A stretch of 64,000 nucleotides of DNA from Promethearchaeota archaeon. Lineage in GTDB: Archaea; Asgardarchaeota; Lokiarchaeia; Sigyniarchaeales; SOKP01. Shown one piece after another: positions 1 through 64,000 of this stretch. Both the position numbers and the translations under genes were made by a program. Numbering within the stretch: position 1 is the stretch's first letter; every line of letters begins with the position of its first letter. The DNA is taken from assembly GCA_048938895.1 (NCBI GenBank), contig JBHLLU010000011.1, positions 30,265-94,264 of the forward strand. Reading direction: 5' to 3'. The notes under the pieces were generated by a model. That model saw only the letters and a list, made by a program, of their open reading frames with translations. It did no database searches and was not told where the DNA came from.

Positions 1-2
1 AG

Positions 3-722
3 TTAAAACCCTATGTAATTGATACTGCATTTTATTTAAATAAGGTAATTGATTCTGGTAAAAAAGTTGTCTTTGAAGGAGCTCAGGGAAATCTATTAGG
101 ATTAGACCATGGAATGTATCCATTTGGAACTTCTTCAAATCCAAATGTTCTTGGGATTTCTGCGGGAACCGGAATCCCACCTAAAAAGCTAAATAAAGTG
201 CTTGGAATTATTAAAGCATACACTTCAAGAGTTGGTTCAGGAAAATTTCCCACAGAATTATTTAATGATATAGCGGAAAAAATAAGGGAACAAGGTCGAG
301 AATATGGGACAGTAACGGGAAGACCTAGAAGAGTAGGATGGATAGATCTTTTTAACATTAAATATGGGATAATGATTAATGGAGTAGATAAAATCGCAAT
401 AACTCTATTAGATGCTCTACAAGGTATTAATCCTGTTAAAATGTGTACCGGATACGAATTAGATGGAAAAATTCTCGAAAGTTGGCCAATTCAGCATGAA
501 ATAATCGAACAGTGTAAGCCAATTTATAAATTGTTTAAAGGATGGGAAGAAATAACAAGGGAGAGATGGCAAGAAATTGCTCAGAATGGGTACGAAGCGT
601 TACCTGATACAATGAAAATATATATTCAAGCGATTAAGGAAGAATTACAGATTGAGATTGCTATGATCTCAATCGGACCTGATAGAACTGAAACTATTGT
701 TATAGATAAAGATCTTTTCTAA
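3..722 (+). CDS. purA: Adenylosuccinate synthetase, C-terminal part (5' end lies upstream of window)
   Basis: Frame is open from nt 3. Translation LKPYVIDTAFYLNKVIDSGKKVVFEGAQGNLLGLDHGMYPFGTSSNP...KAYTSRVGSGKFPTEL...GTVTGRPRRVGWIDL carries the conserved PurA motifs. Confidence 0.95.
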   Translation, partial: LKPYVIDTAFYLNKVIDSGKKVVFEGAQGNLLGLDHGMYPFGTSSNPNVLGISAGTGIPPKKLNKVLGIIKAYTSRVGSGKFPTELFNDIAEKIREQGREYGTVTGRPRRVGWIDLFNIKYGIMINGVDKIAITLLDALQGINPVKMCTGYELDGKILESWPIQHEIIEQCKPIYKLFKGWEEITRERWQEIAQNGYEALPDTMKIYIQAIKEELQIEIAMISIGPDRTETIVIDKDLF

Positions 723-728
723 AAGAAA

Positions 729-744
729 TTTTTTATTTTTTTTT
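729..744 (+). terminator. Oligo-T tract downstream of purA stop (archaeal-type termination signal candidate)
   Basis: tt ttttattttt tttt begins 7 nt after the TAA at 720-722, between convergent genes. Confidence 0.35.
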
Positions 745-748
745 AATC

Positions 749-1270
749 TTAAAATTTAGGATTCTCATAAGTTTTTAGTTCAAATTGCATTCCACAATGA
801 AAGCAATAAGCGAATCCCTTTGAGATTAAAAGAAACTGCATGGATTCTGTTAATTTGTGCCCACATTCAGTACAATAACTAGGAATTTTTTCTCTCTCTA
901 TTCCATATTGAGATAATCTCTGTTCTACAGGAGTCACTTGTACTTCAGTAGTAGGTAGTATTTTTCCCTTCTGTTTTTTTGGTTTTCCTGATATCGCATA
1001 GTATAAGGCTTCAAATAATTTATAAAGTCCAATAAATATTCCTTTAAAAAGATAATATAACCCCTTGAATAAGTAATACAATAAATACCCCACACCCTTT
1101 AAAATATAGTAAACTAAAATAATTGCACCAATTAAAATTGCGATAATTCCTATTGCAACTAGAATTTGTGTAAGTAAGGGTAATTCTAAAAACCATGCAA
1201 TTGGATCTTCCCAGATAATATCCCAACCCGATTGAAATAAGTTCAAATCAATATTCATATTTATTCTCAA
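749..1270 (-). CDS. Hypothetical membrane protein with C-terminal zinc ribbon
   Basis: Hydrophobic N-terminal half (ILVAIGIIAILIGAIILVYYIL, repeated YYLFKG). C-terminal CTECGHKL...CFHCGMQF Cys pairs. No family recognised. Confidence 0.5.
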   Translation of the reverse strand: MRINMNIDLNLFQSGWDIIWEDPIAWFLELPLLTQILVAIGIIAILIGAIILVYYILKGVGYLLYYLFKGLYYLFKGIFIGLYKLFEALYYAISGKPKKQKGKILPTTEVQVTPVEQRLSQYGIEREKIPSYCTECGHKLTESMQFLLISKGFAYCFHCGMQFELKTYENPKF

Positions 1271-1349
1271 TTAAAAATAATATATTTTGTATTAAAAAAA
1301 AATTGGAGTCCATTTTTTAATTGGTTAAAACTCATTGATCTTTATGTTT

Positions 1350-1910
1350 TTACTTTAAACATACTAATCCAAAACGGTAAACATGATTAATTGGTGGCCA
1401 TTCAATAGGGATCTTTAGCTTATTTGTCATTGCCGTGACATCGATGCCAACAGCTTCCATAGAGTATCTTTTCTTGTCAGGGTATCGACAAGGTTCTCCA
1501 CTATCATAATTACATCCTTTATCTATTTTATTATTGCATGTTCGACAGTATCCGTCCCATAAAATAAGCTTTTCTTCAAAATTTGCTTTATAATTTTCGA
1601 TAAACATATATATTTCTTGCTCTAATTTATCCCTTAAGAGATTATTCGTGAATAACATATCTCTTATTTCTTTTTCACTTGAGGTAGGATTTTTAGCTTT
1701 TTCATTCTTAATATAATTAATAAAATCAAGCTTATAATAAATTAGATAAAATCTATTAAAATTCGAGACTTTTTTTTCTAAATACGGAGCCTCGGGTGGA
1801 CAAGCCCATGAGTGTCTATAGTTGGGACACTTAAACTTAGGACTTACACAATAAGTTTGAACTTTTGGGTCAAAAATTATATCTCCTAATTTAATTTCGA
1901 GAAATGGCAA
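1350..1910 (-). CDS. DUF2284-like predicted metal-binding protein
   Basis: Motif CPNYRHSWACPPEAP plus further Cys clusters (CRTCNNKIDKGC, CRYPD) is typical of the DUF2284 family as I recall it. Confidence 0.55.
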   Translation of the reverse strand: MPFLEIKLGDIIFDPKVQTYCVSPKFKCPNYRHSWACPPEAPYLEKKVSNFNRFYLIYYKLDFINYIKNEKAKNPTSSEKEIRDMLFTNNLLRDKLEQEIYMFIENYKANFEEKLILWDGYCRTCNNKIDKGCNYDSGEPCRYPDKKRYSMEAVGIDVTAMTNKLKIPIEWPPINHVYRFGLVCLK

Positions 1911-2077
1911 GAGAAATATTAGTTAATGTATTTATAAGAGTAAAATTTTAGTTATCTAATATTTTTTTCGATTTAGATCTAATATAATTCTTATTAAGTG
2001 GAAAATGCAATTTTTTTTAAGAAATAAACAATAAATGTGATTATCAAGTCGAAACGTATCAATAGTCAATTCTTTAT

Positions 2078-2755
2078 GTGAATGAAATGAAGTTAAAAAA
2101 GATGAAATTAAAACTTAAAAAAGATAAAAAGAACGAATTATTAAACGCTGCAAATAAATTCTATACAGAAGTTATAGACGGTTCGTTGTTGCTCCATGAA
2201 TGTATTAACGATCTTGTCGATGGAAAGATTATTAAAAAGAAATTAGATAACGTAATTGAATGCGAACATAAAGCTGATATTGCTAAAGAAAATTACATTA
2301 ATGTCTTGTATAAGGATAAAAGAGCTCTTCCTTTTTTAGTTGAAGATCGTTATCGAATAATAAAATACCTAGATATTGTCTCAGACAGCTCAGAGGAACT
2401 AGCAAGAGGCCTTAGAGTTTTTCCCTTTGAACTTTTTGATGATTTGAAAAAAGATCTGAAAGTAATGAATGATTTATACCAAGAAACAATTGATACTTTG
2501 GTGGATATGGTAAATTTAATGGAGACTGATTTCAAAACAGCTTATCAAAAAAGTTTCTATATTGAAACTCTAAAAAGAAGTGCTCGTCAGGCGAAATATA
2601 GCATTTTGGAAACATTATATCAAAAACCAGAGAAAGAAGCTCTCCGGATATATCTTACATCAAAAATTTGTATTAAAATTTTTGATATGATTATTAGAGC
2701 AGAAGAAATCAGCGATTTTTTAAGGAGTTTAATTGTAAAATATCCAAGTAAATAA
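2078..2755 (+). CDS. DUF47 / PhoU-like phosphate-transport regulator (TIGR00153-like)
   Basis: Helical protein of about 220 aa with EHKADI...LPFLVEDRYRIIKYLDIVSDSSEE, resembling the DUF47 signature. It lies 29 nt upstream of a PiT transporter, the classic pairing. GTG start; an alternative ATG lies at 2087. Confidence 0.7.
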   Translation: MNEMKLKKMKLKLKKDKKNELLNAANKFYTEVIDGSLLLHECINDLVDGKIIKKKLDNVIECEHKADIAKENYINVLYKDKRALPFLVEDRYRIIKYLDIVSDSSEELARGLRVFPFELFDDLKKDLKVMNDLYQETIDTLVDMVNLMETDFKTAYQKSFYIETLKRSARQAKYSILETLYQKPEKEALRIYLTSKICIKIFDMIIRAEEISDFLRSLIVKYPSK

Positions 2756-2784
2756 TAAATTACTTTTAAGGAGAAGAATATGAC

Positions 2785-3771
2785 ATGGATCCTGCTATAA
2801 TAATGACGATATTTCTGGTTATTTCCATATTAATCGCAATTGCGATTGGGGCTAATGATGAAACAATGGCACCTCTCTTTGGCTCAAGAATTCTTAACAT
2901 GAGGCAGATCATTGTCTTAGCAACAATTTTTGCTATATTTGGAGCTTTATTATTAGGAGAGGGTGTGGCTAAATCTGTAGGCGATGATATTCTTGTAACA
3001 GATAATTTTGCAGCTAGTGTTGACCATAATGCTGTTGTCTTAACAATATTAATCTCAACAACGATTTGGTTACTATTAGCTAGTGCTTTAGGTTTGCCAA
3101 TTTCAACAACTCATGCTACTATAGGGTCAATTATGGGTTTAGGGATGCTTTTAGGTGGTAGTAATGGTGTGGATTGGGATACAATTCTAGGAATGAGTAT
3201 GTGGTGGTTATTATCTCCCATAGTAGGTTTTACTATAACATATCTTGTTGTTATTCTATTAAATAGGCATAAAATAAAGCATTTGAATGGATTTCAGGAT
3301 TTTGAAAGATCAGAAAAAAGATATGCTCTTGTAATTTTCATTGTAATATGTATAACTGCATTTTCAAGATCAGGTAATGATAGTTCAAATGCAGTTGGAA
3401 TAGTAGTAGGCGTAGGGGAGGATATTAATATAACAGCATTATTAGTTATGACAGGTATTAGTTTAGCAATTGGTATAATAGTTTTAGGGAGAATAGTTAT
3501 AAGAAACTTAGGTAGAATGACTGAACTCAGACCAAGTACAGCTTTTGCAGCACAATTCCCAACAGCTGCAGTTATGCTTATTGGTACTATTCAAAAAATT
3601 CCTCTTTCTGGTTCCCATATGCTTGTTGCGTCTTTAGTAGGATTATCGAAAGCTAGTAAAACTCCTATGAAGAAAGGATTATGGAAAATAATTGCAATCT
3701 GGTTATTAACCTTTCCTATTTCAGCTATCCTTGCAATTATATTATATTTTCCTATAAGTGTTGGATTTTAA
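2785..3771 (+). CDS. Inorganic phosphate transporter, PiT (PHO4) family
   Basis: Polytopic membrane protein with the duplicated PiT signature GANDETMAPLFGS (N-terminal half) and GNDSSNAVG (C-terminal half). Confidence 0.9.
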   Translation: MDPAIIMTIFLVISILIAIAIGANDETMAPLFGSRILNMRQIIVLATIFAIFGALLLGEGVAKSVGDDILVTDNFAASVDHNAVVLTILISTTIWLLLASALGLPISTTHATIGSIMGLGMLLGGSNGVDWDTILGMSMWWLLSPIVGFTITYLVVILLNRHKIKHLNGFQDFERSEKRYALVIFIVICITAFSRSGNDSSNAVGIVVGVGEDINITALLVMTGISLAIGIIVLGRIVIRNLGRMTELRPSTAFAAQFPTAAVMLIGTIQKIPLSGSHMLVASLVGLSKASKTPMKKGLWKIIAIWLLTFPISAILAIILYFPISVGF

Positions 3772-3793
3772 TAAATTTTGATTTTTATTTATT

Positions 3794-4810
3794 CTATATA
3801 TTTTCAGTATTACAAGGGACTGGAAGATCTTTCATAGTTAAAAGCCCCGGTCTTGCCTCAATTACTTTAGGAATGAGATTAACGACCATCGCTGAAGTAC
3901 CTAAATCGCCATGAACTCCGCCAATTATTTTTTGTTCTAGTCGGGGTATACCTTCAATTATTACACTATCAAATTCTTCATGATCACCTGCATAAGCTAT
4001 AAAATCTAATGTGATGAATTCTATACCATCCTTTTTTGCAAAAGCTTTGCTCTGCAAACCACATACATATCCTTTTGGTACGATTTCCCCATAAGATGTA
4101 GTAAGTTCATTTTCCAATTCGATTGCCTCAGGTGGTAATTCAATTATTTCATCATATTCTTTACCAAGTGCTGCTACAATCATTTGAATTGATTGGGTTA
4201 ATCCAACATGCCCAGTGATTTCTTTCTTCCTTATTTTTTCATGAAATTCATCTTTGCTTAAACCAGTTCCAATTTTCTTTTGGAAGGGGACTCTTCTTTT
4301 TGTGGAATTCATCATTCTTGTCACTTTAATAGATTTTACACTTTGACATGGTGCCGTTAATACAATTGGGAGTAAATCCATAAGGTAACCAGGATTAATA
4401 CCAGTTCCTACCACGCTTACACTATTAGATTTCGCAAGTTCATCAATTTTTTTAGATAATTTGGGATGGCAATGAAATGGAAACGATAATTCTTCACAAA
4501 TAGAAATTACATTAATTCCAGATTTAACCGCACTTTTGATGGTAGGGATTATTTTTTCTAAAGAGGAAGATGTTGCGATTATAGCAACATCAACCTTTTC
4601 TTTCAAAAGGAAAGTATCTAGATCATCCCTTATAATCAAATCATTTTCCTTTCCATTATCTAAAAATTTGCTAATTTTTTTACCGATAAGTTCTGGATTA
4701 ATATCAAAGATTCCTCTCAATTCAAGATTTTTCCGTTTAAGCAGAAGAGTTGTGATAATTCTGCCCATAGGACCAAATCCAACTTGTATAACATCAAATC
4801 TTTTATTCAT
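3794..4810 (-). CDS. NAD(P)-dependent amine dehydrogenase / DapB-N-like oxidoreductase (2,4-diaminopentanoate dehydrogenase-like)
   Basis: N-terminal Rossmann motif VIQVGFGPMGRII. Length and layout fit the DapB-related amine dehydrogenase family. Adjacent to an aminomutase-like gene. Confidence 0.5.
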   Translation of the reverse strand: MNKRFDVIQVGFGPMGRIITTLLLKRKNLELRGIFDINPELIGKKISKFLDNGKENDLIIRDDLDTFLLKEKVDVAIIATSSSLEKIIPTIKSAVKSGINVISICEELSFPFHCHPKLSKKIDELAKSNSVSVVGTGINPGYLMDLLPIVLTAPCQSVKSIKVTRMMNSTKRRVPFQKKIGTGLSKDEFHEKIRKKEITGHVGLTQSIQMIVAALGKEYDEIIELPPEAIELENELTTSYGEIVPKGYVCGLQSKAFAKKDGIEFITLDFIAYAGDHEEFDSVIIEGIPRLEQKIIGGVHGDLGTSAMVVNLIPKVIEARPGLLTMKDLPVPCNTENI

Positions 4811-4883
4811 TTATTCTCCCTTTTTATAAGGCTATTTATTTAATATTTAAAATATGAATCTTTCTTTATCTTTTTTGATTTAA

Positions 4884-6221
4884 TTAAAACTTTGATTGGG
4901 AGACAGGTTGAGAAATCTCTTCAAGGATTTCTTGTATTTTCATTAAATGATCGCGAGTATGAGCCATAGATAGCGATCCCAATCCATGTAATCCAGAGAT
5001 ACCACGATTAAAAAGGGATAATTGAAGTAAAGCTTCTCTTTTCTTGTCTTTATATGCAAATATATCTTTTATCGAAGGATCCTCAATTGGTTTCGATAGT
5101 GCGTGAAGCATTATCATAGATTTATGACCAATAGCAATAATCTGTGATTTTTCTTCTTGAAAGATTGTATTTAGAGAATCGATTAATTTATTTCCTTCTT
5201 TATTTATCCTTTCATATTCATGGTAAGAATTTTTTAATATTTCCAGAGTTTTTAATCCAGCAATCATACTAAGGGGATATCCAGAAAATGTTCCTCCCCC
5301 AATTAAAACTTGATTCTCTATATCAGGTCTAGATTGATCAATAATATCACTTCTCCCCCCAATTGCTCCAATTGGCATACCTCCTCCAATAATTTTTCCC
5401 ATAGTAGTCAAATCAGGCATTATCCCGATTTCATTTTGAAAAAGGCCATCTCTAAATCGATATCCTGTAATGATTTCATCAAAGATTAAAAGGATTCCGA
5501 AATGTTCACACTCTTCCTTTAATCTCTTGAGAAACTCTAATTCTACAGGAAATCCTCCGCCACCACCTAAAACAGGTTCAAGAATTACAGCTGCTAAGGA
5601 CTCACCATTTTTTTTAATTATATCGAATGCATTTTCATCATTGATTTGAAATGTAACTATCCCCGCTTGTTCTGCATTAGGAAGACCTGGTGAAACTTGA
5701 CCGTTAGCTAAAGAACCAACAGCATATGACAAAGTATCATTTGCCCCATGCCATCCTAATTTAGCTTTTGCAATTAATTTTCTCTTAGTAAAAGCTCTAG
5801 CTAATCGTGAAGCATACATTGTCGCTTCAGTCCCTGATACACAAAATCTTACTTTCTCGATTCCTGGATTACCCTGAACAATTGTATTCGCTAGTTTCAC
5901 TTGATATTCTGTATTTGTTCCAAAATGCCAACCATTTTCTAAAAATTTCTTTAATATTTTTTGGATTTCAGGAGGATTATGCCCTAAAATCATAGCAAAA
6001 TGACCATTCCAGCAATCTATATACTTATTATCATCTAAATCTATTAAATACGCGCCATCACTAGACTTAATAAAGACAGGAAAACCACCTATTAAGGGTA
6101 ACCCAAATGTTCTAATATTGTGAGATATCCCTCCAGGTAACACTTTAAGTGCTTTTTGCCAAAGATCTTTTGATTTTGGCCTATTCTTCTGAAATCTATC
6201 CAATTCTTGTTTAACAAACAA
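4884..6221 (-). CDS. Class III PLP aminotransferase, glutamate-1-semialdehyde 2,1-aminomutase-like
   Basis: LPGGISHNIRTF near the N-terminus, FDEIITGYRF, and the PLP-lysine context TMGKIIGGGMPIGAIGGR are typical of the HemL family. Confidence 0.75.
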   Translation of the reverse strand: MFVKQELDRFQKNRPKSKDLWQKALKVLPGGISHNIRTFGLPLIGGFPVFIKSSDGAYLIDLDDNKYIDCWNGHFAMILGHNPPEIQKILKKFLENGWHFGTNTEYQVKLANTIVQGNPGIEKVRFCVSGTEATMYASRLARAFTKRKLIAKAKLGWHGANDTLSYAVGSLANGQVSPGLPNAEQAGIVTFQINDENAFDIIKKNGESLAAVILEPVLGGGGGFPVELEFLKRLKEECEHFGILLIFDEIITGYRFRDGLFQNEIGIMPDLTTMGKIIGGGMPIGAIGGRSDIIDQSRPDIENQVLIGGGTFSGYPLSMIAGLKTLEILKNSYHEYERINKEGNKLIDSLNTIFQEEKSQIIAIGHKSMIMLHALSKPIEDPSIKDIFAYKDKKREALLQLSLFNRGISGLHGLGSLSMAHTRDHLMKIQEILEEISQPVSQSKF

Positions 6222-6412
6222 CTAAAGAACCTTCCCTTTGTTTATAATTACCCTAATTTTTGATAATTTAATATTTTAGTGATTGCCTTTTTACTATATT
6301 AAATCAATTCAAATTTTACTATTTTTTATAGTAATTTGAAGCCCAAAAGAAAACTCAAAATATTTCTACAAAATAAAAATAATTCATGAAAGTTTATATG
6401 TGAACTTAATTA

Positions 6413-6982
6413 ATGTTAGTTAAGATTATGGAGAGTGAAAAAACGGAAATTATTGATTTCTCAGGGGAAAAATTTCATAATTTTACAATGCCATGTTGGA
6501 TTGTAATGATTCTTGTTCCAGTTTTAGCTATCTTAGATACATATTTAATGATTAGATTCCCAGAATCTCCACTTGCTATATTGTTGAGTTTATCTCTAAT
6601 AGGTATCTTTATTATCTATTATTATTATGTGGCTACTAAGTCTCCAGGAAAACTTAGGAAAGTTTCAATTTCATATGATGAAATTGTATTTGAATTACCT
6701 CATAGACCTCAATATACTATTTTTTGGTCTGAATGTGAAAAGATCGAAATTAAGTTAAAAAAGCTTGGGTTAAAACCATTCGACGTATACCATTTTCGTT
6801 TTATTAATGATAAGGCAGATAAAAAAATTATTTTAAGTTTAAATGATTTCCATAAATCGAAAATAACAGATATCTTGAAAATAATAAAGGAACACGCATA
6901 TATAATGAATAAAGAATTCTCTGCTATAAAGGAATCTGAAGTATCAGGAGTGCACTTTATTGAGGATTTAGAGATTAATTAA
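6413..6982 (+). CDS. Hypothetical membrane protein (2 TM + soluble C-terminal domain)
   Basis: Two hydrophobic helices (WIVMILVPVLAILDTYLMI, AILLSLSLIGIFIIYYYYV). No family recognised. Confidence 0.45.
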   Translation: MLVKIMESEKTEIIDFSGEKFHNFTMPCWIVMILVPVLAILDTYLMIRFPESPLAILLSLSLIGIFIIYYYYVATKSPGKLRKVSISYDEIVFELPHRPQYTIFWSECEKIEIKLKKLGLKPFDVYHFRFINDKADKKIILSLNDFHKSKITDILKIIKEHAYIMNKEFSAIKESEVSGVHFIEDLEIN

Positions 6983-6992
6983 TCTTTCCTAT

Positions 6993-8321
6993 CTAATTTT
7001 TAGCACCACACATCGGGCAATTACTAGTATTTTGGAGAGTTGCGCCACATATTTTACATAGAGTAATTGTTGCTGCTCCTCTTTTTCTTGGAGGATTAAG
7101 AGAAGTAATCGAGACAGAGGGTTGAGTTTCTATTTGTACTGGTTTGCTGATTTCCGTTGCAAGATTATCTTTTTTTAACTTAATTTCAATTTCTTTACCA
7201 AAAAATCCACCAACCTTTACCTTTTTTGTAGGTTCTATATAAGGAGTAGGAGGTTTTAATTGATCAATACTAATTTCTTCATCAATTTGTTCCATTTCTA
7301 CTGATGATTCTTCCTCAAATGGTTCTTGTGCTTCCTCAACCTCTATTTCTTCTGGTTCTGTGGGAATATCTTCTTCTGTTTCAAGTTCAGGATATTCTTC
7401 TTCTAATTCTTCTTCATATACCATATTTACAAATTCTTCATCTAATTTCAATAATGTTTCGCATTGAGGACATCGGTATATATGCTTAAATCCGATATTC
7501 TTAGCAAGTGAATACTTTGCAGCACAACAACTGTGAAATTTAGCACTACAATTAAAACACTTATGGATTTCATCTGAATGAGCTTCACAAATGGGACATA
7601 ATTCCTGTTCACAAATTGTACATATTTCTTCGTCATCTGGTGAAAGACTTATAAGATCGACAGCTAAACGTTCGTAGAAAACCTTATCTTCTATTAATAT
7701 ATTTTCTATTTCATCGGTTTTAAGCACTTTAAATTCCTTTTTATTTTGAATTAATGAACCTAGAATATTTTGCAGGAGTTTTTCATCCTGACAATAGAAC
7801 ATACCTCCATGTGTTTCACTCGAAATTACCTTTAATTTAACATCATCCTCATAGAATTTCTCGTTTCCAACTCGAATAATATCAATAAAGGCGGAAAATT
7901 TCTTTGCTTTAATCAATAAATCATATAGGGCATTATAGTAATCTTCAGCTAATTTACTTGGGGTATCAGAAATTATTATTACTCGATAATTTTTCCTTGC
8001 ATCTCTACTTTTTCTAAAGATATAGGCCAATATTTCATACAATCCATTTTCCAAATAACTTTGTTCTGTTTCTCTTGTTTCCCAAGAATTATTGATTGTA
8101 TTTAATACTGCTTCTGAATCTTTTATATCGTATTCATTTACGGGATTCTCATTTTTTTGAAAGATAACTACACCATAAGAGCTTAAAGCATTAAATTTAT
8201 CTTTTTCTTTAATAAATGCACCGATAGCTTTCATCAAAGACTTCTTTTTAAGAAAATCTGATATGATATCTATAAAAAAGATAAATTCCTCCGAATTAAT
8301 TGAATCCGAACTGGTTAGCAT
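6993..8321 (-). CDS. vWA-like domain protein with central PHD/RING-like C4HC3 Cys cluster and C-terminal zinc ribbon (paralog 1)
   Basis: The N-terminal ~190 aa has a Rpn10/p44-style vWA pattern (NYRVIIISDTPS, KKFSAFIDIIRVGNE). Cys cluster: C242-x2-C-x9-C-x2-C-x4-H-x2-C-x17-C-x2-C287. Followed by an acidic linker, a GGFFGK motif and a C-terminal CKICG...CPMCG. Confidence 0.6.
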   Translation of the reverse strand: MLTSSDSINSEEFIFFIDIISDFLKKKSLMKAIGAFIKEKDKFNALSSYGVVIFQKNENPVNEYDIKDSEAVLNTINNSWETRETEQSYLENGLYEILAYIFRKSRDARKNYRVIIISDTPSKLAEDYYNALYDLLIKAKKFSAFIDIIRVGNEKFYEDDVKLKVISSETHGGMFYCQDEKLLQNILGSLIQNKKEFKVLKTDEIENILIEDKVFYERLAVDLISLSPDDEEICTICEQELCPICEAHSDEIHKCFNCSAKFHSCCAAKYSLAKNIGFKHIYRCPQCETLLKLDEEFVNMVYEEELEEEYPELETEEDIPTEPEEIEVEEAQEPFEEESSVEMEQIDEEISIDQLKPPTPYIEPTKKVKVGGFFGKEIEIKLKKDNLATEISKPVQIETQPSVSITSLNPPRKRGAATITLCKICGATLQNTSNCPMCGAKN

Positions 8322-8474
8322 CTTTATGCTTATTTACTATTTGAATCTATGAAAAATATCCTTAAATTATAAAAAAATAATATTAGAAGTTGTATTTATT
8401 TTTATTTATTATATTTCTGATTTAGGTAAAATTTCTATTTGCAATTATTACTGTCTAAATTTGTTAAAAAAACA

Positions 8475-9848
8475 TTATATTATCCTAAAACCACAATTTG
8501 GACATTTAGTTTCTTGGTTGGGATTTATTTGTGTTCCACATTGCTGACAAATCAAAAAATTAGATTGAGATCTCGTTCTAGAAGACCTTGTATTATTGGA
8601 GGAATTTAAAGTTAGAGTTTTTTCTTTTAATTTAGTGGGATTTGCGTTATTGGATTTGAAAGTAGCTTTAGTAGATATCCTCTCATACACAATTTTATCA
8701 TTTACTTTTTTAACAGTATATACTTTTCCAAAGAATCCACCTATTCTAACTGTTTTAATTGTTTCTCCCTCTGCGTTTACATGGTTACTAAGGGATGTTG
8801 AATCTAATTTCTTAATTTCTCTTTGAATGGGAGGAGCTACAGTTTTTAGGGCTGGTTTTGCTTTTTCAAGTCTTTTAGGAATCTGTTCTAGTACTTCTTT
8901 TACCATGAATTCTTTTACTGTTGTCACTTCTACTTCACCAGATACTTCAATAATTTCATCCTCATCAATCTTAAGGAGTACATCACATTTTTTATTAGGG
9001 CAACGAAAAATGTTAGGGATTCCAATATTATGGTTTATAGTGTAATTTGTAATACAACAATTATGAAAACTAGTATTACAATCCTCACAAACTAAGGGAA
9101 TATCATCAACATTGGTACAAACTGGGCATAGCTCCTCATTACAGAAATAACATACCAACTTTTCCATAGTTGATTCTGATTTTAATAAGGGTTTCGCTAA
9201 ATAGTTATAAAAGGAATAATCTTCTTTACTTATCTGAATCCGATTAGGTTGATCAGTAAAAGTACTAGTAAATTGTTTAGTTTTTACTAATTTTTTTATT
9301 GTATCATTGAATTCTTTTTTCTCATGAATGTAAAATATCCCACCCTTGGTATCGCTTGCTAACATATTCAATTTTACGTCATCACTAAAAAATCTTGTAT
9401 CGCCCTCAGAAATTCTTAGAATATCGATAAAAGTAGGGAAATTCTTTATTTTTGAAACAAGATTAAATAATGCTTCTTGATAGTCTTCTGATAAATCAGA
9501 GGGTGTATCTGTTATAACTATAATTCGATTAAATTTTGACTTCTTTCTTACTGTTTCTGCGATATAAGAAAAGATATAGAATAGCCCATTTTCAAAGAAA
9601 CTTTGCTTCCTTGGTCGAAATCTCCAATTTTCTTCAATAGAATTTGCAATTATTCCCGCATCTTTCTTATCTGTAATAAATATTGGATTGCCTTCTTCTT
9701 GGAAAATGAGAATTGAATAATGTCCCTTTAAGTTAACTTTATTTTTTTCATCAATGTAATATTTAATAGCTTTTATTATCTCTTTTTTTTTAAGTAAGTC
9801 TTTTGTTAGATCCAAGTAGAAATAGACATCTTCTTTCATATTCTTCAC
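8475..9848 (-). CDS. vWA-like domain protein with central PHD/RING-like C4HC3 Cys cluster and C-terminal zinc ribbon (paralog 2)
   Basis: Collinear with 6993..8321 (NRIIVITDTPS, NFPTFIDILRISEG). Cys cluster: C241-x2-C-x9-C-x2-C-x4-H-x2-C-x17-C-x4-C288. Also has GGFFGK and a C-terminal CQQCG...CPNCG. Confidence 0.6.
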   Translation of the reverse strand: MKNMKEDVYFYLDLTKDLLKKKEIIKAIKYYIDEKNKVNLKGHYSILIFQEEGNPIFITDKKDAGIIANSIEENWRFRPRKQSFFENGLFYIFSYIAETVRKKSKFNRIIVITDTPSDLSEDYQEALFNLVSKIKNFPTFIDILRISEGDTRFFSDDVKLNMLASDTKGGIFYIHEKKEFNDTIKKLVKTKQFTSTFTDQPNRIQISKEDYSFYNYLAKPLLKSESTMEKLVCYFCNEELCPVCTNVDDIPLVCEDCNTSFHNCCITNYTINHNIGIPNIFRCPNKKCDVLLKIDEDEIIEVSGEVEVTTVKEFMVKEVLEQIPKRLEKAKPALKTVAPPIQREIKKLDSTSLSNHVNAEGETIKTVRIGGFFGKVYTVKKVNDKIVYERISTKATFKSNNANPTKLKEKTLTLNSSNNTRSSRTRSQSNFLICQQCGTQINPNQETKCPNCGFRII

Positions 9849-9993
9849 TTTTCTTTGTAAAAAATCAGTAGAATACTATTATAAATCATAATAGTATAAC
9901 TTGTTTAAAATTTTTTAGAAAAATAAAAACCTTAAAATTTTTTAGAAAAGATTAAGAAAATTATAATATATGTGAAATGATGGTGATAAATGA

Positions 9994-11964
9994 ATGGAGA
10001 ATTTTTTAAAAAAATTACAGCTTTCTGATAATGCAATAAAAATATATACTGAATCCTTGGGTAAAGATCCACTTACGTTTTATGAATTATACTCAATAGT
10101 TCAAAATATTTCTCAAAACGCTTTTGAAGATGCCCTTACTCAATTAATAAATGGAGGGTTACTTATTCAATTGGTGCCAAAAAAGCAGGAGATTTTATTA
10201 CATTATTTGACTATCCCCCCAATTTTTCCCATAATAAATTATTACGAGAATATAAATGCAAATTTAATGGGTATAAAAGACTCAATTCAGAAGTTGATAA
10301 AACATACCATCAATCAAACGTTTCAGCAAAATGAAACAATTCAATTAGATACTATCATAGAATCATTTCAGGACATCAGAAAAGACATTGAAGAAGATAC
10401 TATTATTCAAAAGCAAGAGGTCGAAGATATTGTAAAAGGAATGGAAGAATTAAAAAGCTTAACTAAGGATATCTCTGAGTTAGACCAACAAATCAAAATC
10501 GTCACCCAAACGAATTTTGCTAATCTCATGAAAAAGATTTCGGGAATTAAGTCAGAAATAACCACTGAGATTAATAACCTTGAATTTAAGAAGCACAAGG
10601 AAGAAATAATATCTATTATAGATAATAATTTCAAAGAAAAATTAGATAGACTAGTTCAGGAATTTTCTACTGATTTACATGAAGTAATAGAAGAAAAATT
10701 TGAATCAACATCTAAGCCAATAGAAGATTTGATTAACGCAACTTTTCAGTATCGTGATGATTTTAAATTAATCCTTCTCAATTTGCTAAGTAATTTTGAA
10801 ACTAAAATGAATAAAATTCAAGAGACACTTAAAGAAAATAAAGATCTCCTTTCTGATGAATTGGGTAAACTTAAAATCAAATTACACGAGGACTTAAATC
10901 TGGTTGTTCAAAATTCAGTCGATCAAGTTTCAGGATTGAATAAACCTGTTGAAAATATTATGAGAGAATATTTTCAGGAAATGAGATCTTCTGATAAAAT
11001 AACAGTATCAGATATTTGGACTATTAATAGTCTTACTAAAATTAATGAAGAAATTCAGAAGTTCATTACCACTTCACAAGAAGAATTAATAATTATTGTA
11101 CCTCAACTTGAGAGTCATTTGGCTGCTGAACAATTTGAGAAAATTCCAAGAAGTTTAAAGGTAAGAGTTGCTTCTTCAGAGCCATATACCAATAGCAGTG
11201 TTAAAAATTTCCAATCTATCACAAATTTAATGTATAAAACTCTTGAAAATGAGAATTTAATCCTTTTAAAAGGGGATAATAATCAAATTGCTTTGGGTCT
11301 TATTCAAGAAAATGCACAAGATCCATTAAATGATTTCATTGGAATTGCTAGTAATTTTCCTCCAATTGTTGAATTGCTAAGTCCAATCATTCAACATTTG
11401 TGGGAAGAAGCCTATTCTGATTCATTTTATGGTTCACAAAAAGTTCAAACACAAGGAGTTAAAAAAATAGAATCAAAAACTTACCAGAAAATAAAGCCAA
11501 TCACATCTACTCAAATCCAATCCGAAAGGATAGAATATAAGCAAAAAGATATTCTGAAAGACCAACCTCAAGAAAGGAAAGAAGAAATTCATCCTAAACC
11601 TCAAAAAATACCTTCTATTTTACCTGATGCTCAAGAACAAGTTGATGCAATAAAACAAAAATTACAGGCAAAGCTAGATTTTGTTTCTTCTTCCAAAAGA
11701 AAAAAGGGAGATGAAGCAGGGCTTTTAATTAACGCTGCTTTTAATAATTTGATTAATAAATTAAATAATATTAAAGGGGAGGAGTTCAGTGTGGAGCTCC
11801 AAAAGATTGCTGATTTAGTTCTTGAAAAAAGGGGTTTTTCAGTTACCTTACATAAATTAAGAAGTTTCATTAATCAGTATAGATTTAGTGATCTACTTTT
11901 AAGTGAAAGTGATAAAAAACAAATCATTGGAAATATTGAAAATTGGAAGGATAAGTTAGTATGA
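9994..11964 (+). CDS. TrmB-like winged-helix protein with very long coiled-coil insert
   Basis: The N-terminus LQLSDNAIKIYTESLGKDPLTFYELYSI resembles the TrmB HTH. It is followed by ~300 aa of heptad-rich, E/K/I/L-rich sequence. A C-terminal globular region (ELIIIVPQLESHL...LKVRVASSEP) is shared with ORF 44737..45537. Confidence 0.5.
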   Translation: MENFLKKLQLSDNAIKIYTESLGKDPLTFYELYSIVQNISQNAFEDALTQLINGGLLIQLVPKKQEILLHYLTIPPIFPIINYYENINANLMGIKDSIQKLIKHTINQTFQQNETIQLDTIIESFQDIRKDIEEDTIIQKQEVEDIVKGMEELKSLTKDISELDQQIKIVTQTNFANLMKKISGIKSEITTEINNLEFKKHKEEIISIIDNNFKEKLDRLVQEFSTDLHEVIEEKFESTSKPIEDLINATFQYRDDFKLILLNLLSNFETKMNKIQETLKENKDLLSDELGKLKIKLHEDLNLVVQNSVDQVSGLNKPVENIMREYFQEMRSSDKITVSDIWTINSLTKINEEIQKFITTSQEELIIIVPQLESHLAAEQFEKIPRSLKVRVASSEPYTNSSVKNFQSITNLMYKTLENENLILLKGDNNQIALGLIQENAQDPLNDFIGIASNFPPIVELLSPIIQHLWEEAYSDSFYGSQKVQTQGVKKIESKTYQKIKPITSTQIQSERIEYKQKDILKDQPQERKEEIHPKPQKIPSILPDAQEQVDAIKQKLQAKLDFVSSSKRKKGDEAGLLINAAFNNLINKLNNIKGEEFSVELQKIADLVLEKRGFSVTLHKLRSFINQYRFSDLLLSESDKKQIIGNIENWKDKLV

Positions 11965-11968
11965 GGTA

Positions 11969-12733
11969 TTATTTTTCTTTTTCCCTTGTACCTACGAAAA
12001 ATCCACGGATTATAAATCCAAGTGAAAAAAGAAACGAAAATAAGAAGAAAACGGAGGAGATCATCGAGATTAGTGAGCTCGGTTCCAAAACTCCAATAAT
12101 TCCAAAAATCGGGCATAATGGTGCAATTATTAGAAAAATAATATAAGTTGTTTTATCTTTTTCTCCGAAACTGATATATACAGTAATATTAAACCAAGCA
12201 ATCAGGATCATAATAAAAGGTATTAAATATGAAGATAATTCTAGAAAAGGATGTGTTATTCCTCCCTTGGCGTAAGCATAAAAATAATTTGCATAAAAAT
12301 ATACAATTATTAGTAGAGCACTAAGAGGTGTTGGAACTCCAGTATATCCTGGAACATCTGATAAATTAAATCTTGCTAATCTTAATATCGCACCCAATGC
12401 AAAACAAACGGAACCAATTATCAAAATAATATCAAATATACTTCCAGTTTTAAAACTCTGGTATGTTAAAACAGCAGGGGCAATACCAAAGGTTAATGAA
12501 TCGCTTAATGAATCCAATTCTTTTCCCATCTCATTCATAGTATTTGTTTTACGAGCAATATATCCATCAATCATGTCGGTTCCTGCTGATATTGATACCA
12601 AAAAAAATCCTAAAGAAAGTGTAGCACGTGCACCGATACACGCACAAACTAGTGCTATCATTCCAAGACAAGTACCAACCAGAGTTATGTAATCTTTTAA
12701 TTTTAAAAGATGTGGAATCTTTATAGTTGACAT
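11969..12733 (-). CDS. CDP-alcohol phosphatidyltransferase (archaetidylserine synthase-like)
   Basis: Polytopic membrane protein with the family motif D-G-x2-A-R-x8-G-x3-D-x3-D, seen as DMIDGYIARKTNTMNEMGKELDSLSD. Confidence 0.8.
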   Translation of the reverse strand: MSTIKIPHLLKLKDYITLVGTCLGMIALVCACIGARATLSLGFFLVSISAGTDMIDGYIARKTNTMNEMGKELDSLSDSLTFGIAPAVLTYQSFKTGSIFDIILIIGSVCFALGAILRLARFNLSDVPGYTGVPTPLSALLIIVYFYANYFYAYAKGGITHPFLELSSYLIPFIMILIAWFNITVYISFGEKDKTTYIIFLIIAPLCPIFGIIGVLEPSSLISMISSVFFLFSFLFSLGFIIRGFFVGTREKEK

Positions 12734-12959
12734 TTCCAGTTTCTATATATAATATTAATAATAATTAAACCTTATTCAATTAAAACGTTATGATAAACGA
12801 GAAAAATCCTCATTAAAGAGCAAATATAAGGAAATTCCTAGAAATTATTATGCTAAATAAAATTATAAATATCGGTCTAATTATAACTTAAATTTAAAAG
12901 AAAATTTTATTATCTAAACCCTAAAAAATAATAAAAAAATTAGAAAGGTAAATAATAGA

Positions 12960-13673
12960 ATGGTTTTTTGCGCAACCTGTGGGGCTGAAATCAAAGATCC
13001 AGAAATGCAGAATTTCTGCGAAAAATGTGGTTCACCTGTTTCAGCTACACTTAGAAAAAAAGAAATAGTCTCAATACCATCTACAGCCGGAGGAATAACA
13101 ACCTTAGGCTTTGAACCTTATGATCGTCCAGGTGGATTGTTTGATATTAACCGGAACTATTATATCCTGAAAGAAAAATATTGGGATTGGGGTTCTGGCG
13201 ACATTTTAGACGAGAATAATAAGATTATAGGTAGAATGAATAGGGTCATCTTTAGCATAAGACGTAGAGTTGAGTTAATCGAATTAGATGGCACTATTGC
13301 TGCTACTATTCACTCCAAGATTGTATCGGCTCGTGGGGCACAAGATCTCAAAGATCCGCATGGTAACATGATTGCACGAATTAAAAAGAAAATAACGTCT
13401 GTTATCCGACCGAAATTTTTCTTAGAAGACATAAATGGAACAAGATATTTTGAAGCTCAAGGGAAATTTATGGGGTGGAGTTACAAGGTGACTGATATGC
13501 AAGGGAACCTAATTGCAGAAATCGAGAAAGCTGACAAATGGAGAGATGTTTTTCTTGGTGGTTTATTGGATTTTAAAGATACATATGCATTGAGAATATT
13601 AGACAATGAAACAGATAGAAGAATCTTATTAGGATTTGTACTATCGATTGATAATGTGCTTCATGATATGTAG
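12960..13673 (+). CDS. N-terminal double zinc ribbon fused to a LURP-one-related/tubby-like (DUF567) domain
   Basis: CATCGAEIKDPEMQNFCEKCGSPV at the N-terminus. The remainder (YYILKEKYWDWG...RRVELIELDG...FFLEDINGTRYFEAQGKF.GWSYKV) has the repetitive beta pattern of the LOR/scramblase-like family. Confidence 0.5.
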   Translation: MVFCATCGAEIKDPEMQNFCEKCGSPVSATLRKKEIVSIPSTAGGITTLGFEPYDRPGGLFDINRNYYILKEKYWDWGSGDILDENNKIIGRMNRVIFSIRRRVELIELDGTIAATIHSKIVSARGAQDLKDPHGNMIARIKKKITSVIRPKFFLEDINGTRYFEAQGKFMGWSYKVTDMQGNLIAEIEKADKWRDVFLGGLLDFKDTYALRILDNETDRRILLGFVLSIDNVLHDM

Positions 13674-13852
13674 TTGTTTAAAGATGGCTTTTTAAACTTC
13701 TCATTTTATTTTTTCGCTAAATTTTTATAAACGTAATTTATATTTTTTTTAAATTAAGTCCATTTGAAAAGAAATTTCAAAAAGGATTATAAAATTTTCT
13801 TAGATGAATTAAACTTTTAGCTAAAAACAAATGATTCTCATATTGAAAGAAA

Positions 13853-14941
13853 ATGACTGAATATGATACTTTCATGGTATATGAACTGGATGATTCTGGG
13901 GAAAAGAATAGAATAAGTATCACTGAAGAGGAATTACATTCAAATTTACATCCAGAGCAAGTTCTAGTTATAGTACGTGAAGATTTAAGGAGAATATTTA
14001 TTTGGAAAGGCCCAAAATCCCCTGTACGAAAAAGATTTATTAGTTCTAGAGTTGCCCAAGAACTCCAGGATGATTTGAGAAAAAGTGCGGCCATGCATCG
14101 ATGCAAAATCGTTTCTGTAGATGCTGGTGATGAACCTTCTGAATTTCTAAATGCATTTCAATTAGACTCTATGGAAGTAACTGAAAGATTAGCCGATATG
14201 AGATATGTACGAAATATTGAGAAAGAGAGGATAAGTGAAGCGGTTATAAAAGATGTTGTTCCAGAAACAAAAGAAGAATATGTTTCTCCTACTTTTCAAG
14301 ATTCCTCTACAAACGTTGTCTCATCTCCACATTCTAAACCTGCCATTACTCCAACAGCAAGCCCTCAAAATCAGTATCCTAAGCATCGGTTACCTACAGG
14401 AGGTTTATCAAAGGATGATTATGAAAAGATTAAAGAGAAAATTTTAAAAACAGAGATTTCAGATAGTTATAAAAGACTTAACTTAATTTCAGGTCATACT
14501 CTATTTGCGGCTGTTTCCAAAGTTGCTAAAGTATTTGGGGAAGAAGTCGAAGAAACTGAATGGGAACCTGTCAAAAAAGTACCTAAAGAAGTGATTGAAT
14601 TAGATAATCATCTCTTAAGAATATATTTTAATAAAGATATAGGTATAGTTGAAGCAGTGGAAATTCTAGAAAAATCTGGTCAGCCAACGAGTATTAAAAA
14701 AAAATTAAGCTCTGAATCGACATTAACACCAATGCCTGCCAAGCCTAATTCAATGGAAATTACAGCAGTAGATTTTAACTCCCTGACAGTAAAAGATCTT
14801 AAAAAGTATGCTGAAGAAAAAAATATAGATTTACCTGCAAATCTACGAAAAGCTGAAATAATAGAAATTTTAGAAAAATCAAAAAAGAATAATCCTGGTG
14901 GTAGACGACAATTACCAAAGATTCCTAGTAAAGATGATTAA
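13853..14941 (+). CDS. Gelsolin-domain protein with C-terminal HeH (SAP/Rho-N-like) motif
   Basis: The N-terminal ~105 aa reads VLVIVREDLRRIFIWKGPKSPVRKRFISSRVAQEL...CKIVSVDAGDEPSEFLNAFQ. This follows the gelsolin-repeat pattern (FILD-x-G-x-I-x-W-x-G...EG-x-EP-x-F). The C-terminal LTVKDLKKYAEEKNIDLPANLRKAEIIEILEK is a helix-extension-helix motif. Confidence 0.65.
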   Translation: MTEYDTFMVYELDDSGEKNRISITEEELHSNLHPEQVLVIVREDLRRIFIWKGPKSPVRKRFISSRVAQELQDDLRKSAAMHRCKIVSVDAGDEPSEFLNAFQLDSMEVTERLADMRYVRNIEKERISEAVIKDVVPETKEEYVSPTFQDSSTNVVSSPHSKPAITPTASPQNQYPKHRLPTGGLSKDDYEKIKEKILKTEISDSYKRLNLISGHTLFAAVSKVAKVFGEEVEETEWEPVKKVPKEVIELDNHLLRIYFNKDIGIVEAVEILEKSGQPTSIKKKLSSESTLTPMPAKPNSMEITAVDFNSLTVKDLKKYAEEKNIDLPANLRKAEIIEILEKSKKNNPGGRRQLPKIPSKDD

Positions 14942-14961
14942 TTTATTTTAGCCAATATTCA

Positions 14962-15561
14962 TTAATCAGAAGGATTAGTATTATTTTCTTCTGAAACCTC
15001 ATCTACTCCTTGATCTTTTTCATCTCCTCTACTTCCAGGCTTTCCTTCATCCATTTTCTGTGGTTTTGTCTTTTTTTTAATCTTTTTTAATCCCTCTATT
15101 GCTTCTTTTCTTACAATTGCACTCTTATCTTTAAGTGCTTTTGCTAATGCTTCTAAACTATATGGATGGTGGAGGTCACCTAATTCATCACACGCTTCTC
15201 TTCTTACATTCTCATCTGGATCATTTAGGAGTACATAGGTTAGGACGCCTAATACTTTTGTATCCCCAAAATCTCCTAAAGTGTCAACTGCTTCTTTTCT
15301 TACTTCACTGTCAGGATCAGTGACTGCTGTGATTGCTAATTGTTTTGAAATCTCGTCAGAATTACCTATAGGTTCAATAGCACTCAGATCTACTCCACAA
15401 TACTTACAGAAATTATGAGTAATTTTAATTGCTTTTCCACACGCAGGACATACTCTTTGTGTGTTAAAATCAATAAAAGATTTATTAGGATATGGAGCCG
15501 AATCTCTTATTTTATAAGGATTTTGTTGAGGATTAAGTTTTAAATTCCTATCTCTTCGCAT
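14962..15561 (-). CDS. Zinc-ribbon + HEAT-repeat (PBS-lyase type) protein
   Basis: CPACGKAIKITHNFCKYCGVDL is followed by three HEAT-like repeats: DPDSEVRKEAVDTLGDFGD, DPDENVRREACDELGDL and DKSAIVRKEAIEGL. Confidence 0.7.
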   Translation of the reverse strand: MRRDRNLKLNPQQNPYKIRDSAPYPNKSFIDFNTQRVCPACGKAIKITHNFCKYCGVDLSAIEPIGNSDEISKQLAITAVTDPDSEVRKEAVDTLGDFGDTKVLGVLTYVLLNDPDENVRREACDELGDLHHPYSLEALAKALKDKSAIVRKEAIEGLKKIKKKTKPQKMDEGKPGSRGDEKDQGVDEVSEENNTNPSD

Positions 15562-15777
15562 TTTAATAAAATTAAATAGTTATTTTTTAGGAATTATAAT
15601 GAAATACATCTTTTTAATTTTAATTTAAATGAAATTTTTAGAGTAATAAGTAAATTAATTTGATTATTTAGTTCTAAAATTTCACTAATTATTATTTAAA
15701 AGAATTAATATAGTAATTTGAAAATCCATATCCAATGTTAAAAAATAGAAAAAAGATTATGATTTTGTTTTTAATAT

Positions 15778-16839
15778 TTAAGCTATTGTTATTTCTTTTG
15801 ATAAATACACATCTTGCACTGCGTTGAGAATTTTAATACCCTCAGGAGTAGGTTTTTTAAAAGCTTTACGACCAAGGATCAATCCCATACCTCCTGAACG
15901 CTTATTTATAACAGCTGCTTTTACTGCATCTTGAAAATCATTCCCTCCAGATTCACCACCAGAATTAATAAGACCCACTCTTCCCATAAAGCAATTAGCA
16001 ACTTGGTAACGATTCCAGTCAATTTCGTTGTCTGGAGCAAGTTTTTCATAAACAATTTTATCAGTTTTACCAAATTGTAGATCCAAAAAACCTCTGTTAC
16101 AAGTAGAAAGTTTTTGTTTTACAATATCAGCTTCAATTGTTACTCCAAGATAATTACCCTGGCTTTCTAAATCATTTGAAGTATGATAATCAACACCATC
16201 TTTAATGAATTCTTCTTTATTCCTTAAGTAGCACCAAAGAATGCAGACTAATCCCAACTCGTGAGCATATCTAAAGGATTCACTAATTTCTTGAATTTGT
16301 CGTCGTGATTCATGAGAACCGAAATAAATTGTGGCTCCTACTGCTGATGCTCCCATGTCCCACGCCTGATCAACACTCGCAAATAAAGTTTGATCAGAAA
16401 TTTCTGGTTTTGTTAGCAATTCATTATGATTGATCTTTACAATAAAGGGAATTTTATGAGCATACCTTCTTGAAACAGAACCAAGTATACCAAGAGTAGA
16501 TGCGACCGCATTACACCCTCCATTGATTGCAAGCTTTATTATATTTTCTGGATCAAAATATGAAGGATTTACAGCGAAACTTGCTGAAGCCGTATGTTCA
16601 ACACCTTGATCAACTGGCAAAATTGAAAGATATCCTGTCCCTGCTAATCTCCCAGTCTGATTAAATAATCGATCCATGTTATTCAAGACGAGATTATTCC
16701 TATCTGAATGTTCTAGGACTCGTTCAATAAAATCTGGACCTGGTTGATGTATGATTTCCTTCGAAATTCCTTTACAAGTATGATTTAAAAGATCTTCTGC
16801 TTCAGAACCCAAAAGGTTCTTAATCTCATTATAATCCAT
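15778..16839 (-). CDS. fbaB: Class I fructose-bisphosphate aldolase, FbaB/DhnA type
   Basis: Long collinear matches to the FbaB family as I recall it: [80 protein letters not shown], and the C-terminal ITIA. Confidence 0.9.
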
Positions 16840-16929
16840 TTTTATCTCATTCCTTTTACTAGAATAATTTTAAAGAAGAATAAGATACCGAAAATAAAAT
16901 AGTTATTGCATTAATTAAATTAAGAATAG

Positions 16930-17214
16930 TTACAAGGAATTATTATCGACGTCAAAAAATTCTTTTAATAAGTCTGATAAAAGATTATAGTTATTTTGAT
17001 TCAAATTTGAATTACTGCTTTCTAGTTTAAGAGAGATTTTTCTTGTTTCTTTTCCAATAGAGTGTAATTTTATGATTAATTTTTTGTTTTGGTTTTTCAG
17101 TTTACACTCCTGGGAAGAATCTTTATTCCATAAAGAGTCAAGCTTATCTGCAAATTTCTCTTTATTTTTGTAAGGTTCAATTTTTGTTCCATTCAATATT
17201 TTCGGTTTTTCCAC
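16930..17214 (-). CDS. Hypothetical small protein
   Basis: A 94-aa K/N-rich ORF in an otherwise unoccupied gap. No motif recognised; it could be spurious in AT-rich DNA. Confidence 0.3.
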   Translation of the reverse strand: MEKPKILNGTKIEPYKNKEKFADKLDSLWNKDSSQECKLKNQNKKLIIKLHSIGKETRKISLKLESSNSNLNQNNYNLLSDLLKEFFDVDNNSL

Positions 17215-17335
17215 ATGTAGACATCTCTCAAAAAATCTGTGTTATTTTCAATATATAAGACTATATAATTCTATGTTTAAAAACACCCTGAATGCATTAA
17301 GAAAAACTTAACTTCCATGGATTTTTTTTTTATTT

Positions 17336-17668
17336 ATGCCTGACGAATTTGATTTTAAGAGCTACAAATCTATGGAAGAGTATAGTAAAACCGTAGAAGG
17401 TACAAAATATTTACATTCTTTATATCTTAAAGCAGTAAATCACCCAATTCGTCGAAAAATTCTCATGTTAGTTAATAAAACTAAAAAGATTTCAAAAGAA
17501 GATCTATTAGAAGCTTTAATAGACTCGGGATTAATAAATGACGAAGCTTCATTGAACTATAATATGGATTATTTAATTAAAGCGTTTTGTGTTAAAAAAG
17601 TAGAAGAGAACAATATTATATTTTTTGAAATCACTCAAAGTGGTCAAGTAGTGGAATACTTAGAATAA
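17336..17668 (+). CDS. ArsR-like winged-helix protein
   Basis: LKAVNHPIRRKILMLVNKTKKISKEDLLEAL resembles the ArsR/SmtB-type HTH core. Confidence 0.5.
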   Translation: MPDEFDFKSYKSMEEYSKTVEGTKYLHSLYLKAVNHPIRRKILMLVNKTKKISKEDLLEALIDSGLINDEASLNYNMDYLIKAFCVKKVEENNIIFFEITQSGQVVEYLE

Positions 17669-17681
17669 AACTTCTTTTTTA

Positions 17682-18128
17682 TTATTTTTCAACTAATCTT
17701 TTGTAGCAATCACAACATGGTATACCAAAATTAACATTAAAGTTCTTTAGTTTTTTATTCTTTAGATTCATGAAATTAATCAGGGTTTCAATTAGATTCT
17801 TCTTATTATCATCAAAAAAAAGTTGTTTCAAGTTAAAATAATGATTAAATCCCTTACAAACGGGACAAATAGAATAGAAATTAATGAATTTCTTAAATTT
17901 TTGTCTCTCTTCTGAGTTTAAAGCTTCTAATTTGAAATCAGGATTATTTTCAAATATAGATTTTAAATTTTCTAATTCATTAATCATTGCATCTCTTAGA
18001 AAATTCGAACTATAATTTCCCTGAGTAGTTGATTCAGTTGAAATTATATCTTGAGTTGTAAATCTATCAAAATATTCTATAGCTTCATTAAAAAATAATA
18101 AATTCTTATTTTGATTCTTCTCGTTCAT
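17682..18128 (-). CDS. Hypothetical protein with CPVC...CCDC metal-binding pairs
   Basis: 148-aa ORF. The Cys pairs CPVCKG and PCCDC suggest a zinc site. No family recognised. Confidence 0.4.
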   Translation of the reverse strand: MNEKNQNKNLLFFNEAIEYFDRFTTQDIISTESTTQGNYSSNFLRDAMINELENLKSIFENNPDFKLEALNSEERQKFKKFINFYSICPVCKGFNHYFNLKQLFFDDNKKNLIETLINFMNLKNKKLKNFNVNFGIPCCDCYKRLVEK

Positions 18129-18179
18129 ATACTTAACTACTACAATTATATTATTTTAAATGTTTTTTTAAAAGAATAT

Positions 18180-19466
18180 TTATAGAAATTTGAAGAATTT
18201 TTCATTTTTATTAAAGATGTCATCTTCATTTTTATCTGTTAACCTTCTAAAGTCAATAATTTTTGAGGGTGCAAAATATTCAAAGTCAAATTCAACCTCA
18301 TCCCCAACATTTCTTCCAGGTATTGGCATTAAACGAGCAGTTAATGGTTTGTTTAATCTTAATGATATTGTACACAAATCTAATAATATATAAAATAATT
18401 CTTTCTCAGTTATATCTCCAGGTAGTGGAACAACATCTAATCCAGCACCACACATTGTCGCATATAATAATAGGGAATCCAAGTTAAATTTATTTTCCGA
18501 TAGTCTTTTGGATAATATGTAATCTTCTAGAACGGGTTGGAAAAAGCCTGAAAATCCAATCACTTTTTCTTTATCCATTGGTATTGAATTTTTTATGAGA
18601 GCAACCCCTGTAAGTGTTCCAATAGCCCCAAAATATTCAATGCCTAGTTTTTCTATCGCCTTTCCTATACTCTTGTTTTCTTCAGGGAAAGGTGCGGGAG
18701 AAAAGTCTAGTCCCTTAAACTCAACATCAAAGATTCTACCAAATTTCTCACAAATTTGAGTAATATCAACATATATTTGATTAAACCTTGATAATAAATT
18801 AAATTGGGTTTCTTTTATACTATTGGACTGTTCTATTACCTCAATTACCTCATCTGCCATTTCTAAAGCAATAGAAAATGCAGGTTTATCAGAAAAATGG
18901 TATGCTGCTGGAAAAAATGGAAAATTTGGGCCTACATTAGCAGAAACACAAAAATTTAGATTTTTGAATGGATCAGGCTCTGAAAGTTGTTTTATTATTT
19001 TTGCACCAGATTTTAAAGCTGAAATATTTAATCCATCTCGAGTACTAGCCACGGGTAAAGAAGTAAAGAAACCATCTGTACTTTTAACAAAATTTGGCAC
19101 TTCATTTAATAATAGTCTTTCAAAGATTCCTAGCTCTGGGAATTGATGAGTAAGCATCATACAACATGCAAAATAGTCAAATCCATAATCATTAAACATA
19201 TCTTGTAAAAACTTTAATTGGTTTTTTATGTCAACTAAAGTTTCTTTTAAATTCTTTTCATAAAACAATTTATTATCATAACTAAAAAGAGGTTGAGAGC
19301 AAAACCGCTTGGTTTGAACTTCTATTCCTATATTTTCAAATGCACTTATTAATTCATTATTTAAATCAGAAAAAATTTTAAGATTATCTTGCATAAAAGA
19401 TAAAATAGTTTCACTTGCATAAAGATAAGGAATTATATTCCCATTAGTTATTGCTCTTATTCGCAT
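18180..19466 (-). CDS. DUF711 / UPF0210 family protein
   Basis: C-terminal pattern LDFSPAPFPEE...GFSGFFQPVLED...CGAGLDVVPLPGD...ARLMPIPGRNVGDEVEF matches the conserved UPF0210 blocks. N-terminal MRIRAIT. Confidence 0.7.
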   Translation of the reverse strand: MRIRAITNGNIIPYLYASETILSFMQDNLKIFSDLNNELISAFENIGIEVQTKRFCSQPLFSYDNKLFYEKNLKETLVDIKNQLKFLQDMFNDYGFDYFACCMMLTHQFPELGIFERLLLNEVPNFVKSTDGFFTSLPVASTRDGLNISALKSGAKIIKQLSEPDPFKNLNFCVSANVGPNFPFFPAAYHFSDKPAFSIALEMADEVIEVIEQSNSIKETQFNLLSRFNQIYVDITQICEKFGRIFDVEFKGLDFSPAPFPEENKSIGKAIEKLGIEYFGAIGTLTGVALIKNSIPMDKEKVIGFSGFFQPVLEDYILSKRLSENKFNLDSLLLYATMCGAGLDVVPLPGDITEKELFYILLDLCTISLRLNKPLTARLMPIPGRNVGDEVEFDFEYFAPSKIIDFRRLTDKNEDDIFNKNEKFFKFL

Positions 19467-19594
19467 TTTTAGTTATTTATAAAAATATATTCTTTAATAA
19501 GAATTATAAGAGAAATAGTAATAAAAAATTAATATTTCTAACTAAAGAAATTTTAATTAATTTCACTTATTATTTAATCAAATTATTGCTGTGG

Positions 19595-21985
19595 TTAAAT
19601 TTCATCCAATTTGGCTTTGTCTTTCAATTGCTCTTTTGTTGATAGAGATTTTGAATATTCATTGGGTTTAATAGGACCAATGTTATCTAATTCTTTCGTA
19701 AATTCTTTGATATTATTAGCATACTTTTCTCCCTCTCCAGCAGCTACACTTATAATTTTTACTCTTTTCTCATTTATTCCTGCTTCAATCAAAACTTCTT
19801 TAATACTTTCATATCGAGACTCTGCTTTAATGAATCCTTCTTGGTAATGGCAATCTTGTGGATAACAGCCTGCTATTAAGACGCCATCAGCACCATAAAA
19901 AAAACTCTCAAAAACCAGAGAAGGATTAAGCATCGCAGTACACATAACATGAATTGCCCTTACATTTGTAGGATAAGTTAATTTACTTGTTCCCGCAAGA
20001 TCAGCACCGGTATATGAGCACCAATTACATAGGAATGCAATTATTAATGGAGACTCACTTTTTTGTTTCAGTATAGATTGAATTTGAGCCGAAATTTGGG
20101 CATTTGTGAATCCAGGTATATATAAAGCTTCAGAATGACACATCGCAGCACATGCACCGCATCCTGTACAATTAGCTTGTGTGATTTTTAATTGATTTTC
20201 TTTAATTTTTAGCGCATTAAACATACAAATGTTTTCACATAATCTACATAAATCGCATCCCTCTGAATTAAAATAAACAATGTGGGGATCTATCTCAACT
20301 TTTCCTTTTGAAATAAGGGAAATAGTCTTGGCTGCAGCACTTTCAGCTTGAGCGATACTTGAGGGTATGTCTTTTGGTCCTTGTATAGCTCCAGCTAGAA
20401 ATATTCCATTTACAGATGTTTCAGAAGGCCTAACCTTAAGATGTTTCTCTAATAAGAAACCATTTGGATCCTGCGAGATGTTTAAAATTTTGCTCAATTC
20501 ATCTGTATTTTCTGCAGGTTCAATACCTACTGCTAAGATGACCAAATCTGTTTTGTTCTCAAATAATTTGTTTTCGATAGTGTCTTCTCCGCGCACTATT
20601 AATTCTTTAGTTGTGTCACTCTTTAAAACAGCAGAAATATTGCTTTTAATAAACCTAATCCCAAAAGTTTCACGAGCTCTGTTATAAAATTCTTCACAAT
20701 TTTTACCCATTGCTCTAATATCATTATAATAAATATTGATTAACACATCCGGATGTTCTTTTTTGATTAGTACGGCCTGTTTTATTGCTACATTACAGCA
20801 AACTTGACTACAATACTCATGATGTATTTGTTTATTACGAGAACCTACACATAAAATGAATGAGACCTTTTCAGGAGGTTTACCACTTGATGGAATCATA
20901 ATTTTTCCATGAGTAGGTCCATCATTGTTAAGAATTCTTTCCATTTGCATTGTAGTTATGATGTCTGGATTTTTGAGATAATTATATTCTCCTAATAATG
21001 AAGGATCAAATATTTTTAGTCCAGTTGCAACAATTATTGATCCTACTTGAATATCTATAATCTCTGGTTTTTGATCGAAATCGATGGCATCCCTATCACA
21101 TGCTTGAGCACACACTTTACACCCAATACAATATTCCTCTAATATGTTAGGAAATAATGGTATTGCTTGAGGATAGGGCACATCAATGGCTTTTCTAGGA
21201 AAAAAAGTATCTTCTACATCAATTGGACAGACATCTCTACAAATATCAAAACATCCTACACAATCTTCTTCTTTTATGAAACGAGGAAGTTTCTTAATTT
21301 TAATTTCAAAATTTCCCACATAGCCATTAACTTCTTCAACTTGTGAGTATGTATGTAATTCGATGTTTGGATGATCTTTAATTTCTGACATCAAGGGGCC
21401 TAATATACATATAGAACAATCTAATGTGGGGAATGTTTTGTCGAAGAGAGCCATATGACCTCCAATAGTGGGTTCTCTTTCCACTAAATATACTTTATAT
21501 CCTGCGTCAGCAATAACTAAAGCTGCTTTGATCCCTGCAATTCCACCCCCGATTATTAGCGTTGAGGGATTAATTTCAGAATAGTGAATAGTTAATGGTT
21601 CTAATAATTTTACTCTTTCTATTGCCATTATAATCTGATCTATTGCTTTTTTAGTAGCTTTTTCAGGTTCATCGCTGTGAACCCATGAATTTTGTTCTCG
21701 AATATTTGCAAATGAGATTAAAAAACGATTGATTCCTGCTTTTTCGATGGTTTTTCGAAATAATAATCCATGAAGTTTAAAAGAACAAGCAGCTATTACG
21801 ACTCTATCAATTTTTTCTCCTTTTATTTCTTCAGTAACCTTATTTAATCCCGATTCAGAGCATAAATATTGATCTTTTAATACATGAACATCAGGATATT
21901 TACTAAAATACTCAATAAGTTGCTCATTATTTATAGTTCCACTAATATTTTTACCGCAATCGCATAAAAATAATCCAATTTTCAA
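19595..21985 (-). CDS. hdrA: Heterodisulfide reductase subunit A fused to MvhD-like domain
   Basis: FAD motif LIIGGGIAGIKAAL. Several 4Fe-4S CxxCxxCxxxCP motifs (CVGCFDICRDVCP, CIGCKVCAQACD, CDLCRLCENIC, CTGCGACAAMC). C-terminal IIAFLCNWCSYTGADLAG...VMCTAMLNP...GADGVLIAGCYPQDCHY is the MvhD domain. Confidence 0.85.
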   Translation of the reverse strand: MKIGLFLCDCGKNISGTINNEQLIEYFSKYPDVHVLKDQYLCSESGLNKVTEEIKGEKIDRVVIAACSFKLHGLLFRKTIEKAGINRFLISFANIREQNSWVHSDEPEKATKKAIDQIIMAIERVKLLEPLTIHYSEINPSTLIIGGGIAGIKAALVIADAGYKVYLVEREPTIGGHMALFDKTFPTLDCSICILGPLMSEIKDHPNIELHTYSQVEEVNGYVGNFEIKIKKLPRFIKEEDCVGCFDICRDVCPIDVEDTFFPRKAIDVPYPQAIPLFPNILEEYCIGCKVCAQACDRDAIDFDQKPEIIDIQVGSIIVATGLKIFDPSLLGEYNYLKNPDIITTMQMERILNNDGPTHGKIMIPSSGKPPEKVSFILCVGSRNKQIHHEYCSQVCCNVAIKQAVLIKKEHPDVLINIYYNDIRAMGKNCEEFYNRARETFGIRFIKSNISAVLKSDTTKELIVRGEDTIENKLFENKTDLVILAVGIEPAENTDELSKILNISQDPNGFLLEKHLKVRPSETSVNGIFLAGAIQGPKDIPSSIAQAESAAAKTISLISKGKVEIDPHIVYFNSEGCDLCRLCENICMFNALKIKENQLKITQANCTGCGACAAMCHSEALYIPGFTNAQISAQIQSILKQKSESPLIIAFLCNWCSYTGADLAGTSKLTYPTNVRAIHVMCTAMLNPSLVFESFFYGADGVLIAGCYPQDCHYQEGFIKAESRYESIKEVLIEAGINEKRVKIISVAAGEGEKYANNIKEFTKELDNIGPIKPNEYSKSLSTKEQLKDKAKLDEI

Positions 21986-22167
21986 AATATCACCACTTAA
22001 TAAAATGAAATTTTCGCAGTTCTATGTTTATTATAGATTTGAGTTTTATTAATTATTCCAAATTAATTAAAGAAGATAATGTTATCTCTTCCTAAATATA
22101 ATGAAGAGTTCTAATTCACTTATTAACAAATATTTTTAAATACTATTCAAATGCTATTCAGATTTGT

Positions 22168-22764
22168 TTAATCCTCGTTTAGCATTTCTTTAGGTATAAA
22201 GGGATACACTTTTTGAATGTTAAAGTTTTGTTTTTTCATTTCTATAAAGTAATTCTTTTCTATTTCATACTCTTTTCTTGCCCATTCTAATATTTCCTCT
22301 CCTGAATAATATTTTCCTTTCAAAATTTGTAAGCCTTTACATTTCTTAGTATAATCTTCGAAGTTTTTTCGATTTGATACCATCATCTTCCAAAATGGAA
22401 AAGACCGACATTGAAATGGTCGGTATTCATGTACACTACAAATATTATCTTTCAAAAAATGACAATGTTCATCTTCTCCAGTAAACCTAAACGCTAATGT
22501 TTTGAATCTGTAAGTTCTACCTTTTTGAGCTTCTGAAGGTTTCCAAAAAAAACTATCATTAATCACTTTCACATACTTCTTAGCAAATCTCCTTAATCCT
22601 TCTGGATTATTTAATTTTAAATAGTTAGCTAATCGAAGAATATCGTCTTTATAGAGGTATACTTCACCTTCATTAAATCCTCTACAGCAATCCCCACACA
22701 TTTGACATGAGAATCTTAGACCATTTTCCAGGTTTTTTGTGATTTTTATGCCAGGTGTTGTCAC
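22168..22764 (-). CDS. YkgJ-family (CxxCxxCC) zinc/iron-chelating cysteine-cluster protein
   Basis: CQMCGDCCRG signature near the N-terminus, plus the downstream C-rich HCHFLKDNICSVHEYRPFQCRSFPF. Confidence 0.7.
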   Translation of the reverse strand: MTTPGIKITKNLENGLRFSCQMCGDCCRGFNEGEVYLYKDDILRLANYLKLNNPEGLRRFAKKYVKVINDSFFWKPSEAQKGRTYRFKTLAFRFTGEDEHCHFLKDNICSVHEYRPFQCRSFPFWKMMVSNRKNFEDYTKKCKGLQILKGKYYSGEEILEWARKEYEIEKNYFIEMKKQNFNIQKVYPFIPKEMLNED

Positions 22765-22879
22765 AATTCTGCTAATTTATAAAATTAGAAATTAATAATT
22801 TATATTGAAGAATTAAATTTATATTTAAATATTAATTCATTGATTGTTTTAGGTTATAAAGAGAGAGGAGTTTTAATTT

Positions 22880-25123
22880 TTGAATTATGATTTAATCAAG
22901 AACTTAGACAGGGATTTCGATTTTGACTGCATTAACAAAAAAATCAAGGATTTAGAAGTTCTCTTATCTCAGAATGAGATTCACAGTAATATTCAATATA
23001 ATGAATGGTTAAATGATTTTAAAAGAATATATGGGGAAATCGGGACCAATCTACGTTTGTATATCCAATATGCATTAATATATTTTATCGGAATTCTTTT
23101 CATTTCTAATTTTATTTTCCAAGAAGATATTAGGCAGTTAAATATAGAAAATTTGTTAAAAGAATTAAAAAAGTCTGAAGACCATATAAAATCAACTTTT
23201 AATGCGCAAGAGATAATTAATTTCGAATATTTTAATCCTTTATTCTCGCTTTCAGAGAAAATAGATTTAAGTATTTTTAGTAAAATAATTTTAAACACAT
23301 CAACATATCTATTTGAGTTAGATATCAATCCTGTTTATATATTTGATTACATATTTCAAAAAATCATTTCCCCCATTATTAGGCATAAAAAGGGAGAATA
23401 TTACACACCTCCTTTTTTAGTGAAGAAAATGGTCAATAAATCATATTCCATAGGAGAAACAGTTCTAGATCCTTGCTGTGGTTCAGGAAACTTTCTTGTA
23501 GGAATTCTATTAAAAATATTTTCAAATAACATTGATAAGGATGTGAAAATTGATGCAATAAATAAAATATGGGGATTTGATATTAACCCGATTTCGATTT
23601 ATCTTTCAAAAATTAACATTTTATTCCTTACAAAAGATCTTAATTCCAAAATTAAGCTTAATTTATATGTCAATGATTTCTTGTTTAATAAAAAGAAAGA
23701 ATTAAAGGATAAATTTGATTTAGTAATAGGAAATCCTCCATGGTATACTTATAGAGACGTAGAATCTAAGGATTACCAGGAATCTTTAAAATTTCTTGCT
23801 GAAAGATTAGAAATTAAACCTCGACCAAAAAATATTTTGAATATGGAAGTCTCTACCTTATTTTTTTGTAATGCAATTTATTATATGAAGAATAATGCAA
23901 AAATCTTTTTTGTCATTACAAAAGGAGTAATTACTGGTTCACATGCCTCAAGATTTAGGTACTTTAAAGATTTTTCGGAAATTAAAATATGGTTATTTGA
24001 TAAAGAATTAGAAAAAATTTTCAATATTGATTTTATATGCCTCTATGCTCATAAAACCCTAAATGTAGAAAAGGGAATTCAATATAAAATTCCAACCTAT
24101 CATTTTATTTTGAAAAACAATGATGCAGATAAAGAGATAACTTTGATATTAAAAAAAAAAGATGTGTTTGTTCCCTTTTCAATCGAAGAATATGGAGAAA
24201 AAATTTACATCAAAAAACTAATATCACCAGAGAAAATGGAGAATTTATTACCATTAGGGGTGAGCTTCTATAAAGGACTCTTTCACAAAGGTGCTGATTT
24301 AAATCCTAGAAATTTAATATTTGTAAGTGAGCAATTTGTTAATGATTCCTTAGTTAAAATCAATCCTGATGATCGTATATTCAAACAATCTAAAATTCCA
24401 TGGAATAAAAGAGAATTTGAAAATGAAATCATTGAAAAAAAATATATCTTCAAAGTAGTGAAAAGCACAGAATTAGTTAAATTTTCTGTGTATGACAGTT
24501 ATAATGTCTTTTTACCTCTCTCCAAAAATGATTTGAGCTTTACATATGAAAATTTAGACCAAAATGCCAGAAATTTCTATGGGAAAATAAATAAAATATA
24601 TCTCAAATATAAAAAAGAGACAACTACTCATAATTCTATAATGGAAAACCTTAATCGTTGGTCAAAATTAATCAACCCCAGACAATTATCAAAAATAAAA
24701 GTAGTTTATAATAACTCTGGTTCAATAATAAACTCTGCAGTGATACAAGGAAATTTCATAATTACAGGAGATCTCAGTTTTTTTGACACACCTAATCTTG
24801 ATGAGGCTTATTATCTGTCAGCTGTGTTAAATTCAAACATTTTAACAGAACAAATCAAGATAATGAAAAGTTCAAGACACATATTTAAGCTTCCTTTTAA
24901 TGTACCCATTAAAAAATATGATACAGAAAATTTTAATCATCGACAGTTAGCAAAATTAAGTAAAAAGGGACATGAAATTGCTTTATCCTCGATTAGTAAT
25001 ATTCTCATAAATAATAAAGAAAAGGCTTCTAAAATTAAGATTCAAAAGATATTAAATAAAGAATTAAAGCTTATCCTAAATCAAATTGATGAATTTGTGA
25101 TTAAAGAATTAAATCCTCACTGA
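22880..25123 (+). CDS. N6-adenine DNA methyltransferase, gamma class (Eco57I/TaqI-like), with large C-terminal region
   Basis: Motif X GEYYTPPFLV, motif I VLDPCCGSGNFLVG and motif IV VIGNPPWYTY occur in gamma order. TTG start in the track. No nuclease motif or partner was recognised. Confidence 0.8.
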   Translation: MNYDLIKNLDRDFDFDCINKKIKDLEVLLSQNEIHSNIQYNEWLNDFKRIYGEIGTNLRLYIQYALIYFIGILFISNFIFQEDIRQLNIENLLKELKKSEDHIKSTFNAQEIINFEYFNPLFSLSEKIDLSIFSKIILNTSTYLFELDINPVYIFDYIFQKIISPIIRHKKGEYYTPPFLVKKMVNKSYSIGETVLDPCCGSGNFLVGILLKIFSNNIDKDVKIDAINKIWGFDINPISIYLSKINILFLTKDLNSKIKLNLYVNDFLFNKKKELKDKFDLVIGNPPWYTYRDVESKDYQESLKFLAERLEIKPRPKNILNMEVSTLFFCNAIYYMKNNAKIFFVITKGVITGSHASRFRYFKDFSEIKIWLFDKELEKIFNIDFICLYAHKTLNVEKGIQYKIPTYHFILKNNDADKEITLILKKKDVFVPFSIEEYGEKIYIKKLISPEKMENLLPLGVSFYKGLFHKGADLNPRNLIFVSEQFVNDSLVKINPDDRIFKQSKIPWNKREFENEIIEKKYIFKVVKSTELVKFSVYDSYNVFLPLSKNDLSFTYENLDQNARNFYGKINKIYLKYKKETTTHNSIMENLNRWSKLINPRQLSKIKVVYNNSGSIINSAVIQGNFIITGDLSFFDTPNLDEAYYLSAVLNSNILTEQIKIMKSSRHIFKLPFNVPIKKYDTENFNHRQLAKLSKKGHEIALSSISNILINNKEKASKIKIQKILNKELKLILNQIDEFVIKELNPH

Positions 25124-25288
25124 ACCTAAAAATAAATAAAAATGATTGAAGTTAAATAGAATCTAATTCACTAGTATGAATAATTATTAAAATTATTTGA
25201 AATGTATAAATTTGAAGTATCAAAATTAATAGGTGATTTAATTTTTATAATATATTAAATTCCCAATCAAAACAAACCATCAATATTC

Positions 25289-25807
25289 ATGCGTAATTTT
25301 CTCTTTAAAGTGCTCATTTGTGGTGAAGGTGGAGTTGGTAAAACCTCACTTTTAAGACGATATGTAGATGGTTTCTTTGATGAAAGTACAATTATGACCG
25401 TCGGCGTCGAGTTCTTCGTCAAAGAAATTATATTCGATGATATTCGTTGTTCACTTCAACTTTGGGATTTAGGGGGTCAAAAAAGATTTAGATATCTGAT
25501 TGAAAATTATGTGATGGGAGCGCGTGGCGCTATTCTATTAGTAGATCTAACCAATATGCCTAAAATAGGGGATATATTAGAATGGGTAAATATAGCCAGA
25601 CTTCATGACATAAATTTACCAATTGTACTGGTTGGATCCAAATTTGATTTAGAAGATTTTATTGCTATTGATGACGATAGTGCTCAACATATTAAAAATA
25701 CATTTAATATACTAGATTATATAAAGACTTCTGCTAAATCGGGTCATAATATTGAAAAACCATTTGAAATTCTAACAAAAAGATTAATTAAAATTAGTAA
25801 ATATTAA
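25289..25807 (+). CDS. Small GTPase, Rab/Ras-like
   Basis: G1 GEGGVGKTS, switch I TVGVEF, G3 WDLGGQKRF, G4 variant GSKFD, G5 SAK. There is no C-terminal prenylation Cys. Confidence 0.8.
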   Translation: MRNFLFKVLICGEGGVGKTSLLRRYVDGFFDESTIMTVGVEFFVKEIIFDDIRCSLQLWDLGGQKRFRYLIENYVMGARGAILLVDLTNMPKIGDILEWVNIARLHDINLPIVLVGSKFDLEDFIAIDDDSAQHIKNTFNILDYIKTSAKSGHNIEKPFEILTKRLIKISKY

Positions 25808-25823
25808 GCACAGTTTTGAATTT

Positions 25824-26630
25824 ATGAATGATGAACTAGTTATCCTTGGATCTGGTGGGGGTAGACACCATATTCGGACTCAGCATCGGGCTACAGGAGG
25901 ATTTCTCTTTAAATTTAATGGAAATCAAGCCCATGTTGATCCTGGACCAGGAGCTATTGTACGACTCAATCAATTCAAGGAAGATCCAACAAAGACTGGA
26001 TTATTTATTGTAACTCATGCTCATGTTGATCATTACAATGATATAAGTGCAATTATAGAAAGTTCAAGAGAGATGTTGCATGATAGAAATTATAATTATT
26101 ACAAAAAAGGAGTTTTAGTTACTACACCAGAAGTTATTGGGCTAATTTCAGAGTATCATCTTAACATGCTTGAAAAAGTAGTGAAATTTAAAGCTGGTGA
26201 TAAGCTGGATTATAAAAACATAGAAATCATAGGAACTAAAGTTATCCACTCACCTGCTAATGAGGGATTCGGCATAATTTTTAAACTTAAAGAATATTCT
26301 CTAGCTTTCACTAGTGATACAATGGTATTTAACGATTTTGCGAAACAATATTCAGGAGTAAACATCCTTATTCTAAATCTTTTAAGACCAAATTCAGTTA
26401 CATGCAAAAGACATGCGTGTACGGATGAGGTTATTCCATATCTAAATAGGATTGAACCGTCTCTAAATAGCTTAATCATCACTCACTTTGGATCAATGAT
26501 GGATGGCCCTCGCTCTGCAAAAAATCACGTCCCAAGTCAAGTAAAAAAATTAACACAGAACACTAAAATAAAACACGTCCTCGCAGCTGAAGATGGTTTA
26601 AAAATAAAAATTAATAAATTATTAGGTTAA
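25824..26630 (+). CDS. Metallo-beta-lactamase-fold hydrolase
   Basis: THAHVDHYND (HxHxDH motif) with ILGSGGG at the N-terminus. Starts 16 nt after the GTPase stop. Confidence 0.7.
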   Translation: MNDELVILGSGGGRHHIRTQHRATGGFLFKFNGNQAHVDPGPGAIVRLNQFKEDPTKTGLFIVTHAHVDHYNDISAIIESSREMLHDRNYNYYKKGVLVTTPEVIGLISEYHLNMLEKVVKFKAGDKLDYKNIEIIGTKVIHSPANEGFGIIFKLKEYSLAFTSDTMVFNDFAKQYSGVNILILNLLRPNSVTCKRHACTDEVIPYLNRIEPSLNSLIITHFGSMMDGPRSAKNHVPSQVKKLTQNTKIKHVLAAEDGLKIKINKLLG

Positions 26631-26631
26631 A

Positions 26632-26663
26632 TTTTTTGTGGTTGTTTTTATTAGATTTTTTTT
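26632..26663 (+). terminator. Oligo-T tracts after MBL gene
   Basis: T6 (26632-26637), T5 (26645-26649) and T8 (26656-26663) directly follow the TAA at 26628-26630. Confidence 0.4.
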
Positions 26664-27325
26664 GACATTTTTGTTGTAAAAATATGTAGTTTTTATGTAA
26701 ATTCTTTTTCCGTTATATTAGAACATATATAAAATATAATCAGTTCATTTTTAAGTTAATAATCCTATTACAATGTAGGAAGGGAAATTTAAAAAAAGAA
26801 TTCTGCGCTCAACATTGGATTTCGCCCTCTATTAAACTCTCTGAGTTTAATTCTCTCCCTGATTTTATTAATTTTGGCGTAGACTTCTCTTCCCTTACCT
26901 TTTCTTAAAATTAATCTCAGAGAAGCAATATTTATTATTATTAATTTTAGATTAGACTATCATAGTAAGAGGAAAAAGAGCAAAAATTATAAAATTCTCA
27001 ATAATGTTAATTGGTAGAGATCCAATGCCGACAAACGATACATTGAAGGATCTTTTGAAATTCGATCTTCTTAGAATTGTTGGTTCGAATTTTTCTCTGG
27101 ATCATCACGTTACCGCATTTGGTACATATAGTCAAGTCTTTTGGTTTTAACTTGTGTACGGTCACGTATGAGATCACAATAAGCTGATTATTTTAATAAA
27201 GATTTATCTATCTGTTTTTCCTGACAAAATTGCCATTTACCGATAAACCAACCCTTATTTAGATATTAATAGCTCTTTAATTATTTAAATATGTGTTTAA
27301 GTAAAGATTGTCTGGATTATGCTTT

Positions 27326-28225
27326 TTACTTTTTATTATTGTCTATATTTTTAAGGACTACTATGATAATAGCGATAAAGATTAACCCACAACCCATCCA
27401 GCCTAATATAGATAAAATAACGCCTCCAATAAGGAAATCAAATAATACAGCAAACACAGGTTCTAAAGAAAAAATAATTGCTGTTTGAGTTGCACTTATG
27501 TATTGTTGACTCCAATTTTGAAACAAGATTGTTAATGTCATTACAATTATTCCCATATAAATCATAATTAGCCATAAAGTTGGAGAAAATGATAGATTCC
27601 CATAGGTTTCTTGAATCAAAAATGAAAAGATGAAACCCGTAGCACATATTACTATTATTTGAACAATTGAATAACTATAAATATCTACCAACCTAACAAA
27701 TTTATCATTATATATAATATAAAATGCCCAGAAAAAAGCGCAGACTATGACGATTAAATCCCCTATTATTATCCCGGACTCACTTTCTATTAATAAAAAA
27801 GCCATCCCTACAATAGATAAGACAACTGCAATCCAAATTCTTTTATTTATTGGTTTTTTGAAGCCAAGCCAAGCGATAAATGGGACAATTATAACACTCA
27901 ATCCAGTTATAAATCCTGTTTTTCCTGCAGTTGTTGTTTGAAGGCCTACAGTTTGAATAGCAAAACCAAAAAAGTAAAGCATCCCTGTCCCAAAACTCAT
28001 GAAAAAAATTTGTTTGTTAAGGTGTTTCAAATGTGGGAAGAATGGCATGAATCCTATAAGGGCGATTGCAAATCTTAGACCAATATAAAAGAAGATTGGA
28101 ATGTCTTGTGTAAGATTTTTTGTAAAAACAAAAGATGTACCCCATAATACTGTAGTTAAAATTAGTAAAACTATAGCAAATATACGGATTTTAGATGATC
28201 TTAGTGTGGGTGTATTTTCTGCCAT
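27326..28225 (-). CDS. EamA/DMT-superfamily transporter
   Basis: Ten predicted TM helices in two similar halves, ~300 aa, with the typical DMT layout (LWGTSFVFTK in helix 1). Confidence 0.8.
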   Translation of the reverse strand: MAENTPTLRSSKIRIFAIVLLILTTVLWGTSFVFTKNLTQDIPIFFYIGLRFAIALIGFMPFFPHLKHLNKQIFFMSFGTGMLYFFGFAIQTVGLQTTTAGKTGFITGLSVIIVPFIAWLGFKKPINKRIWIAVVLSIVGMAFLLIESESGIIIGDLIVIVCAFFWAFYIIYNDKFVRLVDIYSYSIVQIIVICATGFIFSFLIQETYGNLSFSPTLWLIMIYMGIIVMTLTILFQNWSQQYISATQTAIIFSLEPVFAVLFDFLIGGVILSILGWMGCGLIFIAIIIVVLKNIDNNKK

Positions 28226-28327
28226 AGTCTTGTTATATAAGGTTTAGGTAATTATTGAAAATAAACCAACAATTTAAATCATTCTAAGTAATAAATTTTA
28301 AACTACAACTGATATATAATTAATTCT

Positions 28328-28350
28328 ACGATATAGTCTAATTATATCGT
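28328..28350. promoter_or_regulatory. Perfect 8-bp inverted repeat with 7-nt spacer upstream of homocysteine operon (operator candidate)
   Basis: ACGATATA-gtctaat-TATATCGT, about 125 nt upstream of the TTG start at 28476. Confidence 0.25.
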
Positions 28351-28362
28351 TTTAGAATATTC

Positions 28363-28379
28363 TATGCAATAATTGCATA
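28363..28379. promoter_or_regulatory. 17-bp perfect palindrome upstream of homocysteine operon (operator candidate)
   Basis: TATGCAAT-A-ATTGCATA, about 97 nt upstream of the start at 28476. Confidence 0.25.
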
Positions 28380-28475
28380 AATCATATGTTGAATATTTAT
28401 ATTTAATATATTCATATAAAATTCAATTTATGGATTTTCAACTAGTTTGTATTTTATTCAAAAAATGGTGGTATT

Positions 28476-29948
28476 TTGACTAAAACCTATTCTGAAATTA
28501 ATGAAAAAATTAAAAATGGTAATGCTGTGGTATTAACAGCTGAGGAAATGGTTAAATACGTAGAAGAGAATGGAGTAAAAGTTGCTGCAGAAGAGATTGA
28601 TGTTGTAACAACAGGAACCTTTGGTCCTATGTGTTCCAGTGGTGCATTTTTGAATTTTGGGCATTCAGATCCTCCTATTAAATTTGAACACTTGTGGTTA
28701 AATGATGTACACGCCTATCATGGTAATGCGGCTGTTGATTGCTATATTGGCTGTACTAGGTTATCAGATGTAAAGCGTTTTGAATATGGTGGTGCTCATG
28801 TGATTGAGGATCTTGTTGCTGGAAGATCCATACGATTAAGAGGAAATTCTTATACAACTGACTGTTATCCTCTCGCAGAAGTAGATACAGAATTTACTAT
28901 AAACGAAATTAATCAGGCAATTTTATGTAACCCACGAAATGCATATCAAAGATATGTCTGTGCTGTGAATAGCTCTGATAAAACAATGTATACTTATATG
29001 GGAAAATTATTACCTCATTTTGGGAATGCTCATTATGCAGGAGCAGGATGCTTAAGTCCATTAAGTAACGATCCTGATTATGAAACAATAGGGATTGGGA
29101 CTAGAATTTTCTTAGGTGGAGGAATTGGATATATAATTGGTGAAGGCACCCAACACAGCCCATCTAGTCAATTTGGAACTTTATTCGTCAAGGGAGATCT
29201 AAAACAGATGTCTGCTGAATACTTACGGGGTGTATCTTATGAAAATTACGGTACATCTTTATTTGTAGGACTTGGAATACCTATCCCAATTTTAAATGAA
29301 GGGTTAGCTCAAAAAACCGCTATTAGTGATGAAGAACTTTTTACAGATGTGGTAGATTATGGAATACCAAGAAGGGATCGTCCAAAATTAAAACAGATTA
29401 GCTATAAAGAATTAAAGAGTGATTATATAGAATTGGAGGGAAAAAAAGTAAGGTGTTCATCATTATCTTCATTATATTATTCTCGTAAAATAGCAAACAC
29501 CCTTAAAAAGTGGATAGAGGATGGAAAATTTTATTTAAATCCACCTGCTGAAACATTACCTACAGATACAATCTTTAGGCCAATGAAACAAAGCATAAAG
29601 TTGAAATTCGTAAAGGATCTAAAGAAAAAAGCTGAAATTTGTTATGAAGATTGTGATATAAAAGAGGTTGCTCAAAAAATCATCAGGGAGAATGTAAACC
29701 ACATCGTAATAACCGACAAAGAAAATAACCTAAAAGGAATTGTCACCAGTTTTGATATTACTAAAGCAATTGCAAATGAAAAAAATGATTTAAGTTCCAT
29801 TGTCACTAAGCGTGTAATCACTACATTTAATGATGAACCAATAGGGAATGCTGCTAGAAAAATGAAACAGAATAATATTTCTGCATTACCTGTTATTGAT
29901 AAAAATAGAAAAGTTGTTGGAATAATTACATCGGAGGAGTTGATGTAA
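28476..29948 (+). CDS. Homocysteine biosynthesis protein, COG1900 (DUF39) domain + two CBS domains
   Basis: The N-terminus EINEKIKNGNAVVLTAEE...VDVVTTGTFGPMCSSGAF...GGGIGYIIGEGTQH is typical of COG1900. The C-terminus has tandem CBS (VITDKENNLKGIVTSFDI, ALPVIDKNRKVVGIITSEEL). TTG start with GGTGG 5 nt upstream. Confidence 0.8.
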   Translation: MTKTYSEINEKIKNGNAVVLTAEEMVKYVEENGVKVAAEEIDVVTTGTFGPMCSSGAFLNFGHSDPPIKFEHLWLNDVHAYHGNAAVDCYIGCTRLSDVKRFEYGGAHVIEDLVAGRSIRLRGNSYTTDCYPLAEVDTEFTINEINQAILCNPRNAYQRYVCAVNSSDKTMYTYMGKLLPHFGNAHYAGAGCLSPLSNDPDYETIGIGTRIFLGGGIGYIIGEGTQHSPSSQFGTLFVKGDLKQMSAEYLRGVSYENYGTSLFVGLGIPIPILNEGLAQKTAISDEELFTDVVDYGIPRRDRPKLKQISYKELKSDYIELEGKKVRCSSLSSLYYSRKIANTLKKWIEDGKFYLNPPAETLPTDTIFRPMKQSIKLKFVKDLKKKAEICYEDCDIKEVAQKIIRENVNHIVITDKENNLKGIVTSFDITKAIANEKNDLSSIVTKRVITTFNDEPIGNAARKMKQNNISALPVIDKNRKVVGIITSEELM

Positions 29949-29950
29949 AA

Positions 29951-30346
29951 ATGACAATAATTAATATTTCTATTCCCTTCGGATTGGTTAAGGATATTGA
30001 TGATTATTCGAAAGTGGTTAATGATATTTTGAAACATGATATCACTTTTAATATCCTAAAGTTTTCTACTGGCTCAGTGGGAATAAATTTATTGCTGGAT
30101 ATACCTGAAGAAAAAGTAAAAACAATAACTGAGTCATTGATAAAGAGTAATATTATTGTAAACAAAAAAGGAAGAGTAATTGTAGACATTGAAAGATGTA
30201 TAGACTGTGGTGCATGTATATCTCTATGTCCTACAGATGCTTTACATTTCAATGGTGAAGAGAGATTGGAATTCTCCTATGAAAAATGTATTGGTTGTTT
30301 ATTATGCATAGATTCATGTCCAAGGTATGCAATTGAAGAAATGTAA
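29951..30346 (+). CDS. NIL-domain + 2x[4Fe-4S] ferredoxin (partner of COG1900 protein)
   Basis: The N-terminal ~70 aa is NIL-like. C-terminal CIDCGACISLCP and CIGCLLCIDSCP. Starts 3 nt after the upstream stop. Confidence 0.75.
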   Translation: MTIINISIPFGLVKDIDDYSKVVNDILKHDITFNILKFSTGSVGINLLLDIPEEKVKTITESLIKSNIIVNKKGRVIVDIERCIDCGACISLCPTDALHFNGEERLEFSYEKCIGCLLCIDSCPRYAIEEM

Positions 30347-30353
30347 ATCTAAA

Positions 30354-31502
30354 TCAAGATTTTTTGTTTAATGGGAGATGGACATAAAAAGTGGTTCCTT
30401 CTTTTTTTGTAGATTGAAAATCTACATGTCCTCCCAGATATCGTTCTGTAAGCAACTTCACACTATATGTTCCTATTCCTCTTCCTGGTCCTTTAGTCGA
30501 GAAGGATCTTTGAAAGATCTGACTTTTTACACTTTCTGTCATAACACCAGAATTTTCAACCCTAAAAGTTATTTTTTGATTTGTAATTCTAGTCCCTATT
30601 TTTACGGTTTCACCAGGTTTACTAGCCTCCAATGCATTTTCAATTAGATTTATCAGAATTCGAGATAAAAGGCTAGAATCTGTTTGAAACATAACTGATG
30701 TAGAATTATTGTCAAGTTCAACTAATTTATCTTTAATGATATCCTTCGAATTCATAAGATCTATAGTTGATTGTAAAATATCTAAAGAATAATGGTTTTT
30801 AAGGTCTATTATGAGTTCGCTGTTTTCAGCCGCTATCAGATCCCTTTGAGTTAAAAACTCTTCAACCATAATATGAATAGATTTCTTTATTCGACTGAAG
30901 TATTCGTTTTGAGTTGAATTTAAACCTTCTATGGGAAAAAGCTCAATTAAACCTTTTACAACTGTTAATAAATTTATTAAATCATGTAGAAAAGTCTTCT
31001 CTAATAGTTCTCGACGCTTTAGATTGCTAATATCTGAGAGGAAAACCATTACAAATACTTTATTCATTAAATTGAATGGCTGGGCTATGATATTCAAATC
31101 AAATGAAATTAAATTTCCCTTGAAGTTAGATGTAATACGACTCTCACAACTTATTCTCTTATTCGTTTTCAAGCTCTCAAGTACCGCATTTACAGCACCA
31201 CAATATCGACAAGCTTGACCAGTACCACATCCATGGATAAAATCTTTTGAATGAATGCAATTAAATATTTCTCCTGGTCTTGAACCCATTGCCTCTTCAA
31301 TATTTTTAATACCTAACATCTGAATAATTTTTTGATTTAAAAACACCGCTTGGCGCTCTTCATTAACAATAAGTACCATATTCGGTATCATATTGAGAAT
31401 CTCTTCAAAATTGGTATTAAAAATTTCTTTTATTTCCTCTCTAATTTCTTCAAGACTCTTACGTTTTGCAGGAGCATAATAAGTATCTAGTTCTTTCTTC
31501 AT
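30354..31502 (-). CDS. Sensor histidine kinase (PAS-like, Cys-rich sensor + HisKA/HATPase)
   Basis: H-box FLHDLINLLTVVKG. N box LINLIENALEAS. G boxes STKGPGRGIGTYSVKL. N-terminal region with C-x9-C-x5-C-x2-C. Confidence 0.8.
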   Translation of the reverse strand: MKKELDTYYAPAKRKSLEEIREEIKEIFNTNFEEILNMIPNMVLIVNEERQAVFLNQKIIQMLGIKNIEEAMGSRPGEIFNCIHSKDFIHGCGTGQACRYCGAVNAVLESLKTNKRISCESRITSNFKGNLISFDLNIIAQPFNLMNKVFVMVFLSDISNLKRRELLEKTFLHDLINLLTVVKGLIELFPIEGLNSTQNEYFSRIKKSIHIMVEEFLTQRDLIAAENSELIIDLKNHYSLDILQSTIDLMNSKDIIKDKLVELDNNSTSVMFQTDSSLLSRILINLIENALEASKPGETVKIGTRITNQKITFRVENSGVMTESVKSQIFQRSFSTKGPGRGIGTYSVKLLTERYLGGHVDFQSTKKEGTTFYVHLPLNKKS

Positions 31503-31658
31503 AAATCATAAATGTAGAGGAAGAACTTTTTTTTAAGTTTTTAGTTATAATATGTTTGAATAATTTATTGGAATTACATGTAATAAGTTGCAAAATGGCA
31601 AAAGATTTTTAATTCAAGAGACTTTGATACTTTAAATTACAATTAACATTGAATTTTT

Positions 31659-32156
31659 ATGAAAATTAGAACTAATCTTTGGATCTTGTATTTTATTGGT
31701 GCAATATTAATATTGGTTTCAATTTTAACTCCAACCAGTTATAATGATTCAGGTTTTCCAACATATTATGTTTGGATGATGCAAATTGGTGTTGATGTTG
31801 ATCCAGAAGCAATTTATCTTCTTAGAACAGATATACCACTTGTTATTTTTTCCACGATACTTGCTATAGTTATTTTCTCTAGTTCTTTAATAGCGATTAC
31901 ACTTGCTAGTACATATATTCGTGCTTCACTTAATTATAAGAAACTTAGATGGAAAATGATAATACTTGCGTGTACTGTAATAATATCGACTTTATGGTGG
32001 ATTTTAATGATGGAATTTTTTTATAATGATGCTGGTTATAATCATTGGAGCTTTACTGGGGGAGGTTATAAACCATTTCTAGGAGTGATTGGTCCTTTTA
32101 TTGGAGCAGTATTAATGATTATAGGGTCTTTTTGGAGAAGAGAGCATGGAGAGTGA
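31659..32156 (+). CDS. Hypothetical membrane protein (4 TM)
   Basis: Four hydrophobic segments. No family recognised. Confidence 0.45.
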   Translation: MKIRTNLWILYFIGAILILVSILTPTSYNDSGFPTYYVWMMQIGVDVDPEAIYLLRTDIPLVIFSTILAIVIFSSSLIAITLASTYIRASLNYKKLRWKMIILACTVIISTLWWILMMEFFYNDAGYNHWSFTGGGYKPFLGVIGPFIGAVLMIIGSFWRREHGE

Positions 32157-32204
32157 ATTTTCTATTCAACTTTATTTTCCTTTTATTTTTAAATATATTG
32201 ATCA

Positions 32205-33215
32205 TTAATCCTTTGTTATTATTTCGAAAATCTCATCTAATCTTGGAGTTTTTCTACGAAGTGTGATACATCGTTCCTCTTCACATCCTCTTAAAATCGC
32301 GATTAACTCATTTAGGTGAATAGTAGGAATGTCTAATTTTTTTCCATACCATTTATGCATTTTTTCTCGATATTCAGGTTTTGAGAGGGTATATAAGCAA
32401 GTTGGGCATGGTGTTACTAAAAAATCAGCACCCACAGTCTCAGCACTACTTAATTTATTAAATGTAATTTTCAATGCTTCTTTAGGATTAATCAGCAATT
32501 GGGATGCTCCCCAACCGCAACAGCTTTCTTTTTCTTGATAATCAACAGGATTTCCACCAAAAAGTCTAATTAAATTGTCAAGTTTAGTTTTGTCCTTTAA
32601 ATAGGGTTCTACACTTCTCTTATCTCTCAATAAATTTAAGTAATGGCACCCATAGTGAATTGCAACTTTTAAATCTTTTAAATCAAATTTTAATGAATTG
32701 ATTAACTCCGTTCTTATTAAATAAAGGAAATCTAAATCATGAACAAAACGTACCCTTGGATTTTCTAATATTTCATATGTTGTTGAATTATTATTTCCAA
32801 ATTTTTCTTTTAACCTATTCAAGATTTCATTAGTTTTTTTCAATACTTCTTGGTTTTTTAGAAATTCACGACCTCTTAAGAGAGAGTTATAACAACCATT
32901 ACAACTAAAAAATACTATGTCGGCTTGTTGGTTAAGTTCATAAAGGTTCCTTTCATTAATAGCGCTAAATTGAGCACGAGTAATCAAATTTCTTTGGAAA
33001 AAGGTCCCACTACAACAGGATTGATTAATACACATATTAACATCTAGATTTAACTCAAATAATAAATCTTCAATGCCATAGCGGACTCCCGGGAAATATT
33101 TTTCCAAACAGGCTTTAAAAAGACAGAGTTTCTTGTCCCTAAAAAAATCTAAAGGATATTCTGGAAAATCTTTCTCAATTTCATCCAAATCTAAGGACAG
33201 ATTGCTTTTTATCAT
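32205..33215 (-). CDS. HdrB-like protein with two CCG domains
   Basis: Two Cys-rich CCG-type modules: CCSGTFF...CNGCYNSL and CCGWGASQ...PCPTCLYTL. Confidence 0.65.
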   Translation of the reverse strand: MIKSNLSLDLDEIEKDFPEYPLDFFRDKKLCLFKACLEKYFPGVRYGIEDLLFELNLDVNMCINQSCCSGTFFQRNLITRAQFSAINERNLYELNQQADIVFFSCNGCYNSLLRGREFLKNQEVLKKTNEILNRLKEKFGNNNSTTYEILENPRVRFVHDLDFLYLIRTELINSLKFDLKDLKVAIHYGCHYLNLLRDKRSVEPYLKDKTKLDNLIRLFGGNPVDYQEKESCCGWGASQLLINPKEALKITFNKLSSAETVGADFLVTPCPTCLYTLSKPEYREKMHKWYGKKLDIPTIHLNELIAILRGCEEERCITLRRKTPRLDEIFEIITKD

Positions 33216-33226
33216 ATCTTTTAATC

Positions 33227-33784
33227 TTAATTATTTTTTTTCTTCTTTTTATTTTTATTAGCATTACTTATATGAGTACGTGAAGCACGAAAAACATATT
33301 TTATACGCGCAAAGCCACAGATTTCATTTAGTTCATCAATTCTTTCTTTTGGAAGCAATTCTCCCAAAGGTTCTTCAACGACCACTCCTGTTGTCAAAAA
33401 TCGTTCTGACATTTCAACGTATTTTCTTAAATCGTTATATCGTGGTCCAAATCCTTTTTTAAAACTTTCATTCCGTAAATTTATTATTAACAATGGGATA
33501 TTTATATTGTCCTTTGGACAGATTCTACGGCAATGACCACATAAGTAACAAAACCATATATCAGAGTCTTTTAAAACGCTTTTATCTCCACGTAAAACTT
33601 TTCCGATAATTTTTCTTATATTAAAATTCGAGATTTTAGCAGCAGGACAAGATCCTACACATTTTCCACAAGAGATACATTGTATTATATTTTTATTATC
33701 TTCGACGTCATCTATGAGCTCATTATAGAAATCCCAGTTCCAATCTGAATCAGTGTATTCATCCATTTTCCTATTATTAGACAA
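33227..33784 (-). CDS. HdrC-like 4Fe-4S dicluster protein
   Basis: CISCGKCVGSCP and CYLCGHCRRICP. Lies 11 nt upstream of the HdrB-like gene on the same strand. Confidence 0.65.
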   Translation of the reverse strand: MSNNRKMDEYTDSDWNWDFYNELIDDVEDNKNIIQCISCGKCVGSCPAAKISNFNIRKIIGKVLRGDKSVLKDSDIWFCYLCGHCRRICPKDNINIPLLIINLRNESFKKGFGPRYNDLRKYVEMSERFLTTGVVVEEPLGELLPKERIDELNEICGFARIKYVFRASRTHISNANKNKKKKKNN

Positions 33785-33992
33785 TTTGGTATTTCTTATA
33801 AAAATAAGGATTTTTAGTCATAAAAAGAATTGTAAATCAATTAATAAAAATAAATTTAGAGTGAATTTATTAAAGTCAATTAATATTATATCTAAGAAAA
33901 ACATAAGTATTTTTCAGATGAATTAATAGAATCCGATAAGTAAAGATTCTATTCATTGAATTCAATAAAAAAAATAATGCGGAGATTTTTCA

Positions 33993-34685
33993 ATGGTTCA
34001 AATTAAGGATGGTAATATTTATTTAAAAATTGTATACTATGGTATGGGCGGATGCGGAAAGACCACTATACTTGAGACTCTCTATCAGCTTACTAAGGAT
34101 GGTAAAAAAGAAATAGTTCCTGTAAGTGATTTACAAAAAATTGACAGAACAAGTGGAGCTACCTTATATTTCGATAGAGGTATTTTTCAGTCAACAAAAA
34201 AACAGAAGATCTACTATCGAGTCTATACAGTAGCAGGTCAAAAATCTTTTTCTACACTCCGAAATAAAGTTGTAAATAAGCTTGATGCCCAAACTGATTC
34301 GGTTATTTTTGTTGTCGATTCTCAAATTAAATTTTTTGAGGATAATATCGAGTTCTTATTAGAGTTAAAAAATGTGACAAATAATAGGCTTATCAAAGAA
34401 ATCCCGTTTATAATTATGCTGAATAAGCAAGACCTCACAGATGTTATTGATGAAAATGATTTTATTTCAATTTTGAAACAGGAGGATCTCTGGTATGATC
34501 CTAAACATGAATTGTATATCTGGAATCCTTTAATTTATAAAACTTGTGCCTTATTTAAAAAAGAAAAAGATATTTATCGTAGTTTTTACGAGATTGCCCG
34601 GAGATCTGGTTTGTATCATATATATGGAGAAGGTAGAGCCCCGATTGAAAAAAAATTTTCAGATCCTTCGCTTTTAACTAAATAA
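33993..34685 (+). CDS. MglA/Arf-like small GTPase
   Basis: KIVYYGMGGCGKTT (G1), YTVAGQKSF (G3), DSVIFVVDSQ and IIMLNKQDL (G4) parallel the MglA pattern. Confidence 0.75.
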   Translation: MVQIKDGNIYLKIVYYGMGGCGKTTILETLYQLTKDGKKEIVPVSDLQKIDRTSGATLYFDRGIFQSTKKQKIYYRVYTVAGQKSFSTLRNKVVNKLDAQTDSVIFVVDSQIKFFEDNIEFLLELKNVTNNRLIKEIPFIIMLNKQDLTDVIDENDFISILKQEDLWYDPKHELYIWNPLIYKTCALFKKEKDIYRSFYEIARRSGLYHIYGEGRAPIEKKFSDPSLLTK

Positions 34686-34728
34686 TTCAATTCATTTCAT
34701 TAAAACAATAAATAAAAATAAAATTGGT

Positions 34729-35481
34729 TTATTCACTTTTGGTAAAAATCTGTGACATCCACCGAGGTAAAAGAAAGCCTCCGTAGAATTCAATAGCGCT
34801 TAATATCAGTAATACGCGAACCACTACGACCATTATTGCTAAGAGAGGGTCTGTTGGGTCCTCAAAAATGGTTCCTAATAATGAATCCAATATAGCAGCT
34901 ATAGTGAAAGTTATAAAAGCTGCACGAAGTAATTTTCCTTTAAGCCTTACTTCTCGATCATCTGATTTAACTGATTTTTGAGCGAAACTTACCCCCGTTA
35001 TAGACATTACTACTATCACCACTAATAAGTAGATAGTAATAAAAACACCAAATTCAACAGTAAAAGGTCTATTAGGATTAATAATCCCAATTAAGTCCAT
35101 ATCAATAAAAAACAGACAAAAAAATATGATTTCAAACAGAATTGAGAGTAGAATTGTAATTAGAAGCACTTTTTTCTGTGCCTTCCGTTTAATCATGTCT
35201 GTATAGGCTGTTAACCATGTTAGAAGAGCAATAGGAATAAACACATTTCCAATAATAAAATACCATCCTACATGTAGTGATTCTTGTATAATGAGATTCA
35301 TCAGGAATGAAATTGAATCAGGCATCCACGGATTTGCTACACCTATCCATGAGATTCCGACTAAAATAAATAATCGGTTCTTATGTTCAAAATACTTTGA
35401 TAGTATTGTTATCCCTATTATTAAAGAAATAATTACAAATATTAGAGAAAAACTTCCTTGAAGTACATCAACTAATTGCAT
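34729..35481 (-). CDS. Hypothetical polytopic membrane protein (about 7 TM)
   Basis: Seven hydrophobic segments across 250 aa. No family recognised. Confidence 0.5.
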   Translation of the reverse strand: MQLVDVLQGSFSLIFVIISLIIGITILSKYFEHKNRLFILVGISWIGVANPWMPDSISFLMNLIIQESLHVGWYFIIGNVFIPIALLTWLTAYTDMIKRKAQKKVLLITILLSILFEIIFFCLFFIDMDLIGIINPNRPFTVEFGVFITIYLLVVIVVMSITGVSFAQKSVKSDDREVRLKGKLLRAAFITFTIAAILDSLLGTIFEDPTDPLLAIMVVVVRVLLILSAIEFYGGFLLPRWMSQIFTKSE

Positions 35482-35588
35482 TTATATTCCTCGTTTTAAG
35501 TTTTTAATTTATAATAATGCTATAAAATTAGATTTCACGATATTTATATCTTTATCTTCTTTAAATTGATGATTTTTTTGAAAAACTT

Positions 35589-36692
35589 CTATATGATTTC
35601 ATAACGTATTGTAGAAGGGCTTTTTATATCCTCTGTCAATAGCTTTAAATGAGTTAAATATTCATTTAAAGAAATTTCTTGGTTTTGATATCTTTTGGTT
35701 AGTTTATCGATAATAAAGTAGGGTTTGAATTTTATAAATCGCACATCTGAAAAAAGATACACAAATCCTTTAGTTTCAAATATAAATTGTTTTTCTAAAA
35801 GCTCGTTTAATAACTCTTGTCTGTTGTTTAACATACTTAAACAATCATTTACTGAAAGTCTACCATCTCTTAGTGCTTTTATCAGCAAAAATACATCCTT
35901 ATCTAATAAGACCGTTTGTATTATAACTCTATTATCAAGATCAGAAATAATATCATAGTTAAAATAAAAATTTTCTATGGTATCTTTATATTTTTTTATA
36001 AAATTTGCATCGCTTCTATCTAATGGAAGATTCTGTGGCGGAATTCTCGTACAAACTAGATCATTAATCAAAAAATAACACTCTCTACTTCCTGGTATAT
36101 TTTTTGTCACCAATAAATTCTCTCGAATAAATGATATAAGTATTAAATCTATGTTCACTGTTGAAAACCCATATTCCTGTCTTAATTTATTTGTAAGATT
36201 TGTTTTAGAGATTACACCGTCTCTAAGAATTTGTAAGATTGTATTTTTTATTTTATCTTGGAAAAATGTTTTTAAATTTTCCTCTTCATCTAATTTAGAA
36301 TAATTTTTTATTGTTGTATATGCTTCAGATACAGCTCTTGTAATTTTATTAGTGTTAATTAATTCTACCAGATTTTTACTCATAATGGCTAAGATATCTG
36401 GAGAGTCCTTGCCCAGATGGTCTTTCTCAACCAGATCTTCTAAATTATATACTAATATCAAGAAATAAATTTCCCCTTCAAATTCTTGGATAATCGATAT
36501 AAATTTGTTATTTCCTCCTTCAGGAGTAAATTCAATCATTGTATTCTCTTTATCTAATTCGTGTTTCGCCCATACTTTTAAAAAAATTTCCTTTGAAGGA
36601 AATGGCTTTTCAGGAGGATATTGAATTATAGGTTCAGGTCCTGTCTGACGATTCCAGTGGACAATTATAATTCTTTCCATATCAATACGCAA
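35589..36692 (-). CDS. Hypothetical protein: N-terminal alpha/beta (longin/roadblock-like?) region + two winged-helix-like segments
   Basis: The N-terminal IIIVHWNRQTGPEPIIQYP...FISIIQEFEGEIYFLILVYN has an alternating beta pattern. Later ILQILRDGVISKTNLTNKL...LLVTKNIPGSRECYFL and LIKALRDGRLSVNDCLSML...FIFETKGFVYLF look wHTH-like. This is fold-level guesswork. Confidence 0.4.
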   Translation of the reverse strand: MRIDMERIIIVHWNRQTGPEPIIQYPPEKPFPSKEIFLKVWAKHELDKENTMIEFTPEGGNNKFISIIQEFEGEIYFLILVYNLEDLVEKDHLGKDSPDILAIMSKNLVELINTNKITRAVSEAYTTIKNYSKLDEEENLKTFFQDKIKNTILQILRDGVISKTNLTNKLRQEYGFSTVNIDLILISFIRENLLVTKNIPGSRECYFLINDLVCTRIPPQNLPLDRSDANFIKKYKDTIENFYFNYDIISDLDNRVIIQTVLLDKDVFLLIKALRDGRLSVNDCLSMLNNRQELLNELLEKQFIFETKGFVYLFSDVRFIKFKPYFIIDKLTKRYQNQEISLNEYLTHLKLLTEDIKSPSTIRYEII

Positions 36693-36885
36693 TTTGAATT
36701 ATATGATAGATAATACATAGGTTATTCTTTTAAATATACACCTTGTTCTTAAAAGAATTTCGATTTTGTATTCAATTTAATTTTTCCAAGATATTCAGAT
36801 AGTTAATAATAAATTTACAAATTAATAGAAATGAGTTCAAATAAGAATTAGTTGAATCTAGAGAATAAAGAAAATTCAAATTCAG

Positions 36886-37143
36886 TTAAAAAAACTCTGG
36901 AAATGAACGTTCGAGTTTATTTAATGTAATCGTTAATAAATTTAGTAATTGTTCACTGTTATTTTCCTTAATATTTCCAATTACGTTATCCAAAATTTTA
37001 TTTCCCATAGTGATATCCTCCTTTGTATAGCAGTGCCGAAGTTGTTTATGTTTAAACAAACAAGAGAACTCTTCTACCACCCATTCCAATTCTGCCTTGG
37101 CATTATCTTCTAATACTTTTTCAAAATCTTCAGTTATATACAA
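36886..37143 (-). CDS. Hypothetical small protein
   Basis: An 85-aa ORF with balanced, non-low-complexity composition. No family recognised. Confidence 0.35.
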   Translation of the reverse strand: MYITEDFEKVLEDNAKAELEWVVEEFSCLFKHKQLRHCYTKEDITMGNKILDNVIGNIKENNSEQLLNLLTITLNKLERSFPEFF

Positions 37144-37346
37144 GTTGTATCACTATTTATATTCACAATAATTTTTTCTTATACCTTTAAGCAAAAAATA
37201 GTCTCCAGATATATAAAATTTCTGTGACCATAAATTTTTTATATTATTATAACGAACAAAAATTTTATCACACAAATTGTGAAAATTTTAATCCAAAATT
37301 TTAAATGAAAGAATTAGTCTCAAAAAAGGAAATAAAATAGAATACG

Positions 37347-37520
37347 TTAATTATCTCTAAAATGATATCTTGCTATGATCTTACCAAATTGGTAAAGGGC
37401 ATTTGTATTATTCTGTTGGATTGCATCTTTCACTTCCTTGTAGAACTCAGCCAAGTTTAAATTTTGCAATTCTTTTTGAATAACATAGACTTCTTGAGAT
37501 GGTTTTTCTTTTTCATTCAT
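37347..37520 (-). CDS. Possible small ORF (57 aa) below the ORF-track cutoff
   Basis: Hand translation: MNEKEKPSQEVYVIQKELQNLNLAEFYKEVKDAIQQNNTNALYQFGKIIARYHFRDN*. It is on the same strand as its flanking genes. No family recognised. Confidence 0.25.
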   Translation of the reverse strand: MNEKEKPSQEVYVIQKELQNLNLAEFYKEVKDAIQQNNTNALYQFGKIIARYHFRDN

Positions 37521-37591
37521 ACCCTAAAATATTAAAATAAATGTAAAAAAAAAGAATATTATCAAGATAATACAATACTGATTTTCTGGTT

Positions 37592-38431
37592 CTATTCCGT
37601 TATCTTTTCCCTTTTTTTATTAAGATATCTTGCTGTGAAGAAATACGCAACAACCATTAAGGCAAGAACAGCTAGTACAATTAATAAAACCCAATTAAAA
37701 ACTTCTGCTTGAGACCTCATTGCTGCCACATCATCAGTATTTATAGGGGGACGAAATCCTAGCAATACTCCTAAAACAGAGTAGAAAAATGCGCGAAATA
37801 TGGAACCTATTAATGTACCAATTGAATATCTTTTATAATCAATATCTACTAAGCCAGAAGCATACGAAATAACGTCAAAAGAGATAAAAGGAATTAGTCT
37901 TGAAACAATAATAGCTTTTATGCCATACTTTTTAATCAAATCATCAGCCATATCAATTGCTTTTTCACCGATAAATTTTTTTGCTAGAGGTCTCCCACCT
38001 CTTCTACTCACATAAAAGCATAATAATCCCGCAGCCATAGAACCAATAATACCCATAATTCCTCCGATTAGCCACCCCCAAATAATTCCTGATGCGAGTA
38101 ATACAACTTCTGAGGGAATTGGAACTAATAATCCTTGAAGGGCCATAATTGCGATAAAGAGAAATATCCCGATAAAGCCTAATCTATAAATTGGATTTAC
38201 AAACCATTCTGCAATGAGTACATAAATAAATGTTTTATCAACAAAGTAATTATAATAAAGTAGGAAAACAGATATTACAATTAGAATTATAAAGATAATA
38301 ATATAAATGATTGTTTTAGCATCAATCTGAGAAAAATCGATAAGGTTTTTCAAGTATTTCTTTAATTTTATTGTAAATGATTCTTTTGATTGGCTATTAT
38401 TTTCAGTTTCATTTGTTTCCATTGTAATCAA
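37592..38431 (-). CDS. DedA / TVP38-TMEM64 (SNARE-associated) family membrane protein
   Basis: VPIPSEVVLLASGIIWGWLIGGIMGIIGSMAAGLLCFYVSRRGGRPL is the characteristic re-entrant/TM core of the family. Confidence 0.7.
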   Translation of the reverse strand: MITMETNETENNSQSKESFTIKLKKYLKNLIDFSQIDAKTIIYIIIFIILIVISVFLLYYNYFVDKTFIYVLIAEWFVNPIYRLGFIGIFLFIAIMALQGLLVPIPSEVVLLASGIIWGWLIGGIMGIIGSMAAGLLCFYVSRRGGRPLAKKFIGEKAIDMADDLIKKYGIKAIIVSRLIPFISFDVISYASGLVDIDYKRYSIGTLIGSIFRAFFYSVLGVLLGFRPPINTDDVAAMRSQAEVFNWVLLIVLAVLALMVVAYFFTARYLNKKREKITE

Positions 38432-38521
38432 AAAGATGAGTAAATATTAAGTAATATAAGTAATTTAAATTTCTATAAAAATTATTTTTTTATTCTATAT
38501 ATTAAAATAACTTTCGTTAAA

Positions 38522-39256
38522 TTGATGAAACCCTATATTTTTGGACATAGAGGTGCTTCCGGTTATGAAATCGAAAATACTATTTCTGCATACAAAAAAG
38601 CAGTAGATATGGGGGCTGGAATTGAAGCTGATGTGCAATTAACACAAGACAATAAATTAATCTGTTTTCATGATCCCTTTTTTGTAATTGGTTCAGATTA
38701 CTACGTAGTAAGAAAATTAACATTAAATGAAATTAGAGAGAAAAATTTTGAGGATAATAGAAAAGTTCCGTTAGTAAAAGAAGTATTTGATAATTTCAAG
38801 GAAAATTCAACTTATCTTCGCTATAGCTTTGATATACTCGAAAAAAATGCTGGGTTAGCCCTTTTAACAATAATAAGGAACAATTTATTATTGCAAAATA
38901 TAGAAATTACTGATAGAAGGTTATACGTATTATCTTTTTTGAGGAAACATAGTAAAAAAGCCAATCTAGTCTATACTATTGCAGAACATATCAATAAAAT
39001 ATCTGACAAGACATTAAACCTAAAACGGTTAAGAAAATTAGATATTAAAGTGATTAACATTAGATGTAAGAGAAATGTAGAAGATTTGTTCAAAGAGATT
39101 ATCGATAACGGTTTCAAATGTTACATTTGGGATGTAAACACAAAATTAAATATGAGAAAAGTCATAAATATGAATTATAGTGGTGAAATTGTTAGCGCTA
39201 TTTATACGGATTACCCAGATAAACTTAATCAATTAATGGAAGATCATTTTAAATAA
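38522..39256 (+). CDS. Glycerophosphodiester phosphodiesterase (GDPD) family
   Basis: IFGHRGASGYEIENT...GIEADVQLTQDNKLICFHD is the canonical HRG...ENT...E-x-D-V...HD catalytic pattern. Confidence 0.8.
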   Translation: MMKPYIFGHRGASGYEIENTISAYKKAVDMGAGIEADVQLTQDNKLICFHDPFFVIGSDYYVVRKLTLNEIREKNFEDNRKVPLVKEVFDNFKENSTYLRYSFDILEKNAGLALLTIIRNNLLLQNIEITDRRLYVLSFLRKHSKKANLVYTIAEHINKISDKTLNLKRLRKLDIKVINIRCKRNVEDLFKEIIDNGFKCYIWDVNTKLNMRKVINMNYSGEIVSAIYTDYPDKLNQLMEDHFK

Positions 39257-39282
39257 AAAAGATTCTTAGGTTTGATTAAGCT

Positions 39283-39927
39283 ATGAAAGAAGTCTTTAAA
39301 AATATATTTCACATAGGAGATTCGGGATGTTCTGTTTTTCTTGTTGATACTCAAAGTAATTACGGCCTCGTTTTGATTGATTGTGGAATGGATTTGGGGA
39401 TGATAAAAAACATTAAAAGAGGGGGTTTAAATCCCATGGATATTAAACATTGTATTCTAACTCATTTCCATATTGATCATATTGCTGCATGTCATGATTT
39501 AAGGCAATTTAACCAAAACGTTAACTTTTATGCTCATGATTTAGATGCAGATGCAATTGAAGAAGAAGGACATGGGAGGGAAACTGTTGCTTCATGGTAT
39601 GGTATAAAATATAAACCTGTAAAATTGTTAAAAAGATTCAAGGGAGATGAAATATTAAAATTCGGAGATTATGAATTTCAATGTATCCATACACCAGGTC
39701 ATACACCTGGTTCAATTTCTATTCTGTTAGAAATAGAGGATACTAAAATTCTTTTTGGTCAAGATTTACATGGTCCGATAATTCCCGGTGTAAGTAATTT
39801 TGCAGATTATCAAGTCTCCTTAAGGAAACTCTTAGAATTGAATGCAGATATACTATGCGAGGGACATTTTGGCATATATAGTCCTGCAGAAGAAGTGAGA
39901 AGATATATTAAGAATTACATTGAATAA
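39283..39927 (+). CDS. Metallo-beta-lactamase-fold hydrolase
   Basis: THFHIDHIAA (HxHxDH), a later HTPGHTPGS, and a C-terminal CEGH ligand region. Confidence 0.75.
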   Translation: MKEVFKNIFHIGDSGCSVFLVDTQSNYGLVLIDCGMDLGMIKNIKRGGLNPMDIKHCILTHFHIDHIAACHDLRQFNQNVNFYAHDLDADAIEEEGHGRETVASWYGIKYKPVKLLKRFKGDEILKFGDYEFQCIHTPGHTPGSISILLEIEDTKILFGQDLHGPIIPGVSNFADYQVSLRKLLELNADILCEGHFGIYSPAEEVRRYIKNYIE

Positions 39928-39929
39928 TC

Positions 39930-41663
39930 TCACTTTGATTCAAATTTTAGTTCTAAAGCATGCTCCTCAGCTTCAATTGCTTTATCAATCGCCCCAATCT
40001 CTCTATAGATTGATGCAAGATCCCTCCATACGTAGAAGTTATTAGGATTGATTTCAAGGGATTGTGAATAAGCGTTTATGGCATCTTGGTATTTGCCTAG
40101 TTTTTTATAATTAAAAGCAAGATTACTATATAATACTGCCTCTTCAGGTTCAAAAATTATAGCATGTTGAATGGCATTAACAGCCTTATTATACTCTTTA
40201 ATTGAATGGTAGATTTCACTCAATTCACTCCATACTAATGAATTGGTATCATCAAGATCTATAAAAGACACAAAAGCATGTTCAGCATCTTTATAGTTTG
40301 TCAGTTCTTTATAAGCTATACCTAAATGATACCATGCGTATTTGTTTTTCGGATAAACCTTCAGAGTTTCCTTACATTCATTTATAACATTATTAAAATC
40401 ACCCGTTTCAAAATAATGTTGACCAATTTTATACCATCTTAAGTTTAATAAATAATTTTCAGAAAATTCATTATCCTCAAGATCTAAATATTCAAGATCT
40501 ATCAGTTTTTCAATTGTTTCAGGCACGATACTAATCAAATTATTATATAAATTTAAATGCTTGAGAATTTTTAAGTTACCTATGCATTTAGGAAGAATTC
40601 GAATAGAGGAATCAGGGAAATCTAATTCTTCAAGAGATTCAAGATTACAAATTTGTTTTGGAAATAAATTAAGTTTAATACTCTCATCTTTAATATATAG
40701 ACCAATCACATTTCCAACATTGTTTAATTTAAAGTGTAGAGCACTATCCCAATGAATCAAATTGTTAATTTTTTCTGATTTTTCTAACTTTTTACCAATA
40801 AGTATTTCAATTAAAGCTAATACAACTGCATCAGAAGCATTAACTCCGTCATTTAGATAATTAATTGAAATTTGGGATTCTGCAAATTCAATTAACCACT
40901 TAGGTAGCTCATCTATCTCATTACCACTTAAATTAAGATACCTAAGATGAGTTAATTCCCCCAGAGAAACAGGCAGATATCTTAAACTTAGATTTGATAA
41001 ATTTAGCCATTCTAGTTTTGATAAAAAACAAATAGATTCAGGTATTTCGTAGAATTCCCAGCGACTAAGGTCTAATGCTTTAATATGACGATTTTCTTTT
41101 ACATAATTAACATGAGTTAAAGTTAAAAAATCATTGAAATTGAGAGTTTCAAATTTTTTGAAATATCCTATGGAAATATCGAGTTGCTTTTTGATATTAA
41201 TTTGAGTATTTTCTAAATCAAGAATAAACTGGCATTCCAGATAATCAAGATCATAAACTTTTTCATACTTTTTAAGTAGGTTTTTCCTTAGTATTTCAGA
41301 TATATTTGTTTTTTGAGAATTCAGGAAGCTGAATAATGATGTCAGAAAAATCACTGACGATTCTCTTTTGATTTGCTCTTGTACTGACTTTTTACATTTA
41401 TCATGAAAAGTAATTATTAAGAGTTTCGCAATTATGACTCGATTATAAGGTTTTGGATCCTCCTTTAGATACTGAATTAGAATATCATAAATTTCCTTAT
41501 ATTTTGAAACTAAACTTGAGACAATTTCTGTACAATCTAGCAGAAGATTGCTATTTTCGCTTTTTTGTAAAAAGTTGAGTAAAAATTCAATACCCTTTAC
41601 AATTGGTATTTCCTTATTTAATATTTTCGAGTAAATAGTATCGAGAGTATTCAAATCATTCAT
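39930..41663 (-). CDS. Leucine-rich-repeat + TPR protein
   Basis: Two LRR blocks (LSKLEWLNLSNLSLRYLPVSLGELTHLRYLNLSGNEIDELP and LESLEELDFPDSSIRILPKCIGNLKILKHLNLYNNLISIVP). At least four C-terminal TPRs (AWYHLGIAYKELTNYKDAEHAF...). Helical N-terminal ~190 aa. Confidence 0.8.
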   Translation of the reverse strand: MNDLNTLDTIYSKILNKEIPIVKGIEFLLNFLQKSENSNLLLDCTEIVSSLVSKYKEIYDILIQYLKEDPKPYNRVIIAKLLIITFHDKCKKSVQEQIKRESSVIFLTSLFSFLNSQKTNISEILRKNLLKKYEKVYDLDYLECQFILDLENTQINIKKQLDISIGYFKKFETLNFNDFLTLTHVNYVKENRHIKALDLSRWEFYEIPESICFLSKLEWLNLSNLSLRYLPVSLGELTHLRYLNLSGNEIDELPKWLIEFAESQISINYLNDGVNASDAVVLALIEILIGKKLEKSEKINNLIHWDSALHFKLNNVGNVIGLYIKDESIKLNLFPKQICNLESLEELDFPDSSIRILPKCIGNLKILKHLNLYNNLISIVPETIEKLIDLEYLDLEDNEFSENYLLNLRWYKIGQHYFETGDFNNVINECKETLKVYPKNKYAWYHLGIAYKELTNYKDAEHAFVSFIDLDDTNSLVWSELSEIYHSIKEYNKAVNAIQHAIIFEPEEAVLYSNLAFNYKKLGKYQDAINAYSQSLEINPNNFYVWRDLASIYREIGAIDKAIEAEEHALELKFESK

Positions 41664-41745
41664 AGTATACTTTATTCTAAAATATTATATATCTTATTTA
41701 ATCTTAAATAATAATTAATAAGGTTTTTTTTATAGCGGGATAATT

Positions 41746-42531
41746 ATGAAATCGGAAGAACGGCAAAAAATCCTTTCGAAATATCGCCATATCTTTGAAA
41801 ATGAAAAAAAATATTACAGTAACGCTTTAGTAAGTTCTGGTGGAAATTATGAGTCAGAAAGTGAAAGTTTCTTCCGTAAAGCAAATATAGAGTTTGATAA
41901 GAAGTTAGGTATAGTAAAAAATAAAAAAGTCTTAGATATAGGATGTGGAATTGGAGCGTTGTCTTTCTACCTGGCAAATGAAGGTGGAAATGTTACTGGA
42001 ATCGACCTATCTAAAAAATCAATCGATTTCTGCAAAAAAGAAGCTAAAGCAAAAGGATTAATTGTTGATTTTAAAGAAATGAATGCTCAGATCCCAGATT
42101 TTGAAGATGAATCTTTTGATATAATCGTAGGTTCTAGAGTAATTCACCATTTACCAAACCTTGAGCTATTTTTTAAGGAGTGTAAAAGAATCCTAAAACA
42201 TAAGGGATATTTTGTGTTTATTGAACCACTGAAAAAAAACAAGATAGTAGAGTTAAATAGAAAATTCTTTGCTCCAGAAAAAAGAACAATACACGAACAT
42301 CCACTCTATATATCAGATTTGATAGTCGCTCAAAAAATATTTGGTAATCTAGAACATAATGAATTCTTTATTTTATCTCCCCTTGCAATGTTTTTTAGAG
42401 ATGTAGTCAAAAACCATATGCTCTTTACAGCTTCTTACAAAATCCTTAATATTGTTGAAGCTCCCTTAACCAAAATAACCTTTTTAAAACAATATTGTTG
42501 GCAAACTGTTTTCAAATGTATAAAAACTTAA
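41746..42531 (+). CDS. Class I SAM-dependent methyltransferase
   Basis: Motif I VLDIGCGIGALS, post-I GIDLS, and motif II/III FDIIVGSRVIHHL. Confidence 0.75.
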   Translation: MKSEERQKILSKYRHIFENEKKYYSNALVSSGGNYESESESFFRKANIEFDKKLGIVKNKKVLDIGCGIGALSFYLANEGGNVTGIDLSKKSIDFCKKEAKAKGLIVDFKEMNAQIPDFEDESFDIIVGSRVIHHLPNLELFFKECKRILKHKGYFVFIEPLKKNKIVELNRKFFAPEKRTIHEHPLYISDLIVAQKIFGNLEHNEFFILSPLAMFFRDVVKNHMLFTASYKILNIVEAPLTKITFLKQYCWQTVFKCIKT

Positions 42532-43016
42532 GGGTTCGCTTTTTCCTCTTTACCAGAGATTTCCTTTAGATCCAGTCTCAGCATGCCAGTATTTTCATAT
42601 ATCTCATCATTTTTTAAAAATTTTTTTATAGTTGCTTCAGGATCTTTTTCTAAATGATTTATTAAAATGCTAAATCCATATTTTTTTTCCTGTATATCTT
42701 CCACTATATACATATTACCTTTGAAAACAACGGAACGGTATGCCTGGCCACATCCATCTTCATAACCGTTATCTTCAATAACTGTTCCACATACATTAGG
42801 ATTAAATTTAATAAAATCTATTTTTTGACCTTCTTTAGCACAGTGAAAATAAAGGGAGTTTTTTATTTTATCATACCCATAACTTAATGTTACTAAATAT
42901 GCTTCATTTTCTTTACACATTGAAATTATTGTATATTTTCCATTATTCAATATTTCAATTAACTCCTGCTTTTCTGATATTTCTTTTTCTACTCTTCTTA
43001 TATGATATTTTGTCAT
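42528..43016 (-). CDS. Pyridoxamine 5'-phosphate oxidase-family FMN-binding protein (NimA-like)
   Basis: The pattern IRRVEKEISEKQELIEIL...AYLVTLSYGYD...LYFHCAKEGQKIDFIKFNPNVC is typical of the PNPOx-like split-barrel family. Confidence 0.7.
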   Translation of the reverse strand: MTKYHIRRVEKEISEKQELIEILNNGKYTIISMCKENEAYLVTLSYGYDKIKNSLYFHCAKEGQKIDFIKFNPNVCGTVIEDNGYEDGCGQAYRSVVFKGNMYIVEDIQEKKYGFSILINHLEKDPEATIKKFLKNDEIYENTGMLRLDLKEISGKEEKANP

Positions 43017-43118
43017 AAGTATCTATCTTAATTTCAGTTTTTTTATGTCCTACTTGTAAATAATTTATCTTATACAATCATTATTTTTATCTTAATTTAA
43101 ATATTATATTTAATCAAG

Positions 43119-43970
43119 ATGGTTTTGGAAGATTGGCATACTCATAATGAATCATGTCATCACGCAATAGGTACAATTGAAGACTATATTAAATCGGCAA
43201 TTAAATTCAAATTAAGGACAATCGGGTTGAGCGATCATTTTCCTTATGAATTCTTAGAAGATATAGAAAGAATTCCTTATGAAGAATATGCAATCAGATT
43301 ACCAGAAATTGAAGAATATTTAAAAACCTCAGAAGATTTAAAAGAAAAATATAGAGAGAATATTAAAGTTCGAATTGGTTTTGAGATAGATTATTTTAAA
43401 AACCAGGAATCTGCATTAAGTATTCATTTAAATCCTATTAAAAAAAAGTTAGATTTCATCTTAGGGTCAATCCATATTTTAAATTTTTTTAATGGAAAAG
43501 GAGCTTGGGGATTTGATGATTCTAGATTTAGACGTGATTATGATTTTTATGGTGCTGATAAGGTTTATTTATTCTACTATAAATCATTACAGAATATGAT
43601 TAATTCAGAGGGATTTGATTTTGATATTATCGCTCACTTCGATCTACCTAAGAAATTCAATGATATCCCAATGAATAAAGAAGCTGTTCAAGATGAAATG
43701 CTGAAAACTCTTGATGAAATCAAAAAGCATAATTTAACAATGGAAATTAATACAGGGGGTTTAAGAAAAGATTGTAAAGAGCAATACCCTAGTGTTCAAA
43801 TAATAAAAGAAATGTATGCACTTGATATCCCAATTTTGTTAGGATCAGATGCTCATGAACCAGAGGTTGTAGCATGGCAATTTGATAAAACTATAAAAAT
43901 ATTAAAAGAAATTGGGTTTAATGAATTAGCCCATTTTAATAGAAGAAAAAGAGAATTTTTAGAAATTTAA
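43119..43970 (+). CDS. Histidinol-phosphatase, HisJ/PHP family
   Basis: DWHTHNESCHHA...GLSDHFP...GSIH...AHFD...GSDAHEP provides the PHP metal-ligand series. Confidence 0.75.
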   Translation: MVLEDWHTHNESCHHAIGTIEDYIKSAIKFKLRTIGLSDHFPYEFLEDIERIPYEEYAIRLPEIEEYLKTSEDLKEKYRENIKVRIGFEIDYFKNQESALSIHLNPIKKKLDFILGSIHILNFFNGKGAWGFDDSRFRRDYDFYGADKVYLFYYKSLQNMINSEGFDFDIIAHFDLPKKFNDIPMNKEAVQDEMLKTLDEIKKHNLTMEINTGGLRKDCKEQYPSVQIIKEMYALDIPILLGSDAHEPEVVAWQFDKTIKILKEIGFNELAHFNRRKREFLEI

Positions 43971-43992
43971 AAGATAATAATTACGATTACAA

Positions 43993-44718
43993 ATGTCAGT
44001 AAAAAAAAGTGATAAATGTGAAGTCTGTGGTAAGCAGTTAATTTATGCCACAAAATCTGAAGATTTTAGAAATCTAAATTGTGAATTTTGTAAAAGACCA
44101 TTTGAAACGAATGTTTATTGTAAGGATGGGCATTATATATGTGACCAATGTCATTCAAAGGGTCCAATTGAGATTATTGAAAGAATAAGTTCAGAAACTA
44201 CTATTAAAGATCCTTATGTATTGGCGGATTTAATAATGAAGCATCCCAATTTTAAGCTTTATGGTCCAGAACATCATGTATTAACCCCAGTAGTGATCTT
44301 GACCGCTCTTAGAAATAACGGAATTAGAAAGGTTAATGGAGAAGAAATATCTTTATTTGATATTAAAGAAGCAATTAGAAGAGCCTCTAAGATTCCTGGT
44401 GGATGGTGTGGTTATTATGGTTCATGTGGTGCTGGAATGGGGTCAGGGATTGCGATAAGTATTTTTACAGGAGCAACTCCTTCAACTGATATACCAAGAT
44501 CGCTCGCAAATGAAATTACTTCAAAATCTTTAGCAAAAATTGCCGATAATTTAGAACATTGTTGTAAACGTTCCGTGAAATTCTCAATCTGCGAAACCTT
44601 AGAATTTTTAAGAGAGAAATTTTCTATTGAATTAAAATATCATAATAGCAAATGTATCTTTTCAGGATTTAACGATAAATGTGTAAAGCAAATATGCCCA
44701 ATGTTTTATGAAAATTAA
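43993..44718 (+). CDS. Cys-rich hypothetical protein (N-terminal zinc ribbons + conserved GGWCGYYGSCGAG core)
   Basis: CEVCGK...CEFCK...CDQCH at the N-terminus, with an internal GGWCGYYGSCGAGMGSG. Family not confidently recalled. Confidence 0.45.
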   Translation: MSVKKSDKCEVCGKQLIYATKSEDFRNLNCEFCKRPFETNVYCKDGHYICDQCHSKGPIEIIERISSETTIKDPYVLADLIMKHPNFKLYGPEHHVLTPVVILTALRNNGIRKVNGEEISLFDIKEAIRRASKIPGGWCGYYGSCGAGMGSGIAISIFTGATPSTDIPRSLANEITSKSLAKIADNLEHCCKRSVKFSICETLEFLREKFSIELKYHNSKCIFSGFNDKCVKQICPMFYEN

Positions 44719-44736
44719 TTTCTAGTAAAAAAAGTA

Positions 44737-45537
44737 TTAGACTTTTCTACTTCTTATCCAAGATTCTGTGATTAAAGAGTTCAATAATCGAATATGTTTT
44801 GAATCTTTAGTGTGAAAAACCAAATGATTATCTTCAGATCTACCTTTAACAGCAATTAGTAATTCTTCAGCATCTCGAACTATTCCATATCTATCTCGCT
44901 GCTCATAATTTTTAATTGAAATATTGTCTAAAGACTCAAATTCTTGGAGAAGTTCAGAATGTTGATCTATTCCAGGATTGATTGAGCAAGCTATATTCAT
45001 TGAAACAGATGACCTAACTTCGTATAAATAGAGTTCTTGTAGATCTTCAATATCAGGAACGACAATAGTTACATTGGATATGGAATTCGGTAACATTTCC
45101 CTCATTTTCTCAAGAATCTCAGATTTAGGGATGTTTACCTTAGTAAAATCAATAATTTTATCAGTATCTATTGAACTTTGTTCCCTTAATTTTTCATTTT
45201 CTAGCTCTAAACTCTCAAGATCTTCATCCGCCTTAGCCAATTCATCATTAAGTATTTCTATTTCTTTTTGAAGCTGTAGAATTTCATCATCTTTTTCTTT
45301 CAAGGTATTATGGTCTACAGAAGTTGAATTTAATTTTCTAATTTCATCTTCTTTTAATTCAATTGTTTTTTCTAGGGTTTTGGCTATATCATCTTTAGTC
45401 TTTAATGAATTCTCCAAGGTATTAATTTGTTCATCTTTCCATTTTATAGAACTTTCAAGAGTTTCTATTTGTTCGTCTTTTATGCGAAGGAGATTGTCTT
45501 TTGTCTCTACTAGCTTTTTTAATTCGTACTCATCCAT
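44737..45537 (-). CDS. Coiled-coil protein with C-terminal globular domain related to that of ORF 9994..11964
   Basis: The N-terminal ~130 aa is heptad-rich with internal repeats (KDEQIETLESSIKWKDEQINTLENSLKTKDD). The C-terminal VTIVVPDIEDLQELYLYEVRSSVSMNIA parallels ELIIIVPQLESHL...LKVRVA in the TrmB-like protein. Confidence 0.5.
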   Translation of the reverse strand: MDEYELKKLVETKDNLLRIKDEQIETLESSIKWKDEQINTLENSLKTKDDIAKTLEKTIELKEDEIRKLNSTSVDHNTLKEKDDEILQLQKEIEILNDELAKADEDLESLELENEKLREQSSIDTDKIIDFTKVNIPKSEILEKMREMLPNSISNVTIVVPDIEDLQELYLYEVRSSVSMNIACSINPGIDQHSELLQEFESLDNISIKNYEQRDRYGIVRDAEELLIAVKGRSEDNHLVFHTKDSKHIRLLNSLITESWIRSRKV

Positions 45538-45611
45538 ACCAATCGAAAATTCCTTTTTATATTAATCATACTAAAATTCCTATTTATATTATTTACTATC
45601 GTAAGCAAAGA

Positions 45612-46727
45612 TTAAAAATTTATGATTTCAAAATCTTTTGCATTTGCTTTAGTAAAAAAACAGTCTGATGCTTTGAGATTGTCAGGCAAGGTTACGCCCT
45701 CATCAATAATACACCAATCTAAAATACAAGACTTTCCTAGGGTTACATTATCATACAGAATCGAGTTGGATATTTGAGAAAAATCTCCTAGACTGCATGA
45801 GTTGCCAATGATAACGTGAGGACCTAATGTAACATTATTCCCAAATAAATTTTGATTACCAATCTTTAATGGTTCTAAATAAGTTGGTTTGTTCCCTTCA
45901 TATGGACTCAAATTTAATCCAGTTAAAAATCTCTTGTTCATTTTAATAATATCTTTTAACGATGTTAAGTGAAATTTCCCTATATTATCCGCTGTGATTA
46001 AAGGAGAGACTATTCTTATACCTCGAATATTTAAATTATGCATCAAAGCATTTTTCAGTACATCTTGAAATTCTTTCTCTCCACGCTCAGAAAAGCCTAT
46101 GTTCTGCAAAAATTTCAACATTTTCTTATTTGCTAGATATAATGGGAGTGAGTAATAGTTGCTCAGAATTTGGGATGGTTTAGGTTTCTCTATTATATCA
46201 AATATTCTTAAACCTTGATTTTCATCGAACTCTTTGCTTAAATTTGAGCTTTTTTTTAGTTTAACGTTTCCATGGCTTCTAGCAACCTCAATATCCATTG
46301 ATTTCATTAAACTCAATACTATGTCGGAATGTTCAAAAAGCTTGTGCATCCTTAACAGTTCTGATTTAGAAAAGATTATATCCGCAGCGGTTATAAAGAA
46401 ATCAGTAATGTCTCTATATTTTTTTAAGATTGAATTGAATGCTAAAGCAATAGCGTCACCCATTCCAGTTGGTTTTTTTTGTTCAATAAAAATTGTTTCA
46501 ATCTCTTTTTCCTTTAATATTTCTTTTATGATTAATTCTTTTTTGTACATTATAACAAAACAAAACCTATTGAAACCCGCTTCTTTAAAAGTAGAGATTA
46601 TTCTGGAAAGTAAAGTTTTTCCGTTAATATCAATCAATGGTTTGGGGATCCTATCAGATAAGGGTCGCAATCTTGTGGCATATCCCGCTGTTAATATGAT
46701 CACGAAGGAATTTGTTTTTGATCCCAT
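45612..46727 (-). CDS. Sugar-phosphate nucleotidyltransferase with C-terminal left-handed beta-helix
   Basis: The N-terminal VIILTAGYATRLRPLSDRIPKPLIDINGK is the NTP-transferase signature. The C-terminus has hexapeptide repeats (NVTLGPHVIIGNSCSLGDFSQISNSILYDNVTLG). Confidence 0.75.
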   Translation of the reverse strand: MGSKTNSFVIILTAGYATRLRPLSDRIPKPLIDINGKTLLSRIISTFKEAGFNRFCFVIMYKKELIIKEILKEKEIETIFIEQKKPTGMGDAIALAFNSILKKYRDITDFFITAADIIFSKSELLRMHKLFEHSDIVLSLMKSMDIEVARSHGNVKLKKSSNLSKEFDENQGLRIFDIIEKPKPSQILSNYYSLPLYLANKKMLKFLQNIGFSERGEKEFQDVLKNALMHNLNIRGIRIVSPLITADNIGKFHLTSLKDIIKMNKRFLTGLNLSPYEGNKPTYLEPLKIGNQNLFGNNVTLGPHVIIGNSCSLGDFSQISNSILYDNVTLGKSCILDWCIIDEGVTLPDNLKASDCFFTKANAKDFEIINF

Positions 46728-46795
46728 ATACTCTCTAGTTATTATTATTTAATTATTAGACTATCTTTTTATGTGCAGATATATAATATTGAATC

Positions 46796-47536
46796 ATGGA
46801 AGATCAAGATAAGATTCTACAAGAATTAGAATCAGATGTTTCCGAACTCATCGAAAAGGAACTAGAATCTACAAATGCTATATTAGGAATTAATGTGGGA
46901 ACTCCTGAAGGTACAAAAATTGCAAATATTTTTAAAAAGTCAATAAAAATGACGACTGGAGAGATCACAGCAGCTAACAGTAGTTTAGTATATCTATCGT
47001 CTAAGATGTTAAAAGATTCATTAAATCAAGATGTCGCATATAATTTGATTACTGGTAAAGATCGTATTGTGTTATCTATTCTTACTGAAAATATTACAAT
47101 GATTGTTTATTTAAATCGAGAAATTGCTGAACTTGAAGGTTTGGATTCACACATTAAAAACTTACAAAAGCTAGCTTTAAAAATTTCTGCAATACTTGAA
47201 ACTTCTGATATATTAAAAGAGGAAATTTTCAAAGGATTAAAGAGAGCAATCCCTAACACATTAGTATTAGCTATAATAACTAAGGATGGATTACCGATAA
47301 AAATACAATCGACAATGCCAGAACCAATACTCTCAGCGATGGTTGCTGCATTATATAATCTATCAGGGGTATTATTAGAAAGTGGGATGGAATATTCCAT
47401 AATTGGTGGTGAAAATGGTTCTGTGATCATCCATGATTTGGATGAGAATAGGATTCTTGCTCTAGCAGTTCCTGAAGCTGATGAGAGAAAATTGGGAGGT
47501 TACATTGCTAAGATCAAAGGGATTATAAAAAGCTGA
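46796..47536 (+). CDS. Tandem roadblock/LC7 (MglB-like) domain protein
   Basis: Two ~110-aa repeats, each with the LC7 core pattern: ILGINVGTPEGTKIANIF...ANSSLVYLS and LVLAIITKDGLPIKIQS...AALYNLS. Confidence 0.7.
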   Translation: MEDQDKILQELESDVSELIEKELESTNAILGINVGTPEGTKIANIFKKSIKMTTGEITAANSSLVYLSSKMLKDSLNQDVAYNLITGKDRIVLSILTENITMIVYLNREIAELEGLDSHIKNLQKLALKISAILETSDILKEEIFKGLKRAIPNTLVLAIITKDGLPIKIQSTMPEPILSAMVAALYNLSGVLLESGMEYSIIGGENGSVIIHDLDENRILALAVPEADERKLGGYIAKIKGIIKS

Positions 47537-47574
47537 AAATTTATAATGACTAATATTTAAAGGATAATCAATAG

Positions 47575-48825
47575 CTATAATCCAATGGTCTCATTTATTT
47601 TATTTACTATCTCTAAACCTTTTTTGTAGGATTCCAATTTTCGTTTAGCTTTAACCAAGATTGTACAAACAGGTTCACCTTTTTGTAAATCCTTTATTGG
47701 CTCACTTTTATCATGAATAAATTGAATTTGATTTATTTTTGAGATAAGCTGTGGATTGATTTGTTTTGGTGAAAAGAATATTAACTTTGTTGAATATCCA
47801 TTAATCTTTTTTGTTTTTATTGAAATTTTAACATTCTTCCATTCATTTGGTAAAAAACTTCTGATATGCAAATCTAACAAATTCAAATCTAAACTTAATT
47901 CAGATGCTCCTATTGACCCAGGGATTCGAGGATTAATTTCCATCAGATAAGGGTAATGATCTTTTAAAACAAAATCAAATCCGTTGATTCCTTTTAATCC
48001 CAATTCAATTGATAACATCTTCGATAGTTTGGATATTAATTTTTTATCTTTACTGGGTAATTTCGCTGGCACAATATTCCCGCAATACATAAATTGTTTT
48101 GGGGGATTTAAAATTTGATTCCCAATTATTTGCTGATTTATAGAAATAAGTTCGCATTCTTTACCATTCGAAATAGTCGTACAACTGACAGGAATTCCTC
48201 TTATAAATTCTTGAATCACCCACTCTGATGGATTAAAATCTTTAAGTTCTAATGTTTCAACAATAGCAGTAAATGCCTCAGGATTATCGATTTTGAATAC
48301 ATTTATCCCGCCTGCACTTTTGACTTTTTTAAGAACACATGGAAAGTTAAAATTTGTTTTATTAGAATCTAAATTTTCATATGGAACTGTAAAGGGAACA
48401 GAAATCCTGTTAGATTTTAAAAATTCATAAATAAATTCAATATCTCGAGCTTTTTTAATTGTCTGGATATCATTATTTAAATTTAAAATTTTTTTCCTCT
48501 TACTTTTTAGATATTGTATTATTTCTTCTCTTTCTTCGTATGCGTCATCTAATCCACTTCCAATTATCAAGAAATCTACATTTGGGTGATTAATTAACAT
48601 TTTTATTGTTAAATCAGGGAATAATTTGCTGTATGGCTCCTTAATTGAATTATAACTAGTCTTAAACTCTTTTTTTACGATTAAACAATCTTTCACATTT
48701 GGATAAAGATCCATATCACCAAAAAAATCTACTGCATATACCTCATAACCTGCATTCTTCAATGAATATGCTAAAGGTCGTATATTGAACCCGATAACAA
48801 GTACTGATCTTGTTTGAATAACCAT
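47575..48825 (-). CDS. ATP-grasp superfamily ligase (COG2232-like)
   Basis: Pre-ATP-grasp Rossmann-like N-terminus (VLVIGFNIRPLAYSLKNAGYEVYAVD), CVLKKVKSAGGINVFKI, VIQEFIRGIPVS and YLMEINPRIPGS (the E-x-N-x-R Mg/ATP motif). Confidence 0.65.
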   Translation of the reverse strand: MVIQTRSVLVIGFNIRPLAYSLKNAGYEVYAVDFFGDMDLYPNVKDCLIVKKEFKTSYNSIKEPYSKLFPDLTIKMLINHPNVDFLIIGSGLDDAYEEREEIIQYLKSKRKKILNLNNDIQTIKKARDIEFIYEFLKSNRISVPFTVPYENLDSNKTNFNFPCVLKKVKSAGGINVFKIDNPEAFTAIVETLELKDFNPSEWVIQEFIRGIPVSCTTISNGKECELISINQQIIGNQILNPPKQFMYCGNIVPAKLPSKDKKLISKLSKMLSIELGLKGINGFDFVLKDHYPYLMEINPRIPGSIGASELSLDLNLLDLHIRSFLPNEWKNVKISIKTKKINGYSTKLIFFSPKQINPQLISKINQIQFIHDKSEPIKDLQKGEPVCTILVKAKRKLESYKKGLEIVNKINETIGL

Positions 48826-48858
48826 TATATAATAAGAAAGAATAGGGATTTAAAGCAC

Positions 48859-51063
48859 TTATAGAATTTTTTTCAATTCTAAGATCAAAGAATTTGGATT
48901 ATATTTATTAAACTTGTATATTTGTGCATTAGCATACTTTTTGAAATTTTTCTTAATTTGATCTGCTGAATAAGTATGAACCCCAAGAGCATGTGTTGCG
49001 TATGATTTTTTAGGTTCCAAGAGAACCATATGTATTTTTTGCTTTGACAATTTTTTGGTTAACTCTTTTAGTTCATTAGTGATTAAAGAATAATCTGTTT
49101 CAATTTGAGCTATTAAGTCAGGATACTTTACAGATATATTGGCTCCACAATCGCTAAATATAAAAACAATAGGGATAATATTTCTATCTTTTAGTTTTTC
49201 AACCCTAATAAGTTCTGATACTTTTTTTAGTGCTGCCGCCATAGGAGTATACGATTTTCCTTCAATTTTTTTCAATTTGTTAATAGCCAATTTAAAATTT
49301 ACAGTTGGTTTCTGTAATACAACTGCTTGTTTGCCTCGAAAAACAATCAATGCGATTTTATCTCTTTTTCTATATCCTTCGCGGTGTAGTGACAATATCA
49401 CGTCGGTCATTTGTTTAATTACATAATACATTGATGCTGAGCTGTCTAATACGAAAAAGAGAGCTAATGGCGCACGATACTCATAAATTTTATCCATTAA
49501 ATCATATTTATCAAAATGTATTGGGAAATCTATATTCGTCTCGTTATATGCTATATTTTTAAGATAATTTCTAATTGTTGCATCTAATGCGATACTTTTT
49601 GGATGTTCGTTTATTGGAGTTCTATATGAAACATACCTACCTTTTTGAGATGAAGATATTTTAATTCTCCTCCCAATTCCTCTCCCACCATAGTCAGAAA
49701 TCTTCCGATCCTTTCTAATATTATCTAGGATAGATGTCATTTTTTTCTCCATCTGATATATAAAAGGTAATGATATATTTTTTGCTTCAAAAAATTTTAA
49801 ATCATCATCAAAGGGAATATGTTTTACTTTCCAGCCCCCAGCAGGTTTAGGGTTCCTTTTTTTATCATCTGGGTATTTTGGTGGAGGAAGCTTCTGTTCT
49901 CTTGATTCTGGTATATCAACTTTATCAGGATCTACTGATTGTCGTTTAAATTCTTTTTGTTCACCATTATCATGTTTCAATGGACCTTCTGTTTCGCGGT
50001 TAGGTTGAAGAACATTGGTATCTTCATAGGCTTCTTTAATTTTTCCATAGACTTCAGCGATTTTCGACTGGATCTCTTCAGGAGTCATTTCATAATGTAG
50101 AGATTGAATTCTATGCTCGAAAACTAAATCCATCGCAATGTTTAAATCTTCTTCAGTTATATCTTTTCTCGCATTTAGTGCAGCATGAGCTCTCGCGCAT
50201 CTTATAAAGGTAATGTCTGCTCTTTGAGAGAATATCTCTAATTCGCTTACAATTTTTGATACAAATTCATAAATTGAATTGGGTATTTGTATATCCTTAA
50301 TTATTTTCCGAGCATTTAGAATTTGTTTTCTTAGAGTCTCTTGTTTATCCTCATATTGTTTTACAAATTCTTTTGGATTATCATCAAAATCTATTACTCT
50401 TCTAGTTATCTCAGCACGTAACTGATTGTCTCTTGGTGCTTTAATTCGAACCTCCAAACCAAGACGATCAGCAATTTGTGGTCTTAAATCTCCTTCTTCA
50501 GGATTCATACTTCCCACAAGAATGAATCTTGATGGATGTGATACAGAAATGCCCTCTCTCTCTATTATATTCACACCAGAAGCGGCAGAGTCTAAAAGAA
50601 CGTCAACAATATGATCCTGTAGTAAATTAATTTCATCCACATATAAAATACCTCTATTAGCTTTAGCTAATAATCCTGGATGCAGAGCTCTGATTCCTTC
50701 TGTGAGTACTTTATCAATGGATAATGACCCACAAACCATATCTTCTGTAACACCCAATGGTAAATTAACTAGCCACATATCTCTAAATTCATTTTCAACC
50801 TTATTTTTTTCCATTCTTTCTCTGCAAGTTTCACATAAATCATCTATATCTGAATTTGGATCACAGGAAAATTCACAGTTTTTAATAACTTCGATTTGGG
50901 GCATAAGTTCCACGAGACTTCGTACAGCAGTACTCTTTCCAGTTCCTTGATGGCCAGTCATCAAGATCCCTCCTATCAAAGGATCGATGAGATTTAGAAT
51001 TAAACCCATTTTCATCTTATCTTGTCCAAGAATTGCTGTGAAAGGAAAATTGAGTTTTCTCAT
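48859..51063 (-). CDS. ChlI/BchI-like AAA+ ATPase fused to ChlD-like vWA domain (MIDAS intact)
   Basis: N-terminal FPFTAILGQDKMKMGLILNLIDPLIGGILMTGHQGTGKSTAVRSL (ChlI signature with Walker A). Walker B ILYVDEINLL. Basic/proline-rich linker. C-terminal vWA with the DxSxS MIDAS motif FFVLDSSASM. Confidence 0.8.
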   Translation of the reverse strand: MRKLNFPFTAILGQDKMKMGLILNLIDPLIGGILMTGHQGTGKSTAVRSLVELMPQIEVIKNCEFSCDPNSDIDDLCETCRERMEKNKVENEFRDMWLVNLPLGVTEDMVCGSLSIDKVLTEGIRALHPGLLAKANRGILYVDEINLLQDHIVDVLLDSAASGVNIIEREGISVSHPSRFILVGSMNPEEGDLRPQIADRLGLEVRIKAPRDNQLRAEITRRVIDFDDNPKEFVKQYEDKQETLRKQILNARKIIKDIQIPNSIYEFVSKIVSELEIFSQRADITFIRCARAHAALNARKDITEEDLNIAMDLVFEHRIQSLHYEMTPEEIQSKIAEVYGKIKEAYEDTNVLQPNRETEGPLKHDNGEQKEFKRQSVDPDKVDIPESREQKLPPPKYPDDKKRNPKPAGGWKVKHIPFDDDLKFFEAKNISLPFIYQMEKKMTSILDNIRKDRKISDYGGRGIGRRIKISSSQKGRYVSYRTPINEHPKSIALDATIRNYLKNIAYNETNIDFPIHFDKYDLMDKIYEYRAPLALFFVLDSSASMYYVIKQMTDVILSLHREGYRKRDKIALIVFRGKQAVVLQKPTVNFKLAINKLKKIEGKSYTPMAAALKKVSELIRVEKLKDRNIIPIVFIFSDCGANISVKYPDLIAQIETDYSLITNELKELTKKLSKQKIHMVLLEPKKSYATHALGVHTYSADQIKKNFKKYANAQIYKFNKYNPNSLILELKKIL

Positions 51064-51198
51064 GATTTTAGGTGCATTATTTATTATTTAACGGTGGGTT
51101 TTTTTACTCGTAGTTTTCTTAAACAAAATAACGCTTAATCAAATAAAAATGTATCAAAATTAAAAATAAGATGAAAAATATTTTTGAATCTATTATTT

Positions 51199-52155
51199 TT
51201 AAAACTTTTTAGATAACTCTTTTAACTTTTTGCCTAATCCTGCTGTGATATCTTCCCACTTGAGTAATATCTTTTCTACATGGGGAATAATTGTATCACG
51301 TTCTTTATATTCTAAATATTCAATGAATTCACTAATAAATCCTATTTTTTTATTTGTTTCTTCAACAAATCTATGAATTTCTTGGCTTTGGTTTTCTAAT
51401 ACATCCGGGATGCGATGTTTTTCACCACGTCGGGTTAACGTTGATAAATATTCTTCAGTTCCCAATAGTAAAGAATTTAATTCTTCAATTCTTTCATCTA
51501 CTATTTTTTCATATGTTTGAGGTACGTTATCTTTTGGAAGAAGATTAGTTGCATCAACAATGAATTTTTGAGTTAGACTTATTAATTGTTCCAAACTTTC
51601 ATACCCCTCAATTTTATAATCTACAGTATGATAAGATGCTTCAATTCCACTATTTACATTATCTAATCGAAATATTTTAAATCCAGGATCATTTTTCAAT
51701 TGAATATCTGGATCTCCTTTTTTATCAGCAAGCTCAATTTGTCTGATTAATCTTTGAGGATTAAAGACAAGGGAAATGGCTAAGTCGTTATTTTGTTGAT
51801 ATGATAAAGTAGTTTTAATATCAATATGAGACATCATAACTTTAAATCCAGGATGAGAATGCCACCAACCTACTACAAATTCAGGAGGATCTCTTGAAAA
51901 TGCTTCTTCATCGATTATATAAAGTGATTCATAGTCTTCATCTGACCATTTATATTGATCGATAACAGCATCTTTGTCTAATTTCTGGTGCATTATAGGA
52001 TATGCTGAAGAGATAATTACATCATTTCCTTCATTACGACCGGTAAATATGCCACTTACTTCAAGCCAATCATCTTTAGGAATTCGAGCATTAGCAAATC
52101 TTACTGATGCGGCTACAATTGTCAAATAGGCTTTTTTATTGATTAATACAGTCAT
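51199..52155 (-). CDS. MPN+/JAMM metalloprotease with C-terminal helical extension
   Basis: Complete JAMM motif: E32 (LEVSGIFTG) and HSHPGFKVMMSHID (H-x-H-x7-S-x2-D, nt 51820-51861). Paralogous to 53189..54685 (shared GW.HSHPG and GFKIFRL). Confidence 0.8.
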   Translation of the reverse strand: MTVLINKKAYLTIVAASVRFANARIPKDDWLEVSGIFTGRNEGNDVIISSAYPIMHQKLDKDAVIDQYKWSDEDYESLYIIDEEAFSRDPPEFVVGWWHSHPGFKVMMSHIDIKTTLSYQQNNDLAISLVFNPQRLIRQIELADKKGDPDIQLKNDPGFKIFRLDNVNSGIEASYHTVDYKIEGYESLEQLISLTQKFIVDATNLLPKDNVPQTYEKIVDERIEELNSLLLGTEEYLSTLTRRGEKHRIPDVLENQSQEIHRFVEETNKKIGFISEFIEYLEYKERDTIIPHVEKILLKWEDITAGLGKKLKELSKKF

Positions 52156-52408
52156 TTTTTTATTCAGAATTGGAATATATTTAAAAAATGGTTTTAAAAA
52201 TCACTTTACAAAATAATACAAATTTTTGTATTTATGCTTTTTTCATTCCATAAGAGTATTTGATAATTTACATTTATGGCCTTCTCATCCAAAAAACTTT
52301 TAATTTTAGTAATAAATTTTAGCATGAGATCAAAAATATTTTAAATTTAAAATTTACCATTATAATATTACTCGATTTAATTAAATATAATTTAAAAAGT
52401 GATTATTA

Positions 52409-53053
52409 GTGACAGAAAGAGGATTCGAGCCACTTACCAGTCAACTAGGGGTACCAGGTACAAGTTATCGTATCCAATTGGGATTAATTAATGGTAAGTG
52501 GGCTTCTCGCTTGTTAAAGGGAAGAGATGTAATCGAATCGTATGTTTATAAAGATGAAGATGTTGAAGGGGGATTTCCAAATCAAAATTTAATCGTGGGA
52601 TGGGTTCTACGTACGGTAGCAATTCCCAATATAAATCCTCATCAGGTAATGAAAACAACACAAGCTTTAGTTAAGCAAGCAATTCAAAAGAAAGATGAAA
52701 GAAAAGTAGTAGCACCTATATCAGAAACTAGCTCTGTAGAATTGGAAAAGGTCCCACAAAGTGAATTAAAAAGACCTCAGGTTCAAGGTTGGGTTAAACA
52801 AGAGGGAGTAAAAAGTCAAGAGGAAATCGAAGAGGAAAGAAGACAAGCTTTTAAAGCCTCTGTCGCTGCTAGAAAAGAAGAAGAACACGCTGTAACCTTA
52901 AAGACAACCAGACAATTACCATCTATCCCAAAACAAGGAATGGTAGAAACAACACCGACAAGTTCAAAAGGATCAAGTTTTTGTCCGCATTGTGGAAAGG
53001 ATTTAGATTGGAAATTTTGTCCTTATTGCGGAAAACCATTACCACACGAATAA
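52409..53053 (+). CDS. Hypothetical protein with C-terminal double zinc ribbon
   Basis: C-terminal CPHCGKDLDWKFCPYCGKPL, with a charged central linker. The GTG start comes from the track and the true start is uncertain (an in-frame TTG lies at 52511). No family recognised for the N-terminal domain. Confidence 0.45.
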   Translation: MTERGFEPLTSQLGVPGTSYRIQLGLINGKWASRLLKGRDVIESYVYKDEDVEGGFPNQNLIVGWVLRTVAIPNINPHQVMKTTQALVKQAIQKKDERKVVAPISETSSVELEKVPQSELKRPQVQGWVKQEGVKSQEEIEEERRQAFKASVAARKEEEHAVTLKTTRQLPSIPKQGMVETTPTSSKGSSFCPHCGKDLDWKFCPYCGKPLPHE

Positions 53054-53188
53054 TAAATTACTCTAATTATCCTATCAATTTATCCTATCAGAATTATAAA
53101 TAGAACTTTTTAAATTAAATACTTTTTATTCAAATATTTAAAATCATACAATCTATATATATATCATAAATTTGAAAAAACTAGTGAA

Positions 53189-54685
53189 TTGAAAATGGGG
53201 AAAACAAGCGATCAAAGTACAGTTACAATAAAACCTCTTGCTTATTACAAAATGTTACTCCATGTTTTGCGTTTTGGTTCTAAATTTATCGAGCACACTA
53301 AATTATCTGAGGTTATGGGAGTTCTAATTGGGCGCCTTGAAGGAGAAGGCGAAATAAAAGATGTAATTATCGAAGATGTAGTACCTGTTTCTCATGGAGG
53401 GACGATAGAAGTTAAATTCTCAGTTGAACAATTAGGTGCATTTGGAGAACTAGACACAAAAATATGGGAACAATATGGTGATCTTGGTTGGTTTTCTGTG
53501 GGGTGGTACCATTCCCATCCAGGATTAGGTATATTTTTTAGTGAAACTGACAAATATAATCAAATTTTTTGGCAAAAAAATCCAAGTGGTATAGGAATCG
53601 TATTCGATCACACCTATCTTGATAAGCCGGGTGAACTTGGGTTTAGAGCATTTAGATTAAGTGAAACTAGACTAGAAGATCCTTCATTAGCTTTAAAATC
53701 AGATTATCATGAGGTAAAAGCTTTGGTTGAACCTCCCGATAGCCTTGAATTTTACATTAAAATAATGGAATTAATCAATAATGTTCATACAAGTGGTCCC
53801 CAAATTCTCGAGTTAAACGAAACCATCGATATATTTGGTGGTGTGTTTATTCCTGAAGAAGAACAAATAGAATCGAAATTACCAGAAATCAATTATGATG
53901 AAATGATTTCAACTTTGAAAGAAGGAATGAACAAATTCCTTGAGTCATCAGTTAAGCCATTTGTTTATCTTCTAAAAACTTGGGGTCAAGACCTTGTCAA
54001 TAAAATATATATTAATAATTCAGGCATGCGGAATGATTTAAAAGAAATTAGAGATAAGTTGAGTAAACAAATCATAAGTCTACAGCAATCTTTTAACTAT
54101 GATTTGCAAAATGACATGAAAGATTTAGATTTCTATGTAGATGATAAACTCGAAGAGTTAGATAATGAAAAGGAGAACATCACAGAATTAGTCCTCAATT
54201 CAAAAACAGAATTCACAATTCAAGTTGACACTTCACTTAAAGATGAAATTTTTAGCCATATTTTAACAAGGCTTGGAGATTTATCAAATAGCATTTTAGA
54301 TTTTAACAATAATCTCTCAAATAATCTGTCGAATCTTAGGGAAAGTAGTTCTGAAATAAAGAGTTATACAGAAAAATATAGATCTATAGATATGTTGATT
54401 CAAAGAAATTTAAATACCTTACAGGAAGATTTAGCAACATCTTTCAATAAAAAATTAAGTAAAATTAGAGGAAATTTAAATAATCTTTATAAAGACACAA
54501 AAAATTATCTATCAGATTTAAAAGCAGCAATTATATTATTAGAAAGCTCAAAAAGTCCTATAAAGAATAAAATAACTGCTTTGCAGAATGAAAATAAAGA
54601 CTTGCAGAAAACAGTAAAGGAACTTAGAGTAGAAAATCAAGAATTATTAAGTAAAATCAAAAAATTAGAAAAAGGAGGAGAGTAG
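53189..54685 (+). CDS. MPN+/JAMM metalloprotease with ~300-aa C-terminal coiled-coil region
   Basis: E (SEVMGVLIGR) plus HSHPGLGIFFSETD (nt 53510-53551). The C-terminal two thirds are heptad-rich and N/K/E/L-rich. The likely real start is the ATG at 53195. Confidence 0.8.
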   Translation: MKMGKTSDQSTVTIKPLAYYKMLLHVLRFGSKFIEHTKLSEVMGVLIGRLEGEGEIKDVIIEDVVPVSHGGTIEVKFSVEQLGAFGELDTKIWEQYGDLGWFSVGWYHSHPGLGIFFSETDKYNQIFWQKNPSGIGIVFDHTYLDKPGELGFRAFRLSETRLEDPSLALKSDYHEVKALVEPPDSLEFYIKIMELINNVHTSGPQILELNETIDIFGGVFIPEEEQIESKLPEINYDEMISTLKEGMNKFLESSVKPFVYLLKTWGQDLVNKIYINNSGMRNDLKEIRDKLSKQIISLQQSFNYDLQNDMKDLDFYVDDKLEELDNEKENITELVLNSKTEFTIQVDTSLKDEIFSHILTRLGDLSNSILDFNNNLSNNLSNLRESSSEIKSYTEKYRSIDMLIQRNLNTLQEDLATSFNKKLSKIRGNLNNLYKDTKNYLSDLKAAIILLESSKSPIKNKITALQNENKDLQKTVKELRVENQELLSKIKKLEKGGE

Positions 54686-54691
54686 AAAAAA

Positions 54692-56059
54692 TTGACACCA
54701 AAGGAAAATAATCAAGAAAGTAGTGTTTATAAGATCATAATAAAATCAGATGCATTTATTCGGATGATGACTCATGTGTTAAGGTTTGGAAATGAAGCAT
54801 TAGATGAGAGTGTAGAAGTAATGGGTGTTTGTATAGGTGAAGTTGATGAAGGTAACAAATTAGTCAACTTAATCAATATTATTCCTATACAACACGGAAT
54901 TCACGTTTCAACAGGTTTTACTAAAGAAGATATTGAGTTGTTTGCGAACTTAGAAAAAGAATATCAAGAGAAAGAAATGAATATAATCGGTTGGTATCTC
55001 TCACGACCTGGTTGGGGTCTTGATTTTACTGAAATTACAATCCAAAACCATAAGTTTTTCCAAAATGATAAATATCCTTTAGGTTTTGTGATTGTCTTCG
55101 ATCATAGTCTTATGGGTAAAGAGGGAGAATTTGGATTTAAGATTTTTTCTTTGAAAAATTATAAGAAATCCGATGAATATCTTGAAATGCCATATGAATT
55201 AGAGATTCCTGCTAAATTAGACTTTTTTAAATGGGTAAAAAAATTTATGGAAGATTCTCAACGGTTATCTCCAATAATGATTAAAGAATTTAAGGAACAA
55301 TCTTCAAGAGAACTTCAAGAAATACCTTCTTCAACCGAGGATTTAATAGAAGAAAGCATTAAAGACTATTCAGAGCAAGTGGATCAAGTAATATTAGGGT
55401 TTAATAATGGTTTTGAGAAAATTAAGGAAGCATTAGGTCAAACATATAAATCTCAATTTGACTCATGGATTGGTGGGGTAACTCAAGGATCTCTAACGGG
55501 AATGGATCATATTAGCAAATCATTGAATCAATTGAAAAATACACTTTCTGATGGTCTTAGTGATGTAAAAAAATATTTCAATAATACATTTGAAGAAATA
55601 TCTGGTCTTTTTAAAAAGAATATTACTGAATACATCGATAAGCGAGTCAATGATCAGAAAGAATTACGAAACGAAATTTCCAATATTTTGAAATCAACAA
55701 TTGAAGAATCAAAACTAAAAATTGAGGATCAGATTAAAAATAAGGTGAATCCTCTAGATAAAAAAATACAAGAAATATTGACAACTTTAGAACAGAGCTT
55801 AAATATGAATGCTGATTTGAATACTTCGATAATAGAATTAAGCAATCTCGCTTCAGATCGAGATAATGACATAAAAAATCTTACAAAAAACATAAATGAA
55901 CATCTGGAAAAAATTGCGACTCCTTTTAAACAACAAATTGATAGCAAATTTGAAGAACTTGATGCAGAATTAAAACCAGTTAAAGATAGTTATTCAGAAG
56001 TTAGAATATTGCTTGAAAAACTACAAAAAACTATTACAGAATTTAGAAATTTAACCTAA
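54692..56059 (+). CDS. MPN- (catalytically degenerate MPN) paralog with ~300-aa C-terminal coiled-coil region
   Basis: Aligns with the upstream gene (HVLRFG, EVMGVCIG, GWY, VFDH, GEFGFKIFSL), but the JAMM motif reads LSRPGWGLDFTEIT (nt 54998-55039): both His, the Ser and the Asp are replaced. The TTG start lies 6 nt after the upstream stop, with GGAGGAG upstream. Confidence 0.7.
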   Translation: MTPKENNQESSVYKIIIKSDAFIRMMTHVLRFGNEALDESVEVMGVCIGEVDEGNKLVNLINIIPIQHGIHVSTGFTKEDIELFANLEKEYQEKEMNIIGWYLSRPGWGLDFTEITIQNHKFFQNDKYPLGFVIVFDHSLMGKEGEFGFKIFSLKNYKKSDEYLEMPYELEIPAKLDFFKWVKKFMEDSQRLSPIMIKEFKEQSSRELQEIPSSTEDLIEESIKDYSEQVDQVILGFNNGFEKIKEALGQTYKSQFDSWIGGVTQGSLTGMDHISKSLNQLKNTLSDGLSDVKKYFNNTFEEISGLFKKNITEYIDKRVNDQKELRNEISNILKSTIEESKLKIEDQIKNKVNPLDKKIQEILTTLEQSLNMNADLNTSIIELSNLASDRDNDIKNLTKNINEHLEKIATPFKQQIDSKFEELDAELKPVKDSYSEVRILLEKLQKTITEFRNLT

Positions 56060-56065
56060 TTTTTA

Positions 56066-56365
56066 CTAATAAAATTGTAAACTTGAAACTTTTGAAATTT
56101 GAAGTTTATATTTTGGGATATTTGTACCAAGCCTTTTTAATTGATTTAATTTAGCTACATGACTAAGAATTCTCCCAATTTTATCAACTTTAATATCAAT
56201 CCCGAAGGATTCTTTCAGAACAGAGCTTATTTTATAAGAGGATAAAATCACAACACGTGAAATATTTTTTTCACAAAGTAATTCAATAGCTTTTCTAACC
56301 AAGTTAATTAGATTTTCTTTATTTTCGATTTGAGTTTTTTTCATGCTTACGAAAAAAATATTCAA
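56066..56365 (-). CDS. Hypothetical small protein
   Basis: A 99-aa ORF convergent with the MPN- gene. Has a possible HTH-like segment (KIGRILSHVAKLNQLKRLG). No family recognised. Confidence 0.35.
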   Translation of the reverse strand: MNIFFVSMKKTQIENKENLINLVRKAIELLCEKNISRVVILSSYKISSVLKESFGIDIKVDKIGRILSHVAKLNQLKRLGTNIPKYKLQISKVSSLQFY

Positions 56366-56521
56366 GATATTATATGTATTGTTATATTAGAGTATTTTTA
56401 AAGATTTCATATGAAATTTATCAATTAACTAGATATGTTTAGTCTATTCTATTGATTACTTAATCTTTCTATTTTTATATTATAATTAGGTTTAAATTAA
56501 AAAGAAGAATTAATACATATA

Positions 56522-58930
56522 ATGTCTGACGAGCAACCTTATTCTTCAAAAAAGTCAAAACCTAGTAAAAACAGGATTAAACAAAAAGTTCAAGGTTTCA
56601 CCTCTAAACAAAGAACTAAATTATATAGAATATCATCAAAAGTAAGAAATCAATTGTCTTCTTTTTATTCAGATAAAATTATTCATCAGGAAGTATATAT
56701 AGATGGGAAAATACCAAAGTCATATTCTTTCCAGAAAAAATTTTATGGATTATATGCAATATTTATTGTCTATTCCCTATTATTAATTGTAGCAATTAAT
56801 TTGCAGGAGAAAACATGGGTTAACATACTCATGTTTGGCAATCCCTTTGTTTTTTCAAACACTATAGTGGCCTTTTTTTTGGTACTTTCATTTATTTTCA
56901 GTGTAGATAAAATAAGAATCTTCTTTTTTGAAAAAAAATCAGCTATTAAACAAGTTATCTTATATTTTGTATTAATTTTAGTGTTATTTATAGTATTATT
57001 GTATTTGTACTACTCCATACATCTCAATTTTATGACGTATCTGTTAACTTTAGCAATGATTTGGTTATTACTTTTAAGCAGTCGATTCTATATCTATTCA
57101 AGAAAATTCTCAACAAAAATCGAAGCAAGATTTATAAAAAAATATTCAATTCCAAGATACTTACTTGCGATTATTATCCCATTTATTATACTAGGGATCT
57201 TAGTCGTGATATCATTATTTTATCGGAGTCTTTTAGTATTTATATCATTAGATATTTTTGGAAAGGTTGACCCGACAAGTGCAGTAAGAGTTTATAATTT
57301 AGAAATGAGGGTAATTATGCCTCTAATTTATTTCAGTCTAGTAATGACACTTGTCTTTATCATCTTCGAATTTGTACTTACTAGAAGACGAGCAGAAACG
57401 AAGAGAGCAGGGACATTTGATAACTTCACTTTTTCTTTAATTGTTCTTTTTATTTTCTTTTTTCAAATTTTTCAAATTAGTGTTTTCATGTTTCTTCAGG
57501 AAGATACCGTTACTGCATTAAAAGCAACGATTGGGGCAACAGGTTCAGCAACATCTTATATTTTCTTATTGGAATTTATTGTATCTATGTATTTCTTATA
57601 TCGAATTGTTAAGAAAACAGGAGGTACATTAGGATGGCGTATACTTTTTTTTAAAAAAGATGGTTTAATCTTATTATGCCTAGCCTGTGTTCTTGCCCAG
57701 ACTTTATCTCGCTTCGCGCTATCATATGAAGTTCAGAATCAAGCTTTAAGTGATGTAGGTGTAGTGCTTATGGCAGATAAATATATTATTTCTGTTCTCA
57801 TGATTTTTTTCTTGGGGAGTACAATATTAGTCTATTATTTAAAACCTCATGAAACCTCCATGTTTATGAGATTACAAAAAGAAACAGTTGGTGAAATAGA
57901 AAAAAATATGGATAAAATTTACAATATTATTAGGAGTGAATATATAAGAAGAGGTGAAGCTTATCCCCTCGAAATCATTGAAAGAGAGCTCATCAAAGCA
58001 ACTCAATTATCACTAGGAAATGTCTACAATCTTTTGGAACAACTAGCGAGAAAAGATATGGATGTATTAATCACTGAGGAAAAACAAGATTTGGGAAAAC
58101 CCATAAAAATGATTAATTTTGTCTCGGTTACTGAACGTTTTGAGAAGAAAGGGATTGCGAAGAAAAAAGCAAGAAGATATCTGAGCGAGAGATTATTAGA
58201 AACGGCATTAGAAAAAGATAGAAAAACTAGTAGATTAAAAAGTGTGCCTGAAACTGGTGAAGCAACTAACAGTTTTATCTCTTCATTATCAACAAATTAT
58301 GGTAAGAAACAAAAAGATGAAGTTTTACGTAAGGAAAAACTAAAAGAGACAGAAATTTCATTTAGTTCTGTTACAGAAGATTTGAAATATCAAATTATTC
58401 AAATAATAAAAAAAGAGTACATATATAGAATGGAAAATCCAGAAAAGACTCCTGATTTCTATATACCTATATCTGAAATTGCTAATGAAATTGAATTAGC
58501 TACAAAAATAACACCTGGAGAATTATATCTTATTTTAGAAGAATTTAATAAAACCGATTTAGAAATTTCTTTAGTAGAAAATCCGGATGAGCCTGAAGAT
58601 AAAAAGATAAAGATACTACCCTTTACTGATGATAACATGAACTATTCATTAGCCAATTTTAGACCAAAAGAATATACTAATTTCAGAATTATAGTCACCA
58701 AATTTTTTCTTAAAAACTTAAAAGCAAAAAGAGAAAAAAGAGTTCTATTCCAAATTAAAAGACAAATTCCTGATAATACTGAATCTCAAAGGTCTTGGGT
58801 TGTTTTAATGGATACTTTATATAAATATTATCCATTATATTCAGAGCAGTTGAAAAGAAGTCCAGATGCTCCCAAAATGAGGAAACTTATTGATAATATT
58901 ATCAAAGTTTTCGAAAAGAAACAATCCTGA
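56522..58930 (+). CDS. Large polytopic membrane protein with C-terminal cytoplasmic tandem winged-helix-like repeats
   Basis: K/S-rich N-terminus and about 10 hydrophobic helices (aa ~75-440). The soluble C-terminus has two similar modules: IYNIIRSEYIRRGEAYPLEIIERELIKATQLSLGNVYNLLEQL and IIQIIKKEYIYRMEN...IPISEIANEIELATKITPGELYLILEEF. Confidence 0.55.
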   Translation: MSDEQPYSSKKSKPSKNRIKQKVQGFTSKQRTKLYRISSKVRNQLSSFYSDKIIHQEVYIDGKIPKSYSFQKKFYGLYAIFIVYSLLLIVAINLQEKTWVNILMFGNPFVFSNTIVAFFLVLSFIFSVDKIRIFFFEKKSAIKQVILYFVLILVLFIVLLYLYYSIHLNFMTYLLTLAMIWLLLLSSRFYIYSRKFSTKIEARFIKKYSIPRYLLAIIIPFIILGILVVISLFYRSLLVFISLDIFGKVDPTSAVRVYNLEMRVIMPLIYFSLVMTLVFIIFEFVLTRRRAETKRAGTFDNFTFSLIVLFIFFFQIFQISVFMFLQEDTVTALKATIGATGSATSYIFLLEFIVSMYFLYRIVKKTGGTLGWRILFFKKDGLILLCLACVLAQTLSRFALSYEVQNQALSDVGVVLMADKYIISVLMIFFLGSTILVYYLKPHETSMFMRLQKETVGEIEKNMDKIYNIIRSEYIRRGEAYPLEIIERELIKATQLSLGNVYNLLEQLARKDMDVLITEEKQDLGKPIKMINFVSVTERFEKKGIAKKKARRYLSERLLETALEKDRKTSRLKSVPETGEATNSFISSLSTNYGKKQKDEVLRKEKLKETEISFSSVTEDLKYQIIQIIKKEYIYRMENPEKTPDFYIPISEIANEIELATKITPGELYLILEEFNKTDLEISLVENPDEPEDKKIKILPFTDDNMNYSLANFRPKEYTNFRIIVTKFFLKNLKAKREKRVLFQIKRQIPDNTESQRSWVVLMDTLYKYYPLYSEQLKRSPDAPKMRKLIDNIIKVFEKKQS

Positions 58931-59074
58931 GTGGAATCTATAAAAATTTTTAATCATTAGTCGTTTTTGGTCTATATTATCCCCTTTTCTTTGTCACGAT
59001 TTTAAAGTTCAGAATATTTAGAAAAAATCATTCTTTTCAATATTTAATAAATTTAACATACTCCATCTGAAAAA

Positions 59075-60355
59075 ATGCCAAATAAAGGATCAGAAAAATC
59101 CCCATTGCAAATATTTTTCGGACTTTCTTCCTTTCAAATGCTTGCGATGTTTAGAAGAGGAATGTTTTACACATTTCTATCAATTTATTTGAAAGAATTT
59201 CTAGACATGTCAGTTTGGGAAACAACATTATATGCTACCTTACCTATGGTAATGAGTGTCATATTCCAAAACTTTGTATGGGGTCCTATAAGTGATAAAG
59301 TTCAACGTCGTCGAACATTCATCATATGTGGGGAAATTTCAGCTGGTGTTGGTACATTAATAATTTGGGCAATACATTTCTCCATTCGAAATTTGTATCT
59401 AGCGGGATATATTATCATTATTGGTCTTAGTGGGGTTGAAATGTTTTGGTCAATGTCGAATATAGGATGGAGCGCATTGATAAGTGATTTATATCCTTCT
59501 GAAAAACGTAGCAAACTAATGGGCCAATTAACCAGTTTAGGTGGTGTAGGAAGAATAATTGGAATATTTATAGGTGGCATATTATATGATTCTGGTTTTG
59601 GATTCAGAAATGGACCTTTATTTTTCGTGGCTTCAGGTGTAATGTTTGTCTCGTCGCTCCCTATGTTATTAGCTCCCGAAGGCGGAATTGAACATGAAGA
59701 TCTTAAAAATGAAGAATTATCAAATGAAATTAACAATAATCAAAAAAAATTGTTTGTATTTATTGTTTTCATAATAGCCTTAATTTTTATAAATTTTGGA
59801 AGGAATTCCATTGCTGTACCTTATTCGCAGTATCTTTCTTTAGATTCAGGATTTAATTTAAATAGTATAATGTTGAGTCTAGTAGCAAATATGCGATCAA
59901 TAGCAGCAATGACGATTGGATTTACAGCAGGATTTTTAAGTAGAAAGCTTGGTCATTCTCAGACATTAATTTTTGGTACCTTAGTAGGGATTATCGCTCT
60001 GATAATTACTGCCACAACTAGTATCTTACAAATAATTTTTATAGGTGGATTTTTATTGGGAGCAGCAGAGGTTATAATATATGCATCGTCGTATGCCATT
60101 GCTTCAATACTAATTTCGGCGAAAACGAGAGGAACACTCTTTGCGGTTTACAACACAACCTTTTTTCTATCATGGGGTTCGGCTAGCACACTAATCAGTG
60201 GTCCTTTAATTGATTTTTTGATAAACAAAGGAATAAGCGAGGTATTTGCTTATCAATGTGCGTTTCTAGTAGGAGCAATACTATGTATTGTTGGATTACT
60301 AATATTCATTATTTTAGAAATATGGTTAAAAATTAAAAGAACGGGAGGAGGTTAG
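59075..60355 (+). CDS. MFS transporter
   Basis: About 12 TM helices in two halves, with an MFS loop 2-3-like motif (GPISDKVQRRR). Confidence 0.8.
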   Translation: MPNKGSEKSPLQIFFGLSSFQMLAMFRRGMFYTFLSIYLKEFLDMSVWETTLYATLPMVMSVIFQNFVWGPISDKVQRRRTFIICGEISAGVGTLIIWAIHFSIRNLYLAGYIIIIGLSGVEMFWSMSNIGWSALISDLYPSEKRSKLMGQLTSLGGVGRIIGIFIGGILYDSGFGFRNGPLFFVASGVMFVSSLPMLLAPEGGIEHEDLKNEELSNEINNNQKKLFVFIVFIIALIFINFGRNSIAVPYSQYLSLDSGFNLNSIMLSLVANMRSIAAMTIGFTAGFLSRKLGHSQTLIFGTLVGIIALIITATTSILQIIFIGGFLLGAAEVIIYASSYAIASILISAKTRGTLFAVYNTTFFLSWGSASTLISGPLIDFLINKGISEVFAYQCAFLVGAILCIVGLLIFIILEIWLKIKRTGGG

Positions 60356-60364
60356 AAAAAGAGA

Positions 60365-61363
60365 CTAGTCACTATCACTTTCCCACCACTCTGAAATTTG
60401 AGAAATGTACTGGTCATCCCATAATGTTTTAATTTTACATCTTTTTGTACATTCTAAGCATTTTTCAGGGGCATAAATCGGATTAGAAATATATTTTTCT
60501 CCACTATCTGGAAGCAATACAACTAAAGTACCAGATTTCATTTTTCTTACAGTTTCTAATGCAACATGTAAAGCTGCTCCTGAACTAATACCTGTAAAAA
60601 TACCTTCTTGTAATGCCAACATCCGAGACGCATGTGCAGCATCTTCCATAGTAACATATACTTTTTCGTCAATTCTTGATTCATCATAGATTTCGGGGAT
60701 ATATGATGTTTCCAAACTCTTTAAACCTTGAATCGGTTCTCCTGCTTCAGGTTCAACAGCTATAATCTTAACCTCAGGATTAAATTCTTTCAATCTTTTT
60801 GAAATTCCCATTAATGTTCCTGAAGTTCCAAGCCCAGCAACAAAAATGTCAATTTCACCATCCGTATCCTCTATTATTTCCTCTGCGGTATACCGATAAT
60901 GTGCTAAAGGGTTGTTTTCATTCGCAAATTGATTTGGAAAAAAATATTTCTCGGGATTCTCTTTAACTCGAGCTTTAACATAGTCTTGTGCTCCATTCAT
61001 TCCTGTTTCTCCAGGAGTTAATGTTATTTTTGCACCATATGCTGTCATTATTTTACGACGTTCAACTGACATACTCTCAGGCATCACTATTTCTAATTGA
61101 TATTCTTTTACAGCACAAACTAAGGATAATCCTATACCAGTGTTTCCACTACTTGGTTCTATTACAATTTTATCCTTTGTTAAAATGCCTTCTTTTTCAG
61201 CTTCTTCTATCATGGAAATTGCTATTCTATCTTTAACAGAGCCAGCAGGATTATATTTCTCTAATTTAGCTAACATTAATACATTTGGATTCGGGTTGCT
61301 TTTTTCAATTCGAACCAAGGGTGTTTTTCCAATTAATTTTAAAATATTAGAGTAGTATTTCAT
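60365..61363 (-). CDS. cysK: Cysteine synthase (O-acetyl/O-phosphoserine sulfhydrylase) with Cys-containing C-terminal extension
   Basis: IGKTPLVRIE...LAKLEKYNPAGSVKDRIA (PLP-Lys motif), SSGNTG and GTSGTL (PLP phosphate loop). An extra ~30-aa tail carries CLECTKRC. Confidence 0.85.
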   Translation of the reverse strand: MKYYSNILKLIGKTPLVRIEKSNPNPNVLMLAKLEKYNPAGSVKDRIAISMIEEAEKEGILTKDKIVIEPSSGNTGIGLSLVCAVKEYQLEIVMPESMSVERRKIMTAYGAKITLTPGETGMNGAQDYVKARVKENPEKYFFPNQFANENNPLAHYRYTAEEIIEDTDGEIDIFVAGLGTSGTLMGISKRLKEFNPEVKIIAVEPEAGEPIQGLKSLETSYIPEIYDESRIDEKVYVTMEDAAHASRMLALQEGIFTGISSGAALHVALETVRKMKSGTLVVLLPDSGEKYISNPIYAPEKCLECTKRCKIKTLWDDQYISQISEWWESDSD

Positions 61364-61462
61364 AGACTAGCACTCATTACATTATCTTTAACTATAAAAA
61401 TATCAAAATAGCTTTAAAGTTTTATTTATAAATTATAAAAAAGGGATCTAAAAAAATATTAC

Positions 61463-61645
61463 TCAAGATGTTTTTTCTTGGCATTTTTCACATACAAGAC
61501 TATCAGCAGGCCTATAACCACATTTTTTTCCACACCAATAAAGTATTTCTCCAGTCTCTTCATCTATTATTATATCTTGACTTCCACCTGGCAGTGTTTC
61601 CATTATATTCCCACATTTGCAACATCTTAATTGCAACCTGTTCAA
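61463..61645 (-). CDS. Small zinc-ribbon protein (60 aa)
   Basis: Cys pairs CCKCG...CGKKCG...CEKC. Immediately downstream of copA on the same strand. Confidence 0.45.
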   Translation of the reverse strand: MNRLQLRCCKCGNIMETLPGGSQDIIIDEETGEILYWCGKKCGYRPADSLVCEKCQEKTS

Positions 61646-61663
61646 AATTTCACCAATAATTAA

Positions 61664-64000
61664 TTATTCAATAATTTCCATCTTTTTTCCATGATGTTCT
61701 GGAATTGGTTGAGCACCACAACTAGCCCCCATCCAGCAGACTAATTGATCACCTTCTTTATGCATTGCTTTTCCACAATGCATTGGTAATTCTTGTTCTA
61801 ATCCACATTCCATACATTTTAATTTACTCATGCTTTTATCAACCTCACTTTTTTGTATTTCAATATTTTCTAATTCTTTTTTTGTATCTATTACCTGATT
61901 TTTAATTTGCATTAATTTTGGATCCATAGCATCGTAATTTTTAAATTTTTCAGGTTCTCGTTTAAAATGAGCTTCGCAATTAGGGTTACAGAAATGATAA
62001 ATTTTACCATTATATTCAAATTCAATTGCTCGTCTTGGATCTATTTTCATTCCACATACCGGGTCTGTAACCTTTTCTTGAGATATTAACAACCTTTCTT
62101 CTTCAATTTGTTGTGGTGTTTTAGGTTCATATCTCCTTAAGAATAAGGCATTTGTTACTACTGATACTGAACTAGTTGCCATGAAGACAGCTGCTAAATA
62201 TGGTGGTAAGAAAAATCCAGTTAACCCAAATAGCAATCCAGCAGCTAATGGGATTCCAATAATATTATAAATGAATGCCCAAAATAGATTTGTTATCATT
62301 TTCTTATAAGTTTTTTTTGATAAATTAATTGCTGAAACAACATTTCTCACATCACCTCTCATGAGCACAATATCTGCTGTTTCAATTGCTACATCTGTGC
62401 CAGAACCAATTGCGATACCTACATCTGCCTGTGCTAATGCTGGTGCATCATTTATACCATCACCAACCATCCCTACAATTTTCTGATCTCCTGATTTTTG
62501 GAGTTCTTGAACTTTTAAAGCTTTTTCATTAGGTAAAACTTCTGCAAGTATATGTTTCTCATCAATTTTCAAGAGTGTACCTATACTTAATGCTGTTTGT
62601 AAATTATCACCTGTTATCATATAGATATCTAAACCCATTTCTCTCAATCTTTCTAATGCATAAGGTGCTTGATCTTTAATTCTATCAGAAATACCAATAA
62701 TACCTCTGATTTTGTTATCTATACCAATGAAAATTGTAGTTATTCCTTGTTTTTGAAATTCAAGAAATTTCATTTTATAATCCTCAATTATTATATTATT
62801 ATCCGTCATCAGTTTATCATTTCCAATTAAGATTTCTTTATTTTCTATTTTTGTTTTAATTCCCTTCCCAGATATAGCATCAAAATCTGAAGGAGTTTTG
62901 AGAGAAAGCTCTCTTTGATTTGCCTCTTCGATTATCGCTCTTCCAAGTGGATGTTCAGATCCCATTTCAGCACTCCCTGCATATAACAAAATATCATTAT
63001 CATCATAACCAGTACCATTTAAAGCTTTTTCAGCAAAAATTACTGAGACTTTTGGCTTGCCAACAGTTAAAGTCCCAGTTTTGTCAAATACAATTGTATT
63101 AATATTGTTAATCGATTCGAGAGAATCTCCACCCTTGATTAAAAGCCCATTTTCAGCACCTTTTCCTGTTCCGACCATTACAGCTGTGGGAATGGCTAGT
63201 CCTAAAGCACATGGACATGCAATAACTACAACTGATGTAAAAACCAGTAAGGAAGTTTCTAACCTTATTGGTTCTAGTCTGGAAAAAAATTGTGGTCCAA
63301 CAAAATACCAAAAAAGAAATGCGCTAATTGCTATGATTACAACTAAGGGGACAAAATAATTACTAACTTTATCCGCTAATTGTTGTTTTGCCGCTTTTCT
63401 GCTTTGAGCCTGTTTAACAAAATCAATAATCTGAAATAATAAAGTATCTTTTCCTATTTTCTCAGTTTCAATATGAATAAGTCCATTTTGATTAACTGTT
63501 GCTCCAATTACTTCACTATCTATTCCTTTTTTAACATATTTACTTTCACCCGTGATCATAGATTCATCAACTTTTGTCTTTCCTTTAATTACTTTGCCAT
63601 CTACAGGAATTTTCTCGCCAGGTCTCACAACCAATATATCTCCTACTTCTATCTCCTCTATAGGGATTTCCAATTCTTTTCCATCTTTTAAAATGGTCGC
63701 TGTCTTTGGTTGTAATCCAATTAATTTTTTTATAGCCTCAGAAGTTTGTCCTTTAGTTTTATGTTCAAGATATTTTCCTATTAATAAAAAAGTGGTGATC
63801 ATACTCATAGCTTCGTAAAATGTTTTACCTGAGATTAGGAACGTAGTTAAAATGGAATATACTAGCGCTGTAGATGTACCTAATGCCACTAATACATCCA
63901 TATTTGTTGACTTATTTTTTAAGGATCTATAGGCACCTATGAGAAAAAATGAGCTTGAAACTCCGTAATTTGTAATTGCTAAAAAAAATAGGAGGAGGTT
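61664..64000 (-). CDS. copA: Copper-translocating P1B-type ATPase with C-terminal TRASH/YHS domain (N-terminus beyond window end)
   Basis: CPC ([14 protein letters not shown]), DKTGTLT and GDGINDAP motifs. C-terminal [10 protein letters not shown]...[12 protein letters not shown] (YHS/TRASH) plus a Cys/His tail. The reading frame stays open from 63901 to nt 64000 (…[25 protein letters not shown]). Confidence 0.9.

Follow-up and report, generated by a model that had tools for sequence, protein, structure and literature searches.

Tandem vWA–RING-type finger proteins of Loki-lineage Asgard archaea, a possible heteromeric E3-like adaptor

Two adjacent genes in the 64,000-nucleotide stretch of Promethearchaeota DNA analysed here (the window) encode paralogous cytoplasmic multi-domain adaptors, each with a vWA domain at the N-terminus, then a RING-type finger that has a conserved helix on either side, and after it a disordered linker, the GGFFGK beta-hairpin and, last, a C4 zinc ribbon. 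The gene pair is ancient and strictly kept in Loki-lineage Asgard archaea. Conservation, charge and structural models lead us to propose, tentatively, that the two proteins may form an obligate heteromeric vWA–RING adaptor of E3-like type. The family is uncharacterised, though automatic annotation already gives its domain names, some orthologs being labelled 'RING finger protein' or 'vWA domain-containing protein' by NCBI.

The gene pair and its neighbourhood

6993..8321, minus strand: paralog 1 gene (442 aa; ORF call), encoding in order a vWA domain, a RING-type finger, an acidic linker, a GGFFGK hairpin and a zinc ribbon
8475..9848, minus strand: paralog 2 gene (457 aa from the GTG at 9848), with the same architecture as paralog 1
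9994..11964, plus strand: divergent neighbour (656 aa), with a long coiled coil and a weak TrmB-like N-terminal winged helix

The initial annotation described two adjacent, collinear minus-strand paralogs of 442 and 457 aa, in agreement with the ORFs and with a pairwise comparison that finds 34% identity over the full length (E 7e-78). Because database orthologs are 454 aa long, translation of paralog 2 probably starts at the ATG at 9839, which would give 454 aa. A database search retrieves 718 homologs of paralog 1; the family is nevertheless small (202 clusters among 1.84 billion representatives), and its named members belong nearly all to Loki-lineage Asgard. Of 80 species loci, 73 have paralog 2 immediately upstream of paralog 1 in the same orientation, and in the remaining 7 the upstream flank is short or truncated; the net charge of paralog 1 is -32 versus +10 for paralog 2; from this synteny and these complementary charges we infer that the pair is obligate.

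The 656-aa coiled-coil gene is adjacent and divergent in 70 of the 80 species loci, and its protein family, which includes Lokiarch_20150, is found in Loki only. Its winged-helix assignment is weak (Pfam TrmB, E 0.2); profile searches found nothing, and the protein has no PDB or Pfam identity. PADLOC defence-protein models give zero matches for the pair and its two neighbours. Distant relatives of the pair adjoin genes for small GTPases and Roadblock.

The N-terminal vWA domain

7737..8294, minus strand: vWA domain of paralog 1, aa 10-195, with a degenerate MIDAS (Pfam PF00092, AF2, Foldseek)

The N-terminal domain is confidently modelled as a vWA fold with a degenerate MIDAS. Paralog 1 scores 25.5 bits against Pfam PF00092 (cut-off 23.8; E 1.7e-5), a model that matches 50 of 99 family members, and in the AlphaFold2 (AF2) model aa 10-195 have pLDDT >90 and the canonical vWA order of strands and helices (b1-a1-b2-b3-a2-a3-b4-a4-b5-a5-b6-a6); the score and the fold together confirm the vWA domain first recognized from sequence motifs. 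The absence of DxSxS, remarked on at the same time, also holds: the only invariant MIDAS positions are D18, S88 and D119, the motif reads D-x-T-x-D/E in paralog 2 and D-x-[IVT]-x-[DN] in paralog 1, and a complete MIDAS (DxSxS ... T ... D) occurs in neither paralog family. The MIDAS is the metal-binding site of vWA domains and is not obligatory for membership of the vWA superfamily.

Foldseek superposes the vWA domain on those of p34, p44/Ssl1, Rpn10 and MERIT40 with TM ~0.7, and the matches of the vWA domain alone are nearly tied (p34, E 4e-9; MERIT40, 2e-8; Rpn10, 4e-8; ANTXR1, 9e-8). The initial annotation raised a role of ubiquitin-receptor type; that the proteins are Rpn10-like receptors docked to the proteasome through the vWA domain is very improbable: the Rpn10 vWA domain is a good structural match (E 4e-8, TM 0.70), but it ranks below p44, p34 and MERIT40, Rpn10 itself is without the extra RING and ribbon, and the role finds no support in Pfam, where neither UIM nor any other ubiquitin-binding family is matched at E up to 1 by the window proteins or the 99 members.

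The RING-type finger

7461..7622, minus strand: RING-type finger of paralog 1, C234-C287 (invariant ligands, domain model, co-variation, APC11 alignment)
8985..9152, minus strand: RING-type finger of paralog 2, aa 233-288
7647..7709, minus strand: helix before the finger, aa 205-225 (alignment and AF2 model)

Modelling of the Cys cluster predicts a RING-type cross-brace. The spacing originally reported, C-x2-C-x4-C-x2-C-x9-C-x2-C-x4-H-x2-C-x17-C-x2/4-C, is exact at nt 7461-7622 and 8985-9152, and the Cys/His pattern is present in 240 of 240 retrieved homologs. It reflects conservation rather than chance, because C234, C237, C242, C245, D250, C255, C258, H263, C265, C266, C284 and C287 are invariant in a 99-sequence alignment that spans both paralog families. 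Two of these residues, an 11th invariant Cys (C265) and the invariant Asp250, had been overlooked. The preceding helix is conserved as well, with D212, F215, Y216, L219, A220 and L223 invariant or nearly so.

The initial annotation read a PHD register from the third Cys. The eight canonical ligands begin instead at the first CxxC, because distant members without the second CxxC keep C-x2-C-x10-12-C-x2-C-x4-H-x2-C-x17-C-x2-C; the corresponding RING/PHD eight-ligand spacing in paralog 1 is C234-x2-C237 ... C255-x2-C258-x4-H263-x2-C266-x17-C284-x2-C287. We propose that these classical C4HC3 ligands would form two sites, Zn1 (C234/C237/H263/C266) and Zn2 (C255/C258/C284/C287).

A model of the finger domain alone has a beta-beta-alpha-beta-beta layout (pLDDT 74, against 35-60 in the other four models), and its top Foldseek matches in the PDB are all RINGs (probability 0.95-1.0), led by the Deltex RING-H2 (E 0.011, probability 0.99-1.0, TM 0.55-0.60) and followed by the RINGs of TRIM2, APC11 (28% identity), NSE1, Slx1 and Listerin. 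At the level of sequence, a profile search against PDB sequences yields weak matches to PHD, RING and C1 fingers, and no RING or PHD Pfam model scores above cut-off for the window proteins. PHD fingers such as those of MTF2 and KDM5 share the C4HC3 signature and spacing, but the family's finger model has the RING-typical central helix after H-x2-C and RING matches outrank PHD matches, for which reasons RING is favoured. Of the PHD/RING cross-brace suggested initially, the cross-brace as opposed to sequential ribbons is supported as a prediction by the model and by Foldseek, with RING preferred to PHD.

That the Cys cluster forms separate zinc knuckles or ribbons in series, without a RING/PHD cross-brace, is highly unlikely. 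The segment C-x2-C-x4-C-x2-C could hold one zinc on its own, the only Pfam matches in the finger stretch are weak ones to zinc ribbons (Zn_ribbon_5), and the confidence of the finger model is moderate; but relatives without the second pair keep perfect C4HC3 spacing, which no sequential arrangement can satisfy; co-variation links the second pair to position 265, a residue within H-x2-C, and this implies interleaved coordination; and the beta-beta-alpha core of the model matches RINGs with the high probabilities given above.

A third zinc site

The finger probably binds three zincs, the third held by C242/C245/D250/C265 in an inserted site that is probably arranged as in Rbx1/APC11. Among 106 representative fingers, 43 have both the second CxxC and a Cys or His at position 265, 56 have neither, and the 7 exceptions are mostly truncated fingers or ones whose pair is degenerate (Fisher p = 6e-22, n=106, phylogeny ignored). 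The fifth residue of the loop is Asp in 35 of 46 insert-carrying fingers for which loop patterns were tabulated; in four others the loop Asp is replaced by a Cys in a 10-residue loop. Three members have His in place of C265, which produces H-x-H-C as in Rbx1/APC11.

Rbx1, Rbx2 and APC11 are the RING-H2 fingers of cullin-RING ligases and the APC/C. Their twelve ligands follow the same order as those of the family finger, and their third site is composed, as is proposed for the family, of an inserted CxxC, one ligand from the loop and the residue that separates ligands 5 and 6. An Asp ligand, the CP-x-C motif and an aromatic side chain four positions past ligand 6 are also in common. This class of RING coordinates three zincs, with an Asp among the ligands (PMC3166285). 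Alignment with APC11 pairs CP[IV]C with CPDC, H263 with H56, C265 with H58, C266 with C59 and Y270 with W63. The differences are that their core is RING-H2 (C-x-H, then H) whereas that of the family is C4HC3 (C-x2-C, then H), that the family's insert is shorter, and that the family is without the cullin-binding N-terminal strand; neither Pfam zf-ANAPC11 nor zf-rbx1 is matched by the window fingers. Because basal members do not have the insert, it arose independently within the archaeal family, which makes the likeness to the Rbx1/APC11 third site probably convergent.

Linker, hairpin and zinc ribbon

7236..7400, minus strand: disordered acidic linker of paralog 1, aa 308-362 (pLDDT <50, charge)
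7173..7235, minus strand: amphipathic beta-hairpin of paralog 1 (alignment and AF2 model)
8724..8741, minus strand: GGFFGK motif of paralog 2
7005..7058, minus strand: C-terminal C4 zinc ribbon of paralog 1, CxxCG-x9-CxxCG, with a basic stretch before it
8490..8549, minus strand: C-terminal zinc ribbon of paralog 2

The acidic character of the paralog 1 linker, noticed in the single sequence, proves to be a conserved trait (net charge -17 +/- 3 in 50 orthologs). The same is true of the GGFFGK motif and the C-terminal ribbon, in which GGFFG (aa 371-375, nt 7194-7211) and C422/C425/C435/C438, respectively, are invariant in the 99-sequence alignment; the ribbon gives Zn_ribbon_3, DZR and L37e-type Pfam matches in 30-74 of the 99 members.

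Comparison with TFIIH p44 and p34

When the full-length AF2 model of paralog 1 (mean pLDDT 73.8) is used as the query, p44/Ssl1 and p34/Tfb4 fill the first 36 places among the Foldseek matches in the PDB (E 1.6e-11 to 2.3e-8), over 280-355 aligned columns in which the vWA and zinc regions are both aligned; the comparison with p44/Ssl1 made at the outset was therefore apt. On these models p44/Ssl1 and p34/Tfb4 are the closest structural neighbours; judged on the vWA domain alone, they lead MERIT40, Rpn10 and ANTXR1 by little.

The pair might accordingly be viewed as a p44/p34-like non-catalytic scaffold, in which the finger of one protein would lock onto the vWA domain of the other, which would hold and regulate factors such as XPD/XPB-type helicases and which could be an archaeal relative of p44/p34. 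In addition to the structural ranking, both systems are intracellular pairs of vWA paralogs with a degenerate MIDAS and C-terminal zinc fingers, the archaeal gene pair is strictly conserved, p44 combines a vWA domain, a C4 finger and a RING-like finger (as checked in its sequence), and p44/Ssl1 chains are among the finger-only matches (E 0.3-0.7). We nevertheless consider such a scaffold distinctly unlikely: p44, p34 and Rpn10 are absent from the results of a profile search against PDB sequences; hhalign against human p44 and p34 gives a probability <=2%; Pfam Ssl1 (PF04056) and C1_4 are unmatched in the window proteins and, like Tfb4, absent from the families matched by the 99 members; and the vWA-only matches to p34, MERIT40, Rpn10 and ANTXR1 are nearly tied. 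The zinc modules also differ, their order being vWA-RING-C4 in the family but vWA-C4-RING in p44, and the finger being C4HC3 with a third site rather than the C4C4 finger of p44; the long disordered linker and GGFFGK hairpin are missing from p44 and p34. Furthermore, the family scarcely occurs outside the Loki lineage, no helicase gene lies near the pair in the window or in the neighbourhoods of related genomes, and we know of no link between the pair and XPD or XPB. In one distant member, P0374, a match to Ssl1 at 30 bits is non-specific, since the generic VWA_2 model reaches 65 bits.

A comparably improbable reading makes the pair an archaeal relative, or a sister that has survived, of the module from which TFIIH p44/p34 derived, a heterodimer of vWA/zinc-finger paralogs, one of them RING-type, that scaffolds repair and transcription helicases and may be E3-active. 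If so, an Asgard antecedent would exist for part of the 'eukaryote-only' TFIIH core; a weaker version would make the pair the first heterodimeric three-zinc RING E3 outside eukaryotes.

A possible E3-like adaptor

In the mechanism that we tentatively favour, acidic paralog 1 and basic paralog 2 would associate as a heteromer, probably joined via the RING-flanking helices as in BRCA1-BARD1 or RING1B-BMI1, that may act as a RING E3-like ligase or adaptor in an Asgard ubiquitin system: the RING of paralog 2 would recruit a charged E2, the vWA domains would hold a substrate or partner complex, and the 656-aa coiled-coil protein of the divergent gene may be a partner, a substrate or a regulator. 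Paralog 2 has kept the canonical hydrophobic residues of E2 contact (F/L at C1+2, I/V/L at C6+1, Y/H at C6+4 and P at C7+1); in the family the contact positions read F/I at C1+2, I/V at C6+1 (in paralog 2), Y at C6+4 and P at C7+1. Many active RINGs have an Arg/Lys 'linchpin' after the last Cys; the Glu or Asp found there in the family counts against the E3-like reading, as does the lack of ubiquitin-related genes nearby, no ubiquitin, E1, E2 or JAB gene being present within ~10 kb in the window and three related genomes. RING-like domains, that of TFIIH p44 among them, can also be purely structural.

Somewhat unlikely, but to be weighed against this evidence, is an adaptor unrelated to ubiquitin, in which the finger, resembling a PHD or C1 domain, would bind peptides or serve a structural purpose, the zinc ribbon together with the basic tail would bind nucleic acid or another protein, and the winged-helix/coiled-coil neighbour would be a working partner in chromatin, transcription or cellular organisation. 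The best sequence-profile match is the PHD finger of MTF2 (E 0.0056); in the distant member P0290, Pfam PHD (PF00628; 26.1 bits, cut-off 24) and C1_1 are above cut-off; the neighbour is retained in 70/80 loci; the ribbon follows a basic stretch and gives L37e- and RPAB4-type matches; and the absence of ubiquitin genes nearby and the adjacency of distant relatives to small GTPases and Roadblock are consistent with such a role. However, RINGs outrank PHDs in the structure search, PF00628 is unmatched in the window proteins and is not among the families listed for the 99 close homologs, the E2-contact hydrophobics and CPxC are retained, above all in paralog 2, and the partner's winged helix is weak (TrmB E 0.2), with empty profile searches.

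The E3-like reading has a precedent in a functional Asgard E1/E2/RING-E3 cascade that has been reconstituted (bioRxiv 10.1101/2023.07.25.550441). The small RING E3s of Asgard ubiquitin operons and Prok-RING_1 (PF14446) resemble the family as RING-type fingers in archaea, but the family finger is fused to a vWA domain and a zinc ribbon and encoded by a tandem pair outside any such operon. PF14446 is unmatched by the window proteins, and distant family members score 15.5-24.6 bits, all below the cut-off of 29.1; a distant member above the PHD and C1_1 cut-offs comes close to that of Prok-RING_1. Given the prokaryotic RINGs of PF14446, the Asgard cascade and the NCBI 'RING finger' labels, the initial description of PHD/RING fingers as 'overwhelmingly eukaryotic' was overstated.

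Among eukaryotic vWA-RING E3 ligases, plant RGLG1/2 and the WAV3 family likewise join a substrate- or partner-binding vWA domain to a RING on one polypeptide. To our knowledge, RGLG/WAV3 proteins do not form paralog pairs; in RGLG the vWA domain is of the copine type, with its MIDAS intact, and the C-terminal RING is C3HC4.

Tandem paralogs with a vWA domain and a cysteine-rich finger

In this stretch of approximately 30% G+C, two minus-strand genes initially annotated as collinear tandem paralogs are indeed present as open reading frames, and their products align end to end with 34% identity (E = 7e-78):

6993-8321, minus strand: paralog 1, open reading frame of 442 aa
8475-9848, minus strand: paralog 2, open reading frame of 457 aa counted from GTG

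Because the orthologs of paralog 2 in databases are 454 aa long, its start is likely the ATG at 9839 rather than the GTG at 9848. A run of seven T after the paralog 2 stop and TTTTTTATAA some 40 nt before the ATG of paralog 1 (8322-8474, minus strand) suggest that paralog 1 may have its own promoter, although this evidence is weak because the genome is approximately 70% A+T.

The Cys/His pattern of the initial annotation is exact in its coordinates and is present in all 240 retrieved homologs (240/240). Alignment of 99 sequences from both paralog families together shows C234, C237, C242, C245, D250, C255, C258, H263, C265, C266, C284 and C287 of the finger to be invariant (paralog 1 numbering), likewise I276, G277 and R283, GGFFG (371-375) of the reported GGFFGK motif, and C422, C425, C435 and C438 of the C-terminal ribbon. 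An AlphaFold2 model built on this alignment (mean pLDDT 73.8) consists of a textbook vWA fold (aa 10-195, pLDDT above 90); a helix (210-219); a small beta-beta-alpha-beta-beta domain spanning the Cys cluster (pLDDT 65-90); a second helix (295-307); a disordered segment (306-365); a hairpin, weakly predicted, that carries GGFFGK; and the terminal ribbon. The N-terminal vWA assignment is thus upheld by structure prediction and by Pfam, which, for the two proteins and the 99 members, detects VWA (barely above the cut-off for paralog 1), zinc ribbons and no other families. The MIDAS is degenerate: D18, S88 and D119 alone are invariant, the DxSxS serines are absent, as first noted, and paralog 2 has D-x-T-x-D/E at this site. 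The NCBIfam scan yielded nothing meaningful, and a defence-system identity was rejected, as PADLOC found neither a defence-system match nor a defence signature.

The two paralogs differ in charge and in the residues surrounding the finger ligands. The acidic linker already remarked in paralog 1 is maintained in 50 orthologs. F/L at C1+2, I/V/L at C6+1, Y/H at C6+4 and the proline at C7+1 indicate that paralog 2, judged from its sequence, retains hydrophobic residues where canonical RINGs contact E2 enzymes. In both paralogs the last Cys is followed by a non-basic residue.

How the two paralogs compare (feature; paralog 1; paralog 2)
Net charge; -32; +10
Linker charge; -17 +/- 3 (50 orthologs); about -3
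vWA charge; about -1; about +5
C1+2 residue; I/V; F/L
C6+1 residue; A/G/S; I/V/L
C6+4 residue; Y; Y/H
C7+1 residue; P/L/I; P (49/49)

A predicted RING-type finger with an inserted CxxC pair

When the finger was modelled alone (pLDDT 74) and compared with the PDB, its best matches were RING domains: Deltex (E = 0.011, probability 0.99-1.0, TM 0.55-0.60), TRIM2, APC11 (28% identity), NSE1, Slx1 and Listerin, with PHD fingers and p44/Ssl1 ranked below them. At the level of this model the finger has a RING-class fold; of the cross-brace PHD/RING finger originally suggested, the cross-brace is likely and the structural matches favour RING over PHD. Profile searches of PDB sequences returned weak matches to a PHD finger (MTF2, E = 0.0056), TRIM RING, RAF C1 fingers and zinc ribbons. 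Sequential knuckles are a less likely reading of the Cys cluster.

Comparison within the family, in the form of distant members and co-variation, is the decisive evidence on the ligand register and on a probable third zinc. The distant members possess a plain C4HC3 finger (C-x2-C-x10-12-C-x2-C-x4-H-x2-C-x17-C-x2-C) of which the first pair is C234/C237. The register starts at this first CxxC, which overturns the earlier fit to the PHD consensus from the third Cys onward, and the CP[IV]C pair C242/C245, previously taken as the second pair, is an insertion. Among 106 representative fingers, 43 have both the insert and Cys or His at position 265, 56 have neither, and the 7 exceptions are mostly fragments or have a degenerate pair (Fisher p = 6e-22, a value that treats related sequences as independent). 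In the tabulated loop patterns of 46 insert-bearing fingers, the fifth loop residue is Asp in 35 and a Cys in a longer loop replaces the loop Asp in 4; three members have His at position 265, giving H-x-H-C. This co-variation supports the binding of three zincs as probable. The order of the twelve ligands (1,2; 3,4; 5; 6,7; 8; 9; 10; 11,12) is the arrangement of Rbx1, in which Zn1 is bound by C42/C45/H80/C83, Zn2 by C75/H77/C94/D97 and Zn3 by C53/C56/C68/H82. RINGs of the Rbx1 class bind three zincs with Asp among the ligands (survey of RING types, PMC3166285). HMM alignment to the verified APC11 sequence pairs CP[IV]C with CPDC, H263 with H56, C265 with H58, C266 with C59, Y270 with W63, and CPxC with CPMC. 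Since basal members do not have the insert, the resemblance to Rbx1/APC11 probably arose by convergence. As the insert is present in some members and absent from others of one family, the finger offers a clean natural experiment in the grafting of a third zinc site onto a RING.

Other members differ in their overall architecture. P0374, a distant family member of 393 aa, combines a canonical vWA domain (VWA_2, 65 bits) and a three-zinc finger containing H-L-H-C with a second, APC11-type RING-H2 at the C-terminus (PF12861, 31.5 bits). In relatives of approximately 1100 aa (e.g. P0343 and P0347), the finger is located at about aa 280 and is followed by long unknown regions.

Structural likeness to TFIIH p44 and p34

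In a Foldseek search of the PDB with the full-length model, the top 36 matches belong without exception to TFIIH p44/Ssl1 or p34/Tfb4 (E = 1.6e-11 to 2.3e-8), followed by MERIT40, Rpn10 and ANTXR1. Many of the p44/p34 alignments cover 280-355 columns, and therefore the likeness extends past the vWA domain. With the vWA domain alone, the matches are nearly level (p34, E about 4e-9; MERIT40, 2e-8; Rpn10, 4e-8; ANTXR1, 9e-8). The modelled vWA domain is of the intracellular p44/p34/Rpn10-like type, a resemblance that is no evidence of orthology.

The proposed likeness to TFIIH p44/Ssl1 is borne out in predicted structure. No sequence method links the proteins, and the order of zinc modules is the reverse of that in p44. 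Searches of PDB sequences with the single sequence and with family profiles found no p44, p34, Rpn10 or Sec23/24, and Ssl1, Tfb4, C1_4, UIM and PHD were absent among the families listed by the Pfam scan of 99 members. Comparison of family profiles by hhalign with human p44 and p34 (sequences verified), PSMD4 and CMG2 gave probabilities of 2% or less throughout, the generic vWA control included, so this comparison has no power. That the pair is a relative of the p44/p34 module is of low probability. If the likeness reflects descent, it would bear on how the core of TFIIH arose, a core for which the literature searched (coverage partial) contains no archaeal p44 or p34 homolog; if not, the pair still represents an uncharacterised lineage-specific family with automatically recognized domains.

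An Rpn10-like ubiquitin receptor, as initially suggested, agrees with the type of vWA domain, but it is less likely and was rejected: ubiquitin-binding motifs were not found, and UIM is among the families absent from the 99 members. The initial annotation also called for alignment with the Sec23/24 trunk; Sec23/24 is absent from profile and structural matches and has the wrong domain order, and this candidate was likewise discarded.

Distribution of the family and conservation of the pair

When 1.84 billion cluster representatives were searched exhaustively with the family profile, only 202 proteins reached E <= 1e-3 and 148 reached E <= 1e-10, and the generic vWA superfamily was not drawn in. 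Full-text literature (partial coverage) on Asgard archaea with vWA, RING, TFIIH or p44 contained no description of the family. Named homologs from sequence searches all derive from Asgard MAGs, mostly 'Promethearchaeota' (in NCBI taxonomy the Loki phylum, within kingdom Promethearchaeati) or 'Lokiarchaeota'. Names were found for 17 of 30 family proteins looked up: 13 Promethearchaeota, Promethearchaeia or Lokiarchaeota, one Helarchaeota, one Sigynarchaeota, one functional label ('YegL') and one 'Bathyarchaeota', possibly misbinned, on a contig of 4 kb. Among species-representative genomes, 120 contained relatives, the best 80 all on Promethearchaeota-type contigs. Several JBHL... MAGs from one project (loci L012, L018, L019, L021, L035 and others) bear the names Hodarchaeota, Thorarchaeota, Hermodarchaeota or Odinarchaeota; yet their loci share 60-85% identity and synteny with those of Promethearchaeota, and these labels look unreliable.

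In 73 of 80 species loci, paralog 1 is immediately preceded by paralog 2, on the same strand and approximately 160 nt away (the upstream flanks of the other 7 are short or truncated), and the pair is kept down to approximately 50% identity. A third gene is its divergent neighbour in 70 of the 80 loci:

9994-11964, plus strand: 656-aa protein with a weak TrmB-like N-terminal winged helix and a long coiled coil

This protein evolves faster than the pair (identity down to 27-45%), and its gene still adjoins paralog 2 in the most divergent loci. Its family is restricted to Loki genomes and consists of hypothetical proteins, including Lokiarch_20150; neither the single sequence nor a 30-sequence profile found relatives in the PDB, and none were found in Pfam. 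Genes downstream of the pair are less constant, and much of the block-level synteny could reflect relatedness of the genomes. In the window and three related genomes, the wider context is housekeeping, and no genes for ubiquitin, E1, E2, JAB, proteasome or helicase are near the pair.

Proposed function

Architecture, conservation and pairing are established here, as is the RING-class fold at model level. From the strictness of the pairing, the complementary charges and the conserved helices on either side of the RING, comparable to BRCA1-BARD1, RING1B-BMI1 or TRIM dimers, we infer that paralogs 1 and 2 form a heteromer. The complex would act as a RING E3-like adaptor in the Asgard ubiquitin system, with the vWA domains as docking modules and paralog 2 as the E2-binding subunit. 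Hallmarks of ubiquitin signalling in eukaryotes are RING E3 ligases, RING pairs that form heterodimers, and three-zinc RINGs of the Rbx1/APC11 type. Reconstitution of an Asgard E1/E2/RING-E3 cascade, with a small RING protein other than these (bioRxiv 10.1101/2023.07.25.550441), shows that the partners needed by such an adaptor exist in the phylum. Two rivals to the E3-like adaptor are a non-catalytic p44/p34-like scaffold, which accords with the structural matches and faces the reversed zinc modules, and an adaptor outside ubiquitin acting with the coiled-coil neighbour, which accords with the conserved adjacency and the lack of ubiquitin genes nearby and faces the E2-contact residues of paralog 2.

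Orthologs are automatically annotated as 'vWA domain-containing protein' or 'RING finger protein', so the domain content is already known, and the pair belongs to known kinds, namely vWA-RING adaptors and archaeal RING proteins. Apparent novelties are the obligate pairing in tandem, the corrected ligand register, a third zinc site grafted onto the finger, the nearness in structure to TFIIH p44/p34, and the conservation of the coiled-coil neighbour. Because the pair is strictly conserved in an archaeal lineage that is a model for eukaryogenesis, and Lokiarchaeia exist in culture, it provides a testable case for a pre-eukaryote origin of substrate-adaptor E3s or p44/p34-like scaffolds.

Other genes of the window and of related loci

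Several further genes were observed:

6413-6982, plus strand: 189-aa predicted membrane protein, convergent with paralog 1 (10-nt gap between stops)
12960-13673, plus strand: N-terminal zinc ribbon and LURP-one-related/scramblase/tubby-like C-terminal domain (PF04525, E = 1.2e-8)
13853-14941, plus strand: C-terminal HeH/LEM-like or Rho_N motif, just under the Pfam cut-off
14962-15561, minus strand: small zinc-ribbon and HEAT-repeat protein
22880-25123, plus strand: 747-aa N6 DNA methylase of Eco57I/MmeI type, possibly a type IIG restriction-modification enzyme
25289-25807, plus strand: Ras-family small GTPase (PF00071, E = 5e-37)

The 189-aa membrane protein, with a weak match to DUF4870 as its sole match, is encoded at the same position in 37 of 80 loci. 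The LURP-one/scramblase/tubby-like fold is known mostly from eukaryotes; its gene here corresponds to two separate genes in some related genomes (L002 and L003). The genes at 13853-14941 and 14962-15561 are both kept within the same block in related genomes. Ras-family small GTPases are typical of Asgard genomes. Distant plain-C4HC3 members adjoin Arf/Rag-like GTPases and a second vWA protein (L005, 8001-9332) or a Roadblock/LC7 protein (L007, 3455-4777), which could hint at a link of the family to small-GTPase systems or be chance in GTPase-rich genomes.

Follow-up and report, generated by a model that had tools for sequence, protein, structure and literature searches.

A lineage-specific HeH insert in a 1DGelX-type gelsolin protein of Lokiarchaeia: a candidate coupling of archaeal actin to the nucleoid

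The locus and its reading frame

The window analysed here is a stretch of 64,000 nucleotides from a Promethearchaeota archaeon of the Lokiarchaeia (GenBank assembly GCA_048938895.1, contig JBHLLU010000011.1), and the gene under study lies on its plus strand. An earlier note on this DNA had described the gene as a single gelsolin repeat fused to a C-terminal HeH motif. The ATG-to-stop frame at 13853..14941 encodes 362 aa with no internal stops, and since the N-terminus, MTEY(E/D)TFMVYELDDSGE, is conserved among homologs, we take the start codon to be right. From the N-terminus, the protein consists of a gelsolin domain, an extension, a disordered linker, domain X, a second linker, the HeH motif and a C-terminal short linear motif. 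The features are:

13853..14941, plus strand: whole gene, 362 aa plus stop, a 1DGelX-type gelsolin protein with an HeH insert (ORF list and translation)
13853..14167, plus strand: gelsolin/cofilin-type domain, aa 1-105 (AF2, Foldseek, profile against PDB)
14162..14227, plus strand: post-gelsolin extension, aa 104-125, consensus LESMEVTERLxDMRYVRNIERE
14273..14302, plus strand: motif EEY(F/V)SP(A/T)(L/F)QD, aa 141-150, within a disordered Pro/Ser/Thr-rich linker (aa 126-185)
14408..14677, plus strand: domain X, aa 186-275, one helix followed by a five-stranded antiparallel sheet (AF2)
14723..14755, plus strand: motif (S/T)LTPMPxKPxSM, aa 291-301, in the second disordered linker
14771..14887, plus strand: HeH (SAP/Rho_N-like) motif, aa 307-345 (Pfam on the segment; AF2)
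14903..14938, plus strand: C-terminal motif RRQLPKIPSKDD, aa 351-362, core RxLxxIP (ortholog alignment)

Homologs matched over their full length at 44-83% identity (679 matches in all), and the open reading frame is conserved from end to end in more than 100 independent assemblies. The complete layout of gelsolin domain, X, HeH and tail was found in 93 of the 120 closest cluster representatives, which places both modules of the earlier note in one conserved gene with no assembly join. That note had also proposed a survey for recurrence of the gelsolin-HeH combination; it recurs in these 93 representatives, and the HeH insert is confined to the window's own GTDB family, while the gelsolin domain followed by X (Gel+X) is pan-Asgard. 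It is extremely improbable that the frame represents two genes merged through an assembly or annotation error: internal stops are absent, synteny is conserved around a single gene, and the full-length layout recurs in more than 100 proteins from independent assemblies and sources. A minus-strand open reading frame overlapping the gene (13777-14106) had a match in only 1 of 80 loci and was rejected as spurious. Upstream of the gene, a T-rich run and TATA-like boxes were seen.

A 12-gene block around the gene is retained in roughly 41-69 of the 80 species genomes. Since its members include housekeeping genes with no relation to one another (FbaB, HdrA), we drew no functional inference from the neighbours. 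All strong full-length matches in the GTDB-based search fell in one family, and the NCBI phylum labels carried by the matches (Hod-, Hermod-, Thor- and Odinarchaeota), which would have suggested a wide spread of full-length proteins, were set aside on this ground. Five proteins of the actin family (best E 5e-125) are encoded in the genome itself, alongside a ProGel and a 2DGel. Two Gel+X paralogs accompany the present gene, and the resulting total of three Gel+X genes equals the number reported for Lokiarchaeum GC14_75 (PMC9433394).

The N-terminal domain belongs with the Asgard gelsolins

The segment that the earlier note had read as a gelsolin repeat, with its strings at aa 37-103, is indeed one by both profile and structure comparison. 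A single match to the gelsolin HMM spans aa 1-105, and the AF2 model of this region has the gelsolin fold (a mixed sheet held between one long and one short helix), with strands and a long helix at residues 60-76 (pLDDT about 78). The fold check against gelsolins that had been suggested for the N-terminal part gave Thor ProGel as the closest structure: the top Foldseek match of the AF2 model was 7c2f_B (E 5.6e-6, TM 0.80, with an rmsd of 2.3 A across 95 columns). Next came adseverin, villin, gelsolin and 2DGel, and the probability was 1.00 throughout. Sequence searches led to the same proteins. When phmmer was run against the PDB sequences, Asgard 2DGel3 was recovered at E 2e-5 and Thor ProGel at E 3e-5, and the family profile against the PDB recovered 7whg (Loki 2DGel) at 2.4e-11 and 7c2f (ProGel) at 5.5e-11, as well as eukaryotic adseverin (E 1.9e-8) and gelsolin (E 1.3e-7). 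The mean column identity of this domain among orthologs is 86%.

The Pfam Gelsolin model (PF00626) scored below its cut-off (13.4 versus 21 bits), and gelsolin-like domains of Sec23/24 were among the weaker Foldseek matches (E about 1e-3). Both points would fit a domain of the Sec23/24 kind that does not bind actin, in a chromatin protein or another factor unrelated to actin. We consider this very unlikely, since in both sequence and structure its closest matches are the actin-bound ProGel and 2DGel of Asgard archaea, with adseverin, villin and gelsolin next, and the Gel+X class is known to act on actin (PMC7444086).

The domain thus shares its fold with ProGel (7c2f), the best structural match, and with 2DGel (7c2g/7c2h/7whf/7whg), with sequence homology at E 2e-11 to 5e-7. 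ProGel, however, is a bare domain, and in 2DGel a second gelsolin domain is present along with calcium sites, whereas in the second folded domain of the present protein no gelsolin repeat is detectable. In the profile alignment, the long helix starts with VRKRF where 2DGel reads VDEKT, and therefore the acidic Ca2+ ligands are missing. The domain is likewise homologous to those of eukaryotic gelsolin, villin and adseverin, with which the protein would share G1-like binding to the actin cleft and a filament-side contact for severing; those proteins differ in having 3-6 gelsolin repeats and control by Ca2+ and PIP2, and the extra module of villin is the headpiece. We know of no eukaryotic gelsolin, villin or adseverin with an HeH motif.

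Directly behind the gelsolin domain, the extension at aa 104-125 holds six residues that are invariant or near-invariant (S106, M107, D115, Y118, R120 and N121), and it is common to the gene and its in-genome paralog L003. In the AF2 model, this stretch has a pLDDT below 50. The extension is probably a piece of the actin-binding module that folds upon binding. It may correspond to the WH2-like LRRV element of 2DGel, but the profile alignment with 7whg, which enters the stretch, shows no clear match.

Domain X is a conserved folded module of Asgard gelsolins

Between the gelsolin domain and the HeH motif, the earlier note had seen about 200 aa of a "P/S/T/E-rich and mixed region". This description holds for part of the region, which is disordered, but it passes over a conserved folded domain at aa 186-275. 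Modelled alone by AF2, domain X reached a pLDDT of 91.3 and a pTM of 0.80. No known fold in the PDB was found for it (best Foldseek E 0.41; best VIA-wide Z 3.8), and the best VIA-wide rows, which included Cache, PAS, GAF and roadblock-like domains, were all tied; the model thus describes an alpha+beta fold that is apparently new. In the ESM Atlas, the only matches of X were Asgard gelsolin-linked clusters. Among 1.84 billion representatives, the X profile recovered only 139 clusters, of which 78 have a gelsolin domain and the remainder are mostly short fragments. X is present in 222 of the 268 Asgard genomes with a completeness of 85% or more, non-Loki classes included; in full-length proteins it stands after a single gelsolin domain, and in some members it is duplicated. 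The possibility that X is a degenerate second gelsolin repeat was rejected (hhalign of the X against the gelsolin profiles, probability 0.15%; gelsolin chains absent from the structural matches of X), although a very remote relation between the two may exist.

Because this 90-aa domain is found only behind single Asgard gelsolin domains, we read aa 186-275, from architecture and distribution, as the domain X of the published 1DGelX (Akil et al. 2020, PNAS; PMC7444086). Thor 1DGelX and the present protein have the same plan of one N-terminal gelsolin/cofilin domain, a linker and then a domain that is not gelsolin; both are Asgard-restricted, and the Ca2+ ligands are absent in both. In that publication, X was predicted to be a coiled coil, whereas AF2 here gives a confident helix plus five-stranded sheet. 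Thor 1DGelX binds actin with a Kd of 7.7 uM and nucleates, severs and sequesters it, all independently of Ca2+, and a filament side-binding element was proposed in its C-terminal extension (PMC7444086). With no structural relative of X at hand, a role of X in actin binding would follow by analogy and from this published hypothesis.

Two further short elements flank X. The EEY(F/V)SP(A/T)(L/F)QD motif was present in 117 of 120 relatives, and the linker around it is variable, with a pLDDT of about 31-36. The (S/T)LTPMPxKPxSM motif, which is unique within the genome's own ORF set, is kept alike in the HeH forms and in the lysine-repeat forms described below.

The HeH motif is exchanged for lysine repeats in some relatives

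The HeH motif of the earlier note (nt 14783-14878, LTVKDLKK...EILEK, aa 311-342) is confirmed by both Pfam and AF2. The segment aa 300-350 scored above the cut-offs for HeH (30.7 bits; cut-off 28.9) and Rho_N (29.0 bits; cut-off 24.9), with the whole-protein HeH score of 26.4 bits falling just under the cut-off of 28.9, and all 30 aligned HeH segments (28 from the family, one from the in-genome paralog and one from ScpA) matched both models. AF2 placed helices at 313-322 and 333-345 with an extended linker between them (pLDDT about 88), and residues V313, K314, L316 and K333 are invariant. The motif thus has the helix-extended-helix form of about 35 aa and the conserved Lys of the HeH, SAP, LEM-like and Rho_N group (Pfam PF12949, PF02037, PF07498), but here it occurs on a cytoskeletal protein. 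The closest solved sequence match was 2out, the C-terminus of a Mu-like prophage protein (E 0.004).

In 16 of 120 close relatives, the HeH motif is replaced by tandem (A/T)PKKKP repeats, and what follows domain X in these forms holds 13-33 Lys/Arg and 2-7 Asp/Glu. Positional orthology is seen for at least one of the repeat forms, the one on the contig matched to L044. A tree built on the Gel+X columns only gave four changes between HeH and repeats, and its branches with support of at least 95 force at least two to three. In the sister family, which includes closed genomes, the HeH motif is missing from the orthologs altogether, and hence the core function does not require it. The non-Loki Gel+X proteins examined are about 290-330 aa long and end in an amphipathic helix (LxDLxxFFK) and a Lys-rich end, with neither HeH nor RxLxxIP tail. 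What had been presented as a fusion of a gelsolin repeat with HeH is therefore a genuine joining of the two, though not of a bare repeat: it is a 1DGelX-type protein in which a lineage-specific HeH lies between X and the C-terminal motif.

Other carriers of HeH in this genome are Topo VI-B (aa 940-970), the ScpA kleisin and a SWIM-like protein. Because APKKKP-type lysine repeats have taken the place of HeH in at least two swaps, and because Topo VI-B and ScpA carry the same HeH, DNA is the likely ligand, and from this sequence context the motif would bind nucleic acid. The ligand of HeH motifs and lysine repeats might, however, just as well be RNA, acidic lipids or the actin filament, itself a polyanion. 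An alternative built on this, in which the C-terminal HeH and basic region form a second binder of actin filaments or a general binder of polyanions such as RNA or acidic membrane, giving the protein two contacts with the filament for bundling or severing, or serving as a membrane tether, and not as a DNA anchor, is a possibility that we hold to be rather improbable but of real weight. The net charge of the post-X region (+5), the strongly basic lysine-repeat substitutes, the bundling of filaments by Thor 1DGelX and ProGel and the side-binding element for F-actin expected in the C-terminal part (PMC7444086) would all suit it. It is opposed by the company that HeH keeps in this genome, where it is otherwise found on enzymes of DNA or proteins of chromatin (Topo VI-B and ScpA). 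To our knowledge, moreover, HeH, SAP and Rho_N motifs are binders of nucleic acid and are not known as binders of actin.

The C-terminal tail carries a near-invariant motif

The "basic tail" that the earlier note had recorded after HeH is present, but it ends in a near-invariant short motif that had been overlooked. Across 59 orthologs, L354, P355 and P358 do not vary, and the motif is shared by no other protein of the genome. The LPKIP sequence at aa 354-358 matches the core regex of the ESCRT-III MIM2 element, phi-P-x-phi-P with a charged x (PMC8970359). The genome's own Snf7/ESCRT-III protein has a conserved element, ...GG(A/T)MPEIPSDDLQYIP, much like LPKIPSKDD and LPEIPKSD, and the tail resembles its MPEIPSDD; a stricter pattern common to the tail and Snf7, drafted after both had been seen, occurs only in these two among 3668 ORFs. 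A Vps4 with a MIT domain is also encoded. These points would agree with a C-terminal part that serves as a platform for protein recruitment, with RRQLPKIP as a MIM2-type ligand of the Vps4 MIT domain or of another reader of proline motifs, an actin-ESCRT link and HeH as an accessory.

We regard this recruitment function as unlikely. The prolines of MIM2 are essential in ESCRT-III, yet the first tail proline is not conserved outside the window's family: the sister-family orthologs, with the general form KRxL(K/N)xIP, read LKAIP, LKKIP and LNTIP, and wider Gel+X proteins read LKPIP, LQPIP and LRKIP. Because this proline varies, the conserved core is RxLxxIP and not phi-P-x-phi-P, which weakens the MIM2 reading. 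The core regex is also common, matching 120 of the 3668 ORFs anywhere and 5 at the C-terminus, and the tail, placed on a non-ESCRT protein, lacks the further prolines of the full MIM2. It is similar, too, to class-I SH3 ligands (RxLPxxP) and to the LKKV element of WH2.

A model for the protein and its nearest parallels

Most likely, the protein severs or caps actin and has an anchor for DNA or another polyanion. As a whole, we favour, with modest confidence, an actin regulator of the 1DGelX family in Lokiarchaeia whose HeH or lysine-repeat region is a polyanion anchor, most likely on chromosomal DNA, coupling actin to the nucleoid. In such a protein, the gelsolin domain and the extension would bind the native actin of the organism in its barbed-face cleft, and filaments would be capped or severed without calcium control, as by Thor 1DGelX. 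Domain X would provide a second contact, most likely on the side of the filament and in a role like that of gelsolin G2, and so would give severing activity to what would otherwise be a weak binder like ProGel. The HeH motif, or the lysine repeats in some orthologs, would anchor the C-terminal end to the polyanion, such that actin filaments or their turnover would be coupled to the nucleoid, and the RxLxxIP tail may dock some partner.

A bolder form of this model has, in one family of Lokiarchaeia, a gelsolin regulator turned into a bridge between Lokiactin and the chromosome by HeH or, interchangeably, by H1-like lysine repeats, with the HeH motif spread in parallel to ScpA and Topo VI-B and a tail that recruits Vps4/ESCRT; taken together, these proposals are speculative and probably do not all hold.

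The earlier note had known of no description of such a fusion. This stands for Asgard archaea, as no paper in the literature that we searched ties an Asgard gelsolin to an HeH, SAP or LEM motif, but a precedent for actin binding together with SAP exists in MRTF/myocardin. These eukaryotic transcription cofactors join RPEL actin-binding motifs with a SAP domain, and so, like the present protein, they combine an actin-binding module and a DNA-associated motif of the HeH/SAP type in one polypeptide, a precedent for coupling of the actin state to DNA. RPEL, however, is unrelated to gelsolin, and there is no homology past the small HeH motif. A gelsolin domain as the actin-binding partner of SAP/HeH appears to be undescribed.

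Significance

Asgard gelsolins are one of the few cases in which a link between the regulation of actin in archaea and in eukaryotes has experimental support. The half of 1DGelX that is not gelsolin, so far a black box, now has a confident fold and a profile that can be traced across the phylum, with four conserved short elements mapped around X, and one lineage has added a DNA-type HeH that is repeatedly interchangeable with lysine repeats. If HeH does not bind DNA, the protein is still a well-defined new subtype of 1DGelX. If it does, the protein would be a candidate link between the archaeal nucleoid and the actin cytoskeleton, and this link, if true, would bear on how chromosome handling and the cytoskeleton were linked before eukaryotes. 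The bridge between Lokiactin and the chromosome, if true, would be a prokaryotic precedent for actin-dependent positioning or segregation of chromosomes, or for an MRTF-like sensing of the actin state at DNA.

GelX combines a gelsolin domain with a conserved block, an HeH motif and a tail

The host assembly, from a Loki-type Asgard archaeon, comprises 4.65 Mb in 174 contigs, and the window has a G+C content of ~30%. An earlier note had read 13853-14941 (plus strand) as one gene, and both the ORF list and the translation gave a clean 362-aa frame there, with the quoted HeH string falling exactly at nt 14783-14878. The N-terminus of the protein (GelX) was conserved among homologs, indicating that the start codon is right. 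When 80 loci were compared, no conserved counterpart was found for the minus-strand ORF at 13777-14106 that overlaps the gene. The layout of elements was read from an alignment of 59 full-length homologs. The same note had described ~200 residues after the gelsolin repeat as a mixed, Pro/Ser/Thr/Glu-rich region; this held for a variable linker, but a conserved 90-aa block (X) had been overlooked.

Elements of GelX downstream of the gelsolin domain (protein coordinates)
aa 104-125, plus strand: post-gelsolin extension LESMEVTERLxDMRYVRNIERE, near-invariant, disordered in the AF2 model
aa 141-150, plus strand: motif EEYFSPALQD, found in 117 of 120 relatives
Between EEYFSPALQD and aa 186-275, plus strand: Pro/Ser/Thr linker, variable
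aa 186-275, plus strand: conserved 90-aa block (X), from the alignment of 59 homologs
Between X and HeH, plus strand: second linker with motif TPMPxKPxSM, from the same alignment
After HeH, plus strand: C-terminal end RRQLPKIPSxDD, invariant in the 59 homologs

The N-terminal domain has a gelsolin fold

The Pfam Gelsolin model scored 13.4 bits on the GelX protein, below its cut-off of 21. A phmmer search against PDB chains matched Thor (Thorarchaeota) 2DGel3 (E 2e-5) and ProGel (E 3e-5), and a profile of aa 1-132, built from 48 family members and the in-genome paralogs, matched Loki 2DGel (7whg; E 2.4e-11), ProGel (7c2f; E 5.5e-11), adseverin (E 1.9e-8) and gelsolin (E 1.3e-7). In an AF2 model made with the 59-sequence alignment, pLDDT was ~78 across this domain, and its best Foldseek match was actin-bound ProGel (E 5.6e-6, TM 0.80, rmsd 2.3 Å), followed by adseverin, villin, gelsolin and the 2DGels. 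The profile and the model thus confirmed the gelsolin repeat recognized in the note, and the comparison with known gelsolins that it had proposed returned a gelsolin fold and not another one. Mean column identity of the domain was 86% in the 59-homolog alignment. Since the long helix starts with VRKRF in GelX versus VDEKT in 2DGel, no calcium site is expected, and in this respect GelX would resemble the Thor one-domain proteins.

The conserved block is probably domain X of the 1DGelX family

Folded alone, X gave a pLDDT of 91.3 and a pTM of 0.80, with an AF2 model in which a five-stranded antiparallel sheet follows a single helix. Searches of the PDB gave no convincing relative, the best Foldseek E value being 0.41 and the best VIA-wide Z score 3.8, and a relationship of X to gelsolin repeats was not detectable (hhalign probability 0.15%). 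ESM Atlas matches to X came from Asgard clusters only, including one auto-named gelsolin-like fragment. When 1.84 billion representatives were searched with a profile of X, only 139 clusters were returned, 78 of which also carried an N-terminal gelsolin domain by local HMM typing, the remainder being mostly short fragments. Of 268 Asgard genomes with a completeness of 85% or more, 222 matched the X profile, which was missing from a few families. Outside the window's class (ten genomes from nine other GTDB families), the common Gel+X layout was a gelsolin domain, a Pro-rich linker, X, a short amphipathic helix and a Lys-rich end, in ~290-330 aa.

Akil et al. defined three Asgard gelsolin layouts, among them ProGel and 2DGel, and 1DGelX was reported from all Asgard phyla (PMC7444086). 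Thor 1DGelX bound rabbit actin with a Kd of 7.7 uM and nucleated, severed and sequestered actin without calcium control, and the authors proposed a filament side-binding element in the C-terminal extension (PMC7444086). From layout and distribution, we assign the window gene to 1DGelX and its 90-aa block to domain X with good confidence. The authors predicted a coiled coil for domain X, which could not be expressed alone (PMC7444086), whereas AF2 gave a helix and sheet here. The window's genome encodes three Gel+X genes, one Gel+helical-domain paralog, one ProGel and one 2DGel; for Lokiarchaeum GC14_75, three 1DGelX genes have likewise been reported (PMC9433394).

This assembly (G000) also encodes other gelsolins. 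The 403-aa paralog at L003:1495-2703 (contig C44) has the gelsolin domain and DMRYVRN extension in common with GelX (56% identity over aa 3-129), and carries a ~270-aa helical domain with no Pfam match in place of X, HeH and tail. A two-domain gelsolin of 332 aa (G000:C140:3617-4612, minus strand) ends, after an acidic linker, in a CPxCG...CGNCG zinc-ribbon-like motif and is another gelsolin with an extra C-terminal module. The third Gel+X paralog (G000:C85:7042-7746; 279 aa, without HeH) lies ~4.5 kb from an actin-family gene (G000:C85:12245-13345), one of five in the genome.

The HeH motif is family-specific and in some relatives is replaced by lysine repeats

On aa 300-350 alone, the Pfam models HeH (30.7 bits) and Rho_N (29.0 bits) exceeded their cut-offs, and AF2 placed helices at 313-322 and 333-345 joined by an extended link (pLDDT ~88), which bears out the proposed C-terminal HeH. 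All 30 aligned HeH segments, taken from 28 family members, the in-genome paralog and ScpA, matched both HeH and Rho_N, 24 also matched SAP, and V313, K314, L316 and K333 were invariant. Among solved sequences the nearest was 2out (E 0.004), the C-terminal part of a Mu-like prophage protein.

The survey for recurrence of the fusion that the note had suggested found Gel-X-HeH-tail in 93 of the 120 closest cluster representatives. Tandem (A/T)PKKKP repeats stood where HeH would be in 16 (Gel-X-tail), a second X domain replaced it in one, and the rest were incomplete entries. At least one lysine-repeat form lies within the same conserved gene block and is therefore a positional ortholog. On a FastTree tree of the Gel+X columns only, HeH and repeat states require 4 changes, and the branches with support of at least 95 alone force at least 2 to 3 changes.

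All full-length matches at E < 1e-100 fell within the GTDB family of the window (132 of 134 genomes). In this order, the sister families matched at 1e-10 to 1e-87 over the Gel+X portion only; other classes matched at ~1e-6 to 1e-19, in our reading through the gelsolin domain. In four genomes of the sister family, three of them closed (6.04, 4.36 and 4.32 Mb), the orthologs carry the extension, X with an EYWSP motif before it, and then a Lys-rich stretch, and their tail reads KRxL(K/N)xIP; HeH was absent from them, and the HeH profile gave zero matches genome-wide. NCBI labels (Hod-, Hermod-, Thor-, Odin-, Heimdallarchaeota) on many MAG matches conflict with the GTDB-based search, in which near-full-length, high-identity matches all fell within one family, and are therefore unfit for inferring distribution.

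HeH on other proteins of the genome
G000:C51:2653-5919 (locus L115): long (1089-aa) Topo VI-B with HeH at aa 940-970
G000:C138 (locus L006:1465-2484): ScpA kleisin-like protein, 340 aa, N-terminal HeH; Pfam Ish1 also matches
G000:C28:34183-35139 (locus L116): 319-aa protein with SWIM-like CxC...CxH signature
Contig C34: Gel+X paralog

HeH occurred on several ORFs in 4 of the 5 genera tested in the window's family and in none of the four sister-family genomes, a pattern suggesting that a single small module of DNA type has spread within this lineage. Two observations point to DNA or another polyanion as the ligand: HeH has repeatedly been swapped for H1-like lysine/proline repeats (13-33 Lys/Arg versus 2-7 Asp/Glu after X), and the same HeH type is found on other proteins of the genome, of which Topo VI-B and ScpA are DNA-handling. 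RNA, acidic lipids or the actin filament itself are possible alternative ligands.

The C-terminal tail is a short linear motif

In the window's family the tail reads RR(Q/K/N)LP(K/E)IP(S/K)xD(D), and we regard it as a genuine short linear motif. It fits the phi-P-x-phi-P core of MIM2, the MIT-interacting motif 2 (PMC8970359); the genome encodes a Vps4 with an MIT domain, and its own Snf7 protein has a conserved ...GG(A/T)MPEIPSDDLQYIP element, so that the tail could be a MIM2-type ligand of the Vps4 MIT domain. However, the pattern is common (120 of 3668 ORFs, 5 of them C-terminal), and neither the sister-family orthologs nor Gel+X proteins more widely keep the first tail proline, which leaves RxLxxIP as the conserved core; we regard this recruitment-platform reading as a whole as improbable. 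The tail also resembles class-I SH3 ligands and the LKKV element of WH2 motifs. The Snf7/ESCRT-III gene (L009:1393-2043, contig C75, minus strand), the only one by Pfam at E <= 0.01, lies apart from Vps4 (contig C95), and its product has a strongly conserved ...GG(A/T/Q)MP(E/Q/D)(I/V)P(S/A)DDLQYIP element ahead of the last helix.

GelX lies in a conserved block of functionally mixed genes

The block comprises ~12 genes (window 6993-21628) in the order vWA-RING pair, TrmB-coiled-coil, CDP-alcohol phosphatidyltransferase, LOR-like zinc-ribbon protein, GelX, HEAT zinc-ribbon protein, FbaB, wHTH, two ORFs and HdrA. Individual members are retained in ~41-69 of 80 species-level genomes, with order and orientation unchanged even where GelX identity drops to ~45%. 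The block functions are an unrelated mix, and GelX is preceded by a T-rich run and TATA-like boxes; GelX is therefore probably under its own promoter, and the neighbours give no functional link. The LOR-like gene (window 12960-13673) encodes a zinc-ribbon and LURP-one-related/tubby/scramblase-like protein (Pfam LOR, E 1.2e-8). In 68 of 80 loci this gene immediately precedes GelX in the same orientation, and it is often duplicated.

A possible actin-DNA tether

These analyses establish the domain anatomy, conservation and distribution of GelX. Extrapolating from what is established for gelsolins and from the Thor results, we propose that the gelsolin domain and the extension bind the barbed-face cleft of Lokiactin, capping or severing without calcium, and that X makes a second contact, probably filament-side. 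HeH or the lysine repeats may anchor the far end to DNA across flexible linkers of ~30-80 aa, and the tail may dock a partner. In the published 1DGelX accounts consulted we found no HeH, SAP or LEM motif and no fold for X, and a literature search on Asgard gelsolin with HeH or the nucleoid found nothing relevant. The NCBI pipeline names some orthologs "HeH/LEM" or "Rho termination factor N-terminal domain-containing", and among the matches listed no GelX homolog had gelsolin in its source name. GelX is thus an HeH-bearing subtype of the already known 1DGelX class. The anatomy of the whole class is now better defined, and its HeH-bearing members make an actin-DNA tether a testable hypothesis.

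Follow-up and report, generated by a model that had tools for sequence, protein, structure and literature searches.

Adjacent genes for two stalked MPN-domain paralogs in Lokiarchaeota, and repeated decay of the active site in one of them

The locus and its genes

The window analyzed here is a stretch of 64,000 nucleotides from a contig of a Promethearchaeota archaeon, and all positions below are counted from its first letter. Two adjacent genes in the window, here called gene A and gene B, each encode an MPN domain with a long helical stalk. Gene A (53195..54685, + strand; 496 aa; Pfam JAB, 5.7e-11) encodes an MPN+ (JAMM) protein, and gene B (54692..56059, + strand; 455 aa; Pfam JAB, 3.9e-12) encodes its paralog, which is MPN- in this genome. 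The first codon of the gene A ORF is a TTG at 53189. The ATG at 53195 is the likelier start codon, since the N-termini of the orthologs read MGK, and the stop codon is the TAG at 54683-54685. Gene B starts with a TTG at 54692, where an ATG stands at the homologous position in an ortholog (L005).

The spacer between the TAG of gene A and the TTG of gene B is only 6 nt long (54686-54691, + strand). A Shine-Dalgarno-like GGAGGAG for gene B (54674..54680, + strand) lies within the last codons of gene A, where it encodes ..GGE. An earlier sequence-only reading of this DNA had described two same-strand genes 6 nt apart with GGAGGAG before the second start, and the coordinates and the sequence agree with it. 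The short spacer recurs in the 65 junctions that were read (the intergenic DNA of 65 among 85 pairs), and a GGAGG-like stretch is found 5-12 nt upstream of the gene B start in most of them. The stretch TATATATATAT (53154..53164, + strand), which lies 31-41 nt upstream of the ATG of gene A, is by its letters a candidate for the archaeal TATA box of a transcript that would cover A and B. The two proteins had also been called paralogs, and this is confirmed: BLASTP gave 26% identity over the whole length including the tails (E=7e-31), which is far beyond chance.

Several neighbors are conserved beside the pair. The divergently placed gene C (51199..52155, - strand; 318 aa; WWHSHPGFKVMMSHID) encodes a third MPN+ paralog (Pfam JAB, 2e-12), whose helical tail is shorter (about 130 aa) and which the sequence-only reading had left unmentioned. 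Gene C matches A in BLASTP (4e-16) and CSN5 in the PDB (1e-8), and its functional link to the A-B pair is uncertain. In 14 of 73 related loci, the JAMM motif of this paralog is split by a bulge-helix-bulge-like mini-intron. Directly upstream of gene A lies the gene for a Zn-ribbon protein of 214 aa (52409..53053, + strand), which is matched by Pfam zinc ribbons only. Conservation is very high in its N-terminal domain (~95 aa), for which there is no family match, and the family of the protein is confined to Lokiarchaeota MAGs. A small protein of 99 aa (56066..56365, - strand), for which no family match was found, is encoded convergently with gene B, with 6 nt between the stop codons, and is a conserved neighbor by synteny. 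An 802-aa multi-pass membrane protein is also a conserved neighbor. Neither the window nor the regions flanking the Lokiarchaeota loci gave a match to E1, E2, or ubiquitin.

MPN domains and helical stalks

The MPN domain of A spans residues 9-199 (53219..53791, + strand), as delimited by an AF2 model, Foldseek, and a profile search against the PDB. The same approaches placed the MPN domain of B at residues 14-190 (54731..55261, + strand; AF2 pLDDT about 85). Both proteins have the MPN fold of the JAMM/MPN+ metalloisopeptidases (Pfam JAB PF01398, Foldseek). The E...H-x-H-x7-S-x2-D motif is found in A and not in B of this window. As read from the sequence, A has H106-S-H108-x7-S116-x2-D119 (HSHPGLGIFFSETD; 53510..53551, + strand) and the general-base Glu E39 (53309-53311, + strand), so that the full motif first reported for this gene is present with E39, H106, H108, S116, and D119. 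The corresponding site of B is degenerate and reads L103-S-R105-PGWGLD111F-T113-E-I-T116 (LSRPGWGLDFTEIT; 54998..55039, + strand), while a Glu is retained as E42 (54815-54817, + strand). Since L103, R105, T113, and T116 occupy the motif positions, all four ligand or catalytic residues are replaced. The claim that both His, the Ser, and the Asp are lost in the second gene survived the alignment. In this window, B is therefore predicted to have the fold of an MPN- protein, one that lacks the metal ligands.

In Foldseek, the matches of A to Rpn11, CSN5, and BRCC36 span E values from 1e-9 to 1e-7. BRCC36 chains are the top matches (1e-9), with ~300 aligned columns that include a helix past the MPN domain, and the TMt against Rpn11 is 0.62-0.69. 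B matched Rpn11 at 1.7e-11 (TMt 0.70) and also CSN5, BRCC36, and CsRpn11. In the profile search against the PDB, CsRpn11 was the best match of the A family (2e-12), together with BRCC36 (2e-10) and Rpn11 (6e-10). The profile of B matched Rpn11 (7e-11), CSN5 (4e-10), and BRCC36 (8e-10), and the best PDB sequence match of B is DrBRCC36. The predicted models and these searches show a eukaryote-type MPN fold for both A and B. The pair had been proposed as a possible archaeal counterpart of the eukaryotic active and inactive subunits. Both domains came out as catalytic-type: B reached Rpn8 only at 8e-3, Rpn8 is absent among the 60 matches listed for the A profile, and CSN6 and Abraxas are absent among the matches listed for the A and B profiles. 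Because A and B both resemble the catalytic Rpn11, CSN5, and BRCC36 and not Rpn8 or CSN6, B is not an ortholog of the eukaryotic MPN- subunits.

The MPN domain of A is followed by a linker (residues 200-233; 53792..53893, + strand) with a conserved P-x-ILE[LI]NE...F..[IV]..P motif. E206, N208, E209, and P220 are invariant in the ortholog alignment, and the pLDDT of the AF2 monomer is below 50 at residues 201-220. The linker of B (residues 191-227; 55262..55372, + strand) has a highly conserved P-[IV]-[LM]-I-K-E...LQEIP motif, in which the ortholog alignment shows I197, L208, I211, and P212 as invariant and P194, K198, E199, and Q209 as nearly so. It is disordered in the AF2 monomer model (pLDDT below 50 at residues 204-230).

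According to AF2, periodicity, and alignments, the stalk of A (53894..54673, + strand) consists of helices 234-242, 249-348, and 351-493. It is mostly hendecad, and it has a DLKAAIILLESSKxPI motif that is conserved in the ortholog alignment. After this motif comes a heptad, zipper-like end (about 54560-54673), which B does not have in the pairwise alignment. The stalk of B (55373..56053, + strand), delimited by AF2, periodicity, and a register table, consists of a helix 228-248 and a continuous helix 253-454, with a hendecad a/d/e/h core (period 3.64-3.70) and a conserved C-terminal LLEKLQKxITxFRNL. The latter helix is uninterrupted for ~200 residues, with an AF2 pLDDT of 84-92 over residues 310-450. 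The pTM of the AF2 monomer models of A and B is only 0.41-0.44. The main period of both tails is 3.64-3.68 (hendecad), the heptad-like stretches are confined to A348-417, B340-409, and the C-terminus of A, and the period shifts fall at homologous positions in the two tails. As in two-stranded coiled coils, the helices predicted by AF2 for B253-454 and A249-493 are long, and the hydrophobic positions of their core recur regularly (a/d/e/h).

The sequence-only reading had given each protein a heptad-rich, low-Cys tail of ~300 aa. The AF2 models agree with long helical tails, and there is no Cys in either of them. On the other hand, the dominant repeat is not the heptad, and the tail of B is about 265 aa long. 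A tail-only search against 1.84 billion proteins returned 43 matches only, every one of which was B-family-sized or a fragment, indicating at the sequence level that the tail family is restricted to these MPN proteins. Together with the long continuous helices, this specificity argues that the tails are more than low-complexity filler. By the models, the tails are real, family-specific single long helices of roughly 200-250 residues.

Distribution of the pair and decay of the B site

Is this pair common in Lokiarchaeota? A census of species-representative Lokiarchaeota genomes found 85 distinct adjacent A-B pairs, with A readable in 81 of them. Thus, the adjacent pairing is not a one-off and extends across related genomes. 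No named or cultured Lokiarchaeon is among the genomes listed in either genome scan. In the tree, A and B are reciprocally monophyletic and their topologies are largely congruent. On this phylogenetic evidence, A and B are sister clades that derive from one duplication inside Lokiarchaeota, and the pair is Lokiarchaeota-specific.

Every readable A ortholog (81/81) has an intact JAMM motif. Among the 85 B orthologs, all four residues (H, H, S, and D) are present in 41, three in 7, two in 20, and none in 17. Thus, 44/85 are degraded to differing extents, and the tree places the losses in at least five clades. Since 41/85 B proteins have the whole JAMM motif, the ancestral pair was MPN+/MPN+. The inactive state is not fixed in the B family. 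The MPN+/MPN- state proposed from the sequence is therefore true of this genome and is not a defining property of B. By descent, the pair is no counterpart of the eukaryotic heterodimers: common origin of B with the eukaryotic MPN- family is contradicted by its Rpn11-like profile and its position as the sister of A within Lokiarchaeota. With its decayed B, the pair of this genome is an archaeal parallel, of separate origin, to the active/dead MPN enzyme pairs of eukaryotes.

The degenerate site has its own regularities. An Arg at the second His position of B always occurs with D or E at position 111 (103/103). A SRPGWGLDFT[DE]IT-type cassette is common to two non-sister clades of B, and the motif segment shows 78% identity between these clades versus 49% to the true sister clade. 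These patterns suggest that the degenerate B site is under selection.

Known MPN pairs and the proposed A-B heterodimer

BRCC36-Abraxas and BRCC36-KIAA0157 (ABRO1; BRCA1-A, BRISC) resemble A-B in that an MPN+ enzyme is combined with a paralog-like MPN- pseudo-enzyme and that both subunits run into C-terminal helices. In the eukaryotic complex, the C-terminal helices of the two subunits pair. However, these complexes are not orthologous to A-B, as B groups with A inside Lokiarchaeota. The stalks of A and B (200-245 residues, hendecad) are far longer than the BRCC36 helices, and half of the species have a B that remains MPN+. No BRE and MERIT40 counterparts were identified for the A-B pair. BRCC36 activity requires an MPN- partner (PMC4579573), and Rpn11 acts together with Rpn8. 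Rpn11-Rpn8, CSN5-CSN6, and eIF3h-eIF3f are, like A-B, MPN+/MPN- (or MPN-/MPN-) pairs of paralogs that arose by gene duplication. They too have a single catalytic site for the two subunits and C-terminal helices past the MPN domain. Rpn11 and CSN5 are matched in sequence by A, B, and C, and in fold by A and B. The A-B duplication is independent of that of the PCI-MPN pairs and lineage-specific, and Pfam gave no PCI (PF01399) match in six window proteins (A, B, C, and the Zn-ribbon, 99-aa, and 802-aa proteins).

CsRpn11, from the ubiquitin operon of Caldiarchaeum subterraneum, is an archaeal eukaryote-type JAMM like A. It has C-terminal helices and is a homodimer in the crystal (Fuchs 2018). In contrast to this single-copy protein of about 200 aa, A and B are duplicated and stalked proteins of 455-496 aa, encoded in Lokiarchaeota away from ubiquitin, E1, and E2 genes. 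Adjacency to Ub/E1/E2/RING genes, as for the CsRpn11 type, was found only for L126, a distant single-copy homolog of 516 aa with the same tail type. The gene for L126 is flanked by those for an E2 (UQ_con, 2e-27) and an E1 (ThiF, 2e-40) in an operon comparable to that of CsRpn11. Next comes a vWA protein, whose RING-finger match is weak and does not reach the threshold.

Do A and B act together? Their distance matrices correlate with r=0.93. The partial r is 0.83 when two neighboring genes are removed, and it is at most 0.39 for other cluster pairs. This co-variation of rates, as well as the matching stalk periods, could partly stem from the shared ancestry or constraints of paralogs. Weighing these sequence data, I lean slightly toward a Lokiarchaeota-specific stalked A-B heterodimeric isopeptidase with B as a scaffold. 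A single bicistronic message, with coupled translation, would give rise to both proteins. A would be a zinc-dependent JAMM isopeptidase, and B a paralogous partner whose conserved job may be structural or regulatory. I infer that the two would heterodimerize physically, both by their MPN domains and by a coiled-coil stalk that would be parallel, mostly hendecad, and ~200 residues long (roughly 30 nm). The substrates of A would most probably come from the Asgard ubiquitin-like system, either as conjugates or as precursors. A dimer would need only one active site, which would explain why B has repeatedly lost its catalytic residues. In the window lineage, the conserved SRPGWGLDFT[DE]IT cassette has replaced the zinc site of B, with a putative Arg-Asp bridge in its place. 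The extra C-terminal heptad zipper of A could join two A-B dimers. Where the JAMM motif is kept, as in about half of the species, B may be an enzyme itself.

Alternatively, the co-expressed A and B might not pair, each forming its own homo-oligomeric stalked MPN protein, with B in a new non-catalytic role here, such as a ubiquitin-like receptor or decoy. The single-copy MPN+ long-tail homologs of other archaea (L125, L126, and L128) are presumably homo-oligomeric, CsRpn11 offers a homodimeric precedent, B is intact in nearly half of the species, and the strong conservation of its degenerate site is what a new function would predict. I nevertheless regard this as unlikely: the A-B gene coupling is tight and conserved, the rate co-variation is far above that of any other neighbor pair, and catalysis has been lost repeatedly in B only and never in A, which is the pattern to be expected of one joint enzyme.

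It seems rather improbable that the tails are not coiled coils but amphipathic 11-mer helices of the apolipoprotein or perilipin kind, which would hold the MPN heads on a membrane or lipid surface. The tails share 11-residue periodicity and very long uninterrupted helices with exchangeable apolipoproteins, and also with the ZorA tail and MCP shafts. However, the profile matches to all of these are weak and below family thresholds, and the tail family is found only on these MPN proteins. The Pfam Apolipoprotein match (1.3e-6) has a score of 28.7 bits, far below the 90-bit cut-off of PF01442. The PDB profile matches to ApoA-IV (1.6e-8 for B and 5e-7 for A) and ApoA-I, and weak matches of phasin, PspA, YtxH, and GvpQ type, have to be set against those to the ZorA and MCP coiled coils. 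The period of 3.64-3.68 would suit a lipid-bound helix, and a multi-pass membrane protein is encoded nearby, whereas the tails have only a narrow hydrophobic stripe (a/d/e/h), with hydrophobic residues at 31-34% and charged ones at 31%, the 2-3 Pro per tail give no regular punctuation, and AF2 gives a single unbroken 200-residue helix.

Somewhat more doubtful still is a role apart from ubiquitin-like tags, in which the MPN proteins would serve two neighbors, the ATP-grasp ligase and the chelatase-like AAA+/vWA protein. They might, for instance, take off a peptide or amino-acid tag or regulate that machine. Amide bonds made by ATP-grasp enzymes are of the kind that peptidases can reverse, and the order ATP-grasp, ChlD-like AAA+/vWA, C, Zn-ribbon, A, B is kept even where B is ~30% identical. 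However, the order of unrelated flanking genes (MFS and PALP) is often kept too, so that vertical inheritance alone may account for the synteny. In some genomes, the ATP-grasp gene is separated from the ChlD gene by an SDR gene. Moreover, the ChlD-like protein resembles a housekeeping cobaltochelatase-type subunit (TIGR02442, 1e-175; 71-94% conserved), A, B, and C are nearest to Ub/Nedd8 isopeptidases, and the distant L126 sits in an E1/E2 operon. A mobile anti-virus defense or conflict module using JAB peptidases is hardly credible: such systems often contain JAB, AAA+, and vWA domains and PADLOC gave weak matches (a generic JAB for C, the ZorA/LmuB coiled coil for the tails), but there was no specific PADLOC match, about 85 species share the same conserved chromosomal context, the trees follow the neighboring genes, and neither an integrase nor any other mobility gene was seen beside the locus.

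The stalked A-B heterodimer can be extended to a larger scenario, which I consider decidedly less probable as a whole. An MPN+/MPN- heterodimer would have evolved in Lokiarchaeota without any link to that of eukaryotes. Living lineages would keep every stage, from the single-copy stalked MPN+ protein and the MPN+/MPN+ pair, through partly decayed partners, to one that is fully dead and in which an Arg-Asp 'pseudo-site' cassette has been selected. The dimer would sit at the end of the ~30 nm stalk in a tethered ubiquitin-editing machine, whose other components would be gene C's MPN+ protein, the conserved Zn-ribbon and 99-aa proteins, and the neighboring membrane protein. If true, this machine would be comparable in function to BRISC or to the lid of the proteasome.

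Adjacent MPN genes and their neighbourhood

In the window, gene A encodes an MPN+ protein of 496 aa on the forward strand. Its ORF opens with TTG at 53189, and the start was placed at ATG 53195 because all orthologs begin with MGK; the stop codon TAG occupies 54683-54685. Gene B (455 aa) runs from TTG 54692 to 56059 on the same strand, starting 6 nt past the stop codon of A. The B ortholog at L005, a locus of a related genome, has an ATG at exactly the position of this TTG. Since a GGAGGAG sequence occupies 54674-54680 (+), the ribosome-binding site of B lies inside the last codons of A. A (5.7e-11) and B (3.9e-12) both match Pfam JAB/MPN, and their alignment spans the whole lengths including the tails (E=7e-31, 26% identity). 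Thus, the adjacent, same-strand paralog pair proposed in the sequence-only reading, with its 6-nt spacing and GGAGGAG, was borne out. The motif assignments held as well: A keeps the full JAMM motif (E39 and H106-S-H108-x7-S116-x2-D119), and B retains the Glu (E42) followed by L103-S-R105-x7-T113-x2-T116, so that both His, the Ser and the Asp are missing. Public annotations call these proteins "hypothetical", "MPN domain-containing" or "proteasome lid subunit RPN8/RPN11".

Is this pairing conserved in related archaeal genomes? Two scans, in which each GTDB species was represented by one genome, and subsequent ORF-by-ORF BLAST found adjacent A and B genes at 106 loci representing 85 distinct pairs, and the pair is thus not a one-off. 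Homolog searches returned only proteins from Asgard MAGs, the majority of which are labelled Promethearchaeota, the NCBI taxonomy phylum containing the class Promethearchaeia (formerly Lokiarchaeia). The A-B junction was read in 65 pairs; the spacer is short, and a GGAGG-like sequence mostly lies in the 3′ end of A. A and B share the same reading frame in the window and in 42 of the 65 pairs, which might suggest a fusion produced by stop-codon read-through. Since the stop codons of A are varied (TAA in 46, TGA in 12 and TAG in 7) and B usually has a ribosome-binding site and a start codon of its own, this fusion was rejected, and the shared frame was read as inherited spacing rather than recoding.

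The conserved gene order is ATP-grasp (-), ChlD-like AAA+/vWA (-), C (-), Zn-ribbon (+), A (+), B (+), 99-aa (-) and 802-aa membrane protein (+), and this wider order persists even at loci whose B shares no more than about 30% identity with the window B. Because unrelated flanking genes (MFS and PALP) are often in conserved order as well, the candidate functional unit was limited to A-B and, more weakly, to the Zn-ribbon, C and 99-aa genes. The Zn-ribbon gene (52409-53053, +) consistently lies directly upstream of A; the N-terminal domain of its product (about 95 aa, GFxPLTSQLGVPGTSYRIQLG...NINPHQVMKTTQALVKQA) shows at least 80% conservation throughout Lokiarchaeota and has no match among Pfam or NCBIfam families. 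At one related locus (L001:5216-6449), two extra ORFs separate the Zn-ribbon gene from A, and one encodes a short (196-aa) JAB protein. The fused ChlI/ChlD-type AAA+ and vWA protein (48859-51063, -), whose gene always adjoins gene C, shows 71-94% identity across related genomes, and its best NCBIfam match is "putative cobaltochelatase" (TIGR02442, 1e-175), under the curated cut-off. On the other side, the conserved 99-aa gene (56066-56365, -) is convergent with B, and the conserved 802-aa gene (56522-58930, +) encodes a protein that has many predicted membrane segments and whose C-terminal half is soluble; neither product has a family match. A defence island was rejected, as there was no specific PADLOC match.

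Gene C and its putative mini-intron

Gene C (51199-52155, -), which had not appeared in the sequence-only reading, encodes a third MPN+ paralog of 318 aa with an intact JAMM motif (WWHSHPGFKVMMSHID) and a helical tail of about 130 aa. Its best PDB match is CSN5 (1e-8). It is divergent to the Zn-A-B genes and holds this place in almost every related genome.

Of 73 related loci, 14 have a gene C that is split within the JAMM motif by a stop-carrying insert of 30-32 nt, located exactly between ...WWHSHPGF and KVMMSHID (L005:7070-7154, L010:7063-7147, L015:6942-7025, L043:7018-7102 and 10 more, on the minus strand). The window gene C is uninterrupted, with the orthologous insert site at about 51828-51845. 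The insert and its flanks fold into a helix, a 3-nt bulge, a 4-bp helix, a second 3-nt bulge and a stem-loop. In this fold 85% of cells are paired, a value reached by 0 of 500 shuffles (slid controls give 20-55%), and six pairs change on both sides in a compensatory manner. A cut after the second nucleotide of each bulge leaves G-F-K-V-M-M in frame. The insert resembles a bulge-helix-bulge mini-intron within a protein-coding gene, for which crenarchaeal cbf5 is a known case (PMC2738675). No tRNA was found in the C/Zn intergenic region.

Origin of B and loss of its catalytic site

Single-sequence matches of A and B include CSN5, Rpn11, BRCC36 and the Caldiarchaeum Rpn11 homolog. The A-family profile matched CsRpn11 (the Rpn11-like JAMM of Caldiarchaeum subterraneum) at 2e-12, DrBRCC36 at 2e-10, Rpn11 at 6e-10 and AMSH at about 1e-5, and the B-family profile matched Rpn11 at 7e-11, CSN5 at 4e-10 and DrBRCC36 at 8e-10. 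Rpn8 reached only 8e-3 against the B profile and was absent among the 60 matches listed for the A profile, and no CSN6 or Abraxas sequence was among the matches listed for either. In Foldseek searches, the AF2 model of B was most similar to Rpn11 (1.7e-11, TMt 0.70), with CSN5, BRCC36 and CsRpn11 also found, and that of A to the BRCC36 chains from BRISC and BRCA1-A, followed by Rpn11 and CSN5. A tree built jointly from 67 pairs shows A and B as reciprocally monophyletic clades with largely congruent topologies. These profile and fold matches, together with the tree, indicate that B derives from an active eukaryote-type MPN+ protein duplicated inside Lokiarchaeota and is no relative of the eukaryotic MPN- subunits. 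Bacterial matches were rejected as relatives of the same architecture: the MPN+ protein matched in Vulcanimicrobiota has a TM segment and its C-terminus is unrelated, and the Planctomycete matches are ordinary JAB-E1 neighbours.

Loss of catalytic residues was only ever found in B. Across the 85 pairs, the H, H, S and D residues of A are kept in 81 of 81 readable cases (a few A orthologs have a 3-residue insertion), while B retains all four in 41, three in 7, two in 20 and none in 17. Given as the states at these four positions, the degraded forms are IHND; CHTD/CHDD/CNAH; SHSA and LHSG; SHSE/IHSE/SHSS; and two separate [ILTN]RTT clades, and they are spread over at least five separate clades of the tree. 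Since B is intact in 41 of the 85 pairs and its degraded forms are so scattered, the ancestral pair was read as MPN+/MPN+, and these patterns indicate that the MPN- state of B is lineage-specific.

The fully dead form seems to have been shaped by selection, not by random decay. The dead site, SRPGWGL[DE]FT[DE]IT, varies little. Whenever the second-His position holds Arg (103 of 103 sequences), the residue two positions before the former Ser is Asp or Glu, and when it holds His, that residue is aromatic in 76 of 80. An Arg-Asp bridge may have taken the place of the zinc site. The dead cassette SRPGWGLDFT[DE]IT (54998-55039 in the window) is common to two non-sister clades (orthologs at related loci L015, L016, L017, L035 and L054). 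Residues 96-125 of the second clade are 78% identical to the window clade versus 49% to its own MPN+ sisters, to which all its other segments are nearer. Either short-tract recombination or convergence could have produced this pattern, third codon positions being uninformative.

Stalks, joint working and possible substrate

AF2 models were built from 74-76 orthologs (mean pLDDT 74-75, pTM 0.41-0.44). In the B model, the MPN domain (14-190) is joined through a low-confidence linker (about 190-227) to a short helix, after which comes an unbroken helix (253-454) with pLDDT 84-92 over most of its length. In the A model, an MPN domain (9-199) and a linker are followed by helices 249-348 and 351-493. 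Although poorly modelled, the linkers are strongly conserved (B, PILIKE...LQEIP; A, PxILELNE...P), as would be typical of segments folding on a partner. The tails had been described as heptad-rich. This holds for homologous stretches of the two proteins (A348-417 and B340-409) and for the last ~70 residues of A; elsewhere, the period of family-averaged hydrophobicity is mostly 3.64-3.68, and in B256-339 the hendecad a/d/e/h core is clean. A exceeds B in length by about 40 residues and ends, after an invariant DLKAAIILLESSKxPI, in a zipper-like heptad segment that is absent in B. The tails are 31-34% hydrophobic and 31% charged, with no Cys and 2-3 Pro. A tail-only search of 1.84 billion representative proteins gave 43 matches, all B-family-sized or fragments, and low-complexity tails were rejected on this ground. 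The 11-mer amphipathic repeat accounts for weak matches, below family thresholds, to apolipoprotein A-I/A-IV, MCP, ZorA and designed bundles.

Do A and B work together? For 32 loci with all eight cluster genes, the distance matrices of A and B correlate with r=0.93. With two neighbouring genes regressed out, a partial r of 0.83 is left, and any other cluster pair gives at most 0.39. The mean p-distance is 0.43 for A and 0.53 for B versus 0.15-0.38 for the neighbours, B evolving faster than A. The conserved coupling, the one-sided loss of catalysis and this co-variation are indirect evidence of joint working; shared paralog constraints could contribute to the distance figures, which thus support it but do not prove it. 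Going beyond the sequence patterns, I infer, with a slight lean in its favour, a Lokiarchaeota-specific, translationally coupled, coiled-coil-stalked MPN heterodimer, in which A would be an isopeptidase and B a scaffold or regulator turned pseudo-enzyme in some lineages, including that of the window.

Neither the window nor the flanks of the Lokiarchaeota loci hold a ubiquitin, E1 or E2 gene. In the scans, other archaea (loci L125, L126, L128 and L130) turned out to have single-copy MPN+ proteins whose tails are of the same type as in A and B. In an uncultured archaeon (L126:318-5082), a 516-aa single-copy MPN+ gene lies between an E2 (UQ_con 2e-27) and an E1 (ThiF 2e-40), followed by a vWA protein with a weak RING-finger match below the Pfam threshold; an Arf-family GTPase gene is nearby. 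Because of this context and the Rpn11/CSN5/BRCC36-like fold, the best guess for the family is a ubiquitin-like isopeptidase. These relatives suggest a path from a single-copy, presumably homodimeric, stalked MPN+ protein through duplication to a heterodimer and then a dead partner.

At a distance of about 45 kb from the MPN pair, the window also encodes two tandem proteins about 23% identical to the L126 vWA protein (6993-8321, - and 8475-9848, -; tblastn 6e-10 and 1e-7). Close upstream of each of the distant single-copy stalked MPN+ genes L125:1451-2797(-) (Bathyarchaeota label) and L128:541-1716(-) (Sigynarchaeum label), the opposite strand encodes a Zn-ribbon + Roadblock/LC7 protein; the window Zn-ribbon protein has no similarity to it, and a Roadblock relationship was rejected.

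Active/dead MPN heterodimers (Rpn11-Rpn8, CSN5-CSN6 and BRCC36-Abraxas) are regarded as a eukaryotic invention. Such eukaryotic pairs are well described, and a passage of an archaeal Rpn11 structural study states that this organisation is not known in archaea (PMC6043591). In the full-text literature searched, neither an archaeal MPN+/MPN- pair nor these stalked proteins are described. The observation made in the sequence-only reading is thus confirmed, and its interpretation as an archaeal counterpart of the eukaryotic DUB heterodimer is upheld in part: A-B may work in the manner of the eukaryotic pairs, with BRCC36-Abraxas as the nearest analogue, but profiles and tree place it outside all their MPN- families, and the MPN- state of B is lineage-specific. 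Being confined to Lokiarchaeota and not ancestral to the eukaryotic pairs, A-B bears on eukaryogenesis by analogy rather than descent. If A and B do pair, Asgard archaea would have reached the active/dead solution by independent duplication, and a branch of the archaeal ubiquitin toolkit would gain an unusual stalked architecture. The roughly 85 species would then form a natural series from MPN+/MPN+ to MPN+/MPN-, allowing a direct test of how and why a catalytic subunit becomes a pseudo-enzyme scaffold.
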